Shown: in pieces, positions 1 to 64,000 of the stretch | Layout of the letters: every line of letters starts with the position of its first letter | How positions within the stretch are numbered: the first letter of the stretch is position 1 | DNA from: TPA_inf: Saccharomyces | Lineage: Eukaryota | Assembly (NCBI GenBank): GCA_000146045.2 | Contig: BK006934.2 | Location: forward strand, 192,001-256,000 | Length of the DNA: 64,000 nt | Direction: 5' to 3' | The notes under the pieces: model-generated | Seen by the model: only the letters and a program-made list of their open reading frames with translations | Told to the model about the DNA's origin: nothing | Databases searched by the model: none | Translations under genes and position numbers: made by a program

Positions 1-618
1 TTGGCTCAAAACAATGTTAACATTGCCGAAACTAACCTACCTGTTCACTACGATTTAAATGGCCCACGTAAACTTTTCGCCAATTACAAATTGCCCGTCC
101 ACGTTCGTCGTTCTAACTTCAGATTGCCTTCCAACCCTTCCACCCCAGTTATCATGATCGGTCCAGGTACCGGTGTTGCCCCATTCCGTGGGTTTATCAG
201 AGAGCGTGTCGCGTTCCTCGAATCACAAAAGAAGGGCGGTAACAACGTTTCGCTAGGTAAGCATATACTGTTTTATGGATCCCGTAACACTGATGATTTC
301 TTGTACCAGGACGAATGGCCAGAATACGCCAAAAAATTGGATGGTTCGTTCGAAATGGTCGTGGCCCATTCCAGGTTGCCAAACACCAAAAAAGTTTATG
401 TTCAAGATAAATTAAAGGATTACGAAGACCAAGTATTTGAAATGATTAACAACGGTGCATTTATCTACGTCTGTGGTGATGCAAAGGGTATGGCCAAGGG
501 TGTGTCAACCGCATTGGTTGGCATCTTATCCCGTGGTAAATCCATTACCACTGATGAAGCAACAGAGCTAATCAAGATGCTCAAGACTTCAGGTAGATAC
601 CAAGAAGATGTCTGGTAA
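1..618 (+). CDS. NCP1: NADPH-cytochrome P450 reductase, C-terminal 205 aa (5' end cut by window edge)
   Basis: Frame-1 ORF open from the window edge, stop at 616-618. Carries the FAD/NADPH-binding tail motifs (GPGTGVAPFRGF, YVCGDAKGMAKGV, C-terminal DVW) typical of CPR. Confidence 0.9.
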   Translation: MAQNNVNIAETNLPVHYDLNGPRKLFANYKLPVHVRRSNFRLPSNPSTPVIMIGPGTGVAPFRGFIRERVAFLESQKKGGNNVSLGKHILFYGSRNTDDFLYQDEWPEYAKKLDGSFEMVVAHSRLPNTKKVYVQDKLKDYEDQVFEMINNGAFIYVCGDAKGMAKGVSTALVGILSRGKSITTDEATELIKMLKTSGRYQEDVW

Positions 619-804
619 TCAGCCCACTGATCAAGCCTTCGGCGCGGTTGTTCAACCACACGATCTGTATCAAAGAAAAATAAGTTAGATAACCAAAAAA
701 AAAAAAAATTTCATACTCACTATAAGAAATCATACGCAGTTCAACTTTTGCTTTTACATACAATTTTATCTATATATTCGTGCTTCTGCGATGTCCTTAT
801 TTAT

Positions 805-1545
805 TTAATCTCTCGTCAAAGGGTTGTTTACCTGGATAACGATACCGTTCTCATTGTTCTTAACCACGGAAACCTGTGTCAAATCACAGACCACATAATC
901 TGCACCTGCGTCAAATAAAACGCTCTTATCATACGAGGATGTTATACCCACAGTAATTGCGCCCATTGCTTTGCCGGCCTTTATGCCCACGGGTGCATCT
1001 TCAAAGACAACATACTTCAGATCCTGTTTACCAGTTAATTGCAAATCTTGACGCAATAAATCACGAGCTCTTGAGTAACCCTCGGGATCAGGCTTACCGT
1101 TCTTCACGTCAAATCCAGTAATGAAAACTTTGGGCTTTCCAACATTTTTCAATATTGTCTCGAACCATGAAAATGCCAAATATGGAGAACCAGAGGTAAC
1201 GATAGCCCATTTCCTTTCAGGTAACTTTTTTTGAGTCTCAGTATCTACATCTAACGATAACAATAAATTCTCTGCACCAGGGATAAGGCTTACTGTGTCC
1301 AAATAATTATCTGCCATATCCTTTTCTAACGCAAGAACACCTTTATTATCGGTATTGTCCAATTTTGGAAAAAATTTCTTCATCATTTCTTGTGATCTTG
1401 CACCATGGGAATGCTTGAATAACTCAACAGGATCAACCCCATGCTGACGGCATAATTTTTTCCAGGCACTTTCCGCTGCAGTTGTTGTGCTGACAATAGT
1501 CCCATCTAGGTCAAAAAGACAAAGATCTACTGAAAATTGTGGCAT
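805..1545 (-). CDS. DOG2: 2-deoxyglucose-6-phosphate phosphatase (HAD superfamily), 246 aa
   Basis: Complete ORF with HAD motif I DLDGT near the N-terminus. It is one of two tandem paralogs next to NCP1; I assign this one by its order after NCP1 and by its N-terminus (MPQFSVDL...). Confidence 0.85.
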   Translation of the reverse strand: MPQFSVDLCLFDLDGTIVSTTTAAESAWKKLCRQHGVDPVELFKHSHGARSQEMMKKFFPKLDNTDNKGVLALEKDMADNYLDTVSLIPGAENLLLSLDVDTETQKKLPERKWAIVTSGSPYLAFSWFETILKNVGKPKVFITGFDVKNGKPDPEGYSRARDLLRQDLQLTGKQDLKYVVFEDAPVGIKAGKAMGAITVGITSSYDKSVLFDAGADYVVCDLTQVSVVKNNENGIVIQVNNPLTRD

Positions 1546-2067
1546 TTTTTTTTTTTATTTTTTTGACGTAAATTTTTTATGTATATAGCAGTAAATGTAT
1601 CGATAACGTGTTGGCTAATACTATAGTGAATAACAAAAAGTACTCTTAGTCTCCTTTTAGCATTTGTTTTCACCAAAGAAGATGTTGCCAGCGCATTTTA
1701 AGTTTTTGAAAAATCCTCGAGAATTACCCCTTCCCCACATTTAAAAATAATGACGGAGCGTATTCAATCTACGGAACTATTCTCTACGAGAAATAATAAG
1801 ATCATTACGTAGTTCTTACATCCTGACGCAATTGTGATTAAAGATAATGATACAAAACTGAATACAAAGCATTCCAACGAAATACAGTTGATGGAAGTGT
1901 TTTGCGCTAAGGAAGATTAACATATAACCACACAACCATCTTCGAAGAAAAACTCAAAAAAAATCTTACCTCTTCAGTACCTAAAATGACATACATAATT
2001 CGACTTTTTGCTTGTCCATATGTTTTACATCTATATATATTCGTTCTTTTGTCACATTTTTGTTTAC

Positions 2068-2808
2068 TCAGGCCCTTGTCAAAGGGTTGTTTACCTGGAT
2101 GACAATACCGTTTTCATTGTTCTTAACCACGGAAACCTGTGTCAAATCACAGACTACATAATCTGCTCCTGCGTCAAATAAAACGCTCTTGTCATACGAG
2201 GATGTTATACCCACAGTAATGGCGCCCATTGCTTTGCCGGCCTTTATGCCCACGGGTGCATCTTCGAAGACAACATACTTCAGATCCTGTTTACCAGTTA
2301 ATTGCAAATCTTGACGCAATAAATCACGAGCTCTTGAATAACCCTCGGGATCAGGCTTACCGTTCTTCACGTCAAACCCAGTAATGAAAACTTTGGGCTT
2401 TCCAACATTTTTCAATATTGTCTCGAACCATGAAAATGCCAAATATGGAGAACCAGAGGTAACGATAGCCCATTTCCTTTCAGGTAACTTTTTTTGAGTC
2501 TCAGTATCTACATCTAACGATAACAGTAAGTTCTCTGCACCAGGAATAAGGCTTACTGTGTCCAAGTAACTATGGGCAATATCTTTTTCTAGAGCAAGAA
2601 CACCTTTATTGTCTGTATCATCCAATTTAGGGAAAAACCTTCTCAAAACCTCTTGTGTTCTTGCACCATGAGAATGCTTAAATAACTCGGAAGGATCAAC
2701 ACCGTATTCGTAACACAACTTGGTCCATGCTTTCTCTGCGGCCACTGTTGTACTCACTATGGTACCATCTAGGTCAAAAAGACATAGATCAGCTGAAAAT
2801 TCTGCCAT
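2068..2808 (-). CDS. DOG1: 2-deoxyglucose-6-phosphate phosphatase paralog (HAD superfamily), 246 aa
   Basis: Complete ORF with N-terminus MAEFSADLCLFDLDGT. The C-terminal two-thirds are identical in protein sequence to the ORF at 805-1545. Confidence 0.85.
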   Translation of the reverse strand: MAEFSADLCLFDLDGTIVSTTVAAEKAWTKLCYEYGVDPSELFKHSHGARTQEVLRRFFPKLDDTDNKGVLALEKDIAHSYLDTVSLIPGAENLLLSLDVDTETQKKLPERKWAIVTSGSPYLAFSWFETILKNVGKPKVFITGFDVKNGKPDPEGYSRARDLLRQDLQLTGKQDLKYVVFEDAPVGIKAGKAMGAITVGITSSYDKSVLFDAGADYVVCDLTQVSVVKNNENGIVIQVNNPLTRA

Positions 2809-3550
2809 TATCCTTTGAACTTCTTACGTGAGTGGCAACGTAACCAACAATCTCCATCAGAACGTTATTTCCAACAGAATAATCGCGATCATTAAAAATG
2901 AAAATAAAATTAAATAAAATACTTGCAATAAAAAAGTTCCATGAAATTTATATCATTAGATGGTACCAGAGCCTATAATCTCATAGATATACGCTTCCTT
3001 CTATAGCTGAACAACGGTTGTTTGAAATGTCGGGGTTAATGTCGGAATATATAGGAATACTCTGACGTGTCTGTATCACGGAACATAACCGTGATTGAAA
3101 ATTACAAGAAGCCAAGACTCTAAAGGATATGCGGTAGAAGGCGTGTGTAGAAGAGCCCAGTGTATATTTTTTCACCGATAAGATGAAGTAGATAAACGGA
3201 ATTTCTGGCAAGTTACTTGGCAAAAGGATACATAGCACGAATTACTTTATTATAAATATTGTAACTGATTGCCTTGAATTGATGTTAATGAGAATCCTAG
3301 GACCCTTGGTTTGGTCATTAGCTTTTCGTTTTTCTTTGCGCGTCGTTAAGAATGAAAAAGTTCTAATATGTATCGTATCATAAACGACAGCAACTTCGAG
3401 AAGTACATTGAATGGAAATCATTCTGCAACACCTTTATAGCTTCAACATAGGTTAAGTTTTAAGCATTTCAAGTGCTTTTCAATTAAGCTATAGAAAGTT
3501 CTTTCGTTAGAAAGAAAGACAGTTAAACAAGCGGCAAAAGTTGATGAGCA

Positions 3551-5233
3551 ATGAATTGGTCTTTTCTACTACAGCTGGTAATAACAATATTGTTAATTGT
3601 GCTGGGCGCCAACTGGTTGCTAAGCTCTTTTCTACTTGATTTTAAGAGAGATTTAACAGGGGTGGCTTTGTCACAGCAATCTAGCATATCCAGTGTTCGT
3701 AAAGAAAATGAAACAGCATATTATCGAAGCATTTTAGTGCCCACAGGATTCCCATTGACGACAGGATTAGGGCTATCTTTAAAATACAAAATAAGAAATG
3801 GCAATTTCGGTGATGTTTGGAATGCCATAATGGAAGTTTCCAAGGGAAAAAACATAATTAAATTTACAGGAAGAGAAAAAAGTTATTCGTTGAGTGAACT
3901 TAATGGTATGGCCAAGCGCATATTTCCGAAACTTTCCAATAAGAATTTCAAAAATATCGGTATAGCTAATTCTATTGCTACCGTAGAGGGTTTTACTCTC
4001 TCCTTGGCTTCCATGATGACCTCTATAAGAACAGGTTCAATACCTCATTTCTTGCCAGCTGTTCCTAGACAACGACTAGAAGATGTTGATGTCCTGATCA
4101 TCGACTCATGGAAGTCTTTTAAGATGCTAAACGGCAGCGAGGATTGGTACAAGCTTATTGTTGTTTGCGATGATCCTATCGAATCACTACAATTTGATGC
4201 GAACTGTGATGTTATCACTTGGAAAGAACTTATCGACGGTTTTACCAAGGATACAGAGTACCAATACACCCCGCCAGATGACAACTCTGATGATAAGAAA
4301 CTTTTTGCATACGTAACTTCACCATGGAATGGAACTAATAGTTTTAATCAAATCTGTCTGGTGAGTAATATAGCGGAATTCATCAAAGGGTTCCCCTTGG
4401 GAAATGAATTGAATAGTAATGAATACCTAACCATTTCGACAAAATTGGCAAATTCTAGTGCAAGCCTACAAATTTGGGGAAAGCTTTTTGCAGTTTTGCT
4501 GCATGGTGGGTCTGCATCTTTCATCAATCCTACAACGATAGATTGCGAGTCGTTGCAAGAAACTACGTTACTGTTTACCGAAACAAAGGATGTTGTCAAA
4601 TTAATTGATTCTAATTCTAGAAGTGGGCTGCTGAATAAAATCTACTTATCCTGGGCCACGAACTTACTGAGCGAGGGTATTTTTACGAAAATTGCCAGAA
4701 TCGAGCCACATTCTCTTGAAAAATTAAGATGTGTTTATTTGGCAGATAATGTGAAAGATGCTGAGGTTATTTCGACATTTCCTGAAAAAATTCCTCAGCT
4801 AAAAAAGACTAACCGAAGAATCACCCCAAGCACTGAACAATTGAATAAAATAAGAGCTCAATTAGGATCCCGTGTAGTCCTCGAGTTATATTGTCCCTAC
4901 GCTATCATGGGACCTGTGGCACATACCAATTTTTATGACTATAGGGTTTTTGGAAAATCTGTGGACGATAACGTTGTATGTTATGGAACACTAAGTACAA
5001 CATTAGAAGGAAAAATGGTAGAAACGGAAACAAACCCTCATTTGAACATAGAGAAGAAGCAGGGTATGTTATGTATTCGTGGTTTTAGCATAGGTAAACC
5101 AGTAGAGTCCGATCGTTTAGAGAAAGCTTTGCATTTAGCTGAAAGGTTTGGAGGAGGTGAAGGATGGATGCCTCTAGTTGGCGTTTTTGGACTATTTGGC
5201 CAAGACGGTTGCTTATACATCTATAATCAATGA
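3551..5233 (+). CDS. Uncharacterised 560-aa protein with N-terminal transmembrane segment (YHR045W-like)
   Basis: Long ORF with a hydrophobic N-terminus (LLQLVITILLIVLGANWLLSSFLL) and no catalytic motif I recognise. Its position between DOG1 and INM1 matches YHR045W. Confidence 0.8.
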   Translation: MNWSFLLQLVITILLIVLGANWLLSSFLLDFKRDLTGVALSQQSSISSVRKENETAYYRSILVPTGFPLTTGLGLSLKYKIRNGNFGDVWNAIMEVSKGKNIIKFTGREKSYSLSELNGMAKRIFPKLSNKNFKNIGIANSIATVEGFTLSLASMMTSIRTGSIPHFLPAVPRQRLEDVDVLIIDSWKSFKMLNGSEDWYKLIVVCDDPIESLQFDANCDVITWKELIDGFTKDTEYQYTPPDDNSDDKKLFAYVTSPWNGTNSFNQICLVSNIAEFIKGFPLGNELNSNEYLTISTKLANSSASLQIWGKLFAVLLHGGSASFINPTTIDCESLQETTLLFTETKDVVKLIDSNSRSGLLNKIYLSWATNLLSEGIFTKIARIEPHSLEKLRCVYLADNVKDAEVISTFPEKIPQLKKTNRRITPSTEQLNKIRAQLGSRVVLELYCPYAIMGPVAHTNFYDYRVFGKSVDDNVVCYGTLSTTLEGKMVETETNPHLNIEKKQGMLCIRGFSIGKPVESDRLEKALHLAERFGGGEGWMPLVGVFGLFGQDGCLYIYNQ

Positions 5234-5246
5234 GCATTATCTATCG

Positions 5247-5311
5247 CTTTATTATTTATTATTTATTATTATCATTATTATTATTATCATTATTATTATT
5301 ACTACCAATAC
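5247..5311. repeat. (TTA/TTATCA)n AT-rich microsatellite in the YHR045W 3' region
   Basis: Directly visible: ttattatttattatttattattatcattattattattatcattattattatta. Confidence 0.9.
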
Positions 5312-5397
5312 CTTCTATATCCCTGTGATCAGCTAAAATGATTCAAATAACTGTCATTTTAATCGTACATTTTATATTAGGCCTAATGTGCTGACGA

Positions 5398-6285
5398 TCA
5401 GTCATATTTCAAATGGCCATCAACACAGTTCCAAAAGTCTGTGATATATTTTGTTTGTTCGTCACTTTCGTTATTAATTGTTCCCCTCACAGCCAAATAT
5501 GTCCTATTGTCGACATCAATACTCCATTCACCTGGATTGGCACCTACTACACGACCGCCCACTTCTTTCAAAATACACCATCCAGCACACACGTCCCACG
5601 AATAGCAACCACCATCCCAATAACTATCAAGGTACCCCATAGCAATATATGCCATTGTCATTGCAGATGATCCTAAATTTCTGAATCCATGAACAAAACC
5701 GTAATCACATGATAGTAATTTTTCATATGTGGCCATTTTTGTCTGAAAATTCTTTCCCTCTCTAGCGGAACCTGGCTGTAATGCCACTACGGATTTATTT
5801 AGTATTAGAGAACCCATAGATTCCAATTTTGATTTATAGTCATAGTCCTTGTTGTTAACTCTCATCCCATTTCCTTTAGAAGCGGATACCAGAAGATTAA
5901 TGTGAGGATTATATATAACGCCTACTACGGGCTCTTTGTTTACTGTGAGCCCAAGAGAGGTACAGCTAAATGGGAAATCATGAACAAAGTTTGTAGTCCC
6001 ATCAATTGGATCAATAATAAAGGTAGGATCATCAGTAATCACGGTCTCCCCTTTCACATAACTTTCCTCTCCAATAAACTTGAAAGTTGGATATTGGGTT
6101 TTTACCGATTCCCAAATTAACTTTTCGACCTGTTTATCGATAGCAGTTACAATATCAACGCTCCTGGAGCCAGTCTTCAAGTCATAATCCTTTTGAGTGC
6201 CGGACTTGGATTTGATGATTGGTCCTACTTTTTCAGTAGCCAGTTCACAGAGGAATTTCTCGATAGAAGCTAGATCAATGGTCAT
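5398..6285 (-). CDS. INM1: Inositol monophosphatase, 295 aa
   Basis: Carries the IMPase signature DPIDGT and the WDxxAG-like motif (SWDVCAGW). Confidence 0.9.
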   Translation of the reverse strand: MTIDLASIEKFLCELATEKVGPIIKSKSGTQKDYDLKTGSRSVDIVTAIDKQVEKLIWESVKTQYPTFKFIGEESYVKGETVITDDPTFIIDPIDGTTNFVHDFPFSCTSLGLTVNKEPVVGVIYNPHINLLVSASKGNGMRVNNKDYDYKSKLESMGSLILNKSVVALQPGSAREGKNFQTKMATYEKLLSCDYGFVHGFRNLGSSAMTMAYIAMGYLDSYWDGGCYSWDVCAGWCILKEVGGRVVGANPGEWSIDVDNRTYLAVRGTINNESDEQTKYITDFWNCVDGHLKYD

Positions 6286-6739
6286 GGTATATGTGTATAT
6301 GCGTGTACCAGCTGTTGATTTCCTTATTCATCCAAAAAAAAGAAAACACTGGGGTTATTTAACAAGCAGTTAAATGTGAAGTAAGAGATAAAAGACCTAT
6401 ATTAATACCATTTTTGGAAAAGCAACGTGCGCAACAATGAAAGTCACTCGATGCATCCATTATTCAAAAAAAAGTTTTTTTTTTTTTTCCATACATCATC
6501 AGATGAAAAAATCTCGCTATGACGCACGCCAGTCAATATTCACTCAGTTCTTCCGAAAGGAAGCAGAAGAAAGTTCTCTATACTTGGAAATGTGTCAATG
6601 AAGATGTTATCAGATTCATTTTCTGCTAGCTACTATATTTCTACATAAGCAAGTAGTAATCTCTTTATTAATTACACGTGGTTTTGACTCATTGGCATAT
6701 GTATATATTTGTGTTGTAGGTGCTCGTGAAAAAAAAAAG

Positions 6740-9310
6740 CTATTGATCATACTCATGCTCACGCAAGTAGGTAGCAACGATTTCACGATCTCTGCTCACC
6801 CATTGCGCCTTGGATCTAATAGTGTCTAAGGCTTGAGCCAGGGTTTGATCAAAACCTTTAGTGACCTTTCTACTATAGAACGCACTAATTTTTTCAAGGG
6901 CTTCAAAAGAGGTAAAATTAGTTAAACCCAATGTCAACACGCCACCCAACACAGGCGAGCCTGGCTGTAATCTCTTAGCAATTTCGTCCCAGTGTTCTTG
7001 CATCCAAGCCCATAACCTTTCAATACCCTTCTTATGAACTCTAATGCCTTGCATTGGGATGTAAAAATCTTGATTCAAAACTGTACCATCTAGCAGATAA
7101 GACAATGTCCTTTCTAAAAGTTCTTTGTCTTCAAATCTGCCCAAAGCTCTCAAAGCGATAATCTTTTCTTCTGACGAAACAGGGTTTTGATAGATGTTGA
7201 AAATCTTTTCGTAATTGTTTTCTCCGCCAAGTCTGGCAACGGTGTTGAAAACAACTGCCTTGAACAGTGCAGGTATGGCCTGTTTGTTCCCATTGGCGTA
7301 TTCCTCAAACATTTCTACCGCAATCGATTGCATTTTTTCATTGCCAGAAGTGCATGCGGCACTGAAAAGGGTCACTTTTAAACGTTGGATAGCAAAGGAG
7401 TCGTCTTCGCCAATATTCCACCCCAATTCAGAAAGTTTGTTAAGTACTAGATCCAAAGTAAATTTATCTAGAGCATTCAATATATCCTCTGGTTCGAAGA
7501 CCCAAGTAGATTTCAGAGCGGATAAACTATTAATGATTTGTTCCCAAACAACAAATGAATCCTCGTTTTTCCAATTAGAAATTAAATTCAAGAAGTTAGT
7601 AGTAGAGGTATAGCCAGATGCAGAAAGGGCTTTTGCATCTGCGACTAAGCCAACACGATCCTCTACGGATAATAAATTTGCCTGTTTGGATAGCTTAGCC
7701 CATCTTTCGTCAGAATAAGAGGTAATGAAAATACCAGATTGGTCACCATTAATCTTGAAGAACTCTTCATTCTTTAATTCGAAAGTAGCAGATTTTTCGT
7801 TCAATACCAATGTGTTATCGATACCTGTACTGTCTTTCAAAGCTAACAAAATGGGGTATATGGTTGTATCTTCCTCTTCTTTAACATCACCGGTACTTAA
7901 ATAACGGTGTTGAGTTAATGTGATTTTGTTCTTGTGTTCCTTGACAGATAACACTGGAAAACCAACACGTTTTGTCCAGATGTTCATCACCGAACAAACG
8001 TCCTTGCCAGAGGCATCTGCTAAGGCGTCCCACAAATCTCCGGTCTTTGCATTACCGTATTTGAATTTATTCAGGTATTGGGACACACCTTTAATAAAAG
8101 TCTCTTCACCCAACCATTTGGAAATCATCCTCAATAAAGAAGATCCTTTAGAATAAGAAATAGCATCAAAAATTTGATTGATTTCGTCCGCATTATTAAC
8201 GGGAACTTCAATTGGATGGGAAGATCTTAATGAATCTAAATTTAGAGCACGTTGTAAATTGTCAGTAACATATTGCTCCCAAACTTTCCATTCTGGTTGA
8301 AACTTGTTGCAAGAGTACCAAGACATCCAAGTGGCAAAACCTTCATTCAACCATAAGCCTTCCCACCAATCCATGGTGACCAAGTTGCCGAACCATTGGT
8401 GGGCTAGTTCATGCTGAATAACCTCAGCAACTCTTTGAATGCGATCTAAACTCGAATTTTCTATGTCTAATAACAAATCAATAACTCTATAAGTCACTAG
8501 CCCCCAGTTTTCCATAGCACCAGCAGAAAACTCATGAACTGCCACCATATCCATCTTTGGCAATGGATATTCTATGTTGAAGGTGTCCTCAAAGAATCTC
8601 AAGGTCCTAGCAGCTAAATTGGCTGCAAACTGACCAAATTTTTCGTCCCCTGGGGTAGAATAAACTCTTACTGGAATACGGAAATTATTGCTTTCCACGT
8701 ATCTCAGGTCAGCTACAATAAATGCTACTAAGTACGTAGACATCTTTGGAGTCGTGTTAAAAGTTGTATATTTCTTACCCTCTTTGATTGTTTCATTCCT
8801 GACATCCATGTTGGACAAATGAGTCAGAAACGATTCAGAGACCAAAGTTACTGCAAAAGTCGCCTTCAAATTTGGTTCGTCAAAACAAGGAAAGGCTCTT
8901 CTAGCATCTGTGGCTTCCATCTGAGTAGTAGCCATGTACTTCGTCTCCCCTGTGACTTTATCCGTATACTTAGCCCTGTAAAATCCCGCCATCTGATCAT
9001 TTAGAATACCGGAAAAGATAATTTCTAACTTCGCAGAAGGTCCTAGGTTTTCAAAAGTTCCATTAGGAAAGACAAGAGTAGCTTTTTGTTGGTTTTCGTT
9101 TTTGTTAACTTCAATGGCATTGACACCCTCAATACGTGCAGAATGGAAATCTATTTCTAAGTAATTTATTTGCACAGAGTTTATCGAATGATCATTAATC
9201 TGCAGGTCAATTTTTAATGACCCTTCAAACGTAAAAGCACGGAAATTAGGTTCTAGTGTAATGTCATAATGCAATGGGGTAACGTTGTTTGGCAGTACTT
9301 CACGGGACAT
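6740..9310 (-). CDS. AAP1: M1-family zinc aminopeptidase (arginine/alanine aminopeptidase), 856 aa
   Basis: Carries GAMEN and the HELAHQWFGN...E zinc-binding motif. The start is set at the internal Met (MSREVLPNN...) 16 codons inside the track ORF to match the known 856-aa length. Confidence 0.85.
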   Translation of the reverse strand: MSREVLPNNVTPLHYDITLEPNFRAFTFEGSLKIDLQINDHSINSVQINYLEIDFHSARIEGVNAIEVNKNENQQKATLVFPNGTFENLGPSAKLEIIFSGILNDQMAGFYRAKYTDKVTGETKYMATTQMEATDARRAFPCFDEPNLKATFAVTLVSESFLTHLSNMDVRNETIKEGKKYTTFNTTPKMSTYLVAFIVADLRYVESNNFRIPVRVYSTPGDEKFGQFAANLAARTLRFFEDTFNIEYPLPKMDMVAVHEFSAGAMENWGLVTYRVIDLLLDIENSSLDRIQRVAEVIQHELAHQWFGNLVTMDWWEGLWLNEGFATWMSWYSCNKFQPEWKVWEQYVTDNLQRALNLDSLRSSHPIEVPVNNADEINQIFDAISYSKGSSLLRMISKWLGEETFIKGVSQYLNKFKYGNAKTGDLWDALADASGKDVCSVMNIWTKRVGFPVLSVKEHKNKITLTQHRYLSTGDVKEEEDTTIYPILLALKDSTGIDNTLVLNEKSATFELKNEEFFKINGDQSGIFITSYSDERWAKLSKQANLLSVEDRVGLVADAKALSASGYTSTTNFLNLISNWKNEDSFVVWEQIINSLSALKSTWVFEPEDILNALDKFTLDLVLNKLSELGWNIGEDDSFAIQRLKVTLFSAACTSGNEKMQSIAVEMFEEYANGNKQAIPALFKAVVFNTVARLGGENNYEKIFNIYQNPVSSEEKIIALRALGRFEDKELLERTLSYLLDGTVLNQDFYIPMQGIRVHKKGIERLWAWMQEHWDEIAKRLQPGSPVLGGVLTLGLTNFTSFEALEKISAFYSRKVTKGFDQTLAQALDTIRSKAQWVSRDREIVATYLREHEYDQ

Positions 9311-12300
9311 GGTATTAGCTGAGAGGGCAATTTGGCTTGCTTGAACAGGAACCCTCAAAGAAAAATCACGAATTGAATAAGCTTCCCTGAAGATAATTCT
9401 AAATGATTAGCTAAGATTACTCATAAAGTCAAAAGTTTGATCGCTAACAAAAGGGAAAAAAACGGAAAAAAAATAAAAAAATGTGTCAAACTCCCACAGC
9501 CAAGTCCAAGAGTACGAAAAAAAACTTTCACAACGAGTTCAAAAAATGTGGGATGAAGACTCCCGTTTTTCACCGCCTAGAAAACAGCGTTTGCTGAGAA
9601 AAAAAATAAATCATCGAGAAGAAGTATGTCATCATAGGATGTTCCCATTGTAAGGTGATGTGTAACATACTCGAACAAAGAATGTATAGAGCTGAATATT
9701 TCTCCTTTAAATTTCAAAGAAAATGAGAAGGAAAATCTCAAACAGAAACTTCGTTCTTTTTCTCAAGTAAGCAAAAGCTTATTGAGACAAAGCGGAATAA
9801 CTACGATATTAATAACGTTGATGAAGCTCGAACAAAGTTAGCGTCGGTTATGCTTGCCTATATAAAGATATATTTGCCTTACATTTTCGTTGAACGTAGA
9901 ATGATTTTTGCTTTTAATAAATTTTTTGTTGTTCTTTCAGTGCTTCTTCAACTTTGATACGAAAGCAAGTGCATTAGTACAACAAGAACTGGCCACAACT
10001 ATACTATACTCATTTTTTCTTGCCCGTGTTTTAAATGTTTTCATCCACAGCATTTGATGGGATGATTGGAAGTGAGACGTTCGAGAAAATCCATATTTTG
10101 AGTCAAGAATTCAGATAATATACTGAGATGATTAGGTATGGCTGGGTTCTACAAAAACACAAATATCCGGCTAGCAATGATCACTGAGCAAATTAAAGCG
10201 TTAACTCACTCATTATTGTAGCTTATGCGTTTCTCCTCCTCTCTTTTTTTCCTCGAACCGGAGTGGAAGATCCAATAACGTAATATTACTGATGTTGTTA
10301 TTAAAGCTGGCAAAAATAACATGAGGCGTAAAACCGCACTGCGGTAAGATGAGGGTATAAGGTGGAGATCAGGCGAACAAGCTGTTCTAAATCATACATA
10401 TGTACAATGAGAACGTGTAACGATCCAATGAGCGTTTCATGATGCCATTGTTTAATCAGAGTGATGAAAAAGAAATATTTGCGACCTTTTTTCGTTACAT
10501 TGATCGTGAAATTTTAATCAAAGATAATATAAGGACGTGAGATATTTATCTTTTTACTTGAAATTAACAATAGAATTGCGCTAAGCGGAATAAGAGCTTT
10601 CGTAAACCTTTCTATTTGCACCATTGCGTCAACGTATAAAATGGTATGACCTTTACACAAACGCATGCTTATAATCTTATGTTTTTCATAGGGTGTAATT
10701 TGGTTGATGACGTAGTCTAAATTTGATGCTATCTGCAATTGAGGTACATATAAGAGGTCAATTTCGGGACCAACCCTTTTAATCGAAAAAAACGTAATTC
10801 ACTAGGGCAAGGGAGAACTTAGCAGCTAATATCGTAAACCTTTCATACTAAAAAAATGCACTTACCATCAACAAAAAACTCAGGACCAATTTCCAAGCTT
10901 TTCTAGGTGATTGCCTATAACACAAAAAGATTCGCTCATACATGAGATTTTTACATGTAATAGCAATTTGTTCCGATCAGTTGAAGGTCATCAACGCACG
11001 GCAGGTACATCCACACCTATCACAAAGCCCTTCAATAATTCACCTACGTAAAGTTATACCGAAACATGCAAAATCCATGAAAAATTCTGTATGATAACGA
11101 TCATATCCTTTTGTATTGGTGGTACGATGCTCAAAGATAGTTATTGTTGCACCTGAGGCAAAAGCGGAAATGAAAAATCCAGATGGGGCCAAAAGCAGAA
11201 GTATTGTGTACAACAATTGCTTCAGCAGTTTACCAAACCGTTTCCCAGCAATCATCAAAAGTTGCTTTAGCCACATTTCCGCAAGATATCTTTGTGGCTC
11301 AACGAAGAGGGCTATTCCAAATGCAATACAATACTAGCCGCTAGTGATCCATGCTTATAGGCAATTTGATTGATAACTGGCCGTTCTATTAAGGAGTCAA
11401 TGCTAACCACATATAATGCATATAGGATTTGGCCTCTGCTGACCGTAATACTAGACAAGGAATATAAAACAACAACGTAACCCAGCATAAAAACGATATA
11501 AATAAAAAAAGAAACCAGATCATAAAGTTTGAGGGCACATCCCTCATGGTTTCAAAATCTCGTACATTGACTCAAACCTCGAGATCTTGTTTAAACGAAC
11601 ATAAGAACAGCGGTACCAAGTGACACATTGCGTACTGTGTAGTATGCGCCGTATATAACTTTTTTTTTCTGAAGGTACTTTGAATTACAATCTATTTTTT
11701 ACAGTTCCTATGGCAGGGGTTGAAGATATTTGGGTCTGAACCATAGCAGGATTAGTGTTATAGTAGGTATGTGAATAGAAGCTAACAAAATGAGATGAAC
11801 CTCATACAAAGTCGTAGAGAAAACTGCTAACAGAAGAGCTGCGCCTTGAAATCGTATCTCTAAGCTTATAATAAATTGAAAGGAAAAAATACGTGGTAAA
11901 TGCAAGCGACCAAAAGGCTACGGCCCAACGCTAACCCGCCGATAGGTGCATAATCTAATTTACCTCCACCAGCAGGAGCCCTTTTTCTAAGTAATAAGCA
12001 AACCAGATAACTTACATCTTGCTGTAGGAAACAAAAGCCGGAATAATGGTTCACTCATATTCTTCGTGTGAAACACAGAAGAAATCCAATATTTGCTTCA
12101 GTATTTATCTCTAAAAATTGGTCCTACATTGGAAACCATAAACCAATTATAACCGGTGTACGAATTGTAAGCTAGTTCTGGAAATGTCATGTTGCGCAGG
12201 TAAAAGTGGAGCTGAATTGTATATCTGTTTTGATCATTATTATCCCTCTGGGTGAGTGGAAATATCAATAAAATGCAATGGCACATTTAATATCCTTCTC

Positions 12301-12606
12301 TTAATTCCGTGATTTATAACATCTTGATGCCAGAAACACCTTTCGGATCCGGCAATAAAGCGGAGATTAGCACGCTTTTCGCCGGTCCTACGGATTTAGT
12401 GTTGGCTATTGTTGAGATTAGTAATACGCAGAGAATTTTTCTACCGGTGAAGCGACCATCTCAGATTATTAGGTCAAGCAATAACACTTGTTATTAGATG
12501 CGTTACGTTCACCTGGACCCTATATAAAGGCATATTTGCCTTACATTTGGTGTATGGTATCACCTTGTATACTAAGAACATATATATGCAGATATAACAA
12601 CAGGAT

Positions 12607-14151
12607 ATGGTTGCAGAATTTCAAATAGCGAGTGCACAGTCATCGGCATTGACATCTACTGAAGAAGAGCATTGTTCAATAAACTCAGACAAAGCCGCAA
12701 AACTGGATCTGGAATTGACCAGTGAACGAAAAAATGACGGCAAACAATCGCATGAAGTGACCTTCAACGAGGACATCGCGGACCCAGAAGATATAGCACG
12801 GCATATGAGCACCGCCCGCCGGTATTATATTTCCTCGTTAATTACATTCACATCGATGGTAATTACGATGATCTCGTCCAGCTGGACGCTTCCTTCAACG
12901 CACATAATCGAACACTTTCATATTTCGCACGAAGTCAGCACTCTGGGAATTACGCTTTATGTGTTTGGGCTCGGTATAGGACCTTTATTTCTGTCTCCAC
13001 TAAGTGAACTATATGGACGAAGGATCACATTTTTATACGCCCTTACGCTCAGTATCATATGGCAGTGTTTGACCATTTGGTCCAAGACCATTACGGGTGT
13101 CATGTTTGGCAGATTTCTATCCGGGTTTTTTGGTTCAGCCTTTCTAAGTGTGGCTGGCGGCGCCATTGCCGATATATTCGACAAAGACCAAATTGGTATT
13201 CCTATGGCAATATACACTACATCGGCCTTTTTGGGGCCCTCTTTAGGACCAATCATTGGTGGAGCCTTATACCATCAAAGTTATAAATGGACATTTATCA
13301 CACTTCTCATCACTTCTGGATGTTGTCTCGTTATGATCATCTTTACCATACCTGAAACCTACAAACCAATGCTGTTAATACGTAAAGCTAAGAGATTGAG
13401 GAAAGAGAAAAATGATCAACGGTATTATGCTGTCCTGGAAGTCACCCGCGAACAGACTTCCTTACTTTCCGCAATCTTTCTCTCAACCAAAAGACCCTTT
13501 GGCCTGTTACTTCGAGACCGAATGATGGGTGTGCTTTGCTTCTATACTGGATTGGAACTTGCCATAATATATTTATATTTCGTAGCGTTTCCTTATGTGT
13601 TCAAGAAACTTTACAACTTTGGGCCCATGGAGATTGCATGCTCCTATATCGGTATTATGGTCGGCATGATACTCTCGGCTCCTACTTGCTTGTTATTCCA
13701 AAAAACGTTTGAGTGGAGAGTCAAAAGAAATAATGGCGTCAAGACTCCCGAAATGAGATTCGAGCCTCTGTTCTACGGCGCCTTTTTGACCCCAGTTGGG
13801 CTCTTCATTTTTGCATTCACCTGCTACAAGCATGTCCATTGGATTGCACCAATTATAGGCAGTGCAATTTTCGGTTCAGGTGTTTATTTCGTCTTTACCG
13901 GTGTTTTTGCGTATACAGTGGATGCCTATAGAAGATATGCAGCTTCTGGAATGGCTTGTAACACATTTGTGAGATGCATAATGGCCGGTGTCTTCCCTCT
14001 TTTCGGACTCCAGATGTACAAGTCAATGGGAGTGAATTGGGCCGGCTTTCTCTTGGCAATGGTGACCGTAGCGATGATTCCTGTCCCATTTCTGTTTACC
14101 AAATACGGTGCCCGACTGAGAGCCAAGTCGCCGTATGCATGGGATGATTGA
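12607..14151 (+). CDS. YHK8: Major-facilitator-superfamily drug:H+ antiporter-like transporter, 514 aa
   Basis: Multi-TM MFS protein with a long hydrophilic N-terminus. A TATA element lies ~85 bp upstream. Confidence 0.85.
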   Translation: MVAEFQIASAQSSALTSTEEEHCSINSDKAAKLDLELTSERKNDGKQSHEVTFNEDIADPEDIARHMSTARRYYISSLITFTSMVITMISSSWTLPSTHIIEHFHISHEVSTLGITLYVFGLGIGPLFLSPLSELYGRRITFLYALTLSIIWQCLTIWSKTITGVMFGRFLSGFFGSAFLSVAGGAIADIFDKDQIGIPMAIYTTSAFLGPSLGPIIGGALYHQSYKWTFITLLITSGCCLVMIIFTIPETYKPMLLIRKAKRLRKEKNDQRYYAVLEVTREQTSLLSAIFLSTKRPFGLLLRDRMMGVLCFYTGLELAIIYLYFVAFPYVFKKLYNFGPMEIACSYIGIMVGMILSAPTCLLFQKTFEWRVKRNNGVKTPEMRFEPLFYGAFLTPVGLFIFAFTCYKHVHWIAPIIGSAIFGSGVYFVFTGVFAYTVDAYRRYAASGMACNTFVRCIMAGVFPLFGLQMYKSMGVNWAGFLLAMVTVAMIPVPFLFTKYGARLRAKSPYAWDD

Positions 14152-14461
14152 TTTTTTTGCATATTTTTTCCTTTGGATGTTGCATAATCTTTTCCCGCTT
14201 ACGTCATTGGTGATAGATTGTTTCGGATCTTCAAAAGGCAACACGCATAGGCCAAAGAAAAAAGAAATTTTGCATTTTTTCATTTTTGCATATTCTCGCA
14301 TGTTTTCTTTCTTTTTCTCTAGTTTTCGAATGTTTTTGGCTGCAATGTATATTGTATATAAACCATAAAGGTGCAAAATGCCAGATGTACGCGGCCAATC
14401 TTAATTTTCTAGTAAAAGTAGCAGCTAAATCTGAAACTCTCTAGCTTGTAATAAACGAAGG

Positions 14462-15193
14462 ATGACTGTACAAATTCCAAAATTATTATTTTTACACGGC
14501 TTCTTGCAAAACGGTAAAGTTTTCTCCGAAAAATCATCTGGTATTAGAAAATTATTGAAGAAGGCTAATGTCCAATGTGACTATATTGATGCACCAGTCC
14601 TTTTAGAAAAGAAGGACTTGCCATTTGAAATGGATGATGAAAAATGGCAAGCCACCCTAGATGCGGATGTTAACAGAGCCTGGTTCTATCACAGCGAAAT
14701 CTCTCACGAATTGGATATCTCAGAAGGTTTGAAGTCTGTTGTTGATCACATCAAGGCCAATGGCCCATACGACGGCATTGTCGGTTTCTCTCAAGGTGCC
14801 GCATTGTCCTCTATCATCACCAACAAGATCTCAGAGTTAGTTCCAGACCATCCACAATTCAAGGTAAGTGTAGTCATTTCCGGCTATTCCTTCACCGAGC
14901 CAGACCCAGAACATCCTGGAGAATTGAGAATAACCGAAAAATTCAGAGACTCATTTGCGGTAAAACCAGACATGAAGACCAAGATGATCTTCATCTATGG
15001 TGCTTCTGACCAAGCCGTCCCATCCGTCAGATCCAAGTACCTGTACGATATTTATTTGAAGGCGCAAAATGGTAATAAGGAAAAGGTGTTGGCTTACGAA
15101 CACCCTGGTGGACATATGGTTCCAAACAAGAAGGACATTATCAGACCAATTGTTGAACAAATAACCTCTTCCTTACAAGAAGCTTCTGAATAA
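14462..15193 (+). CDS. FSH1: Serine hydrolase (family of serine hydrolases 1), 243 aa
   Basis: Carries a GxSxG nucleophile elbow (GFSQGA) and an alpha/beta-hydrolase layout. Confidence 0.85.
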
Positions 15194-15653
15194 ATCGTAG
15201 GTTGTTGCTTACCTGCTTTCTAGCTTTTTACTATCACACGCAGGGTGTGTGGAGTGAAATGCTGATCGAGTATGTATATATACATATAAGTACTTTGTAT
15301 AGAATGAACCACAAGTTTGTAGCATCCTTTCTCTTCTCTTCCATCCTGCGTGCTGCTAACCCCGCCCGGCGCGAAAAATCCACCCGGGGTGCTTTAGCGT
15401 GGCTTACGAAGACCTTTTTAAACATACTTATACTCTTTCTCGAAGGAAGAAAATAATGCAGAAGAGAAACAGCAGAAAAAAAAGAAATCATATTAAATTT
15501 CAGAATCAGTCTCCTTTTGCTTCTAGTCATTTAACCATCAAACGCGTTTAACCGTTTAGAAAACCCTCTTCAACAACTATTTGTTTTGATACTAATATTA
15601 GCACATCTCTATTGCCATTTAACCACTAATTTTCCGTATAGCGTTTATGTTTG

Positions 15654-17303
15654 ATGACGTCCCAAGAATATGAACCTATTCAATGGAGCGATGAATCCCA
15701 AACAAATAATGATAGTGTCAACGATGCGTATGCCGACGTGAATACCACTCATGAGTCGCGTCGAAGAACAACTTTGCAGCCAAACTCAACATCCCAGAGC
15801 ATGATCGGAACATTGAGAAAATATGCTAGGTTCATCGGTCCTGGTTTGATGGTATCTGTATCGTACATGGATCCTGGTAACTATAGTACAGCTGTAGCAG
15901 CGGGTTCTGCTCATCGGTACAAGCTTTTATTTTCTGTCTTAGTTTCTAATTTCATGGCTGCTTTTTGGCAGTACCTCTGCGCCAGATTGGGTGCTGTCAC
16001 TGGCCTAGATCTGGCACAAAATTGTAAGAAACATTTGCCCTTTGGACTTAACATTACTCTTTATATTCTGGCGGAGATGGCAATTATTGCCACAGATCTG
16101 GCAGAAGTGGTAGGAACCGCTATTTCTTTGAATATCCTTTTCCATATACCTCTCGCCCTAGGTGTGATACTTACTGTGGTAGACGTTTTAATTGTTCTGC
16201 TAGCTTACAAACCTAACGGTTCCATGAAGGGTATCAGAATATTTGAAGCTTTTGTTTCTTTATTGGTGGTTCTTACCGTAGTTTGCTTTACTGTTGAACT
16301 GTTTTATGCCAAACTGGGACCTGCCAAAGAAATATTTTCTGGGTTCTTACCCAGTAAAGCCGTTTTTGAAGGTGATGGGTTATACTTAAGTCTGGCAATT
16401 CTGGGCGCCACGGTAATGCCTCATTCATTATATTTGGGGTCAGGTGTGGTTCAACCAAGATTAAGAGAGTATGATATCAAAAACGGACATTACTTGCCAG
16501 ACGCGAATGATATGGATAACAATCACGATAATTACAGGCCATCCTATGAGGCCATCAGTGAAACTCTGCACTTTACTATAACGGAATTACTGATCTCGCT
16601 GTTCACGGTGGCATTATTTGTCAATTGTGCCATTCTTATCGTGTCTGGCGCTACACTATACGGGTCCACTCAAAATGCTGAGGAAGCTGACTTATTTTCT
16701 ATTTACAACTTACTCTGTAGTACTCTTTCCAAGGGAGCGGGAACGGTATTCGTGCTGGCATTGTTGTTTTCAGGACAGAGTGCCGGTATCGTGTGTACGT
16801 TGAGTGGACAAATGGTTAGTGAAGGGTTCTTAAATTGGACTGTTTCTCCGGCATTGAGAAGATCCGCCACAAGAGCGGTAGCCATCACGCCTTGTTTGAT
16901 TTTAGTGCTTGTAGCTGGACGTAGCGGCCTCTCTGGTGCACTAAATGCTTCCCAAGTGGTACTTTCTCTCTTGCTGCCTTTTGTTTCTGCACCTTTACTT
17001 TACTTCACTTCAAGCAAGAAGATTATGCGTGTACAGCTTAACCGTACCAAAGAACTTTCAAGAACTACAGACAAAAAACCCGTGGCCGACCGAACCGAAG
17101 ATGATGAGACCATTGAGCTCGAAGAAATGGGCATAGGCAGCAGCTCACAGGAGCGCAGCTTAGTTTCTCCTGCTCCAGAATACAAAGACATGAGCAATGG
17201 AATGATCGTCACCGTGCTCGCAATCATAGTATGGTTGATTATCTCCGGACTGAACTTTTATATGTTACTGGGCTTTACTACGGGCAAAGAAGTACACCTC
17301 TAA
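15654..17303 (+). CDS. SMF2: Nramp-family divalent metal (Mn2+) transporter, 549 aa
   Basis: Nramp DPGN motif (MDPGNYSTAVAAGS) and multi-TM layout. The start is the ATG at 15654; the track begins 3 nt upstream on a TTG. Confidence 0.85.
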   Translation: MTSQEYEPIQWSDESQTNNDSVNDAYADVNTTHESRRRTTLQPNSTSQSMIGTLRKYARFIGPGLMVSVSYMDPGNYSTAVAAGSAHRYKLLFSVLVSNFMAAFWQYLCARLGAVTGLDLAQNCKKHLPFGLNITLYILAEMAIIATDLAEVVGTAISLNILFHIPLALGVILTVVDVLIVLLAYKPNGSMKGIRIFEAFVSLLVVLTVVCFTVELFYAKLGPAKEIFSGFLPSKAVFEGDGLYLSLAILGATVMPHSLYLGSGVVQPRLREYDIKNGHYLPDANDMDNNHDNYRPSYEAISETLHFTITELLISLFTVALFVNCAILIVSGATLYGSTQNAEEADLFSIYNLLCSTLSKGAGTVFVLALLFSGQSAGIVCTLSGQMVSEGFLNWTVSPALRRSATRAVAITPCLILVLVAGRSGLSGALNASQVVLSLLLPFVSAPLLYFTSSKKIMRVQLNRTKELSRTTDKKPVADRTEDDETIELEEMGIGSSSQERSLVSPAPEYKDMSNGMIVTVLAIIVWLIISGLNFYMLLGFTTGKEVHL

Positions 17304-17474
17304 TATAACAATTCTTTAGACTAGTATAAGTATACATTTTATCCAAGAATAATAACAGAAAATTCCAATCAAAAAGTTGGTGTTAGGCTATACTGATGGC
17401 CGTATCGCTCCATACGAGCCAATCAGGGCCCCGCGCGTTATTTCCGCCGCTTACAGCTTTCTTTGAATCTCCCT

Positions 17475-17645
17475 ATGAAAAGGGACCTAATTGGTCCGGT
17501 CAAAGCATTAATAAAGATCAACAATTGCTCTTGCTTATCAAGGTGCCAGATCTCAAGGTTACCTCATTTCTTTACATTTCATCCACATTTTAGCACACTT
17601 ATTTATTATTACAATTTGAAAAATTGTATCACTTCTGAGACTTAG
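17475..17645 (+). CDS. Possible small protein (56 aa) between SMF2 and COX6 (YHR050W-A-like)
   Basis: Small ORF starting at the second Met of the 60-aa track ORF 17463-17645. I only weakly recall an annotated 56-aa micro-ORF at this position, and the sequence itself gives no independent support. Confidence 0.25.
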   Translation: MKRDLIGPVKALIKINNCSCLSRCQISRLPHFFTFHPHFSTLIYYYNLKNCITSET

Positions 17646-17704
17646 TAGCGGAGATAAACAGCCGAACAATTGTATTTGACACATAAACTAATAAATATAC
17701 AACA

Positions 17705-18151
17705 ATGTTATCAAGGGCCATATTCAGAAATCCAGTTATAAATAGAACTTTATTGAGAGCCAGACCTGGTGCTTATCATGCAACTAGATTGACTAAAAAT
17801 ACGTTTATTCAAAGTAGGAAGTATTCTGACGCACATGATGAAGAAACCTTTGAGGAATTCACCGCAAGATACGAAAAGGAGTTTGATGAAGCCTATGATT
17901 TGTTTGAAGTGCAAAGAGTGCTCAACAACTGTTTTTCCTATGATTTAGTTCCTGCTCCTGCTGTTATTGAAAAAGCTTTGAGGGCTGCCAGAAGAGTCAA
18001 TGACTTACCTACCGCAATTAGAGTATTTGAGGCTTTGAAATACAAGGTGGAGAATGAAGACCAATACAAGGCCTACTTGGATGAATTGAAGGATGTCAGA
18101 CAAGAATTGGGCGTTCCCTTAAAGGAAGAGCTATTTCCAAGCTCTTCTTAA
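17705..18151 (+). CDS. COX6: Cytochrome c oxidase subunit VI, 148 aa (with mitochondrial presequence)
   Basis: N-terminal amphipathic R/L-rich presequence (MLSRAIFRNPVINRTLLRARPGAY) and the COX6 mature sequence. Confidence 0.9.
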   Translation: MLSRAIFRNPVINRTLLRARPGAYHATRLTKNTFIQSRKYSDAHDEETFEEFTARYEKEFDEAYDLFEVQRVLNNCFSYDLVPAPAVIEKALRAARRVNDLPTAIRVFEALKYKVENEDQYKAYLDELKDVRQELGVPLKEELFPSSS

Positions 18152-18701
18152 TAATAAGGAAAAAGCTACCACACAACGTCTGTAATTTGTTGTCCTTTTT
18201 TTATTTGTGGAAAATTCCTCAATTTGAAATAAGATTCGTATTTATTTTGTAAAACGATTTTAGTTTTTATTTTTTTTTTTTCTTCCCTTTTACCTTATTA
18301 TTTGTTTTACCCTTTATGGATATTCATCCACTCAGAAACTAATATATCAAAATCAACGATAAGATCACAAGAGGTGAAATAAGAAAAGTAAAAGAAAAAT
18401 ATTTAAATTTAACCATTATGATTTCCACTTTGTTTTCTCTACTCTATTACTTGAACAAACTTTATTTTTGGTAATGAGGGCTGGTCACAGATTACCTTTA
18501 ATATCCTTTGTTAGTAGCTTTTTTGTGTTCTATTTCAGGAAAGAAGAATGGGAAAAATAATAAAACAATAAATAACTATATAAAAAACAAAAACCTAGAA
18601 TATACCATTAAAGAATTACTATTCTATTCTGTGCTTCACCGTTGCGTCAATAAATGTGAAGTTGATGTCACTTCATACTAAAAAAATTAAAGACAATTTC
18701 C

Positions 18702-18732
18702 TGAAAAAAATTTTTCCACTGGAGCTCATCGC
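18702..18732 (+). promoter_or_regulatory. RRPE (TGAAAAAAATTTTT) plus PAC (GAGCTCATCGC) ribosome-biogenesis promoter motifs ~130 bp upstream of CIC1
   Basis: Both motif strings are directly visible at 18702-18715 and 18722-18732. Their spacing and their position relative to the ATG are typical of RiBi regulon genes. Confidence 0.7.
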
Positions 18733-18847
18733 AAATTTTGAAAAGTAACAAAAAGCGTTTGTATACTGCATAAAGAATAGTGTCTGTTTTATAAGAAATA
18801 TTAGACAGCAGGCAGATAAACCTACGTTCCAGACTATAAAGTATAAA

Positions 18848-19978
18848 ATGGCTAAAAAGAGTAACTCAAAGAAATCTACGCCTGTAAGTACACCAAGCAA
18901 AGAAAAGAAGAAGGTTATTGAAAAGAAATCTTCCACAGCCATTCCTAGGGAAAGAGTTATTAAAGCTGTCAACGAGCTTATAAAATTCACTTCCAAGCCA
19001 CAAGATGAAAATAATGAAGAAGGAAATAACGGTAAGAAAAACCTATTGGAAGATGATGAAGAAGAATTGAAGAAAGATCTGCAATTAATCGTAGTAAATA
19101 ATAAATCATTCACCGGTACTTCCAAATCATTCAAATTGAAATTACTAAATGTCAAACATTCGTTTTACAAGCCTTGGAAAGAAGCCAGTGCAACAGCGGT
19201 TAAGGATTTCAAAGTTTTATTAATTTTGAAGGATTCTGATATTAAGAAAGTTTCAGAAGATGATTTATTTGATCAATTAGATTCAGAAGGAATCAAGGTT
19301 GATGAAATCATTTGCGGGAAAGACTTAAAGACCGTTTACAAGGCATATGAGGCTAGAAACGCTTTTATATCTCAGTTTTCTTTGATTTTGGCTGACGACA
19401 GTATAGTTACATCTTTGCCAAAACTTATGGGAGGCAAAGCCTACAACAAAGTAGAAACTACTCCTATATCAATTAGAACACATGCAAATAAGGAATTTTC
19501 CTTGACCACTTTGACGAACAATATCAAAAAGGTTTACATGAATCAGTTGCCCGTTAAACTTCCAAGAGGTACCACGTTGAATGTCCATTTGGGTAATTTA
19601 GAATGGTTAAGGCCAGAAGAGTTTGTAGATAACGTTGAATTAATTTCTGAACAGTTAATCAAAGCATACCAAATCAGATCCATTTTTATCAAGACCAATA
19701 GGTCGCCCGTATTGCCATTATACTATAACCAGGACGTTCTTGATGAACTTGAAGCTAAAAAGGACAAAATCGAAGAAACCCACGAAGATGACATGGTCAC
19801 CATTGATGGTGTACAAGTTCATTTGTCTACCTTCAACAAGGGTTTGATGGAAATCGCCAATCCTTCCGAATTGGGTTCAATTTTCTCTAAACAAATTAAC
19901 AATGCAAAAAAGAGATCTTCTAGCGAGCTTGAAAAAGAATCTAGCGAGTCAGAAGCTGTCAAGAAGGCTAAAAGTTAA
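18848..19978 (+). CDS. CIC1: Nucleolar 60S biogenesis / proteasome-interacting protein, 376 aa
   Basis: Lys-rich N- and C-termini. It sits between COX6 and the CUP1 array. Confidence 0.85.
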   Translation: MAKKSNSKKSTPVSTPSKEKKKVIEKKSSTAIPRERVIKAVNELIKFTSKPQDENNEEGNNGKKNLLEDDEEELKKDLQLIVVNNKSFTGTSKSFKLKLLNVKHSFYKPWKEASATAVKDFKVLLILKDSDIKKVSEDDLFDQLDSEGIKVDEIICGKDLKTVYKAYEARNAFISQFSLILADDSIVTSLPKLMGGKAYNKVETTPISIRTHANKEFSLTTLTNNIKKVYMNQLPVKLPRGTTLNVHLGNLEWLRPEEFVDNVELISEQLIKAYQIRSIFIKTNRSPVLPLYYNQDVLDELEAKKDKIEETHEDDMVTIDGVQVHLSTFNKGLMEIANPSELGSIFSKQINNAKKRSSSELEKESSESEAVKKAKS

Positions 19979-20534
19979 TTTGTTTCCTCCTTATCTATCT
20001 TTTCTCTCATTTTTTTCTTGTGAAGAAAAAAATTTGAATTTCATAGAGTGCGGTGCATATGTATATATCTATATATGTTTGAAGTGTATATTAAAAATAA
20101 AGTCATTATTTGAATATTGGTTTCTCGGTCTAAGAGCTTATACGTTTTAGACTGATCTGTTGTACTATCCGCTTCAAATAAATAGATCATTGAAAGTGAC
20201 GGGGATAACAGCATTTTACCTTTAAAAGACGTTCTCATAATACATTTTAGGATTAATACATATGCTTTTTTTTTATTCGAAATCTGGGGATTCTATACAG
20301 AGTTGTAAGTTAGGCAAACTAGAATTTGGTAATAATATTTTATTCTTGGGGCGACATATGGAGATACTTTATTTCCTTTTCTTAATTATTAACGTATACC
20401 TATAAATTAACAAAGTATCTAAACAAAATACATAAGTGTACTCAAACTGAGTAGAATCGTCGATTAAACTTCCTTCTCCTTTTAAAAATTAAAAACAGCA
20501 AATAGTTAGATGAATATATTAAAGACTATTCGTT

Positions 20535-20720
20535 TCATTTCCCAGAGCAGCATGACTTCTTGGTTTCTTCAGACTTGTTACCGCAGGGGCATTTGTCGTC
20601 GCTGTTACACCCCGTTGGGCAGCTACATGATTTTTGGCATTGTTCATTATTTTTGCAGCTACCACATTGGCATTGGCACTCATGACCTTCATTTTGGAAG
20701 TTAATTAATTCGCTGAACAT
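20535..20720 (-). CDS. CUP1-1: Copper metallothionein, 61 aa
   Basis: Protein MFSELINFQNEGHECQCQCGSCKNNEQCQKSCSCPTGCNSDDKCPCGNKSEETKKSCCSGK, with the Cys-X-Cys clusters of a Cu-thionein. Confidence 0.95.
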   Translation of the reverse strand: MFSELINFQNEGHECQCQCGSCKNNEQCQKSCSCPTGCNSDDKCPCGNKSEETKKSCCSGK

Positions 20721-20892
20721 TTTATGTGATGATTGATTGATTGATTGTACAGTTTGTTTTTCTTAATATCTATTTCGATGACTTCTATATGATATTGCAC
20801 TAACAAGAAGATATTATAATGCAATTGATACAAGACAAGGAGTTATTTGCTTCTCTTTTATATGATTCTGACAATCCATATTGCGTTGGTAG

Positions 20893-20954
20893 TCTTTTTT
20901 GCTGGAACGGTTCAGCGGAAAAGACGCATCGCTCTTTTTGCTTCTAGAAGAAAT
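20893..20954 (-). promoter_or_regulatory. CUP1 upstream activating sequence: palindromic Ace1/Cup2 sites (tcttttttgctggaacggttcagcggaaaagacg) plus HSE (ttctagaagaaa)
   Basis: Lies ~170-230 bp upstream of the CUP1-1 ATG on the coding strand. Both the inverted repeat and the TTCnnGAAnnTTC-type element are directly visible. Confidence 0.75.
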
Positions 20955-32029: not shown

Positions 32030-33169
32030 TCAGTCCTTTCTCCAGTCACCATTGATACTTCTCGACCTGTTCAATGCTAATCTCATAGTGGCCAATTCTC
32101 CGATAGTTTTATTAACCTTGCAGCAGTTTGGGTCTAGATTTAAGTTATCAGCCAATTTGACGACATAGCCATTGATATACTCAATTTCAATGTCTCTTAA
32201 GAACAAAGTGTCTTGTCTCATTGAACTACTGTTCCTAGAATTGATGTCACAGCCAATTCTAGTGACTTCGGAGACCATGTTATCGGTTGTCAGTACTGCA
32301 TTGACATCCATTTCTGGGTATTCTTCATTACCGCTGTATTTTTCGTGGTATTGAAACAATGGCCTATAAGCAACTCTCAATATTTGTAAACACTCGTCAA
32401 TAATAGATGTGAAAACTGGACCGCAACTGGCCTTCATCTCACCATTGACACAATCTAGAATAGCCGTAACTGGATTCATGCATGCATTAACCAAAAATTT
32501 AAATAATTGACCAAAGAGCATTTCTTGATAAGTGGAATGTTCTATTCCAAATTCCTTGGCAAATTTTGGTTCTGTTAATAATTTTACTAATGAGTTATTG
32601 GCTGCATCGTCCTCGACTACGGATTTTTTTTGAATCATTTCTTCCTCAGTCCAAGGCAATTTGGCAATTTTCATACCAGCCCACCCAGCATGATTGAAAA
32701 CTCCTGCTTTATCCTGATAAACGCCATGAGAAATGACACCCTGAAATAAATGTGGTCTGTTTTTTGAATCTGTAAAGATTTCTTCTCTCAATAGTTCTAA
32801 AACGCCCAGTCCATTCTGAATCAAAATTAAGTTTGTATTTTTATTAATATAAGGCAAATAAGGAGCTAGTGCTTCTTTGGTTTGGTAAGTCTTTGTAGTG
32901 ACGACTAAGTTGTCAATAGGTTTTTTAGAGAAAGTTTCAGGGCATTCGCATTTCTCCACTGGATAAGAAAATATTGGCGAGCCTTCCAAATAAAGTTTGC
33001 GAATCGAAATGTTGTTCCCATTTGTCTTCTGAAATTGTGCAAGTCTTTCTTGTGATCTAAATAAGGGCACAACTAGGGCATTGGTAAATCTTAAAAGGTC
33101 AACTGCCAAAACGGTACCCATGGCACCCAACCCAAGAATATGAATAGTACTTCTGTGTGGTGCAGTCAT
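32030..33169 (-). CDS. PAN5: 2-dehydropantoate 2-reductase (ketopantoate reductase, ApbA/PanE family), 379 aa
   Basis: N-terminal Rossmann motif IHILGLGAMGT and ApbA-family features. Confidence 0.85.
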   Translation of the reverse strand: MTAPHRSTIHILGLGAMGTVLAVDLLRFTNALVVPLFRSQERLAQFQKTNGNNISIRKLYLEGSPIFSYPVEKCECPETFSKKPIDNLVVTTKTYQTKEALAPYLPYINKNTNLILIQNGLGVLELLREEIFTDSKNRPHLFQGVISHGVYQDKAGVFNHAGWAGMKIAKLPWTEEEMIQKKSVVEDDAANNSLVKLLTEPKFAKEFGIEHSTYQEMLFGQLFKFLVNACMNPVTAILDCVNGEMKASCGPVFTSIIDECLQILRVAYRPLFQYHEKYSGNEEYPEMDVNAVLTTDNMVSEVTRIGCDINSRNSSSMRQDTLFLRDIEIEYINGYVVKLADNLNLDPNCCKVNKTIGELATMRLALNRSRSINGDWRKD

Positions 33170-33524
33170 ATTGTACAGACTTTATCGTATACGTATATTA
33201 TCGATTTCTCCTATCGATCGTAACATACAAAGGTGAGTATAAAGTATCTTGTTTTTTTAATATATTTGTATTAAGCTGAATGGCACGATAAGCCTTTCTC
33301 GAGAAACCGTTAGCGGCCGCCAATCTATAAAAAAAAGAAATCGGAAACATGAAATATGAATTTGAATAGAACGTGACTCAACAGAAAGTCACAAACCTAA
33401 CCATAATAACCTTGCTATAGCATTTTTTGACTTAATTTTATATGTTCTTTTTTCAAGGGCTGTATAGTTCCATCATGTATGTATTTTTCTATATACGTAT
33501 ACATACCGTTTTTCTTAGAGCGCT

Positions 33525-35141
33525 CTATAATTCACCCTTTACAGCATTACCAGTTTTCAAATCTCTAGCGGTGACTCTTAAAGCACCGTCTTTGTTAATG
33601 TTAAAGATAATTTCAACACCGTTAGCGTTTTTAATTCCCAATTCCATCAACTTGGTACCCAAAGTGTATAGTTTTTCTCTGACGACTTCAGGTTCATCGT
33701 CGGACCATTCACTTTCATCGTCCTCTTCAGCATTTTCTTCTTTTGGAATTGGCTCCAAAGTCTTTTCCTCGATGTGATGGTCACCTTCGTAAACACCAAT
33801 CAAGAAATCACCCTTGGCTTGTTTCAAAGTCAATTTCTTTTGTACAGGGAACGAAGTTTCAGCCAACAATACTGGGTGGAATTCGCCCTTAGCACCAATC
33901 AAACCAATAGGCTTCTTTAAATGTGGAGTATTGACGATAACTGGTTGTAAAGCTTCAGCCAATTCGTCAGCATCGTAATCGCTAATCAATCTTGCTTGTA
34001 ATGCGGCACCGGATGCAGCTAATTCGTTTGGATTGTTAGAAGCGTTCTTGTTCTGTGGACCAAGAATTTCGACTGATTCTGGTAAAGTGTATTCCAAGTT
34101 AGTGGTTAATTTTGGAGTAAATGATACACCACCAGTCAAAAGAACAGCATCGATGTCCAATGGGTCTAATTCAGCCTTGGCAATGACAGAATCAACGAAA
34201 GAGGAAAATTGGGCGAAGACCTTGTTAGCTACCAATTCGTACCTCATTCTGTTGATAGAAGCGTGATAGTCGAAACCATCAGCTAAGGAATCGATGGAAA
34301 TAGTGGCAGAAGTTGCGTTGGACAAAGTCTTCTTGGTAATTGAAGAGTTAGCCTTTAACTTGGCCAAGGATCTAGCGTTCTTTCTTGGATTGGCTTGATA
34401 CTTCTTTTGGAACTCACTAGCAAAATATTCGACTAATTCAGTATCCAAATTGTCACCACCTAAGCTGAGGTCATGAGCAGTGGCCAAAATAGTGAAAATA
34501 CCGTTACGAACGGCAATGACAGCAGCGTCAGATCTAATACCACCGAAGTCAGCAACAACAACGTTAACATCTTTTTCAAATGGGAATTGTTCAGCGTGGG
34601 CTAATAAAGCAGCAGAAGGTTCATTGATGAATTGAACAATTTGCAGACCAATTTTGGCGGCAGAAGCCTTTAGTGCAGTCTTTTGTTCTTCACTGAAGTT
34701 TGTTGGAACTGTCAATACAGCTTCCTTTACGGCAGAACCGATGTAATCTTCCGCGGCTAACTTTAATCTGTTTAAATGTCTGGAGACCACTTCATCTACA
34801 GTAAGTTTTTCTTCCTTACCTTCGCCTCTTGAAATAACAAATCCAACTTTGCCATCAACTTCGACAGCTGGGGCACCGTTAGCGCACTTGCTGACATCAC
34901 ACTTGTCAAATGGCAAACCAATGAAGTCACGGAAGTTAATGATAGTATTCTTAGGATTTCTGATTAATTGTTGCAAAGCTTGACCACCGTGGTATTCATC
35001 TTCACCGACATAGGATAAAGCGGATGGAATGGCACGCTCACCATCTGGGTTGGCAATGACATCAACATCGTTCTTTGGGTTGATGTAGGCAATAGAAGAA
35101 GAGGTGTTACCAAAGGTGATACCAATCACTGGAGAGGACAT
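33525..35141 (-). CDS. SSZ1: Ribosome-associated atypical Hsp70 (RAC component), 538 aa
   Basis: Hsp70-like ATPase-domain motifs. The start is the Met (MSSPVIGITFGN...) 34 codons inside the track ORF. Confidence 0.85.
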   Translation of the reverse strand: MSSPVIGITFGNTSSSIAYINPKNDVDVIANPDGERAIPSALSYVGEDEYHGGQALQQLIRNPKNTIINFRDFIGLPFDKCDVSKCANGAPAVEVDGKVGFVISRGEGKEEKLTVDEVVSRHLNRLKLAAEDYIGSAVKEAVLTVPTNFSEEQKTALKASAAKIGLQIVQFINEPSAALLAHAEQFPFEKDVNVVVADFGGIRSDAAVIAVRNGIFTILATAHDLSLGGDNLDTELVEYFASEFQKKYQANPRKNARSLAKLKANSSITKKTLSNATSATISIDSLADGFDYHASINRMRYELVANKVFAQFSSFVDSVIAKAELDPLDIDAVLLTGGVSFTPKLTTNLEYTLPESVEILGPQNKNASNNPNELAASGAALQARLISDYDADELAEALQPVIVNTPHLKKPIGLIGAKGEFHPVLLAETSFPVQKKLTLKQAKGDFLIGVYEGDHHIEEKTLEPIPKEENAEEDDESEWSDDEPEVVREKLYTLGTKLMELGIKNANGVEIIFNINKDGALRVTARDLKTGNAVKGEL

Positions 35142-35531
35142 CTTATTTGTAATTTTAACTGTGATTGTGGTAGTAGAGATCTCAATATATTTATGTAATC
35201 TTAAAACCTCTTGTATAGGCGAGCTGACTACCATGTACTTCATATATTATCCGACCTCATCATCTCTTGGAAAAAATTTCACCATCACATTCGACGAAGA
35301 AAAAGAGCTAAAATATGAATACTTCGTAAATAGTTACTTATTTTGCACATCTTTTACCGCTCCCATTACGCGGAATGAGTTATGAATGGCTCGAGAAACA
35401 AATAGGAAACGAATAAGAAATGATAGGCAATTTTATGTGATATTGATAGATGTATATATGAACATATAGATAAATATTTCTAAGTTAAATTGAACTTTTG
35501 GGCGTTAAAAGGTAAACCATGCTTACAAAGC

Positions 35532-37037
35532 CTACCTTTCTCCCATGTCCATATTCTCTCTTGTCATCATTCTTCCTCTTCTTCCCTTACCTCTGGCAAT
35601 CTTCTCCTTGTTTCTTCTGTTCATTTCCATTACAACTTCCCCATTAGCCTTATCGACGGAATCTCTTAGGGTCAATATAATGTTCTTGTCCACACTTTCC
35701 TTCGGTAGTTTTTTACCTAAAACTTCTTCAATTCTTAAGATCAATTCCAGATCGTATTGTGATACTAGTGAGATAGATTTTCCTGATCTACCAGCTCTTG
35801 CGGTTCTTCCCACACGATGAATGTAGGACTTGGAATCCACAGGAATATCGTAGTTTACAACTATGTCCACTGATGGAATATCCAACCCTCTCGCAGCGAC
35901 ATCTGTAGCCACGAGAATAGACCTCTTACCTGCCTTGAAAAGATCCAAAGATCCCATTCTCTGGTTTTGATTCAAATCACCATGTAGCGCAGTGGCACTA
36001 AACTCGAGCAAATTACATAATCCTGACAACCTTTCCGCGTTGGCCTTGGTTCTTGTAAAAATGATCATCGTCTTTCCAATAAATTCATTTAATAAATAAA
36101 TTAGGTATGTGTTCTTAAGACCACCTGGAACGACCATCAGTGTTTGCACTAATGTATCTACGGTTTGGTATTTGTTTGACACGGCACATTTCACAGGATT
36201 TGTCAAACTTGCTCTTTGTAATTTATCAATTTTGGAAGTCATAGTAGCGGAAAAAAGATAAGTGGTTCTTTCTTGGGTTGGGATGATCTTTAAAATTCTA
36301 TCAAGAACAGGTCCAAATTCCATGTCTAATAATCTATCAGCTTCATCCATAACCAAGAATTTCAGTTTCCTCAGTGAAAACCCTTTGGTATTCTCTAAAT
36401 GGTCCATTAATCTACCAGGTGTAGCAATGATAATATGTGGCTTTCTCATCAGGTCTCTGGCCTGGTCCATCATATTCATACCACCCACAATACATGTCGA
36501 TCTCACGCCCATTAAGGATCCTAATGAGTCAAATGTTTCTTTGATCTGTTGTGCTAATTCTCTTGTTGGAGCTAGAATGCACGCATAGTATGGTTCCTGA
36601 TCATGCCATAACCGATTCAAAATGGGAATAGCAAATGCAGCAGTTTTACCAGAACCTGTTTGCGCAAGTCCAATTATATCGTGACCTTCTAACGCGGGAG
36701 GAATTGCCTTAGATTGAATGGGAGTGGGTTTGGAATAATTTAAGTTCTTACAAGCTTGAATTAATTCGGGGACCAGATTCAGTTCGCTAAAGGATTCAAA
36801 AGATTCATCTTCATTAGTATTTTCATTTTGGGTTGATACTGTGGATTTGCTTTTTGATTTCAAAACCTTTTTCTTTTCAGCAGTAGCATCTTCTTCAGAA
36901 TCGGACTCTGAACCACCTTCCTTTTCTGCTTCTATAAGCTTCTTTTGATTTTCCAAAGCTTTTGCTCTAATCTTTTCTGCTAAAGAAGTTAATTCATCGT
37001 TAGCCTTCTTTTCCTTTCTCTTAACAATTTTGGACAT
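35532..37037 (-). CDS. RRP3: DEAD-box RNA helicase for 18S rRNA processing, 501 aa
   Basis: Q-motif, Walker A (AQTGSGKT), DEAD ([10 protein letters not shown]), SAT and [13 protein letters not shown] motifs. The start is the internal Met [11 protein letters not shown]. Confidence 0.85.
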
Positions 37038-37184
37038 TTTTATAGCTGATTCAGTGAAGTACTTAACAGAATCTTGGTATATATTGCTTCTAAGATATGT
37101 CACAATTCTGTGTATACCATGTACAATTGCTAAATGCTCATTGATTAATTTTAAATTTTTCATTTTTATCGCCTTAGACGAAAT

Positions 37185-37245
37185 TGAAATTTTTCACTGA
37201 AAAAAAAAAAAAAAAAAAAGTAGACGAAGAAGCTCATCTCATCGC
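37185..37245. promoter_or_regulatory. Shared divergent RRP3-SSF1 promoter: RRPE-like (tgaaatttttc), A20 tract, and PAC (ctcatcgc, reverse complement of GCGATGAG)
   Basis: The motif strings are visible at 37185-37195, 37200-37219 and 37238-37245. Both flanking genes are ribosome-biogenesis genes. Confidence 0.65.
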
Positions 37246-37334
37246 GATATTAGTTCGATATCTGGGTTTGAGTGAGTAGTATGTTTAATAATAAAAGAGT
37301 ATAATCCAGATATAGCAGACAATAAAATTTCAAG

Positions 37335-38696
37335 ATGGCCAAGAGAAGACAAAAGAAAAGAACACATGCACAGCTTACACCTGAGCAGGAACAAGGTATA
37401 CCTAAGTCAATGGTAATCAGAGTGGGTCAAACTTCTTTGGCCAACCATTCTCTGAACCAATTAGTAAAGGACTTCCGCCAAATCATGCAACCACATACGG
37501 CTATAAAATTGAAAGAGCGCAAGTCCAATAAACTGAAGGATTTCGTTGTTATGTGTGGCCCATTAGGTGTTACGCATCTTTTTATGTTCACTCAATCTGA
37601 AAAAACAGGAAATGTCTCCCTAAAGATAGCTAGAACTCCGCAAGGTCCTACTGTTACTTTTCAAGTATTGGACTATTCTCTGGGTAGAGATATCAAAAAA
37701 TTTTTGAAGAGACCTAAATCGTTGAATAATGATGATGTATTAAATCCTCCATTGCTAGTGCTAAACGGGTTTTCCACATCCAAAAGATCTGGTGAAGACG
37801 ACCAGGATGTAAACGTGGAGAAGGTCATTGTTTCTATGTTTCAGAATATTTTCCCACCTCTGAATCCTGCGAGAACTTCTTTGAATTCTATCAAACGTGT
37901 ATTTATGATCAATAAAGACAGGGAAACAGGGGAAATTTCTATGCGCCACTATTTTATTGACATTCGAGAAGTAGAGATCTCTAGAAACCTAAAAAGGCTT
38001 TATAAAGCCAAAAATAATCTAAGTAAAACAGTGCCGAATTTGCATCGAAAAGAAGATATTTCTTCTTTGATATTAGATCACGACTTAGGCGCCTATACAT
38101 CAGAATCTGAAATTGAAGATGACGCTATCGTGAGAGTAGTTGATAATCAGGACGTGAAGGCAAAGCATTCTCAAAGTTTGAAGTCCCAAAGAACACCGGT
38201 CGAAAAGAAGGATAATAAAGAGCGTGAAAAAGAAACAGAAGAAGAAGATGTGGAAATGGAGGAACCTAAGCCTTCAGAAAACTTGCAACCAACCCCACGT
38301 AAGAAAGCTATCAAACTAACTGAATTAGGACCAAGATTAACTTTAAAACTGGTCAAGATAGAAGAAGGTATTTGTTCAGGTAAAGTGTTACATCATGAAT
38401 TTGTTCAAAAATCAAGCGAAGAAATCAAAGCTTTAGAAAAGAGACACGCTGCAAAAATGAGGCTGAAGGAACAAAGAAAGAAGGAACAAGAAGAAAACAT
38501 TGCTAAAAAGAAGGCTGTTAAAGACGCTAAAAAGCAACGTAAATTGGAAAGAAGAAAAGCTAGAGCAGCAGAAGGAGGTGAAGGTCAAGGAAAAGATGAT
38601 GCGATGAGCGATGATGAGTCTTCATCAAGTGACAGCGAACATTATGGTAGCGTACCAGAGGATCTAGATAGTGACTTATTTAGTGAGGTCGAATAA
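37335..38696 (+). CDS. SSF1: Brix-domain 60S ribosomal subunit biogenesis factor, 453 aa
   Basis: Brix-domain body followed by a K/E-rich charged C-terminus. Confidence 0.85.
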   Translation: MAKRRQKKRTHAQLTPEQEQGIPKSMVIRVGQTSLANHSLNQLVKDFRQIMQPHTAIKLKERKSNKLKDFVVMCGPLGVTHLFMFTQSEKTGNVSLKIARTPQGPTVTFQVLDYSLGRDIKKFLKRPKSLNNDDVLNPPLLVLNGFSTSKRSGEDDQDVNVEKVIVSMFQNIFPPLNPARTSLNSIKRVFMINKDRETGEISMRHYFIDIREVEISRNLKRLYKAKNNLSKTVPNLHRKEDISSLILDHDLGAYTSESEIEDDAIVRVVDNQDVKAKHSQSLKSQRTPVEKKDNKEREKETEEEDVEMEEPKPSENLQPTPRKKAIKLTELGPRLTLKLVKIEEGICSGKVLHHEFVQKSSEEIKALEKRHAAKMRLKEQRKKEQEENIAKKKAVKDAKKQRKLERRKARAAEGGEGQGKDDAMSDDESSSSDSEHYGSVPEDLDSDLFSEVE

Positions 38697-38969
38697 ATTG
38701 TTCTCCGGTACCAAGAAAATTTTAGTTAAGCCTGGCTATCCACCAACGCACGTATACTTCTTCACTTTAGATAAATTGCATACTTGATACATATAAACTC
38801 TTTGTCTTTTAAATCATAGCCCAAAGGAAACGTAGATCTCAGAAGGCATGTGAAAAAAAATTCGATCTTACCTTTTTTACGCCATTTTAAGCTACTGTTT
38901 CGATACATGAGCGTGGCTGGTACATTGAAGGTGGGCAATCGTCCACTTATCTAAAGACAGCTTATCAGC

Positions 38970-39812
38970 ATGAAATCCAAAACGTGGATTTTCAGGGATG
39001 TCTTATCTAGTCACCGAACCAAAGCGTTTGATAGTTTACTTTGTAGGAGACTCCCTGTATCAAAGGCAACGAAGCATCTTCAACTGGGAGAACATTTCCT
39101 GTTCTTCCCACCATCATTCGAAAAATTGGATAGAGATGGTTATTTTAACTATCAAAATCCTGCAAGTTTGCTAGGAAACCCTGATTTACGCTACCGTAGA
39201 AGGATTTGGGGACAAGGAGAGCTTGTTCAGTATTTACCAGTCACCTTAGACCAGGAGTATACATGCCACGAATCAATCAAATACGTAAAAAAAATACGAG
39301 ATGAACATGTTGTCTGTATTGAAAGAACCCTTTTACAAGAAAGGCCCGAAAATGTGTCGAGTCCAATGGACATTTGCTTATTCGAGAGAAGGGTATTAAT
39401 GTACACCAATTCACCCGCAAACAAGACTGCAGTCAAGATGCCCGTAGGAGAGGAGAACTATAAGATCTTAAAAAATTTTACTGTTACTGATATGGATATT
39501 GTAGCTTATGGTCAGATGTCTTTGAATCCGCACCGAATTCATTGGGACAAAGAGTACAGTCGCTATGTTGAAGGCTACGACGATATTATCATGCAAGGAC
39601 CCTTCTCGGTCCAATTACTACAGAAATGCATCCAACCTTTTCTCGAACAACCAATCAGACAGTTGCGATACCGCAATTTGAATTATATATATCCAAACAC
39701 TACTTTGAGCATATGTCAGTCTTTAAGCTCTTCGAGCGGAATGTACACATTTCAAATTAGGGACCTCCAGAAAGCCAACTTAGTCTACATGAAAGCTGAT
39801 GTTTTCTGTTGA
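38970..39812 (+). CDS. HTD2: Mitochondrial 3-hydroxyacyl-thioester dehydratase (hotdog fold), 280 aa
   Basis: Sequence and position match. Confidence 0.8.
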   Translation: MKSKTWIFRDVLSSHRTKAFDSLLCRRLPVSKATKHLQLGEHFLFFPPSFEKLDRDGYFNYQNPASLLGNPDLRYRRRIWGQGELVQYLPVTLDQEYTCHESIKYVKKIRDEHVVCIERTLLQERPENVSSPMDICLFERRVLMYTNSPANKTAVKMPVGEENYKILKNFTVTDMDIVAYGQMSLNPHRIHWDKEYSRYVEGYDDIIMQGPFSVQLLQKCIQPFLEQPIRQLRYRNLNYIYPNTTLSICQSLSSSSGMYTFQIRDLQKANLVYMKADVFC

Positions 39813-40132
39813 CTACCAGTAATTGTCTCTCTGCAGATAATCACTACCTGTGTGTTTCTTGTCTCTTGAAATAATACTAGTAGCTGCTGAACAGTGGAAG
39901 GTCACGAACGAGATTACCATAATATCTCGCCATCACCAGGTTGACGGTAAACGCATTACGGGAAGAACTGAAAAAAAGGTGGGAAAAAAAAATAAAAAGT
40001 AAAGTGAAAAATTAAATGTAATGTATATTTCCATTTTGACGCAAAGTACTTCCCTCTATCAGTTTTGTATCTAACTGCAGAGTAAAGTCGTGTTTTGCTT
40101 AGTTAACTTATATACAAGTCAAAGCAAAAAAG

Positions 40133-41296
40133 ATGTCCGATATCAACGAAAAACTCCCAGAGTTACTACAAGACGCTGTCTTGAAAGCATCTGTTCCTAT
40201 TCCAGATGACTTCGTTAAGGTTCAAGGTATTGATTACTCAAAGCCTGAAGCCACTAATATGAGAGCAACTGATTTAATTGAAGCTATGAAGACCATGGGT
40301 TTCCAAGCTAGTTCTGTTGGTACTGCCTGTGAGATTATTGATAGTATGAGATCATGGAGAGGTAAGCATATTGACGAATTGGATGACCATGAAAAGAAAG
40401 GTTGCTTCGATGAGGAAGGGTACCAAAAGACTACTATCTTCATGGGTTATACTTCTAACTTGATCAGTTCCGGTGTACGTGAAACTTTACGTTATTTGGT
40501 GCAACACAAAATGGTTGATGCTGTCGTTACTTCTGCTGGTGGTGTGGAAGAAGATTTGATCAAATGTCTTGCTCCAACTTACTTGGGTGAATTTGCTTTG
40601 AAAGGTAAATCTTTGCGTGACCAAGGTATGAATCGTATTGGTAACTTGCTTGTTCCAAATGATAACTACTGTAAGTTTGAAGAATGGATTGTCCCAATTT
40701 TGGATAAGATGTTGGAAGAACAAGATGAATACGTAAAGAAACATGGCGCTGACTGTTTAGAGGCTAACCAAGACGTGGATTCACCAATCTGGACCCCATC
40801 TAAGATGATAGATCGTTTTGGTAAGGAAATCAACGACGAATCCTCCGTATTGTACTGGGCCCACAAGAATAAAATTCCAATCTTTTGTCCATCTTTGACT
40901 GATGGTTCAATCGGTGACATGTTGTTTTTCCATACTTTTAAAGCATCTCCAAAACAACTAAGAGTTGACATTGTAGGAGATATCCGCAAAATCAATTCAA
41001 TGTCCATGGCCGCTTACAGAGCCGGTATGATCATCTTGGGTGGTGGTTTGATCAAGCACCACATTGCCAATGCTTGTTTGATGAGAAATGGTGCTGATTA
41101 TGCCGTTTACATTAACACTGGTCAAGAATACGATGGTTCTGATGCAGGTGCAAGACCTGACGAAGCTGTGTCTTGGGGTAAGATCAAGGCTGAAGCCAAA
41201 TCCGTCAAACTTTTTGCTGATGTCACCACTGTTCTTCCATTGATTGTTGCTGCTACCTTTGCCAGTGGTAAACCAATCAAAAAAGTTAAGAATTGA
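40133..41296 (+). CDS. DYS1: Deoxyhypusine synthase, 387 aa
   Basis: Highly conserved DHS sequence ([12 protein letters not shown]..., active-site Lys region). Confidence 0.9.
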
Positions 41297-41578
41297 TGAG
41301 AGAATTTTGAGATGAAAAAAAAAAAAATGAATCTGTACTATTTCTTTTTTTAGTGCAAAAGTTTTGTTTTAATATAGAGATAAATAAAAAAATGAACATA
41401 TTACTATAATATCAACAAAATATGATGTAATGTCTGCAATAAAGATGAGTCAATTGCATTTCTATACGTACTAATCGTGTGTACATAGCCATGACATTAT
41501 GTAAGTTTATACACATAAATTGCGTTGGAGTCTGCTGTGTAGTTTATAAATGTGTAAACAGCGGCTTTTGTATTCCTA

Positions 41579-42658
41579 TTAGTTGCCGTTACCTCTCATT
41601 TTTTCGGCGGTAAGAATGTCACTGCCTATGGATTCCATTACATTTTTCTCAATCAGTTCACCTACGTTTGAATAAACCATACTAGCTTCGTAAGCACTTA
41701 CTATACGTTGTTGAGTAATGCCTATTTCACAGAACGCTAACGCTTTGATCACGTTCGCATACCGGCAAATTGCTTGTCGTATGTTGTTCGATATGGAAGG
41801 ATCGTTTTCATCCGAATATATTTGCCATGAAGACTCTTCTTCCAGTCTTGTTATGGAGGGATTTAATGATACCGCACCAGTGGGTCCAGTTGATTTAATT
41901 GAGGAACTGTTATTTGCAGACGGCGTATCCCTCGCTAAGTCCATCTGAGATGTTTTCCTTAACCATATGTAACCATTGACTCCGAGAACTACGGTTATGT
42001 TGCCGGGCAAATTATGAGTATGGTTCTTGGCTCTCACTATTAATGAACTCGGGACTTGGCAAAACATCCCGTTTCTTAACTTCCCGTACTTTAGAGACCT
42101 TGTATGTAAAGAGGCACTACCATCTTGAAATAATGATTGAACTTCTGCATTCAGGAGGTCACCTTCCTTAAGGAAGCTTCTCATTTGTAGTTCATCACTT
42201 TCAGATTTTCTTCTTAGAATACCACCCGGTAAATTCACAGAGCCCAACATAAGTACTGCATGTTGCTTACCGCCAATGTCTACTTTCCATCTCTTGTTAC
42301 CCACTTCAGCAATTCTCCCTACGACGTGATCACCAGTTTCTGGGGCATAACGACCTTTCAATGGAATTACCGATAGCAGCCTATTGACACGGGATACAGT
42401 ACCAGCAACAGAGGAATACGTCATATTATCAAGAAAATACGTACCGTGACCTCTCATCCAGATAGGGTCATCAGTGACCAGCTCACCTGGCGTCACAATT
42501 TGAGAATCAGACTCACTTTTAGAAGCTGAGTTAACATCGTGCATGTAGATATCTTCTTCATCATTTTCATCATCTGATATCCCTGTGTTGTTATAGGACA
42601 GGTTAGATGAATTTTGGAAGGCACCGTTCCGCTTGGTAATTGTGATAACTTCGGACAT
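41579..42658 (-). CDS. RRP4: Exosome cap subunit (S1/KH RNA-binding), 359 aa
   Basis: Sequence and position match, with a PAC motif in its promoter. Confidence 0.85.
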   Translation of the reverse strand: MSEVITITKRNGAFQNSSNLSYNNTGISDDENDEEDIYMHDVNSASKSESDSQIVTPGELVTDDPIWMRGHGTYFLDNMTYSSVAGTVSRVNRLLSVIPLKGRYAPETGDHVVGRIAEVGNKRWKVDIGGKQHAVLMLGSVNLPGGILRRKSESDELQMRSFLKEGDLLNAEVQSLFQDGSASLHTRSLKYGKLRNGMFCQVPSSLIVRAKNHTHNLPGNITVVLGVNGYIWLRKTSQMDLARDTPSANNSSSIKSTGPTGAVSLNPSITRLEEESSWQIYSDENDPSISNNIRQAICRYANVIKALAFCEIGITQQRIVSAYEASMVYSNVGELIEKNVMESIGSDILTAEKMRGNGN

Positions 42659-42753
42659 ATCTGTTTACGCTTGTGTGACTACGCAAAGATTTAGAATGCA
42701 AGCAGTACTTAAGGAAGGATATTTTTCTTCTACTTTTGTTTTAGTTTTCTTAA

Positions 42754-42779
42754 TTTTTTTTTTTTTTTCACCTCATCGC
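42754..42779. promoter_or_regulatory. T15 tract plus PAC motif (ctcatcgc) in the divergent RRP4-TRM5 promoter
   Basis: Directly visible, ~100 bp upstream of both start codons. Confidence 0.6.
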
Positions 42780-42880
42780 TCAATCCATACTGAGGAAGAA
42801 AAAGAAAAAAAAAGATTCACTGAGGATATTTGAACAAACCAGTTTAAACCATAAGTAAAGGTAAGGATATTTTTCATTGC

Positions 42881-44380
42881 ATGAAAATCGCACTGCCAGT
42901 ATTCCAAAAATTTAATAGATTGATCAGTTCGTGCAAGATGTCAGGAGTGTTCCCATACAACCCACCCGTGAATCGCCAAATGCGAGAATTGGATAGGTCA
43001 TTTTTCATCACCAAGATACCAATGTGTGCAGTCAAGTTCCCCGAACCCAAAAATATCAGTGTGTTTTCTAAAAACTTCAAAAATTGCATCTTGAGGGTGC
43101 CCCGTATCCCGCACGTTGTTAAGTTAAACTCATCCAAGCCAAAGGACGAACTGACAAGTGTACAGAACAAGAAACTAAAGACTGCAGATGGCAATAATAC
43201 CCCAGTCACGAAAGGTGTGCTGCTACACGAATCCATCCACAGCGTGGAGGATGCGTATGGAAAATTGCCTGAGGACGCCTTGGCGTTTCTTAAGGAAAAC
43301 AGTGCGGAAATTGTACCACACGAATACGTGCTCGATTATGATTTCTGGAAAGCTGAGGAGATTCTTCGAGCCGTGCTGCCCGAGCAATTCCTGGAAGAGG
43401 TTCCAACGGGTTTTACAATCACAGGCCACATTGCCCACTTGAACTTGCGCACCGAGTTCAAACCATTCGACTCGCTCATCGGACAAGTCATCCTTGACAA
43501 GAACAACAAAATCGAATGTGTCGTGGACAAAGTCAGCTCCATTGCCACACAGTTCAGGACTTTTCCTATGAAAGTCATTGCTGGGAAAAGCGATAGTCTA
43601 GTGGTAGAGCAGAAGGAATCCAACTGCACTTTCAAATTCGACTTTAGCAAGGTGTACTGGAACTCCCGATTGCACACAGAGCATGAAAGACTCGTCAAAC
43701 AGTACTTCCAGCCTGGCCAAGTAGTCTGTGATGTTTTCGCCGGCGTGGGGCCCTTTGCTGTACCTGCGGGCAAGAAGGATGTCATCGTTTTGGCTAACGA
43801 CTTGAATCCTGAGAGTTACAAATACTTGAAGGAGAACATCGCATTGAACAAAGTGGCCAAGACCGTCAAATCCTTCAACATGGATGGCGCTGACTTCATC
43901 CGCCAGTCGCCACAGTTATTACAACAGTGGATTCAAGATGAAGAGGGCGGCAAGATCACGATCCCTCTGCCTTTGAAGAAACGACACAGATCCCAGCAAC
44001 ACAATGACCAACAACCGCCACAACCACGCACCAAAGAGCTGATCATTCCGTCACATATTAGCCACTATGTCATGAATCTACCAGACAGCGCCATTTCTTT
44101 CTTAGGAAACTTCCGTGGCATCTTTGCAGCACACACTAAAGGCGCCACTGATACCATCCAAATGCCATGGGTGCACGTGCACTGTTTTGAGAAGTACCCG
44201 CCTGGCGACCAAGTCACTGAGGACGAGTTGCATGCACGCGTTCATGCCCGTATTATTGCCGCGCTCAAGGTCACTGCAGACGATCTTCCGTTGAATGCCG
44301 TTTCGTTGCATTTGGTGCGCAAAGTTGCACCCACCAAACCGATGTATTGCGCGAGTTTCCAACTTCCAGCTAACGTATGA
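42881..44380 (+). CDS. TRM5: tRNA (guanine37-N1)-methyltransferase, 499 aa
   Basis: Class-I SAM methyltransferase core (VCDVFAGVGPFAVPA) and NLPD catalytic-region motif. Confidence 0.85.
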   Translation: MKIALPVFQKFNRLISSCKMSGVFPYNPPVNRQMRELDRSFFITKIPMCAVKFPEPKNISVFSKNFKNCILRVPRIPHVVKLNSSKPKDELTSVQNKKLKTADGNNTPVTKGVLLHESIHSVEDAYGKLPEDALAFLKENSAEIVPHEYVLDYDFWKAEEILRAVLPEQFLEEVPTGFTITGHIAHLNLRTEFKPFDSLIGQVILDKNNKIECVVDKVSSIATQFRTFPMKVIAGKSDSLVVEQKESNCTFKFDFSKVYWNSRLHTEHERLVKQYFQPGQVVCDVFAGVGPFAVPAGKKDVIVLANDLNPESYKYLKENIALNKVAKTVKSFNMDGADFIRQSPQLLQQWIQDEEGGKITIPLPLKKRHRSQQHNDQQPPQPRTKELIIPSHISHYVMNLPDSAISFLGNFRGIFAAHTKGATDTIQMPWVHVHCFEKYPPGDQVTEDELHARVHARIIAALKVTADDLPLNAVSLHLVRKVAPTKPMYCASFQLPANV

Positions 44381-44952
44381 AGCGATCTGCTCTTGCAGTT
44401 TGCCGTGGGAGGAAAAAGGCAAAAAGGCGACCATTAGAAAAAGAAACGAGATGACTAACACCTTTATCTTCGAGAAGGCGCGGGGCTGACAGGGCACTGC
44501 GCGATGCGTCATACTACTTGAATACAACACAACCCGTCTTCTGTTATATAAAGAAGAAGAATAAATTAGGAAGTAGGGGGAAAAGGCTTATAGTGTAAAA
44601 GTATTTTAGTTTGTTGTTGTAATTTCGTCTTTTCTCTCACTACCGTAACAACGTGGTAGTTGGCAGAATATATATATTCTTGGCAACCTAGTTGTTACTC
44701 AAATAGAAGAAAAAGCAAGTTTCTCCCTATTTATTTGGTTCTCCCTATTCACTCGCATTTAGCATTGGCATACTTTTTTATATTTTTTTCGTTTTGTTTT
44801 TGGTTTTCCTAGGTTCGATATAGTTATAACAATGCACTCTTCCGTCTTCTAAGTTTTCCTTTTATTAAGGATGCGCGCAATAGAAGACACAGGCAATAAT
44901 AGAATTTATTAGGGTATTATTGTAAGGATAGGCATTACAAAGATAAAATAAG

Positions 44953-44957
<5 letters not shown>

Positions 44958-44986
<29 letters not shown>
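44958..44986 (+). promoter_or_regulatory. Uninterrupted A29 tract ending 17 nt upstream of the PCL5 start codon
   Basis: Counted directly in the sequence. It probably lies in the 5' UTR or core promoter. Confidence 0.9.
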
Positions 44987-44988
<2 letters not shown>

Positions 44989-45003
44989 AAAATAAAAATA
45001 AAT

Positions 45004-45693
45004 ATGGATGGAAATCATAGGTTTACTCCAGATTCCAAAGAATTTAATACTGTTGTAAAAAGTAAAGAGTCTTCCACTGGCAGAAATCCGTATCAGACTC
45101 CGCCCTTAGAGCACAACGGTACTCATCATCAGACAAATTACAGCAGAAAGAAAACAAATCTAGCAATTATCATATCGAATTTCTTGTCCGAGATCAGTCG
45201 GCCTCTTTCAAATGGCAAAATCAATAATTCTACCCACAACATTTTAAAATTTCTAAATGAAGTGCTTAAGAGATCGAAGTGCAGTAAAGAAAACGCTGTG
45301 TTAGCCACTTTCTACTTTCAAAAGATTCACCAATCCAGAGGTGTCCGGGATGAGTCCTCATTGCCTGAATTCTCGCACTGTTCCCGCAGAATTTTTCTCT
45401 GCTGTCTTATTCTATCGCACAAATTTTTGAACGACAACACTTACTCGATGAAAAATTGGCAAATTATAAGTGGGCTCCATGCAAAGGATCTATCTCTAAT
45501 GGAAAGATGGTGTCTGGGTAAGCTGAATTATGAGCTGGCCATTCCATATGACGAGTTTTTGCTATGGGAAACGAACACTTTAATGAAAGCGAAATTGCGC
45601 GTCGGAACTCCCGCCAACGCTCCGGTGAAGAGACCCAGAGAATCAGACAATGATTATGATGCAAATTCTTGGAAACAGATTAAATCTTGTTAA
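45004..45693 (+). CDS. PCL5: Pho85 cyclin (Gcn4-destabilising cyclin), 229 aa
   Basis: Cyclin-box-like region. Position matches. Confidence 0.8.
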   Translation: MDGNHRFTPDSKEFNTVVKSKESSTGRNPYQTPPLEHNGTHHQTNYSRKKTNLAIIISNFLSEISRPLSNGKINNSTHNILKFLNEVLKRSKCSKENAVLATFYFQKIHQSRGVRDESSLPEFSHCSRRIFLCCLILSHKFLNDNTYSMKNWQIISGLHAKDLSLMERWCLGKLNYELAIPYDEFLLWETNTLMKAKLRVGTPANAPVKRPRESDNDYDANSWKQIKSC

Positions 45694-45847
45694 TTTCGAA
45701 AATGTTATATATCTTTCATTCATCAATAAATTAACTTTTTTTTTTTTTTTTCCTTGCTGAGCTTTTGATCTATTCAGCTATGTGCCCTGTCATGTTAGGA
45801 AATACAAATATTTTTTAAAAAAAAAAAATAGTGTGTGTTTACAAAAA

Positions 45848-45939
45848 TGCGAATTCTGTGGATCGAACACAGGACCTCCAGATAACTTGACCGAAGTTTT
45901 TTCTTCAGTCTGGCGCTCTCCCAACTGAGCTAAATCCGC
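45848..45939 (-). tRNA. tF(GAA): tRNA-Phe (GAA) gene with 19-nt intron (45884-45902)
   Basis: The reverse complement reads GCGGATTTAGCTCAGTTGGGAGAGCGCCAGACTGAAGaaaaaacttcggtcaagttATCTGGAGGTCCTGTGTTCGATCCACAGAATTCGCA, which is the canonical yeast tRNA-Phe with an intron 3' of position 37 and an oligo-T terminator downstream. Confidence 0.95.
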
Positions 45940-45947
45940 TTACTATT

Positions 45948-46203
45948 TGTTGAAATTCTGATGTTAAAAAGATAACTCATTTGAGTGTTTATTGGCGTCA
46001 AGATTGAGATAAGTCACCAAACCCAATGAAAGCTGAAATGCAAGGTTTGATAATATAATAGGATAATGAACGACAGTATGTAAAGATAAAAGGGAGATAA
46101 TACCCCTTGAGGAGAATGTCTTCTATATTATATACACCTAAAATATTATAGCTTTTATTATGACAGAATTTTAAGAATTATCTAAATACCCATTCATCTT
46201 TCA
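45948..46203 (+). mobile_element. Degenerate, internally deleted Ty1/Ty2 delta-like solo LTR, 9 bp from the tRNA-Phe 5' end
   Basis: Starts tgttgaaattc (compare TGTTGGAATAG) and ends cattcatctttca (compare ...CCATTTCTCA). It has internal blocks aagctgaaatgcaaggtttgataatataataggataatgaa and cttgaggagaatgtcttctatattatatacacctaaaatattat that match delta consensus from memory. Length ~256 bp against 334. Confidence 0.6.
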
Positions 46204-47097
46204 TTAGATGTCACTGTACCTGCTATCGAATGAAAAAAAATACAGTAGAGCGGGTATAACAGTAATGCAAGGAAAGGTGAAAGAATCACATATATAACGG
46301 CAAATTACTGGGATTGCTGTTGTATGGTGCACAGTTGGTTTGTTTTAACGGTATGCGTTTTGTATACCTCTATTATGTAGTGCAAGAAAATCTGCTGCTA
46401 TTCGTGATTACTGTTACAACCTAACGGTTTAAATGAAACCTGGTTCTGAAGGGTCATTTTATAACTTCAAGTTCCCTTAGCCTTTCGATTCATTTTGATT
46501 ATGCCATTTCTAGACCGTGTTATAGGCGCTGGCGTTTAATTTGGTGTAGCTTGGTTTAGTCAAGAGTTGTATTAGTGTTCCTCGATAAAGTCGATGTTTC
46601 CGGATATTGTGTTAAAATTTCAAGTATGCTACTAATGGGGTAAAGTTGCATGATTAGCAGAGACATATGGCTTGTTATGGTTCGGCTTCCTCATTTTTCA
46701 TGCTTAGTTTTTGTCCATCTCATTGTACATTTCTGAATCCTAATGCATGACTCCCTAACATTACTATTAAATTCTCAATAGTGAAGAATAAGCAAAATGG
46801 GAACCATGATAATTTCTAGCTTTCTCTCCACCCCTATTTTAATTTGCAATCATATATAGTACTTTCAATAGCATCTTTTCTAGATTTGATATCTGCGGAA
46901 ACTTTTCGTTTATAATCGTTTAGGTGAAAAGTTTTTATATCGGTTATTTACAGATATACATTTTCTCAAAAAAAAAAAAATATAATACATGCCCTCAGCT
47001 TTTAATAAAGCCATTGAGCACAAGCCTCTCCAGTAATGTACTGCTGTGCCCAATAACCTTACCAATAATCGTCGCCCACAAAGAAAGTACAAAACAG

Positions 47098-49293
47098 ATG
47101 ACAGAATTTTATTCTGACACAATCGGTCTACCAAAGACAGATCCACGTCTTTGGAGACTGAGAACTGATGAGCTAGGCCGAGAAAGCTGGGAATATTTAA
47201 CCCCTCAGCAAGCCGCAAACGACCCACCATCCACTTTCACGCAGTGGCTTCTTCAAGATCCCAAATTTCCTCAACCTCATCCAGAAAGAAATAAGCATTC
47301 ACCAGATTTTTCAGCCTTCGATGCGTGTCATAATGGTGCATCTTTTTTCAAACTGCTTCAAGAGCCTGACTCAGGTATTTTTCCGTGTCAATATAAAGGA
47401 CCCATGTTCATGACAATCGGTTACGTAGCCGTAAACTATATCGCCGGTATTGAAATTCCTGAGCATGAGAGAATAGAATTAATTAGATACATCGTCAATA
47501 CAGCACATCCGGTTGATGGTGGCTGGGGTCTACATTCTGTTGACAAATCCACCGTGTTTGGTACAGTATTGAACTATGTAATCTTACGTTTATTGGGTCT
47601 ACCCAAGGACCACCCGGTTTGCGCCAAGGCAAGAAGCACATTGTTAAGGTTAGGCGGTGCTATTGGATCCCCTCACTGGGGAAAAATTTGGCTAAGTGCA
47701 CTAAACTTGTATAAATGGGAAGGTGTGAACCCTGCCCCTCCTGAAACTTGGTTACTTCCATATTCACTGCCCATGCATCCGGGGAGATGGTGGGTTCATA
47801 CTAGAGGTGTTTACATTCCGGTCAGTTACCTGTCATTGGTCAAATTTTCTTGCCCAATGACTCCTCTTCTTGAAGAACTGAGGAATGAAATTTACACTAA
47901 ACCGTTTGACAAGATTAACTTCTCCAAGAACAGGAATACCGTATGTGGAGTAGACCTATATTACCCCCATTCTACTACTTTGAATATTGCGAACAGCCTT
48001 GTAGTATTTTACGAAAAATACCTAAGAAACCGGTTCATTTACTCTCTATCCAAGAAGAAGGTTTATGATCTAATCAAAACGGAGTTACAGAATACTGATT
48101 CCTTGTGTATAGCACCTGTTAACCAGGCGTTTTGCGCACTTGTCACTCTTATTGAAGAAGGGGTAGACTCGGAAGCGTTCCAGCGTCTCCAATATAGGTT
48201 CAAGGATGCATTGTTCCATGGTCCACAGGGTATGACCATTATGGGAACAAATGGTGTGCAAACCTGGGATTGTGCGTTTGCCATTCAATACTTTTTCGTC
48301 GCAGGCCTCGCAGAAAGACCTGAATTCTATAACACAATTGTCTCTGCCTATAAATTCTTGTGTCATGCTCAATTTGACACCGAGTGCGTTCCAGGTAGTT
48401 ATAGGGATAAGAGAAAGGGGGCTTGGGGCTTCTCAACAAAAACACAGGGCTATACAGTGGCAGATTGCACTGCAGAAGCAATTAAAGCCATCATCATGGT
48501 GAAAAACTCTCCCGTCTTTAGTGAAGTACACCATATGATTAGCAGTGAACGTTTATTTGAAGGCATTGATGTGTTATTGAACCTACAAAACATCGGATCT
48601 TTTGAATATGGTTCCTTTGCAACCTATGAAAAAATCAAGGCCCCACTAGCAATGGAAACCTTGAATCCTGCTGAAGTTTTTGGTAACATAATGGTAGAAT
48701 ACCCATACGTGGAATGTACTGATTCATCCGTTCTGGGGTTGACATATTTTCACAAGTACTTCGACTATAGGAAAGAGGAAATACGTACACGCATCAGAAT
48801 CGCCATCGAATTCATAAAAAAATCTCAATTACCAGATGGAAGTTGGTATGGAAGCTGGGGTATTTGTTTTACATATGCCGGTATGTTTGCATTGGAGGCA
48901 TTACACACCGTGGGGGAGACCTATGAGAATTCCTCAACGGTAAGAAAAGGTTGCGACTTCTTGGTCAGTAAACAGATGAAGGATGGCGGTTGGGGGGAAT
49001 CAATGAAGTCCAGTGAATTACATAGTTATGTGGATAGTGAAAAATCGCTAGTCGTTCAAACCGCATGGGCGCTAATTGCACTTCTTTTCGCTGAATATCC
49101 TAATAAAGAAGTCATCGACCGCGGTATTGACCTTTTAAAAAATAGACAAGAAGAATCCGGGGAATGGAAATTTGAAAGTGTAGAAGGTGTTTTCAACCAC
49201 TCTTGTGCAATTGAATACCCAAGTTATCGATTCTTATTCCCTATTAAGGCATTAGGTATGTACAGCAGGGCATATGAAACACATACGCTTTAA
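47098..49293 (+). CDS. ERG7: Lanosterol synthase (2,3-oxidosqualene cyclase), 731 aa
   Basis: Catalytic DCTAE motif and multiple QW repeats. The start is the ATG at 47098 (MTEFYSDTIGLPK), 58 codons inside the track ORF. Confidence 0.9.
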   Translation: MTEFYSDTIGLPKTDPRLWRLRTDELGRESWEYLTPQQAANDPPSTFTQWLLQDPKFPQPHPERNKHSPDFSAFDACHNGASFFKLLQEPDSGIFPCQYKGPMFMTIGYVAVNYIAGIEIPEHERIELIRYIVNTAHPVDGGWGLHSVDKSTVFGTVLNYVILRLLGLPKDHPVCAKARSTLLRLGGAIGSPHWGKIWLSALNLYKWEGVNPAPPETWLLPYSLPMHPGRWWVHTRGVYIPVSYLSLVKFSCPMTPLLEELRNEIYTKPFDKINFSKNRNTVCGVDLYYPHSTTLNIANSLVVFYEKYLRNRFIYSLSKKKVYDLIKTELQNTDSLCIAPVNQAFCALVTLIEEGVDSEAFQRLQYRFKDALFHGPQGMTIMGTNGVQTWDCAFAIQYFFVAGLAERPEFYNTIVSAYKFLCHAQFDTECVPGSYRDKRKGAWGFSTKTQGYTVADCTAEAIKAIIMVKNSPVFSEVHHMISSERLFEGIDVLLNLQNIGSFEYGSFATYEKIKAPLAMETLNPAEVFGNIMVEYPYVECTDSSVLGLTYFHKYFDYRKEEIRTRIRIAIEFIKKSQLPDGSWYGSWGICFTYAGMFALEALHTVGETYENSSTVRKGCDFLVSKQMKDGGWGESMKSSELHSYVDSEKSLVVQTAWALIALLFAEYPNKEVIDRGIDLLKNRQEESGEWKFESVEGVFNHSCAIEYPSYRFLFPIKALGMYSRAYETHTL

Positions 49294-49645
49294 GTTTTAT
49301 TTATAAGTGTTGTTAGAGGCTGCAACAATTAGAAACTAGTGCAAAACTAGTATATTTATTTGTATATGTAGTAGTAAAATAATAGGTGAAAAATTAACAT
49401 GTGTTTGAAATTCCAGCTAACTATTGGTTATGGTGATTACACGCTAAGTGTAGAGTTCTTTCAAATATACCATTTATCCTTTAGCACGGCTTCACTATTT
49501 TTTTCGTCTTTTTTCAACTAAGCGGAAGGAGAAAAAAATTTCAAGTTATGCTCATCACTCTTTTATTACATTATGGTAGCTATAAAGTGGCTTATGTTAG
49601 TGAGTTGACGGAAAAGAGAAATACTTTCAATAGACCAATACATAA

Positions 49646-49840
<195 letters not shown>

Positions 49841-50581
49841 ATTTGGGTAGTTTAAGGGAATATTGTATAGTACGTGATTCTGGCTAGTATGAAAATGCAG
49901 TGAATTTTCTTGTTTCATTTTCAATTTTCTAGACCTACATAAATTTGATAAGTTTTTAGGTGATAAATACTAATTATAATTGATCGATTATATGTTTTAA
50001 TCTCGAAGGAGCAGTGGCCGTTTTCTTATCCAGAACCAGTTCTTTTAAGACTCGCCAGTTTCTTTTTAGCTGTAATAAGGAAAAATAGATTGATATTAGT
50101 TACAGTTGTGCTTCACGTTGTTAAAACGTACAAGAAAAGTCTTTAACTGTAGCAACCAAAAAAGGTACTTGATGTCGATATTAAGCCGCATCTCTAGATC
50201 TAAAGGCTCCACTCTACTGCTCCACTTTACTGCTCCAAAGAGTCGGCTTACAGATAGGCTACCGCTACATTAATAACTGTGCTGGAAAACCTTGTTTCCG
50301 GGAGCACAAAATTGTAATGACATATTTATTTTGGTTGTATCAAGCGTTTCCAACTGTTGATTCAACCAAAAAGCCTCATAGCTTTTAATACGGATATTGC
50401 TTAGGGTAGGGCGAAAAAAATAACCAAATCTTTGGAAAAAGCAGTTTGACACCATACAACCAGCAACGACATGGTTTTTTAGTGAACCTGTTGGGGGGAG
50501 AGTATAACTCGTGAAAGTTTCGACGTCCTATTTGCTGGAGAGTAGTAAAACGAGCTTGAATAGCAGCCTGCGAATCGAATT

Positions 50582-53572
50582 ATGGAAACAATTGATATAC
50601 AAAATCGATCATTTGTTGTTCGTTGGGTAAAATGTGGCCGTGGCGATGTAATCAATTATCAGATCAAGCCATTGAAGAAATCTATTGAAGTCGGCATATA
50701 CAAAAAGTTGAAATCCAGTGTAGATGACCATGCTTCCGCAGTTCACATTGCACCTGACACTAAAACATTGCTAGACTATACTACGAAATCTCTATTACAT
50801 AAGGGAAGTTCGAGTAATATTGAGGAGCATCACAGGCGTTCCTCACAGCACTCTCATAGTTCGAGCAATGGATCGGATAATAAGAGGAAAGAGAGATCAT
50901 ATTCTTCACTGTCCATTAGCGGCATACAGCAGCAATCCCAGGAAATACCCCTACGTGAAAAACTCTCTGCGTCAGGATTCACTTTGGTCAAGAGGGTCGG
51001 CAACGTTTCCGGTAACACTATGGTCCAAGGTGATCTTGAAGTGAAAGATACAGACTACTATTATGCATTTATACTGGACAACTCGTCTTCCAAGAATGCA
51101 AAAAAGAAAATTCTTTTTAACGCAAGTGTGATAAACGGCGATAATCAATCGATGATAAGCACAAGATCCACCCCTCCCGCAAGGCCTACAGCTTTAAGCA
51201 GAACATCTACTCAACAGGATATGTTATTTAGAGTAGGACAAGGTCGTTACTTGCAAGGCTACCTGCTGAAAAAAAGGAGAAAGAGACTACAAGGTTTTAA
51301 GAAAAGGTTTTTCACCTTGGACTTTCGATATGGAACCCTATCGTACTATTTAAACGACCATAATCAAACTTGTAGGGGTGAAATTGTCATAAGCTTGTCA
51401 TCTGTTAGTGCCAATAAGAAGGACAAAATAATCATAATTGATTCTGGTATGGAAGTTTGGGTCTTGAAGGCTACAACTAAGGAAAATTGGCAGTCGTGGG
51501 TCGATGCGTTACAAACTTGTTTTGACGATCAGTTCGAAGATAAGGACACGTCCACTTTGGAAGAAAATCCCGACATTCTTGACGATGACAAGGAAGTAAT
51601 TAATAAAAGCTCACCTCAAGACCACGACCACCTCACGCCCACGGCTACGACCAAAAGTGCACTATCACATAGACAGCATACTCAGAAAGACATGGATGAC
51701 ATATATGTCCCATTGCCCAGCGAATCTTACGCTACTTTCTCCATGAATCTACGTTTGATTCAACAACGACTGGAGCAGTGTAAAAAAGACTCGTTATCTT
51801 ATAAACCAACTACTTTACATCAAAGATCGGAGGGGCTAAATGGAACACATTCGTCATCTTCCGTCTTTACCAATAATAGAGTGTCTTCATTCAATCATTC
51901 TTCTTCTGGTATGACGTCATCTGATTCTTTAGCCTCTGAAGAGGTTCCTTCCAACAAAACATATATTGAGCATGCTTTATATAACCAATTGGCAGATCTT
52001 GAAGTATTTGTTAGCCGGTTCGTTACACAGGGAGAGGTTTTATTCAAGGACCACCAGATCCTGTGCAAGAAAGCAAAAGACACGAGAGTTTCTTTAACTT
52101 CATATCTTAGCGAGAATGATGAATTTTTTGATGCAGAAGAGGAAATCAGTCGGGGAGTCATTATATTACCTGACACAGAAGATGATATTAATAATATAGT
52201 CGAGGAAACTCCCCTTCTTGGTAAAAGTGACCAAAATGAGTTCACAAAAGAGGTCCAATTGTCGGGATCCGAACAGATAGCTTCATCAAGTGTGGAGAGC
52301 TATACAACTAACGATGAAAATCATAGCCGTAAACACCTCAAAAATCGTCACAAAAATCGTCGCCGTGGCCACCCTCATCATCAAAAAACCAAAAGCGCCC
52401 AATCCTCAACAGAAACATTTACAAGTAAGGATTTGTTTGCTCTTTCCTATCCAAAGAGTGTTACACGCCGTAATGACATACCTGAAGCTGCAGCTTCTCC
52501 GCCAAGCCTATTATCTTTTTTGAGAAAGAATGTAGGCAAAGATCTGAGCTCTATTGCCATGCCAGTAACCTCAAATGAGCCTATTTCTATTTTGCAGTTG
52601 ATATCAGAAACATTTGAGTATGCTCCACTTTTAACGAAGGCTACCCAACGTCCTGATCCTATAACCTTTGTTTCTGCATTTGCTATTTCCTTTCTTTCCA
52701 TATATAGGGATAAAACAAGAACGCTAAGAAAGCCTTTTAATCCTTTACTGGCTGAAACATTTGAACTTATACGAGAAGATATGGGGTTTAGGCTTATATC
52801 GGAAAAGGTCTCACATCGTCCTCCAGTATTTGCCTTCTTTGCAGAGCATCTCGACTGGGAGTGTAGTTACACTGTAACGCCATCGCAAAAGTTTTGGGGT
52901 AAGTCTATTGAATTGAATAACGAAGGTATACTGAGATTGAAGTTTAAGACAACTGGAGAACTATTTGAATGGACGCAACCAACAACTATTTTAAAAAATT
53001 TGATAGCGGGTGAGAGATATATGGAGCCTGTCAACGAATTCGAAGTACATTCTTCGAAGGGAGACAAATCACACATCCTGTTCGATAAGGCAGGTATGTT
53101 TAGTGGAAGATCTGAAGGATTTAAGGTTTCGATAATCCCACCACCTTCGAGCAATCGCAAGAAGGAAACTCTAGCTGGTAAATGGACACAGAGTTTAGCT
53201 AATGAAACTACACATGAAACTATATGGGAAGTAGGTGATTTAGTTAGCAATCCGAAGAAGAAATATGGCTTTACTAAATTCACCGCAAATTTGAATGAGA
53301 TAACTGAAATTGAAAAGGGCAATTTACCACCTACGGACTCAAGATTAAGACCAGATATTAGAGCTTACGAGGAGGGAAATGTTGATAAGGCGGAAGAGTG
53401 GAAGCTGAAATTGGAACAACTTCAACGTGAAAGACGTAATAAAGGGCAAGATGTGGAGCCTAAATATTTCGAAAAAGTATCTAAGAATGAATGGAAATAC
53501 ATAACTGGACCGAAGAGTTATTGGGAAAGAAGAAAGAAGCATGATTGGTCTGATATTTCTCAACTCTGGTGA
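50582..53572 (+). CDS. OSH3: Oxysterol-binding protein homolog with PH domain and FFAT motif, 996 aa
   Basis: OSBP signature variant EKVSHRPP, an FFAT-like EFFDAEE, and a PH-domain region ([21 protein letters not shown]). Confidence 0.85.
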
Positions 53573-54192
53573 ATGCCTTGATGACATCAAGTGAACTTTT
53601 TTCCCCCCTTTGTACTCTATTTATTTTCCATCTTTAATGATCATCCACACAAATTACTTGTATATGCGTTCATGTATAGTATACTATATACAACATGAAG
53701 GACTTTATAAATTCTTGATCAATCTTTCACACTAATTTTATATTAACAGTTCTACACTATTTTTGTTTGCTTGACTGTAAAAACATTCTATTTTATGATT
53801 AGTTGCAAAACTTGAAAAAAACAATAGAATTTCATCACATAATTGAAAGATAATGAACTCTTTCAGTCAGTTAGATCCATGTTTTTTGAAGAAAAGTTTA
53901 CGAACACAGGATCTTACAAAAGGTGCCTAAATTTGGAATTGAAAGTCTATTGCTATCAAAACTTGTCAAAGATAACATAGCTTGGAACATCTTATCCTTT
54001 ATATGTCCTGCTAAGTCATATCAAGAGGCCCCAATAGTTTCGTCGAAAAAGATAAAGAGGAATATGGAAGGGAAATATAAGATTATCAACTGGTTACCTC
54101 AAAATAGACTATATGCTCACATCATCAATTGATATTGCTTGTAAAAATACCCCCAAATACCCTGGCATTCTTTTTTTGACTCCCTGCCAGTA

Positions 54193-56337
54193 ATGTCACA
54201 TCTTATCACTTTAGCTACATGCAACTTGAATCAATGGGCCCTAGATTTTGAAGGTAATAGAGACCGTATCCTACAGTCCATTAAGATTGCCAAAGAGAGG
54301 GGTGCCAGGTTACGTGTCGGCCCAGAACTGGAAATAACTGGCTACGGATGTTTAGATCATTTTTTAGAAAATGACGTTTGCCTTCATTCATGGGAAATGT
54401 ATGCTCAAATCATTAAGAATAAAGAAACCCATGGATTAATACTTGACATTGGTATGCCCGTTCTACACAAGAATGTTCGTTATAATTGTCGTTTGTTATC
54501 CTTGGATGGTGAGATATTGTTCATAAGACCTAAGATTTGGTTAGCTAATGATGGTAACTATAGGGAAATGAGATTTTTCACACCTTGGATGAAACCTGGC
54601 GTGGTGGAGGACTTTATCCTTCCACCTGAGATTCAGAAAGTTACCGGCCAGAGACTTGTGCCATTTGGGGACGCTGTGATAAATTCATTGGATACATGCA
54701 TTGGTACAGAAACTTGTGAAGAATTGTTTACACCTCAATCCCCCCACATCGCCATGTCTTTAGATGGTGTGGAAATCATGACAAACTCATCTGGTTCTCA
54801 TCATGAACTGCGTAAGTTAAATAAAAGGTTAGACCTAATTTTAAATGCCACTAAACGTTGTGGTGGTGTTTACTTGTATGCAAATCAAAGAGGTTGTGAT
54901 GGTGACAGATTATATTATGATGGCTGTGCACTAATTGCCATCAATGGTACAATTGTAGCCCAAGGTTCACAATTTTCGCTAGATGATGTGGAAGTAGTTA
55001 CTGCTACTGTGGACCTAGAAGAGGTGAGGAGTTATCGTGCAGCTGTCATGTCTCGTGGCCTACAAGCCTCCTTGGCAGAAATAAAGTTCAAGCGTATTGA
55101 TATTCCTGTAGAATTGGCTTTAATGACCTCCAGATTTGATCCTACAGTGTGTCCAACAAAAGTCCGCGAGCCTTTCTATCACTCTCCTGAGGAAGAAATT
55201 GCACTGGGACCTGCTTGCTGGATGTGGGATTATTTAAGACGTTGTAACGGAACAGGGTTTTTCCTTCCCTTATCTGGGGGCATTGACTCTTGTGCAACTG
55301 CAATGATTGTCCACTCTATGTGCCGTTTAGTGACCGACGCTGCTCAAAATGGAAATGAGCAAGTTATCAAAGACGTTCGTAAGATAACACGTAGCGGCGA
55401 TGATTGGATTCCAGACAGTCCACAGGATCTAGCCTCAAAAATATTTCACTCCTGTTTCATGGGTACGGAAAATTCATCCAAGGAGACAAGAAACAGAGCA
55501 AAGGACCTTTCCAATGCAATTGGATCTTACCACGTGGATTTAAAGATGGACTCATTGGTATCCAGTGTGGTGTCCTTATTCGAAGTAGCCACTGGCAAAA
55601 AACCAATATACAAAATATTTGGGGGATCTCAAATCGAGAACTTGGCTTTACAAAACATCCAGGCGCGTCTAAGAATGGTTCTTTCTTATCTTTTTGCGCA
55701 ACTGTTGCCGTGGGTTCGTGGTATCCCAAACTCGGGTGGATTGTTAGTACTTGGTAGCGCAAATGTTGATGAGTGCTTACGTGGGTATCTAACAAAATAT
55801 GACTGCTCCTCCGCAGATATCAACCCTATTGGGGGTATTTCAAAAACTGACTTGAAAAGATTCATTGCCTACGCATCAAAACAATATAACATGCCAATCT
55901 TGAATGACTTTTTAAACGCTACACCAACTGCAGAATTAGAACCTATGACTAAAGATTACGTTCAATCGGATGAGATAGATATGGGGATGACGTATGAAGA
56001 ATTGGGCGTGTTTGGTTACCTAAGAAAGGTTGAAAAATGTGGTCCTTATTCTATGTTCTTAAAACTTCTTCATCAATGGTCCCCAAAGTTAACACCTCGT
56101 CAAATATCTGAAAAGGTGAAAAGATTTTTCTTCTTCTATGCCATCAACAGACACAAGCAAACTGTTTTAACTCCTAGTTATCATGCTGAACAGTATTCAC
56201 CAGAAGACAACAGATTTGACTTACGTCCTTTCTTAATCAACCCAAGATTTCCATGGGCTTCAAGAAAAATTGATGAAGTTGTCGAGCAGTGTGAAGCACA
56301 TAAAGGCTCAACGCTTGACATTATGTCTATTGATTAG
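54193..56337 (+). CDS. QNS1: Glutamine-dependent NAD+ synthetase (nitrilase domain plus NAD synthetase domain), 714 aa
   Basis: N-terminal CN-hydrolase domain and the C-terminal PP-loop SGGIDS. Confidence 0.9.
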   Translation: MSHLITLATCNLNQWALDFEGNRDRILQSIKIAKERGARLRVGPELEITGYGCLDHFLENDVCLHSWEMYAQIIKNKETHGLILDIGMPVLHKNVRYNCRLLSLDGEILFIRPKIWLANDGNYREMRFFTPWMKPGVVEDFILPPEIQKVTGQRLVPFGDAVINSLDTCIGTETCEELFTPQSPHIAMSLDGVEIMTNSSGSHHELRKLNKRLDLILNATKRCGGVYLYANQRGCDGDRLYYDGCALIAINGTIVAQGSQFSLDDVEVVTATVDLEEVRSYRAAVMSRGLQASLAEIKFKRIDIPVELALMTSRFDPTVCPTKVREPFYHSPEEEIALGPACWMWDYLRRCNGTGFFLPLSGGIDSCATAMIVHSMCRLVTDAAQNGNEQVIKDVRKITRSGDDWIPDSPQDLASKIFHSCFMGTENSSKETRNRAKDLSNAIGSYHVDLKMDSLVSSVVSLFEVATGKKPIYKIFGGSQIENLALQNIQARLRMVLSYLFAQLLPWVRGIPNSGGLLVLGSANVDECLRGYLTKYDCSSADINPIGGISKTDLKRFIAYASKQYNMPILNDFLNATPTAELEPMTKDYVQSDEIDMGMTYEELGVFGYLRKVEKCGPYSMFLKLLHQWSPKLTPRQISEKVKRFFFFYAINRHKQTVLTPSYHAEQYSPEDNRFDLRPFLINPRFPWASRKIDEVVEQCEAHKGSTLDIMSID

Positions 56338-56438
56338 CACAGAAGAAGTGCTCACAGCAAAATAAGACTTTTCCACGAGTTCATATATTCTGTTATTTAT
56401 TCTATCATAAATAAAGATATAAAAGTGATATTTAACCC

Positions 56439-57641
56439 TTATGTATTTTGCACGGTTTTGTGTTGACCCCAATTAGTCTTGATTACTACATTCCTAGAAT
56501 CGTTCCGCTTCCAGAAATCAATTAAAGTGATTGCTGTTTTTATAGGCGAATCTTCTTGAATGAAATGCCCGGAATCTTGGAAAACTACCAACTGATATTT
56601 ACCTTGCATTTGCCCCACAATTAATTCTTTATCGAGATTTTCGTTTCCCGCCAATATTAATAATTTACTAACAGGTAAGCCAACAAAGGAGTGCGACAGA
56701 TCGGTAAACCATGTGTCCCAGAAAGGGCTAAAGGTCTTAAGGTTTGTTATCCTGACAACTTTCCCTGACTTGAGCGGAGCAAATAAAGCTGGTATAGCAA
56801 TTTCGGCGCTTGACCTCAATCTCGATAACGCGTGTTGAACGTGCCAATCGACAGCGTCATTAATTGATTCAAATACATTGGGTGTATTCTGCAAAAAATG
56901 TTCAACTTTATTTAAGGCCATAATGGCAGCCTCTTCTACAATATCTAACATAGTAATACCAAGAATTTTCTTTTGTAGTTCTGTTGATAATTTAGGGTAC
57001 GCAAAAGTACATATACTTCCACCAAGGGAATGACCAATTAGTATAACAGATACCTTCTGAAGTGGCTCTTGGCTTATTTTAGACTTAAACCAATAATTTA
57101 GCAGGCTTACAAAATCTTTGATAAAAGAGTCCCTGTCAAAGCATATAGGCGCATCAGCCTTCTTAAACTTTGTTTCTGCATGCCCCCTAGCATCAAATGC
57201 AAAGCATCCGCATCTTCCTTCTAGTTTAGTATTTAATTCCTTGGCCAAGTTTGCAAATGATAAACCTGAGGAGCCCGCCCCATGGTGGAAAATAAAGATG
57301 GGAATTGAAGTGGTATTTGATAACAATGAAGTAGGTAATGTATAGTATGTATTTACGTCCAGATCTCTATCAGGAAGACTTACCAACTCCTTATTATCAA
57401 AAAAATCACTCCAAGTGGGTAAACTACTCTTTTCCTTACTTGAAATTCTATCAGTAGTACTACCGGTTTTGCCCGTATATTTTCTGTTCCTATTTGATTG
57501 TCCATTAAATGATGGCAGGGAACCTAATGCATCACCATCGTTTTCATCATCCTCGTATGCTTCTTGGAATGTCGCATCTAGAACATTCTTGGCTCTCTCA
57601 AACTGGGATAAAGCAATTTTTCTTCTCAAATCGTCAGACAT
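56439..57641 (-). CDS. PPE1: Protein phosphatase 2A methylesterase (alpha/beta hydrolase), 400 aa
   Basis: GHSLGG nucleophile elbow. Confidence 0.85.
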   Translation of the reverse strand: MSDDLRRKIALSQFERAKNVLDATFQEAYEDDENDGDALGSLPSFNGQSNRNRKYTGKTGSTTDRISSKEKSSLPTWSDFFDNKELVSLPDRDLDVNTYYTLPTSLLSNTTSIPIFIFHHGAGSSGLSFANLAKELNTKLEGRCGCFAFDARGHAETKFKKADAPICFDRDSFIKDFVSLLNYWFKSKISQEPLQKVSVILIGHSLGGSICTFAYPKLSTELQKKILGITMLDIVEEAAIMALNKVEHFLQNTPNVFESINDAVDWHVQHALSRLRSSAEIAIPALFAPLKSGKVVRITNLKTFSPFWDTWFTDLSHSFVGLPVSKLLILAGNENLDKELIVGQMQGKYQLVVFQDSGHFIQEDSPIKTAITLIDFWKRNDSRNVVIKTNWGQHKTVQNT

Positions 57642-59100
57642 TGAAAATTTGAAAATGTCCTACCGTTACTACCAGTTTGTTGCCGTATTTTTGACTCTTT
57701 GTTGAGCATTAGTTGATCATTACCGCTGCAGTCAGTTAATGATATCCCTAAATAGGCATATTGTACAATTTCAAATATATTACCCGAATTACAAGAACAA
57801 TAGGGTCTTCTACAATATTACTATGAACAATTCATAGGGGAACATAGTCCACTTCAATGTCGGTGCCAACGATTCTATTTGTTGTAAGTATATATGCTGT
57901 TTCCCGGCAATACTTTATATTGGGGGAATTTTCTGGAGGTTTAAGGGCATATTACTACGTCAAGGCTGGGATTGACCTTCTGGTATATATTACGTTGCGC
58001 AGGACATTCCTTATACTTGAGCCTTTGTAAAAACTTCTTCGTTCTCCTGACCAACCGTTCAATTATGTTGTGAATTTTTTGATCCGAGTTTGAAACATCC
58101 AAATTCACAAACAAACCGTTGTCATCCTGAGTTGGCGTCGGCCATTGAGCTTCCTCTATGTGTTTTAAATCTTTCATTTTAAGAAATCTAAGTAAGGAAA
58201 TTGTTTCTCCACATGTGTACCGTATAAAGTTCTTGTTATGAATTAGAAGGATTATCACAAAAGCCCTCCATCAAATCTGATAATTTCATTACCCAAAGAC
58301 TGTAATACCTTGGGTGTAAAGATCGTATTTTTTGATGTCTTCGTGATATTTTGCAGATCTTTCCATTTTATAAATTTCTGCAAATATCGTGCATCAGCTC
58401 ATCTTGGAATTGGCACAATCTGCGTAATTTTTTTCTTGGTTCTCTTCTCCTTTTGATTTTAAGAGCGCTTTCTATTCAGTAGCAGATTTTCAGTAAATAA
58501 AGCCATCTTTCTCAAGTAAACTCATGATCATGCAGTTGTTCAAAATTACACCAATAACGATGTTATCTTTAAAACTTTCCCCAGAAAGAAGATGGCACTT
58601 TTGCACTAAATACTTCAAACTATTTAACTTTGAAGCAGGACATATTGCCGGTTATTTGACCATGCTGGCGCCGTTGACATTCATGTAAGCAGTATTAGCT
58701 TTTAAACTGCCATTAACGCACCTATACGATTGCGGCGGTGCGAAAACAGTAACTAGCACTCTTACGGCTCATTGTTTCCTCTATCCAAAGTTGCCTATAT
58801 CACAATAAAATTAGAAATTAATCATTTTAATAAGCTTGCTGCCATTCAGTGACTCGCAATCTACGTTTTAAACGTAATTTAAAAATCCACTTCCACCTAC
58901 ATATTTTGCAACAGTCGTACGACAGAAACTGAGGCTCTATAAAATGAGATGTGCTAATTGTTCTTTCTTGGCTGGTTTCAGCTACATCTTTCTGTAATCA
59001 ATCTACAAATTTACACGCGAGCTTCATTTTGACAGTAAACAAATGTAAAAGACACATGCAATAAAAGCGGTCCAGAAAACAAACGACAAAGCCACCAAAA

Positions 59101-60225
59101 ATGTTTGCAAACGTTGGATTTAGAACTTTGAGGGTCTCGAGAGGTCCCCTTTATGGTATGTTTATTGTTTTATTCATTGGTGTGCTAATTGCTAAATTTG
59201 CGGGACAAATGCTAATCGACTCAGAGACTAACTTTTCTCATATCATAGGATCCTGCAGTCAAATCATCAGCTTTTCCAAGAGGACTTTTTACTCAAGTGC
59301 CAAGAGTGGGTATCAATCGAACAACAGTCATGGTGATGCGTATAGTTCAGGTAGCCAATCAGGCCCGTTCACCTATAAAACCGCGGTAGCTTTCCAACCA
59401 AAAGACAGAGACGATCTGATATACCAAAAACTAAAGGATTCTATTAGATCACCTACAGGAGAAGACAACTATTTTGTTACATCAAACAACGTTCACGATA
59501 TTTTTGCCGGTGTCGCAGACGGTGTTGGAGGATGGGCTGAGCATGGGTATGACTCCAGCGCCATCTCAAGAGAATTGTGTAAAAAAATGGACGAAATAAG
59601 CACTGCTTTAGCAGAAAATTCATCCAAAGAAACGCTTTTAACGCCAAAGAAAATTATTGGTGCTGCATACGCAAAAATTAGGGATGAGAAAGTAGTGAAG
59701 GTTGGTGGGACAACAGCCATTGTGGCTCACTTCCCATCTAATGGAAAATTGGAAGTTGCCAACTTGGGTGATTCTTGGTGTGGAGTCTTCAGAGATTCTA
59801 AACTTGTATTCCAGACAAAGTTTCAAACTGTTGGATTTAATGCTCCTTACCAATTGTCAATCATTCCAGAAGAAATGTTGAAAGAGGCCGAAAGAAGGGG
59901 TAGCAAGTATATTTTAAACACCCCCAGAGACGCTGATGAATATAGCTTCCAATTGAAAAAAAAGGATATTATTATATTGGCTACCGATGGTGTAACCGAT
60001 AATATTGCCACAGATGATATTGAGCTTTTTCTGAAGGATAACGCTGCGAGAACAAACGATGAGTTACAGCTATTATCCCAGAAGTTTGTGGACAATGTTG
60101 TCAGTTTAAGCAAGGACCCCAATTACCCCAGTGTTTTTGCGCAAGAGATTTCTAAGCTAACTGGCAAAAACTACAGCGGTGGTAAAGAAGACGATATAAC
60201 TGTTGTTGTCGTGAGAGTTGACTAA
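59101..60225 (+). CDS. PTC7: PP2C-type protein phosphatase, split as exon 1 59101-59155 and exon 2 59249-60225; the 93-nt intron is in frame and free of stop codons
   Basis: GTATGT at 59156, a branch-like gactaac, and AG at 59247-59248. The track reads the unspliced form as one 374-aa ORF. PP2C motifs lie downstream (DGVGGW, ILATDGV). Confidence 0.85.
   Translation: MFANVGFRTLRVSRGPLYGMFIVLFIGVLIAKFAGQMLIDSETNFSHIIGSCSQIISFSKRTFYSSAKSGYQSNNSHGDAYSSGSQSGPFTYKTAVAFQPKDRDDLIYQKLKDSIRSPTGEDNYFVTSNNVHDIFAGVADGVGGWAEHGYDSSAISRELCKKMDEISTALAENSSKETLLTPKKIIGAAYAKIRDEKVVKVGGTTAIVAHFPSNGKLEVANLGDSWCGVFRDSKLVFQTKFQTVGFNAPYQLSIIPEEMLKEAERRGSKYILNTPRDADEYSFQLKKKDIIILATDGVTDNIATDDIELFLKDNAARTNDELQLLSQKFVDNVVSLSKDPNYPSVFAQEISKLTGKNYSGGKEDDITVVVVRVD
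59156..59248 (+). other. PTC7 spliceosomal intron (93 nt, multiple of 3, no in-frame stop; encodes a hydrophobic helix if retained)
   Basis: 5' splice site GUAUGU and 3' splice site cauAG. The retained-intron reading frame gives FIVLFIGVLIAKFAGQMLIDSETNFSHIIG. Confidence 0.8.
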
Positions 60226-60373
60226 CACTCCGCTCTTTAATCTCCTGGAAAGCAGTGTAAATAAAAATACAGCGTCATAAACGGTACTATATAAACACGT
60301 AGCCATTTAATAGAGCCAAACATAAGTGGGCATATATAGTAAAAATTTAAAGAACTATATTCGCAAAAGAATC

Positions 60374-63300
60374 TCAGTCGAAAGAACGTTTTAAAACAAT
60401 CTTTTTAATCTTGTTTCGCTCGGTTTTTAGTTTCTCTTCTTCTTCAAGGACATCAGAGACAAATTTCACATCCGTTGGTAATTGTAAAATTCTTGATTGT
60501 GTCTTCTTACCGCTTTTAGTCAAGAACGTAAATGCAATCTTCTTTGGCTTGGATAACTCTTCGTAGGTCTCCTTGCTTGAAGAAGGTTCTTCACTCTTTT
60601 TTAATAATAAAGGTTTTTGAACGCTGACTGGCTTCGAAATTACTGGAATTTTACTGGCAACAACCTTTTCGCTTTTCCTTGCGTCTATGGATTCTTGCAT
60701 CATTTTCTGAAATTGCCTTTCCAATTCTTCTTCCGCTTTCCTTTCTTCCTCATCCTTTAGTTTTCTCTCGTACTCTTCATACATTCGTTTCATTTCAATA
60801 TCTCTGTCTGCGTCAAGATCACCACCATACTCCAAATCAGAGTCGCTGTCTTCTTCTTCTTCATCATCATCATCCTCATCATCATCATCTTCATCATCAT
60901 CCTCATCGCCTTCTTCTCCATCATCATCATCATCGTCATCGTCATCGTCATCATCCTCGTCATCGTCCTCATCGTCTTCATCTTCACTTTCGTCTTGCTT
61001 TGCCTGATGTTTTCCTGGCGCTGACTCTGTGTTCGGTGTACTTATCTCCGCGTCTTCATCTTCTCCTAGTAAATCGACACCATCGTCGTTTTCATCATCT
61101 TCATCCTCATCATCTTCGGTGATTGACTCGATAGGAACAGCACTCTCCTTACCGTTGTGAATGCTTGCAGAAGATCCCTTCACTCTGTCGTCTTTACTTT
61201 TTATTGCGTTTAATGATTTCAGTAAACTTTCCAACCTTGAGGCACTTTCTACCAAATTTTCTGACCTTTCAAATTTAGTGTTTCCGAAAATATTCTCATA
61301 TTTTTTAAATGTGCTTGAAACTCTGAATTCTGTTTCCTTGGGTAAAGGTTGTTCTTTAATAAAAGTATAATACTCGAAAAACCTCAGCAAAAGTTTGCAT
61401 TTCTTAGTAAAAGCTGCAGGGGTCCTGTTGATATTTAACAGAATTGTAGTGACTAGTTGAATCCTGAAATAATTATCCGGTGGATCTGAGTAGTTTAAAT
61501 AAAATGGATTGGGTTGATTGTTGATATGACCAAACCGAATAATGTGGTAGATAGTATCTAACAAAACATCGGATTTTATCATTTCAAAGTTGAATATTTC
61601 AGTTAAGTATCTGACATTTGATATTCTATGCATGTTTTGTCCATAATCGTTAATTTCTAAGCCTCGCTCAATGTTTTCCAGTACTTGGTCTATACATCTG
61701 ATGACGAAATCGCGGCGGTAACTGTATAGACCGCCTAGAACTTTTGTTAATAAGGGAATATTTTGATAGCTAATCTTATGTGGTTTTGAAAACAGAGAAA
61801 ACAGCACTTTCTGAATAGCTACATCGTCCCAGTGAGCTTTCCGAACCAACTTGACAATGTGTTTGAAGTCTAGGCTACTTAGTTCACTTCTAATTAATAT
61901 GCGATAAAACTGTTGTTCAGGCGTTATTGTTTTTACCGTAACATTTAATGATTTTACAGAAGGGGGATAAAGTAAAGTAATTATGTTTTCTAAGGCGCTT
62001 TTCATGTTCATGTTCAATTGCCTATCATTTTTTTTATCCTTGATTAGTTGGACCATTTTTTCCATTAATTCCTTATATTCTGGCTTATTTAGCAGAAATT
62101 TCCCTGAGTGCTCCAACAAAACCGTCAAAATTTCTACGTTATTTGGAACTTGCATATACATGATTAATGTTCTAATCTTATGAAAAATCATAAACGATGG
62201 TATTAATTGAAATTTAATCATTTCACTGAAGAAGATGATGTTTTTAACGTTAATCTTATTAGAATGTAATTGACTCCTGAAGCCATTGTCTAGGTAGTTA
62301 ATAAACTCAGAAACAATTTCCGGCATATATTTGCTATTTGTTGCAATAAATCTGGAATACACTGGCAGTTTGCTCCAATCTTGTGTTTCCATGAAAAATT
62401 TCAATATTCGATTTCTTGTGGCTTTGTTGTCCAAATATGATGACCAATATCTATTTGAAAGGTCATCGATTATATCTTTACAATCTGCCATTTCCAAATC
62501 CGTAAAGAATAGATTGATATTTTTTGAGTTAACGTTTGAATCTTTTTCTGTTTTAGAAGATTGTGATTCTTCTACTGTTTTTGAGATATCTGGTAAGATT
62601 TCATAAAATTTCCTTGTATCTTCATTTTCCCATAATCGTTGGTTGGGTGGCAATATCTGATTCGTGATCATTGGAGAAGCTGTTTCTTTCAGATCATCAT
62701 TAGAGGCACCTTCAAGCTCCGGAATTTCTAACTTAAAAAATTCTCCCAAAGTAATTGCAGATGTCTTGAACCTAATGAATATTGGAAGTAACTTGTCGTA
62801 CTCCTCTACGTACTCATCTCTCAATTTTCCCGTTCTTATTTGGCATTTCTGATGTTCTCTTTGCAGTTTATTGACCTTCTTATGCAGTTCTGTGGCCCTC
62901 GCAAAAGTGGCGTCTATAAAATTCTTAAACAGAGACTGTAACGCACCTTTTAACTTCGAGTCATATATTAAATCATCCCAAGAATTATCATCGTCGCGAA
63001 ACAAAGGTGCAAATTTCTTAATAAATGCGGTCGCAATAGTGGTAGTAAAGCCCAATTTGAACTTATAATTAAGAATCTCTCTGAGAATACTGAATAACAA
63101 CGGATCCTTTCGCCCAGTTTTCTTCTGTAGGAAGTTTGGAATAGCATCTTTCGACTCAATATCATCCAATGTTCTAAAAACTCCAACTAAATAAAGCTCG
63201 GTAAATACCCGAAGATTACCTTTAACTCTGGTTATCCTTTGAAGCTCATCTCTTTCGGATTCAATGTCAACAGAGGGGTTCTCAAAAGCTTGTAAAAAAG

Positions 63301-63756
63301 CTCCTAAAAGCGGACTAGTAAATCGGCCATTGAACCTTTGATGAAGTCCACTTATGATCTCAACAGCGGCAATTACGTCATCATTTTTATTCAAAACATT
63401 TAGCAGACATTCTGTTACCGTCACTATTATCTCTGATAGGTACTTTTCCAAGGACGCCTCACTTAAATCTTTCAATAATGAAGATTCTGAACCTTTCACA
63501 AAACCCTTCTTTAGTTTTTTTATAAAGCCAGTGTTTCTCTTTATACTGGAATCCAGTTTTTTACTTTTCAGGGGAAAGACTTCTTCGCCATTCCAAGCTC
63601 GGGTGTTCAAATCATGCAATTCTTTTTTCCGTCCATCCTGTTGATACATAATTGTTACCGTAGTTTACAACGATCAATAAAAGAAGTTAGTATAAAACCT
63701 TAGAAGTACTGAAAGGCCGATCTGGCCACAGTAAGATAAATCAAACATACGTCCAT
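60374..63756 (-). CDS. NMD2: Nonsense-mediated decay factor Upf2, 1089 aa; exon 1 63751-63756 (ATGGAC), intron 63638-63750, exon 2 60374-63637
   Basis: On the minus strand the sequence reads ATGGAC|GTATGT...TACTAAC...caacag|GATGGACGGAAAAAAGAA, which gives MDDGRKKELHD. It also has MIF4G-like repeats and an acidic tract. The track ORF begins at an ATG inside the intron. Confidence 0.9.
60851..60990. repeat. Coding (GAT/GAA/GAC)n low-complexity tract encoding the NMD2 poly-Asp/Glu segment
   Basis: The plus strand reads as (atc/ttc/gtc)n; the protein is DEDDEDDDEDDDDDDDDDDDDGEEGDEDDDEDDDDEDDDDEEEED. Confidence 0.9.
63638..63750 (-). other. NMD2 spliceosomal intron (113 nt) following a 6-nt first exon
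   Basis: GTATGT 5' splice site, canonical TACTAAC branch point, and AG 3' splice site. Confidence 0.85.
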
Positions 63757-64000
63757 AATTTCTGTCCAATGTATTATCAATGCAGATACAATATTAGATT
63801 ATTTAAGCATTTAAGTTGATTGTTACTGTTCATTGTAAAGTAATATGGGCCTCATTAGTTTCTCAAACCTGTATTCGAATGCAGTTTTTCAGTGACTGCC
63901 AAGAAAGTGAAAAAAAAAAAAAGAAGCAGGCTCCATCAATTCGTATCAAGTGATAATTATCACATAAATTATATAATTGTAAACCTATTAATAACCCTAA

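What the first reader, a model, noticed from the sequence alone, without database searches (positions are those of the whole stretch)
9311..12606. 3.3-kb gene-free interval with a duplicated, diverged TATA-containing block
The AAP1-YHK8 intergenic region is unusually long for this gene-dense region. It contains two copies of a conserved block, cctatataaagatatatttgccttacatttt at 9857-9887 and ccctatataaaggcatatttgccttacattt at 12519-12548. Weaker flanking homology extends upstream to an aaagcgga(a/g)(t/a)(a/t)a motif (9789 and 12357), with ~90 extra bp inserted in copy B. Copy B is the core promoter of YHK8, with its TATA ~85 bp from the ATG. Copy A has the same orientation but no ORF longer than 25 codons downstream. 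It could be an orphan promoter for a non-coding transcript, the relic of a segmental duplication whose gene has decayed, or a shared regulatory module.
Basis: seen in the sequence. Interest (0 to 1): 0.5.

Follow-up and report, generated by a model that had tools for sequence, protein, structure and literature searches.

The report
Species-specific filler DNA with promoter-core copy
The unusually long gap between the yeast genes AAP1 and YHK8 exists because about 2.5 kb of non-coding DNA of unknown origin was added in the Saccharomyces cerevisiae lineage, and it carries a young 30-base copy of YHK8's TATA-box region; this looks like ordinary, probably neutral genome evolution, not a hidden gene.

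Summary
The core observation holds. The AAP1-YHK8 spacer (9311-12606, 3296 bp) has no gene. It contains one significant internal repeat, a 30-mer at 9857-9886 and 12519-12548 (28/30 identical, E 2e-7).

The claimed weaker flanking homology is not above chance.

The spacer is 874 bp in S. mikatae, about 810 bp in S. eubayanus and S. uvarum, about 0.7 kb in S. kudriavzevii and 636 bp in Kazachstania africana. It is 3296 bp in all 15 S. cerevisiae sequences examined. Only 9315-9595 and 12346-12601 align to the other species. The 2.75 kb between them replaces about 0.3 kb, a net gain of about 2.45 kb after the split from S. mikatae.

This added DNA has no Pfam, Rfam, tRNA, PDB-sequence or YHK8/AAP1-profile match. 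It varies within the species as fast as other non-coding DNA.

Copy B is the conserved YHK8 TATA region. Copy A lies in the species-specific DNA and is absent from the four other Saccharomyces species.

Best reading: neutral inserted DNA plus a short, young copy of the YHK8 core promoter, not a decayed gene duplicate. Whether copy A fires a non-coding transcript is untested. The S. paradoxus state and the donor of the DNA remain unknown.

The parts
9311..9595 (-). Conserved AAP1-proximal part of the spacer (AAP1 5' region and promoter)
   Evidence: nhmmer with a profile of the S. mikatae, S. kudriavzevii, S. eubayanus and S. uvarum spacers hits 9315-9595 at E 3e-29. blastn to S. mikatae covers 9000-9559 at 74% identity.
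9596..12345 (.). S. cerevisiae-lineage-specific non-coding segment ('X'). It occupies the place of about 270-310 bp in the other species, a net gain of about 2.45 kb
   Evidence: No profile match between 9596 and 12345. The best one-gap alignment to S. mikatae removes 2437-2446 bp. The segment is present at 98.8-100% identity in 10 strain assemblies and 4 metagenome contigs. It has no Pfam, Rfam, tRNA or PDB-sequence match. It carries 2.70 SNP sites per 100 bp among 15 sequences, against 0.46-1.23 in the coding flanks.
9857..9886 (+). Copy A: a 30-bp copy of the YHK8 TATA block (TATATAAA at 9859-9866), inside the species-specific segment
   Evidence: 28/30 identical to copy B. No match with up to 9 substitutions in the S. 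mikatae, S. kudriavzevii, S. eubayanus or S. uvarum loci. Polymorphic at 9877 in two S. cerevisiae sequences.
10469..10496 (+). Possible weak third partial copy (21/28 to copy A), of marginal significance
   Evidence: the repeat finder family D1. My rough binomial estimate gives about 0.003-0.02 expected by chance. Not followed further.
12346..12606 (+). Conserved YHK8 promoter and 5' leader. It includes AAAGCGGAGATTAGC (12357-12371), a CCG..CGG element, and the invariant CTATTGTT at 12406-12413
   Evidence: nhmmer hit 12346-12601 at E 5e-33. Alignments. The CTATTGTT coordinates were read. YHK8 is listed among Rox1-mediated oxygen-responsive genes in PMC2763219. Assigning the ATTGTT core to Rox1 is my inference.
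12519..12548 (+). Copy B: the YHK8 core-promoter block (TATATAAA at 12521-12528, 86 bp upstream of the ATG at 12607)
   Evidence: The ATATAA core is invariant in five Saccharomyces species, and the 3' half is partly conserved in S. mikatae.
12607..14151 (+). YHK8 (DHA1-family MFS transporter), 514 aa
   Evidence: ORF. Homologues carry PF07690 and are named Yhk8p.
6740..9310 (-). AAP1 (M1 aminopeptidase), 856 aa
   Evidence: ORF. Identical to AAP1_YEAST cluster members.

Best explanation
The interval is an ordinary divergent promoter region of about 0.8 kb for AAP1 and YHK8. On the S. cerevisiae branch, after the split from S. mikatae, its middle gained about 2.45 kb net of non-coding DNA of unknown source. 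2.75 kb of non-alignable sequence now stands where the other species have about 0.3 kb.

The added DNA has no detectable gene, RNA family or repeat family. It evolves within the species like unconstrained non-coding DNA, so it is most likely neutral filler.

Copy B is the ancestral, conserved YHK8 TATA region. Copy A is a short (about 30 bp) and young copy of it, made in the S. cerevisiae lineage. It arose either as a by-product of the rearrangement that added the DNA or by a later short templated or gene-conversion patch.

Copy A is not part of a longer duplication and has none of the conserved upstream YHK8 elements. At most it would support weak cryptic plus-strand transcription toward YHK8.

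Shown: the repeat, the lineage-specific gain, the absence of coding or RNA homology, and the high polymorphism. Inferred: neutrality, the direction B to A, and the mechanism of copying.
For: - Repeat: 28/30 identical, E 2e-7, 0 of 100 shuffles. The flanks are not homologous.
- Spacer length: 3296 bp in 15 S. cerevisiae sequences. It is 874 bp in S. mikatae, 813 bp in S. eubayanus, 805 bp in S. uvarum and about 0.7 kb from the AAP1-promoter remnant to YHK8 in S. kudriavzevii. It is 636 bp in K. africana and 1499 bp in L. meyersii, with the same INM1-AAP1-YHK8-FSH1 gene order.
- Conserved flanks stop at 9595 and restart at 12346. The one-gap model gives X = 2437-2446 bp.
- Copy B aligns with the TATA regions of the other species. 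Copy A has no counterpart there.
- Copy A is closer to S. cerevisiae copy B (28/30) than copy B is to the S. mikatae, S. kudriavzevii or S. eubayanus blocks, which places the copying on the S. cerevisiae branch.
- No coding or RNA signal in X: Pfam on six frames, YHK8 and AAP1 profile HMMs, PDB sequences, Rfam, tRNA.
- The longest open stretch (97 aa) matches only S. cerevisiae ab initio ORFs, plus spurious tandem-repeat proteins.
- X has 2.70 SNP sites per 100 bp, against 1.13 in the conserved YHK8 promoter and 0.46-1.23 in coding sequence. Both copies are themselves polymorphic.
- The spacer is used as a CRISPR integration site, CS11 (PMC12098746), which suggests it tolerates disruption (my inference).
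Against: - The source of the 2.45 kb was not found, so 'insertion of filler' is a description rather than a demonstrated mechanism.
- A 30-bp near-perfect copy is long for a junction microhomology. Its position relative to the true left edge of X is uncertain: at the junction in the S. mikatae one-gap model, but about 260 bp inside by the profile criterion.
- Copy A keeps a canonical TATA box. AAGCGGA heptamers are enriched on the same strand, and there is a possible third partial copy. Either could hint at regulatory content.
- No transcript data were examined.
- S. paradoxus was not available, so the age and the between-species constraint of X are unknown.
Confidence: 0.55

Rival explanations
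1. Copy A is a functional orphan promoter. It drives a plus-strand non-coding transcript through the species-specific DNA toward the YHK8 promoter and modulates YHK8, and perhaps AAP1, by transcriptional interference, as a tandem upstream promoter does at SRG1-SER3.
For: - Canonical TATATAAA, plus 20 bp identical to the working YHK8 core promoter, in the same orientation and 2.66 kb upstream.
- No ORF follows it.
- Present in all 15 S. cerevisiae sequences.
- AAGCGGA, which is part of a conserved YHK8 upstream element, recurs four times on the same strand.
Against: - Absent from four related species.
- The surrounding DNA shows no reduced polymorphism, and copy A itself is polymorphic.
- No conserved upstream activating sequence accompanies it.
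- No transcript evidence was found in the papers searched.
Confidence: 0.2
2. The interval is the decayed upstream copy of a tandem or segmental duplication that included the YHK8 promoter and gene. Only the TATA block has remained recognisable.
For: - Same orientation of the two blocks.
- AAAGCGGA lies upstream of both.
- The distance between the copies (2662 bp) could hold a gene of YHK8's size.
Against: - The flanks next to a 93%-identical block should also be about 90% identical, but they are at chance level.
- tblastn with Yhk8p gives nothing better than E 0.85. The YHK8-family HMM gives nothing better than E 0.21 on any six-frame piece.
- By contrast, the S. kudriavzevii AAP1 relic is still found at E 6e-48.
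- X shows no similarity to the rest of the window.
Confidence: 0.07
3. The long spacer is ancestral, and the short spacers of the other species result from independent deletions.
For: None specific. L. meyersii has a somewhat longer spacer of 1.5 kb.
Against: - It would need at least three independent deletions with similar end points, in S. mikatae, S. kudriavzevii and the S. eubayanus/S. uvarum clade, plus K. africana.
- The roughly 270-bp middle segment shared by those four Saccharomyces species has no counterpart in S. cerevisiae.
Confidence: 0.03

Closest known systems
Lineage-specific intergenic insertions and 'filler' DNA captured during double-strand-break repair in yeast (mitochondrial, Ty cDNA or other fragments). 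Cited from my own knowledge of the literature, not read here.
   Same: A block of DNA is present in one lineage only, sits in an intergenic region, carries no function-related signature, and is accompanied by a short duplication near the event.
   Different: - X is much larger than typical captured fragments.
- At 36.8% G+C it is unlike yeast mitochondrial DNA, which I recall as about 17% (for X).
- No Ty Gag or Pol relic and no tRNA gene nearby.
- The donor was not identified.
SRG1-SER3-type tandem promoter interference (an upstream TATA-driven non-coding transcript that reads into a downstream promoter). From my own knowledge.
   Same: A TATA box in the same orientation upstream of a regulated gene, with no ORF behind it.
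   Different: - The distance is 2.66 kb rather than a few hundred bp.
- No transcript has been shown.
- The element is not conserved beyond S. cerevisiae among the species examined.
Yeast gene relics: decayed pseudogenes in intergenic regions. An example was seen here in the S. kudriavzevii AAP1 remnant.
   Same: An unusually long 'empty' interval next to intact genes.
   Different: A true relic of comparable age is readily detected by protein similarity: AAP1 in S. kudriavzevii at E 6e-48. X gives nothing with Pfam, PDB sequences or family HMMs.

Membership tests
Decayed segmental or tandem duplicate of YHK8 (pseudogene plus promoter) | Homology extends beyond the short block into the flanks | tested here: not met
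   Local alignment of the 100-200 bp flanks against 500 shuffles gives z 1.0-1.7. Self-BLAST finds only the 30-mer.
Decayed segmental or tandem duplicate of YHK8 (pseudogene plus promoter) | Residual protein-level similarity to the parent gene downstream of the copied promoter | tested here: not met
   tblastn with Yhk8p gives best E 0.85, on the wrong strand. An HMM of 120 YHK8 homologues gives best E 0.21.
TATA-containing RNA polymerase II core promoter | Canonical TATA box (TATAWAWR) | tested here: met
   TATATAAA at 9859-9866 (copy A) and 12521-12528 (copy B).
TATA-containing RNA polymerase II core promoter | Conserved at the orthologous position upstream of the gene in related species | tested here: met
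   Met for copy B only: ATATAA is invariant in five species. Copy A has no orthologue in S. mikatae, S. kudriavzevii, S. eubayanus or S. uvarum.
TATA-containing RNA polymerase II core promoter | A transcription start site 40-120 bp downstream | not testable with these tools
   No TSS or RNA-seq data were available. The literature searches found nothing for this interval.
Ty retrotransposon or solo-LTR insertion | Gag/Pol coding remnants, or proximity to a tRNA gene (for Ty1-Ty4) | tested here: not met
   No Pfam hit in six frames. No tRNA gene in the whole 64-kb window. Similarity to LTR sequences themselves could not be tested because no LTR library was available.
Known structured RNA gene (snoRNA, other Rfam families) | A covariance-model match | tested here: not met
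   The only match is mir-246, at 22 bits against a gathering score of 60 and E 0.25.
Replication origin (ARS) | An 11/11 match to the ARS consensus WTTTAYRTTTW | tested here: not met
   The single match in the window is at 44776, outside the interval. This is a weak test, because functional origins tolerate mismatches.

The most novel reading that the evidence does not exclude
The 2.75-kb S. cerevisiae-specific segment is a young, lineage-specific non-coding RNA locus. A co-opted copy of the YHK8 core promoter (copy A) fires a plus-strand transcript that runs into the conserved YHK8 promoter. This would give S. cerevisiae a species-specific layer of control over a hypoxia-, hydroxyurea- and azole-responsive transporter gene.
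Probability: 0.12. Interest if true: 0.55.

Novelty: new member of a known kind. Interest (0 to 1): 0.27.

Why it matters
The result explains an oddly long 'empty' interval in a gene-dense part of yeast chromosome VIII. The interval is a recent, species-specific gain of non-coding DNA, not a hidden or decayed gene.

It also shows that the second TATA block is a young 30-bp copy, not an ancestral promoter.

This is useful for annotation: no gene should be called there, although ab initio pipelines do call ORFs in it. It is also useful for people who use this spacer as a neutral integration site.

If copy A proved to be active, it would be a small, datable example of promoter-core duplication creating a new non-coding transcription unit. 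As it stands, the finding is ordinary.

Tried and rejected
- A minus-strand membrane-protein pseudogene at 10500-12300 was suggested by a run of hydrophobic ORF pieces. Pfam on the pieces and on all six frames found nothing. The hydrophobicity probably reflects the T-richness of that strand, inferred from the positive AT skew.
- A YHK8 or AAP1 relic: profile HMMs were negative.
- An 8-bp target-site duplication (AAAGCGGA) flanking the insert was rejected. Homology with S. mikatae on the right side starts left of 12357, at about 12335-12348.
- Extending left-side homology to 9900, which would place copy A exactly at the junction, is not significant. 9787-9906 against S. mikatae gives p about 0.09, the same as a control inside X.
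- Codon periodicity: X has no period-3 signal (SNR 0.3-0.9, against 3.5-18.6 for real genes). The S. kudriavzevii AAP1 relic control is also weak (0.9-2.0), so this test has little power and I give it little weight.
- Mutual-information periodicity did not separate even real genes.
- Donor search: nothing in the rest of the window or in the S. mikatae, S. kudriavzevii, S. eubayanus, S. uvarum and APE2-region loci. Nothing in the plasmid collection. The 97-aa open stretch matched only S. cerevisiae ORFs in 5.8 billion proteins and in 1.84 billion representatives; the other hits there are tandem-repeat artefacts.
- S. paradoxus could not be obtained. It is hidden inside the 90% clusters. An exact look-up of COX6 returned only S. 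cerevisiae. A metagenome scan with a conserved YHK8 pattern returned four S. cerevisiae contigs.

Full report
**Identity of the region.** The window is Saccharomyces cerevisiae chromosome VIII. The ORF at 6740-9310 (minus strand) is AAP1, identical to AAP1_YEAST cluster members. The ORF at 12607-14151 (plus strand) is YHK8, whose homologues are named Yhk8p and carry the MFS_1 domain. The spacer 9311-12606 is 3296 bp. It is the largest gap between ORFs of at least 120 aa in the window; the next is 1459 bp and the median is 355 bp.

**Check of the observation.**
- A self-comparison of 9311-12700 gives one significant repeat: 9857-9886 against 12519-12548, 28/30 identical, E 2.4e-7.
- The degenerate 30-mer occurs exactly twice in 64 kb and never in 100 shuffles.
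- Both copies contain TATATAAA. In copy B it lies 86 bp upstream of the YHK8 ATG.
- The claim that weaker homology continues upstream to AAAGCGGA does not hold as an alignment. Smith-Waterman scores of the flanks on either side fall inside the shuffle distribution (z 1.0-1.7). The duplicated unit is therefore about 30 bp.
- The heptamer AAGCGGA is nevertheless over-represented: 4 plus-strand copies in the interval (9790, 10583, 11162, 12358), against about 0.26 expected.
- A marginal third partial copy of the block lies at 10469-10496, 21/28 identical to copy A.

**Is anything encoded?** Nothing was found.
- Stop-free stretches reach 97 codons at most.
- Pfam finds nothing in the ORF pieces or in all six frames.
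- Rfam gives only a sub-threshold microRNA match.
- There is no tRNA gene in the whole window.
- Six-frame translations find nothing among PDB sequences.
- The 97-aa stretch matches only ab initio ORFs called at this same locus in S. cerevisiae assemblies, and nothing genuine among 1.84 billion representatives. The remaining hits there are tandem-repeat proteins.
- Profile HMMs built from 120 YHK8 and 120 AAP1 homologues find no remnant. tblastn with Yhk8p gives E 0.85 at best.
- X lacks codon periodicity. The positive control, the S. kudriavzevii AAP1 relic, is also weak, so I give this test little weight.

**Comparative evidence, which changes the picture.** I fetched the orthologous loci through the neighbouring proteins.

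| Species | AAP1-YHK8 spacer |
|---|---|
| S. cerevisiae (15 sequences) | 3296 bp |
| S. mikatae | 874 bp |
| S. eubayanus | 813 bp |
| S. uvarum | 805 bp |
| S. kudriavzevii | about 0.7 kb (AAP1 promoter remnant to YHK8) |
| Kazachstania africana | 636 bp |
| Lachancea meyersii | 1499 bp |

- In S. kudriavzevii AAP1 itself is a truncated relic.
- K. africana and L. meyersii keep the INM1-AAP1-YHK8-FSH1 gene order, so the adjacency and a short spacer are ancestral.
- The 15 S. cerevisiae sequences are the window, ten strain assemblies and four metagenome contigs. All carry the 3.3-kb form at 98.8-100% identity.
- A profile of the four non-cerevisiae Saccharomyces spacers matches S. cerevisiae only at 9315-9595 (E 3e-29) and 12346-12601 (E 5e-33). 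About 270 profile positions in the middle have no counterpart.
- The best single-gap alignment to S. mikatae removes 2437-2446 bp.
- So about 2.45 kb net were gained on the S. cerevisiae branch after the split from S. mikatae. S. paradoxus could not be obtained, so the event may or may not predate that split.

**The two copies in this frame.**
- Copy B sits in the conserved YHK8 promoter. Its ATATAA core is invariant in five species, and its 3' half is partly conserved in S. mikatae.
- Upstream of copy B lie conserved elements: AAGCGGAGATTAGC, a CCG..CGG element, and an invariant CTATTGTT at 12406-12413. The last fits YHK8's listing among Rox1-mediated oxygen-responsive genes (PMC2763219), but the site assignment is my inference.
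- Copy A lies inside the non-alignable segment and has no counterpart in the other species, even allowing 9 substitutions.
- Copy A is more similar to S. cerevisiae copy B (28/30) than copy B is to its own orthologues. Copy A was therefore copied from B, or homogenised with it, on the S. cerevisiae branch.
- Its position relative to the real edge of the inserted DNA is uncertain. It is at the junction in the S. mikatae one-gap model (left end 9883-9906), but 9787-9906 is not significantly similar to S. mikatae, and the profile boundary is 9595.

**Constraint within the species.** Among 15 sequences X has 2.70 SNP sites per 100 bp. That equals the AAP1-side spacer (2.73) and exceeds the conserved YHK8 promoter (1.13) and coding sequence (0.46-1.23). 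Both 30-mers are themselves polymorphic. This fits unconstrained DNA. The spacer is also used as a CRISPR integration site, CS11 (PMC12098746).

**Explanation.**
- The most likely account (about 0.55) is a lineage-specific gain of neutral non-coding DNA, together with a short, young copy of the YHK8 core promoter. The copy would be a scar of the rearrangement or a short templated or gene-conversion patch.
- The reading of a functional orphan promoter with an interfering non-coding RNA remains open (about 0.2) because no transcript data could be examined.
- The decayed-duplicate reading (about 0.07) is contradicted by the non-homologous flanks and by the lack of any YHK8 remnant. A relic of comparable age, AAP1 in S. 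kudriavzevii, is still detected at E 6e-48.
- An ancestral long spacer with repeated deletions is unparsimonious (about 0.03).
- The donor of the 2.45 kb was not found. There is no similarity to the rest of the window, to the other species' loci or to plasmid records. A whole-genome search was not possible with these tools.

**Verdict.** The repeat is real, the flanking homology is not, and the interval is long because of a recent species-specific gain of apparently neutral DNA. This is a new instance of a known kind of event and of modest interest. The open points are the donor sequence, the S. paradoxus state, and whether copy A initiates transcription.

Noticed in passing
L001:8413-9298 (S. 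kudriavzevii IFO 1802), minus strand: AAP1 is a pseudogene in S. kudriavzevii. Only remnants of residues about 535-834 survive, at 42-59% identity and in several frames. The N-terminal roughly 530 codons are gone, while the AAP1 promoter region (L001:9315-9522) is retained. No AAP1 gene is called in either assembly.
   Followed up: partly
window 9790, 10583, 11162, 12358 (all plus strand): The heptamer AAGCGGA occurs four times in the 3.3-kb spacer, against about 0.26 expected. The copy at 12358 is part of a motif conserved across Saccharomyces (AAGCGGAGATTAGC). Two others share an 11-mer, AAGCGGAATAA. This may be a zinc-cluster-type factor site. The factor was not identified.
   Followed up: partly
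window 10469-10496: A possible third, degenerate copy of the 3' part of the block (AAAGAAATATTTGCGACCTTTTTTCGTT, 21/28 to copy A). It is of marginal significance.
   Followed up: partly
window 12380-12413: The conserved YHK8 promoter carries a CCG..CGG element (CGCCGGTCCTACGG) and an invariant CTATTGTT (12406-12413) in all five Saccharomyces species. The latter resembles the Rox1 ATTGTT core, and YHK8 is listed as a Rox1-class hypoxic gene (PMC2763219).
   Followed up: partly
window 12554-12628: An upstream ATG lies 33 bp after the YHK8 TATA box. It opens a 24-codon ORF that overlaps the YHK8 start codon in another frame. Whether it is inside the mRNA depends on the unmapped transcription start site.
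   Followed up: no
window 11040-12054 (equivalent to L009:3348-3796 and L014:3336-3572, 4004-4350): Some S. cerevisiae assemblies carry ab initio gene calls (78, 103, 136 and 141 aa, some spliced) inside the species-specific DNA. They have no Pfam domain and no homologue outside S. cerevisiae, so they are probably false gene models.
   Followed up: yes
L008-L017, downstream of CIC1 (window about 20.5 kb onward): The number of CUP1 (metallothionein) repeat units differs widely among the ten S. cerevisiae assemblies, from none called to at least five. This is the well-known CUP1 copy-number variation.
   Followed up: no
window 1-64000: No tRNA gene was found in the entire 64-kb window, which makes a Ty1-Ty4 origin for the extra DNA less likely.
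   Followed up: no
protein cluster of COX6 (cluster 3): The 90%-identity cluster that holds Cox6p (148 aa) also lists the unrelated-looking 56-aa YHR050W-A proteins encoded just upstream (window about 17475-17645). This is an odd clustering result that I did not examine.
   Followed up: no
L025:3502-5000 (Lachancea meyersii): The AAP1-YHK8 spacer of this pre-duplication yeast is 1.5 kb, about twice that of the Saccharomyces species other than S. cerevisiae. Its content was not examined.
   Followed up: no

Follow-up and report, generated by a model that had tools for sequence, protein, structure and literature searches.

The in-frame, stop-free intron of Saccharomyces cerevisiae PTC7, recovered from sequence, and its conservation in Saccharomycetaceae

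The PTC7 gene of Saccharomyces cerevisiae contains an in-frame intron that is spliced inefficiently, and this single gene almost certainly produces two mRNAs, both of which are translated. The gene was analyzed within a window of 64,000 nt (contig BK006934.2, positions 192,001 to 256,000). The DNA itself provides one part of this reading, namely the anatomy of the intron, its open frame, the hydrophobic insert, cross-species conservation, and coding-type constraint. The other part comes from the literature and includes the existence of both proteins, their localizations, the escape of the unspliced mRNA from NMD, the regulation of splicing, and the opposite effects of the isoforms on coenzyme Q6 (CoQ6) synthesis. 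The dual-isoform finding has been known since 2009, and the locus described here is the known system itself, not a relative of one.

Positions 59101–60225 on the plus strand of the window are S. cerevisiae PTC7/YHR076W, and an uninterrupted open reading frame (ORF) of 374 aa spans the same interval. Both isoforms, the spliced protein of 343 aa and the read-through protein of 374 aa, have exact-sequence matches in the database. For the 343-aa product, the identical entries are “type 2C protein phosphatase PTC7 [S. cerevisiae S288C]”, the reference protein of this strain being the spliced form, and “Ptc7p” in many strains. The 374-aa form is identical to entries from many S. cerevisiae assemblies. 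Both the gene name and the 374-aa product of the unspliced mRNA had been correctly given in the original prediction, which was made from the letters of the DNA and in which the gene had evidently been recognized. The NMD2/UPF2 homologue is the convergent downstream neighbor of PTC7, and the same arrangement is observed in orthologous loci.

Exon 1 (59101–59155, plus strand; 55 nt) encodes MFANVGFRTLRVSRGPLY and the first base of Gly19, and corresponds to a basic, acid-free part of the presequence. Exon 2 (59249–60225, plus strand, stop codon included) encodes the PP2C catalytic domain, preceded by the rest of the presequence-like region. The PP2C/SpoIIE-type phosphatase domain is located at 59500–60219 (plus strand), which corresponds to residues 134–373 of the 374-aa form. 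Based on profile scores (Pfam PF07228, 51.2 bits with a cut-off of 25; PF00481, 32.1 bits with a cut-off of 20.3) and the metal-binding Asp motifs DGVGG, DGVTD, and DDIT, Ptc7 is a putative PP2C/PPM phosphatase. The minus strand across the intron contains no ORF of 40 aa or longer, and no Rfam family was found at the intron site.

The spliceosomal intron of PTC7 occupies positions 59156–59248 (plus strand). It was described in the original prediction as a 93-nt GTATGT...AG intron, divisible by three and free of stops, and all of these features are observed: the length is exactly 3n, the phase is 1, and the reading frame contains no stops, with three and two stops in the other two frames. When the intron is retained, it is translated as residues 19–50 (GMFIVLFIGVLIAKFAGQMLIDSETNFSHIIG), and the junction Gly is kept in both forms (GGT and GGA). 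The 5' splice site has the consensus sequence GTATGT (59156–59161, plus strand); in phase 1 it is read as xGT-ATG-Txx and always yields an in-frame Met. The 3' splice site TAG (59246–59248, plus strand) is not read as a stop because it is split across codons (ATA/G).

The S. cerevisiae intron has no perfect UACUAAC branch site, and the branch point of PTC7 is described as non-consensus in reviews (PMC11585973, PMC6506691). The best match is GACTAAC (59226–59232, plus strand), which has one mismatch to TACTAAC and whose branch A would lie 17 nt from the 3' end of the intron; the first YAG downstream of it is the TAG of the 3' splice site. The frame here is Thr-Asn, and therefore the TAA within this site is avoided as a stop. 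Three further copies, of the form TGCTAA(T/A), are weaker. The copy at 59210–59216 (plus strand), TGCTAAT, has two mismatches, is located 33 nt from the 3' end, and is read as Met-Leu-Ile. It is a degenerate copy of the branch-site position in other Saccharomyces, which have TACTAAT there.

Retention of the intron inserts 31 residues after the 18-residue basic N-terminus. Codons 21–39 of the read-through form (59161–59217, plus strand; FIVLFIGVLIAKFAGQMLI) encode a hydrophobic, transmembrane-grade segment, the assignment being based on Kyte-Doolittle hydropathy in 19-residue windows (KD19). The best window of the read-through protein is exactly this one, with a mean of 2.29, whereas in the spliced protein no window scores above 0.56 and no hydrophobic peak is present. 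The segment quoted in the original prediction, FIVLFIGVLIAKFAGQ, corresponds to residues 21–36 of the read-through protein, and its position directly after the N-terminal targeting-like residues is reproduced by this comparison. TMHMM predictions for the intron-encoded transmembrane helix are reported in PMC3597508. The first 40 residues of the spliced protein contain six K/R and no D/E, and the first acidic residue is at position 48. By a crude criterion (basic, acid-free, and not hydrophobic), the N-terminus of the spliced isoform has the composition of a putative mitochondrial presequence. The earlier description of the spliced form as a soluble PP2C agrees with the lack of a hydrophobic peak and with the retained presequence-like N-terminus.

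In a single genome, an open intron of 3n length is only weakly suggestive of more than chance. Thirty-one open codons are found in 11–13% of composition-matched or dinucleotide-shuffled 93-nt introns, and the factor of 1/3 for 3n length yields a single-genome chance of ~4%. The test that carries weight is conservation in related yeasts, as suggested in the original prediction, and it is this test that makes the openness significant. The comparison used the DNA of 12 loci, in each of which the splice signals were located. The 11 species compared were S. cerevisiae, a 91%-identical Saccharomyces species, S. mikatae, S. eubayanus, Monosporozyma unispora, Nakaseomyces bracarensis, Naumovozyma dairenensis, Torulaspora globosa, Zygosaccharomyces bailii, Lachancea lanzarotensis, and Kluyveromyces lactis.

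All 11 Saccharomycetaceae genes have a phase-1 5' splice site, and the GTATGT consensus, a branch-site match, and a YAG are found with proper spacing at the homologous place. The intron length, measured to the first usable YAG, is a multiple of three in every case, even though seven distinct lengths are represented (60, 69, 72, 75, 78, 84, and 93 nt), and not one of these introns has an in-frame stop. The KD19 maxima are 2.06–2.92 for the read-through N-termini, compared with at most 0.9 for the spliced ones. The homology search with the read-through protein produced many matches covering 100% of the query, and many independent database gene calls in other yeasts also read open through the intron position. 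The N-termini of these homologues share the Met that the splice site provides (xGT-ATG-Txx), a ~20-residue hydrophobic stretch, and “LLI” or “LLT”, the in-frame translation of the branch site (xTA-CTA-AYx).

Frameshifts or stops in orthologous introns had been named in the original prediction as evidence that would refute it, and the comparison does not refute it. The only such case observed is Tetrapisispora blattae, the sole exception to the conserved 3n open intron, which has two PTC7 paralogues instead. The intron of its PTC7b gene is 103 nt long (GTAAGT...TACTAAC...TAG) and contains five in-frame stops, so that the read-through product ends at 20 aa. Its PTC7a gene has no splice signals and encodes a hydrophobic N-terminus (KD 2.58). 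Constitutive splicing or intron loss in the T. blattae paralogues is described in PMC7491326. The exception supports the same reading of the intron, as the dual-isoform arrangement has been replaced here by two specialized paralogues.

Codon-position analysis characterizes the evolution of the intron within Saccharomyces. Among four Saccharomyces sequences, the variable intron columns are distributed over the three codon positions as 10/2/17 (chi-square p = 0.003). Pairwise changes affect 0–2 of 31 second positions vs. 8–12 third positions. By these counts, the PTC7 intron of Saccharomyces evolves in the manner of coding DNA. The encoded peptide shows 10 nonsynonymous to 6 synonymous codon differences in an example pair, compared with 44 to 120 in exon 2. 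The insert is less constrained in amino acids than the catalytic domain, which fits a segment that needs only to remain hydrophobic.

The products of both mRNAs have been described. As Juneau (2009) is cited in PMC3597508, PMC7491326, PMC5029451, and PMC6506691, both Ptc7 proteins are made, the spliced one being mitochondrial and the unspliced one residing at the nuclear envelope; the carbon source shifts the isoform ratio; and unspliced Ptc7 confers resistance to latrunculin A. The intron-encoded transmembrane helix is attributed to the same work in PMC3597508, PMC7491326, and PMC6506691. Precursor and mature PTC7 mRNAs have comparable levels and equal half-lives; the precursor is not an NMD target, and only an engineered stop within the intron makes it unstable (PMC4227748). 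In vivo, ~55% (55.3%) of PTC7 mRNA is spliced (bioRxiv 10.1101/2025.10.29.685309), and RNA-seq demonstrates retention of the PTC7 intron in several species (PMC7491326). According to the accounts of Awad (2017) in PMC11585973 and PMC6506691, splicing of PTC7 depends on competition for spliceosomes and increases when ribosomal-protein transcripts decrease, via Snf2 loss or nutrient depletion, and CoQ6 synthesis is promoted by the spliced isoform (Ptc7s) and repressed by the unspliced one (Ptc7u). The function of the nuclear-envelope isoform is poorly defined in the literature (PMC3597508). The RT-PCR, western blot, and localization experiments suggested along with the original prediction have already been published.

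A natural explanation of these data is the following. Upon removal of the intron, the basic, acid-free presequence would become continuous, and the 343-aa Ptc7s would be imported into mitochondria. Upon its retention, 19 of the 31 inserted residues would form a transmembrane-grade helix, breaking up the presequence and anchoring the protein in a membrane, and the 374-aa Ptc7u would be directed to the nuclear envelope. Since the intron has 3n length and lacks in-frame stops, NMD does not act on the unspliced mRNA, whose stability equals that of the spliced one. The ratio of isoforms would be set by the weak, non-consensus branch site competing for spliceosomes, and this competition would tie the ratio to the carbon source and to the expression of ribosomal-protein genes. 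The weak branch site is not the whole explanation of retention, since several relatives retain the intron despite consensus signals (PMC7491326). RNA secondary structure was also considered as a cause of poor splicing and was ruled out: folding of 59141–59263 yielded −23.5 kcal/mol, with z = −0.08 relative to shuffles, which is nothing unusual.

Two alternatives question the intron or its function as such. The unspliced mRNA, along with any protein made from it, could be functionless splicing noise, the intron being open by chance. The genome of S. cerevisiae contains roughly 300 introns, and with the above rate of ~4% for a single short AT-rich intron a few 3n open cases are expected among them; the faster amino acid change of the intron peptide relative to exon 2 (10:6 vs. 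44:120) also agrees with noise. However, chance does not explain why 11 species keep phase 1, 3n length in seven variants, zero stops, and the hydrophobic core, why changes at second codon positions are strongly depleted, or why T. blattae has hard-wired the two isoforms as two genes. Isoform-specific phenotypes, latrunculin A resistance and the CoQ6 effects, are published as well, as far as the later papers relate them. Chance alone was rejected on the cross-species evidence, and we consider functionless noise very improbable. The splice signals argue against the conservation being a gene-calling artefact. In the second alternative, no intron exists, the 374-aa ORF simply is the gene, and the splice-like motifs are coincidental. 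The continuity of the ORF and the annotation of a 374-aa protein in many database entries are compatible with it, but a coincidence would have to place properly spaced GTATGT, branch match, and YAG at the homologous position in 11 of 11 species. Moreover, in S288C the spliced form of 343 aa serves as the reference protein, and both junction reads in RNA-seq (PMC7491326) and splicing of about 55% (bioRxiv 10.1101/2025.10.29.685309) have been reported. This explanation is the least credible of all and can practically be dismissed.

A third alternative retains the two mRNAs and concerns only the destination of the longer protein. The insert might not be specific for the nuclear envelope and might serve as a general ER signal-anchor, as a signal peptide that is cleaved off, or as an anchor in a mitochondrial membrane, of the stop-transfer or the outer-membrane type. 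In that case, continuity with the ER or overexpression would account for the signal that the tagged protein gives at the nuclear rim. A short basic N-terminus with one hydrophobic helix is the layout of signal-anchor and mitochondrial stop-transfer proteins, and Ptc7u has precisely a short basic N-terminus followed by a single hydrophobic helix. The localization data cited come only from tagged constructs (PMC3597508, PMC6506691), and the poorly defined function of the unspliced isoform leaves room for such a role. Nevertheless, the papers consistently place Ptc7u at the nuclear envelope, and the same sources report opposite effects of the two isoforms on CoQ6. On balance, a non-specific anchor seems rather unlikely, and two translated mRNAs, with the retained intron providing a nuclear-envelope anchor, is the preferred reading.

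Comparison of the four Saccharomyces sequences also allows us to follow the branch site. At gene position 110, the other three sequences have TACTAAT, whereas S. cerevisiae has TGCTAAT. At the downstream site (gene position 126), S. cerevisiae has GACTAAC, and the other three have GGCTAAC, GACCGAT, or GTCCAAT, the GGCTAAC variant belonging to its closest relative. By this alignment, two changes fall on the S. cerevisiae branch: the near-consensus upstream site was weakened, and a site with a single mismatch arose 16 nt downstream. Among 12 listed S. cerevisiae protein variants, M37I is the sole change within the insert. It falls exactly on the Met codon at the TGCTAAT site, and an ATG-to-ATA change at this codon would restore TACTAAT. 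The branch-site change is possibly still polymorphic, to judge by this strain variant, and it may tune the isoform ratio in S. cerevisiae. A literature search on the branch site of PTC7 yielded only a mention of 55.3% splicing and an unrelated list of branch-site variants.

Another set of observations concerns PTC7 genes that have no intron. In the Candida/CUG clade and other non-Saccharomycetaceae, the proteins of intron-less PTC7 genes have a hydrophobic stretch at the N-terminus, the end of which is marked by a conserved internal Met within the motif M-L-L-S-x3-K-R (MLLSxxxKR). Some database entries begin exactly at this Met and have a basic, presequence-like sequence. One tentative scenario is that the choice between anchor and presequence is older than the intron, that these intron-less yeasts make forms with and without the transmembrane segment from alternative starts (start codons or transcription start sites), and that the intron of Saccharomycetaceae arose by intronization of the anchor-coding sequence. 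The origin of in-frame introns from coding sequence has been proposed in general terms (Talkish, 2019). For PTC7 we regard this history as conceivable, if on the whole doubtful. In the Candida clade the presequence-like part follows the hydrophobic stretch, whereas in Saccharomycetaceae the stretch is inserted within that part, and the two arrangements may not be homologous. The long forms of the Candida clade could also be gene calls of the longest ORF.

PTC7 is a standard example of how the intron-poor budding yeast diversifies its proteome by intron retention. Here, a coding cassette of 93 nt decides whether a phosphatase goes to mitochondria or to the nuclear envelope, and couples the choice of location to spliceosome availability and respiratory metabolism (coenzyme Q6). 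Intron retention in PTC7 is the subject of Juneau, Nislow & Davis (2009, Genetics 183:185), Marshall (2013; PMC3597508), and Hurtig (2020; PMC7491326), and earlier reports also include Bonde (2014) and Awad (2017), Juneau and Awad being taken as later papers cite them. The stop-free 3n intron, the transmembrane helix, conservation in twelve Saccharomycetaceae species, and subfunctionalization in T. blattae were all described by Juneau (2009) and Marshall (2013), and Hurtig (2020) built on this work. Since all of this is published, finding PTC7 again adds no new biology. Its value is that of a positive control: a validated feature was recovered from sequence alone, and the conservation test answers cleanly.

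The published PTC7 system and the one described here have the same locus, isoforms, 93-nt intron, and transmembrane helix. There is no difference between them, as the window carries the reference-type allele, and the published conservation and the T. blattae exception were reproduced independently from DNA. The claim of the original prediction that dual isoforms produced by intron retention are unusual in yeast is in accord with Marshall (2013; PMC3597508), for whom no other S. cerevisiae gene was known to yield two functional proteins through intron retention. Typically, retention of an intron in S. cerevisiae triggers NMD, but the PTC7 precursor escapes it (PMC4227748). A contrasting example is provided by the adjacent NMD2 gene. 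Its intron (63638–63750, minus strand; GTATGT...TACTAAC...CAG), which follows a first exon of 6 nt, is 5'-proximal and starts with GTATGT, like that of PTC7. In contrast to the latter, it is 113 nt long, which is not a multiple of three, and has in-frame stops from codon 19, so that retention yields no full protein.

The FES1, GCR1, and MRM2 genes of the same intron-poor yeast likewise give rise, by intron retention or alternative splicing, to proteins that differ in location or action. MRM2 resembles PTC7 in having a conserved in-frame intron (PMC6726248). FES1 and GCR1 differ from PTC7 in that their unspliced forms end at, or start from, signals inside the intron, whereas in PTC7 a 3n open intron is read through and acts as a coding cassette within a targeting signal. 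Finally, human PPTC7 is an orthologous mitochondrial PP2C that is also reported to be dual-localized, in this case to the matrix and the outer membrane (PMC11239977, PMC6642090).

The 5' splice site of the PTC7 intron also provides a methionine codon, which might serve as a start on unspliced mRNA. Since the intron sits in phase 1 at every locus, both in S. cerevisiae (window 59156-59161) and in the compared PTC7 loci of related yeasts (L001-L009 and L012), GTATGT invariably yields an in-frame ATG (xGT-ATG-Txx). The encoded methionine immediately precedes the hydrophobic segment of the unspliced product, and several database gene models begin at it (P0021, P0025, P0034, and P0036). In the Kluyveromyces lactis strain (L009), the site, at gene position 47, reads GTATGG, whereas GUAUGU was published for this species (PMC7491326); this could reflect strain variation or a different placement of the site here. 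With GTATGG, the K. lactis intron is still 60 nt long, a multiple of three, and open.

Outside Saccharomycetaceae, an N-terminal hydrophobic stretch is also present in intron-less PTC7 orthologs (among proteins P0084-P0120), where it is closed by a conserved internal methionine motif, M-L-L-S-x3-K-R. Long forms with this stretch include those of Candida tropicalis (P0101), Spathaspora (P0109), and Scheffersomyces (P0108), and other entries from the same clade (P0087, P0104, and P0119) begin exactly at the motif methionine, with a basic presequence-like sequence. These yeasts may form PTC7 isoforms with and without the transmembrane segment by alternative initiation. Alternatively, gene calling that simply took the longest ORF may account for the long forms.

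The S. cerevisiae intron contains two branch-site-like sequences on the forward strand, TGCTAAT at window 59210-59216 (gene position 110) and, 16 nt downstream, GACTAAC at 59226-59232. Comparison of gene positions 110-132 in three other Saccharomyces species (L012, L001, and L002) revealed TACTAAT at position 110 and no ACTAAC downstream of it; the closest relative of S. cerevisiae has GGCTAAC in place of GACTAAC. GACTAAC is new in S. cerevisiae, and the difference in these candidate branch sites is specific to this species. The strain variant M37I (P0126) changes the same codon as the candidate site at 59210-59216, and an ATG-to-ATA substitution there would bring back TACTAAT. Such a branch-site difference may tune the PTC7 isoform ratio.

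Elsewhere in the window, a 92-nt tRNA gene on the minus strand (45848-45939; Rfam match, 56.7 bits) was missed by ARAGORN at its default settings; once introns were permitted, the program called it as tRNA-Phe(GAA) with a 19-nt intron.

In NMD2/UPF2, the neighboring gene, the first exon measures 6 nt (ATGGAC) and is followed by a 113-nt intron (together 63638-63756, minus strand) with the signals GTATGT...TACTAAC...CAG. In contrast to the PTC7 intron, it is a typical one; its length is not a multiple of three, and an in-frame stop occurs at codon 19. Consequently, the mechanical 1091-aa ORF (60374-63649) begins within this intron, and the N-terminus of the true product is MDDGRKKE.
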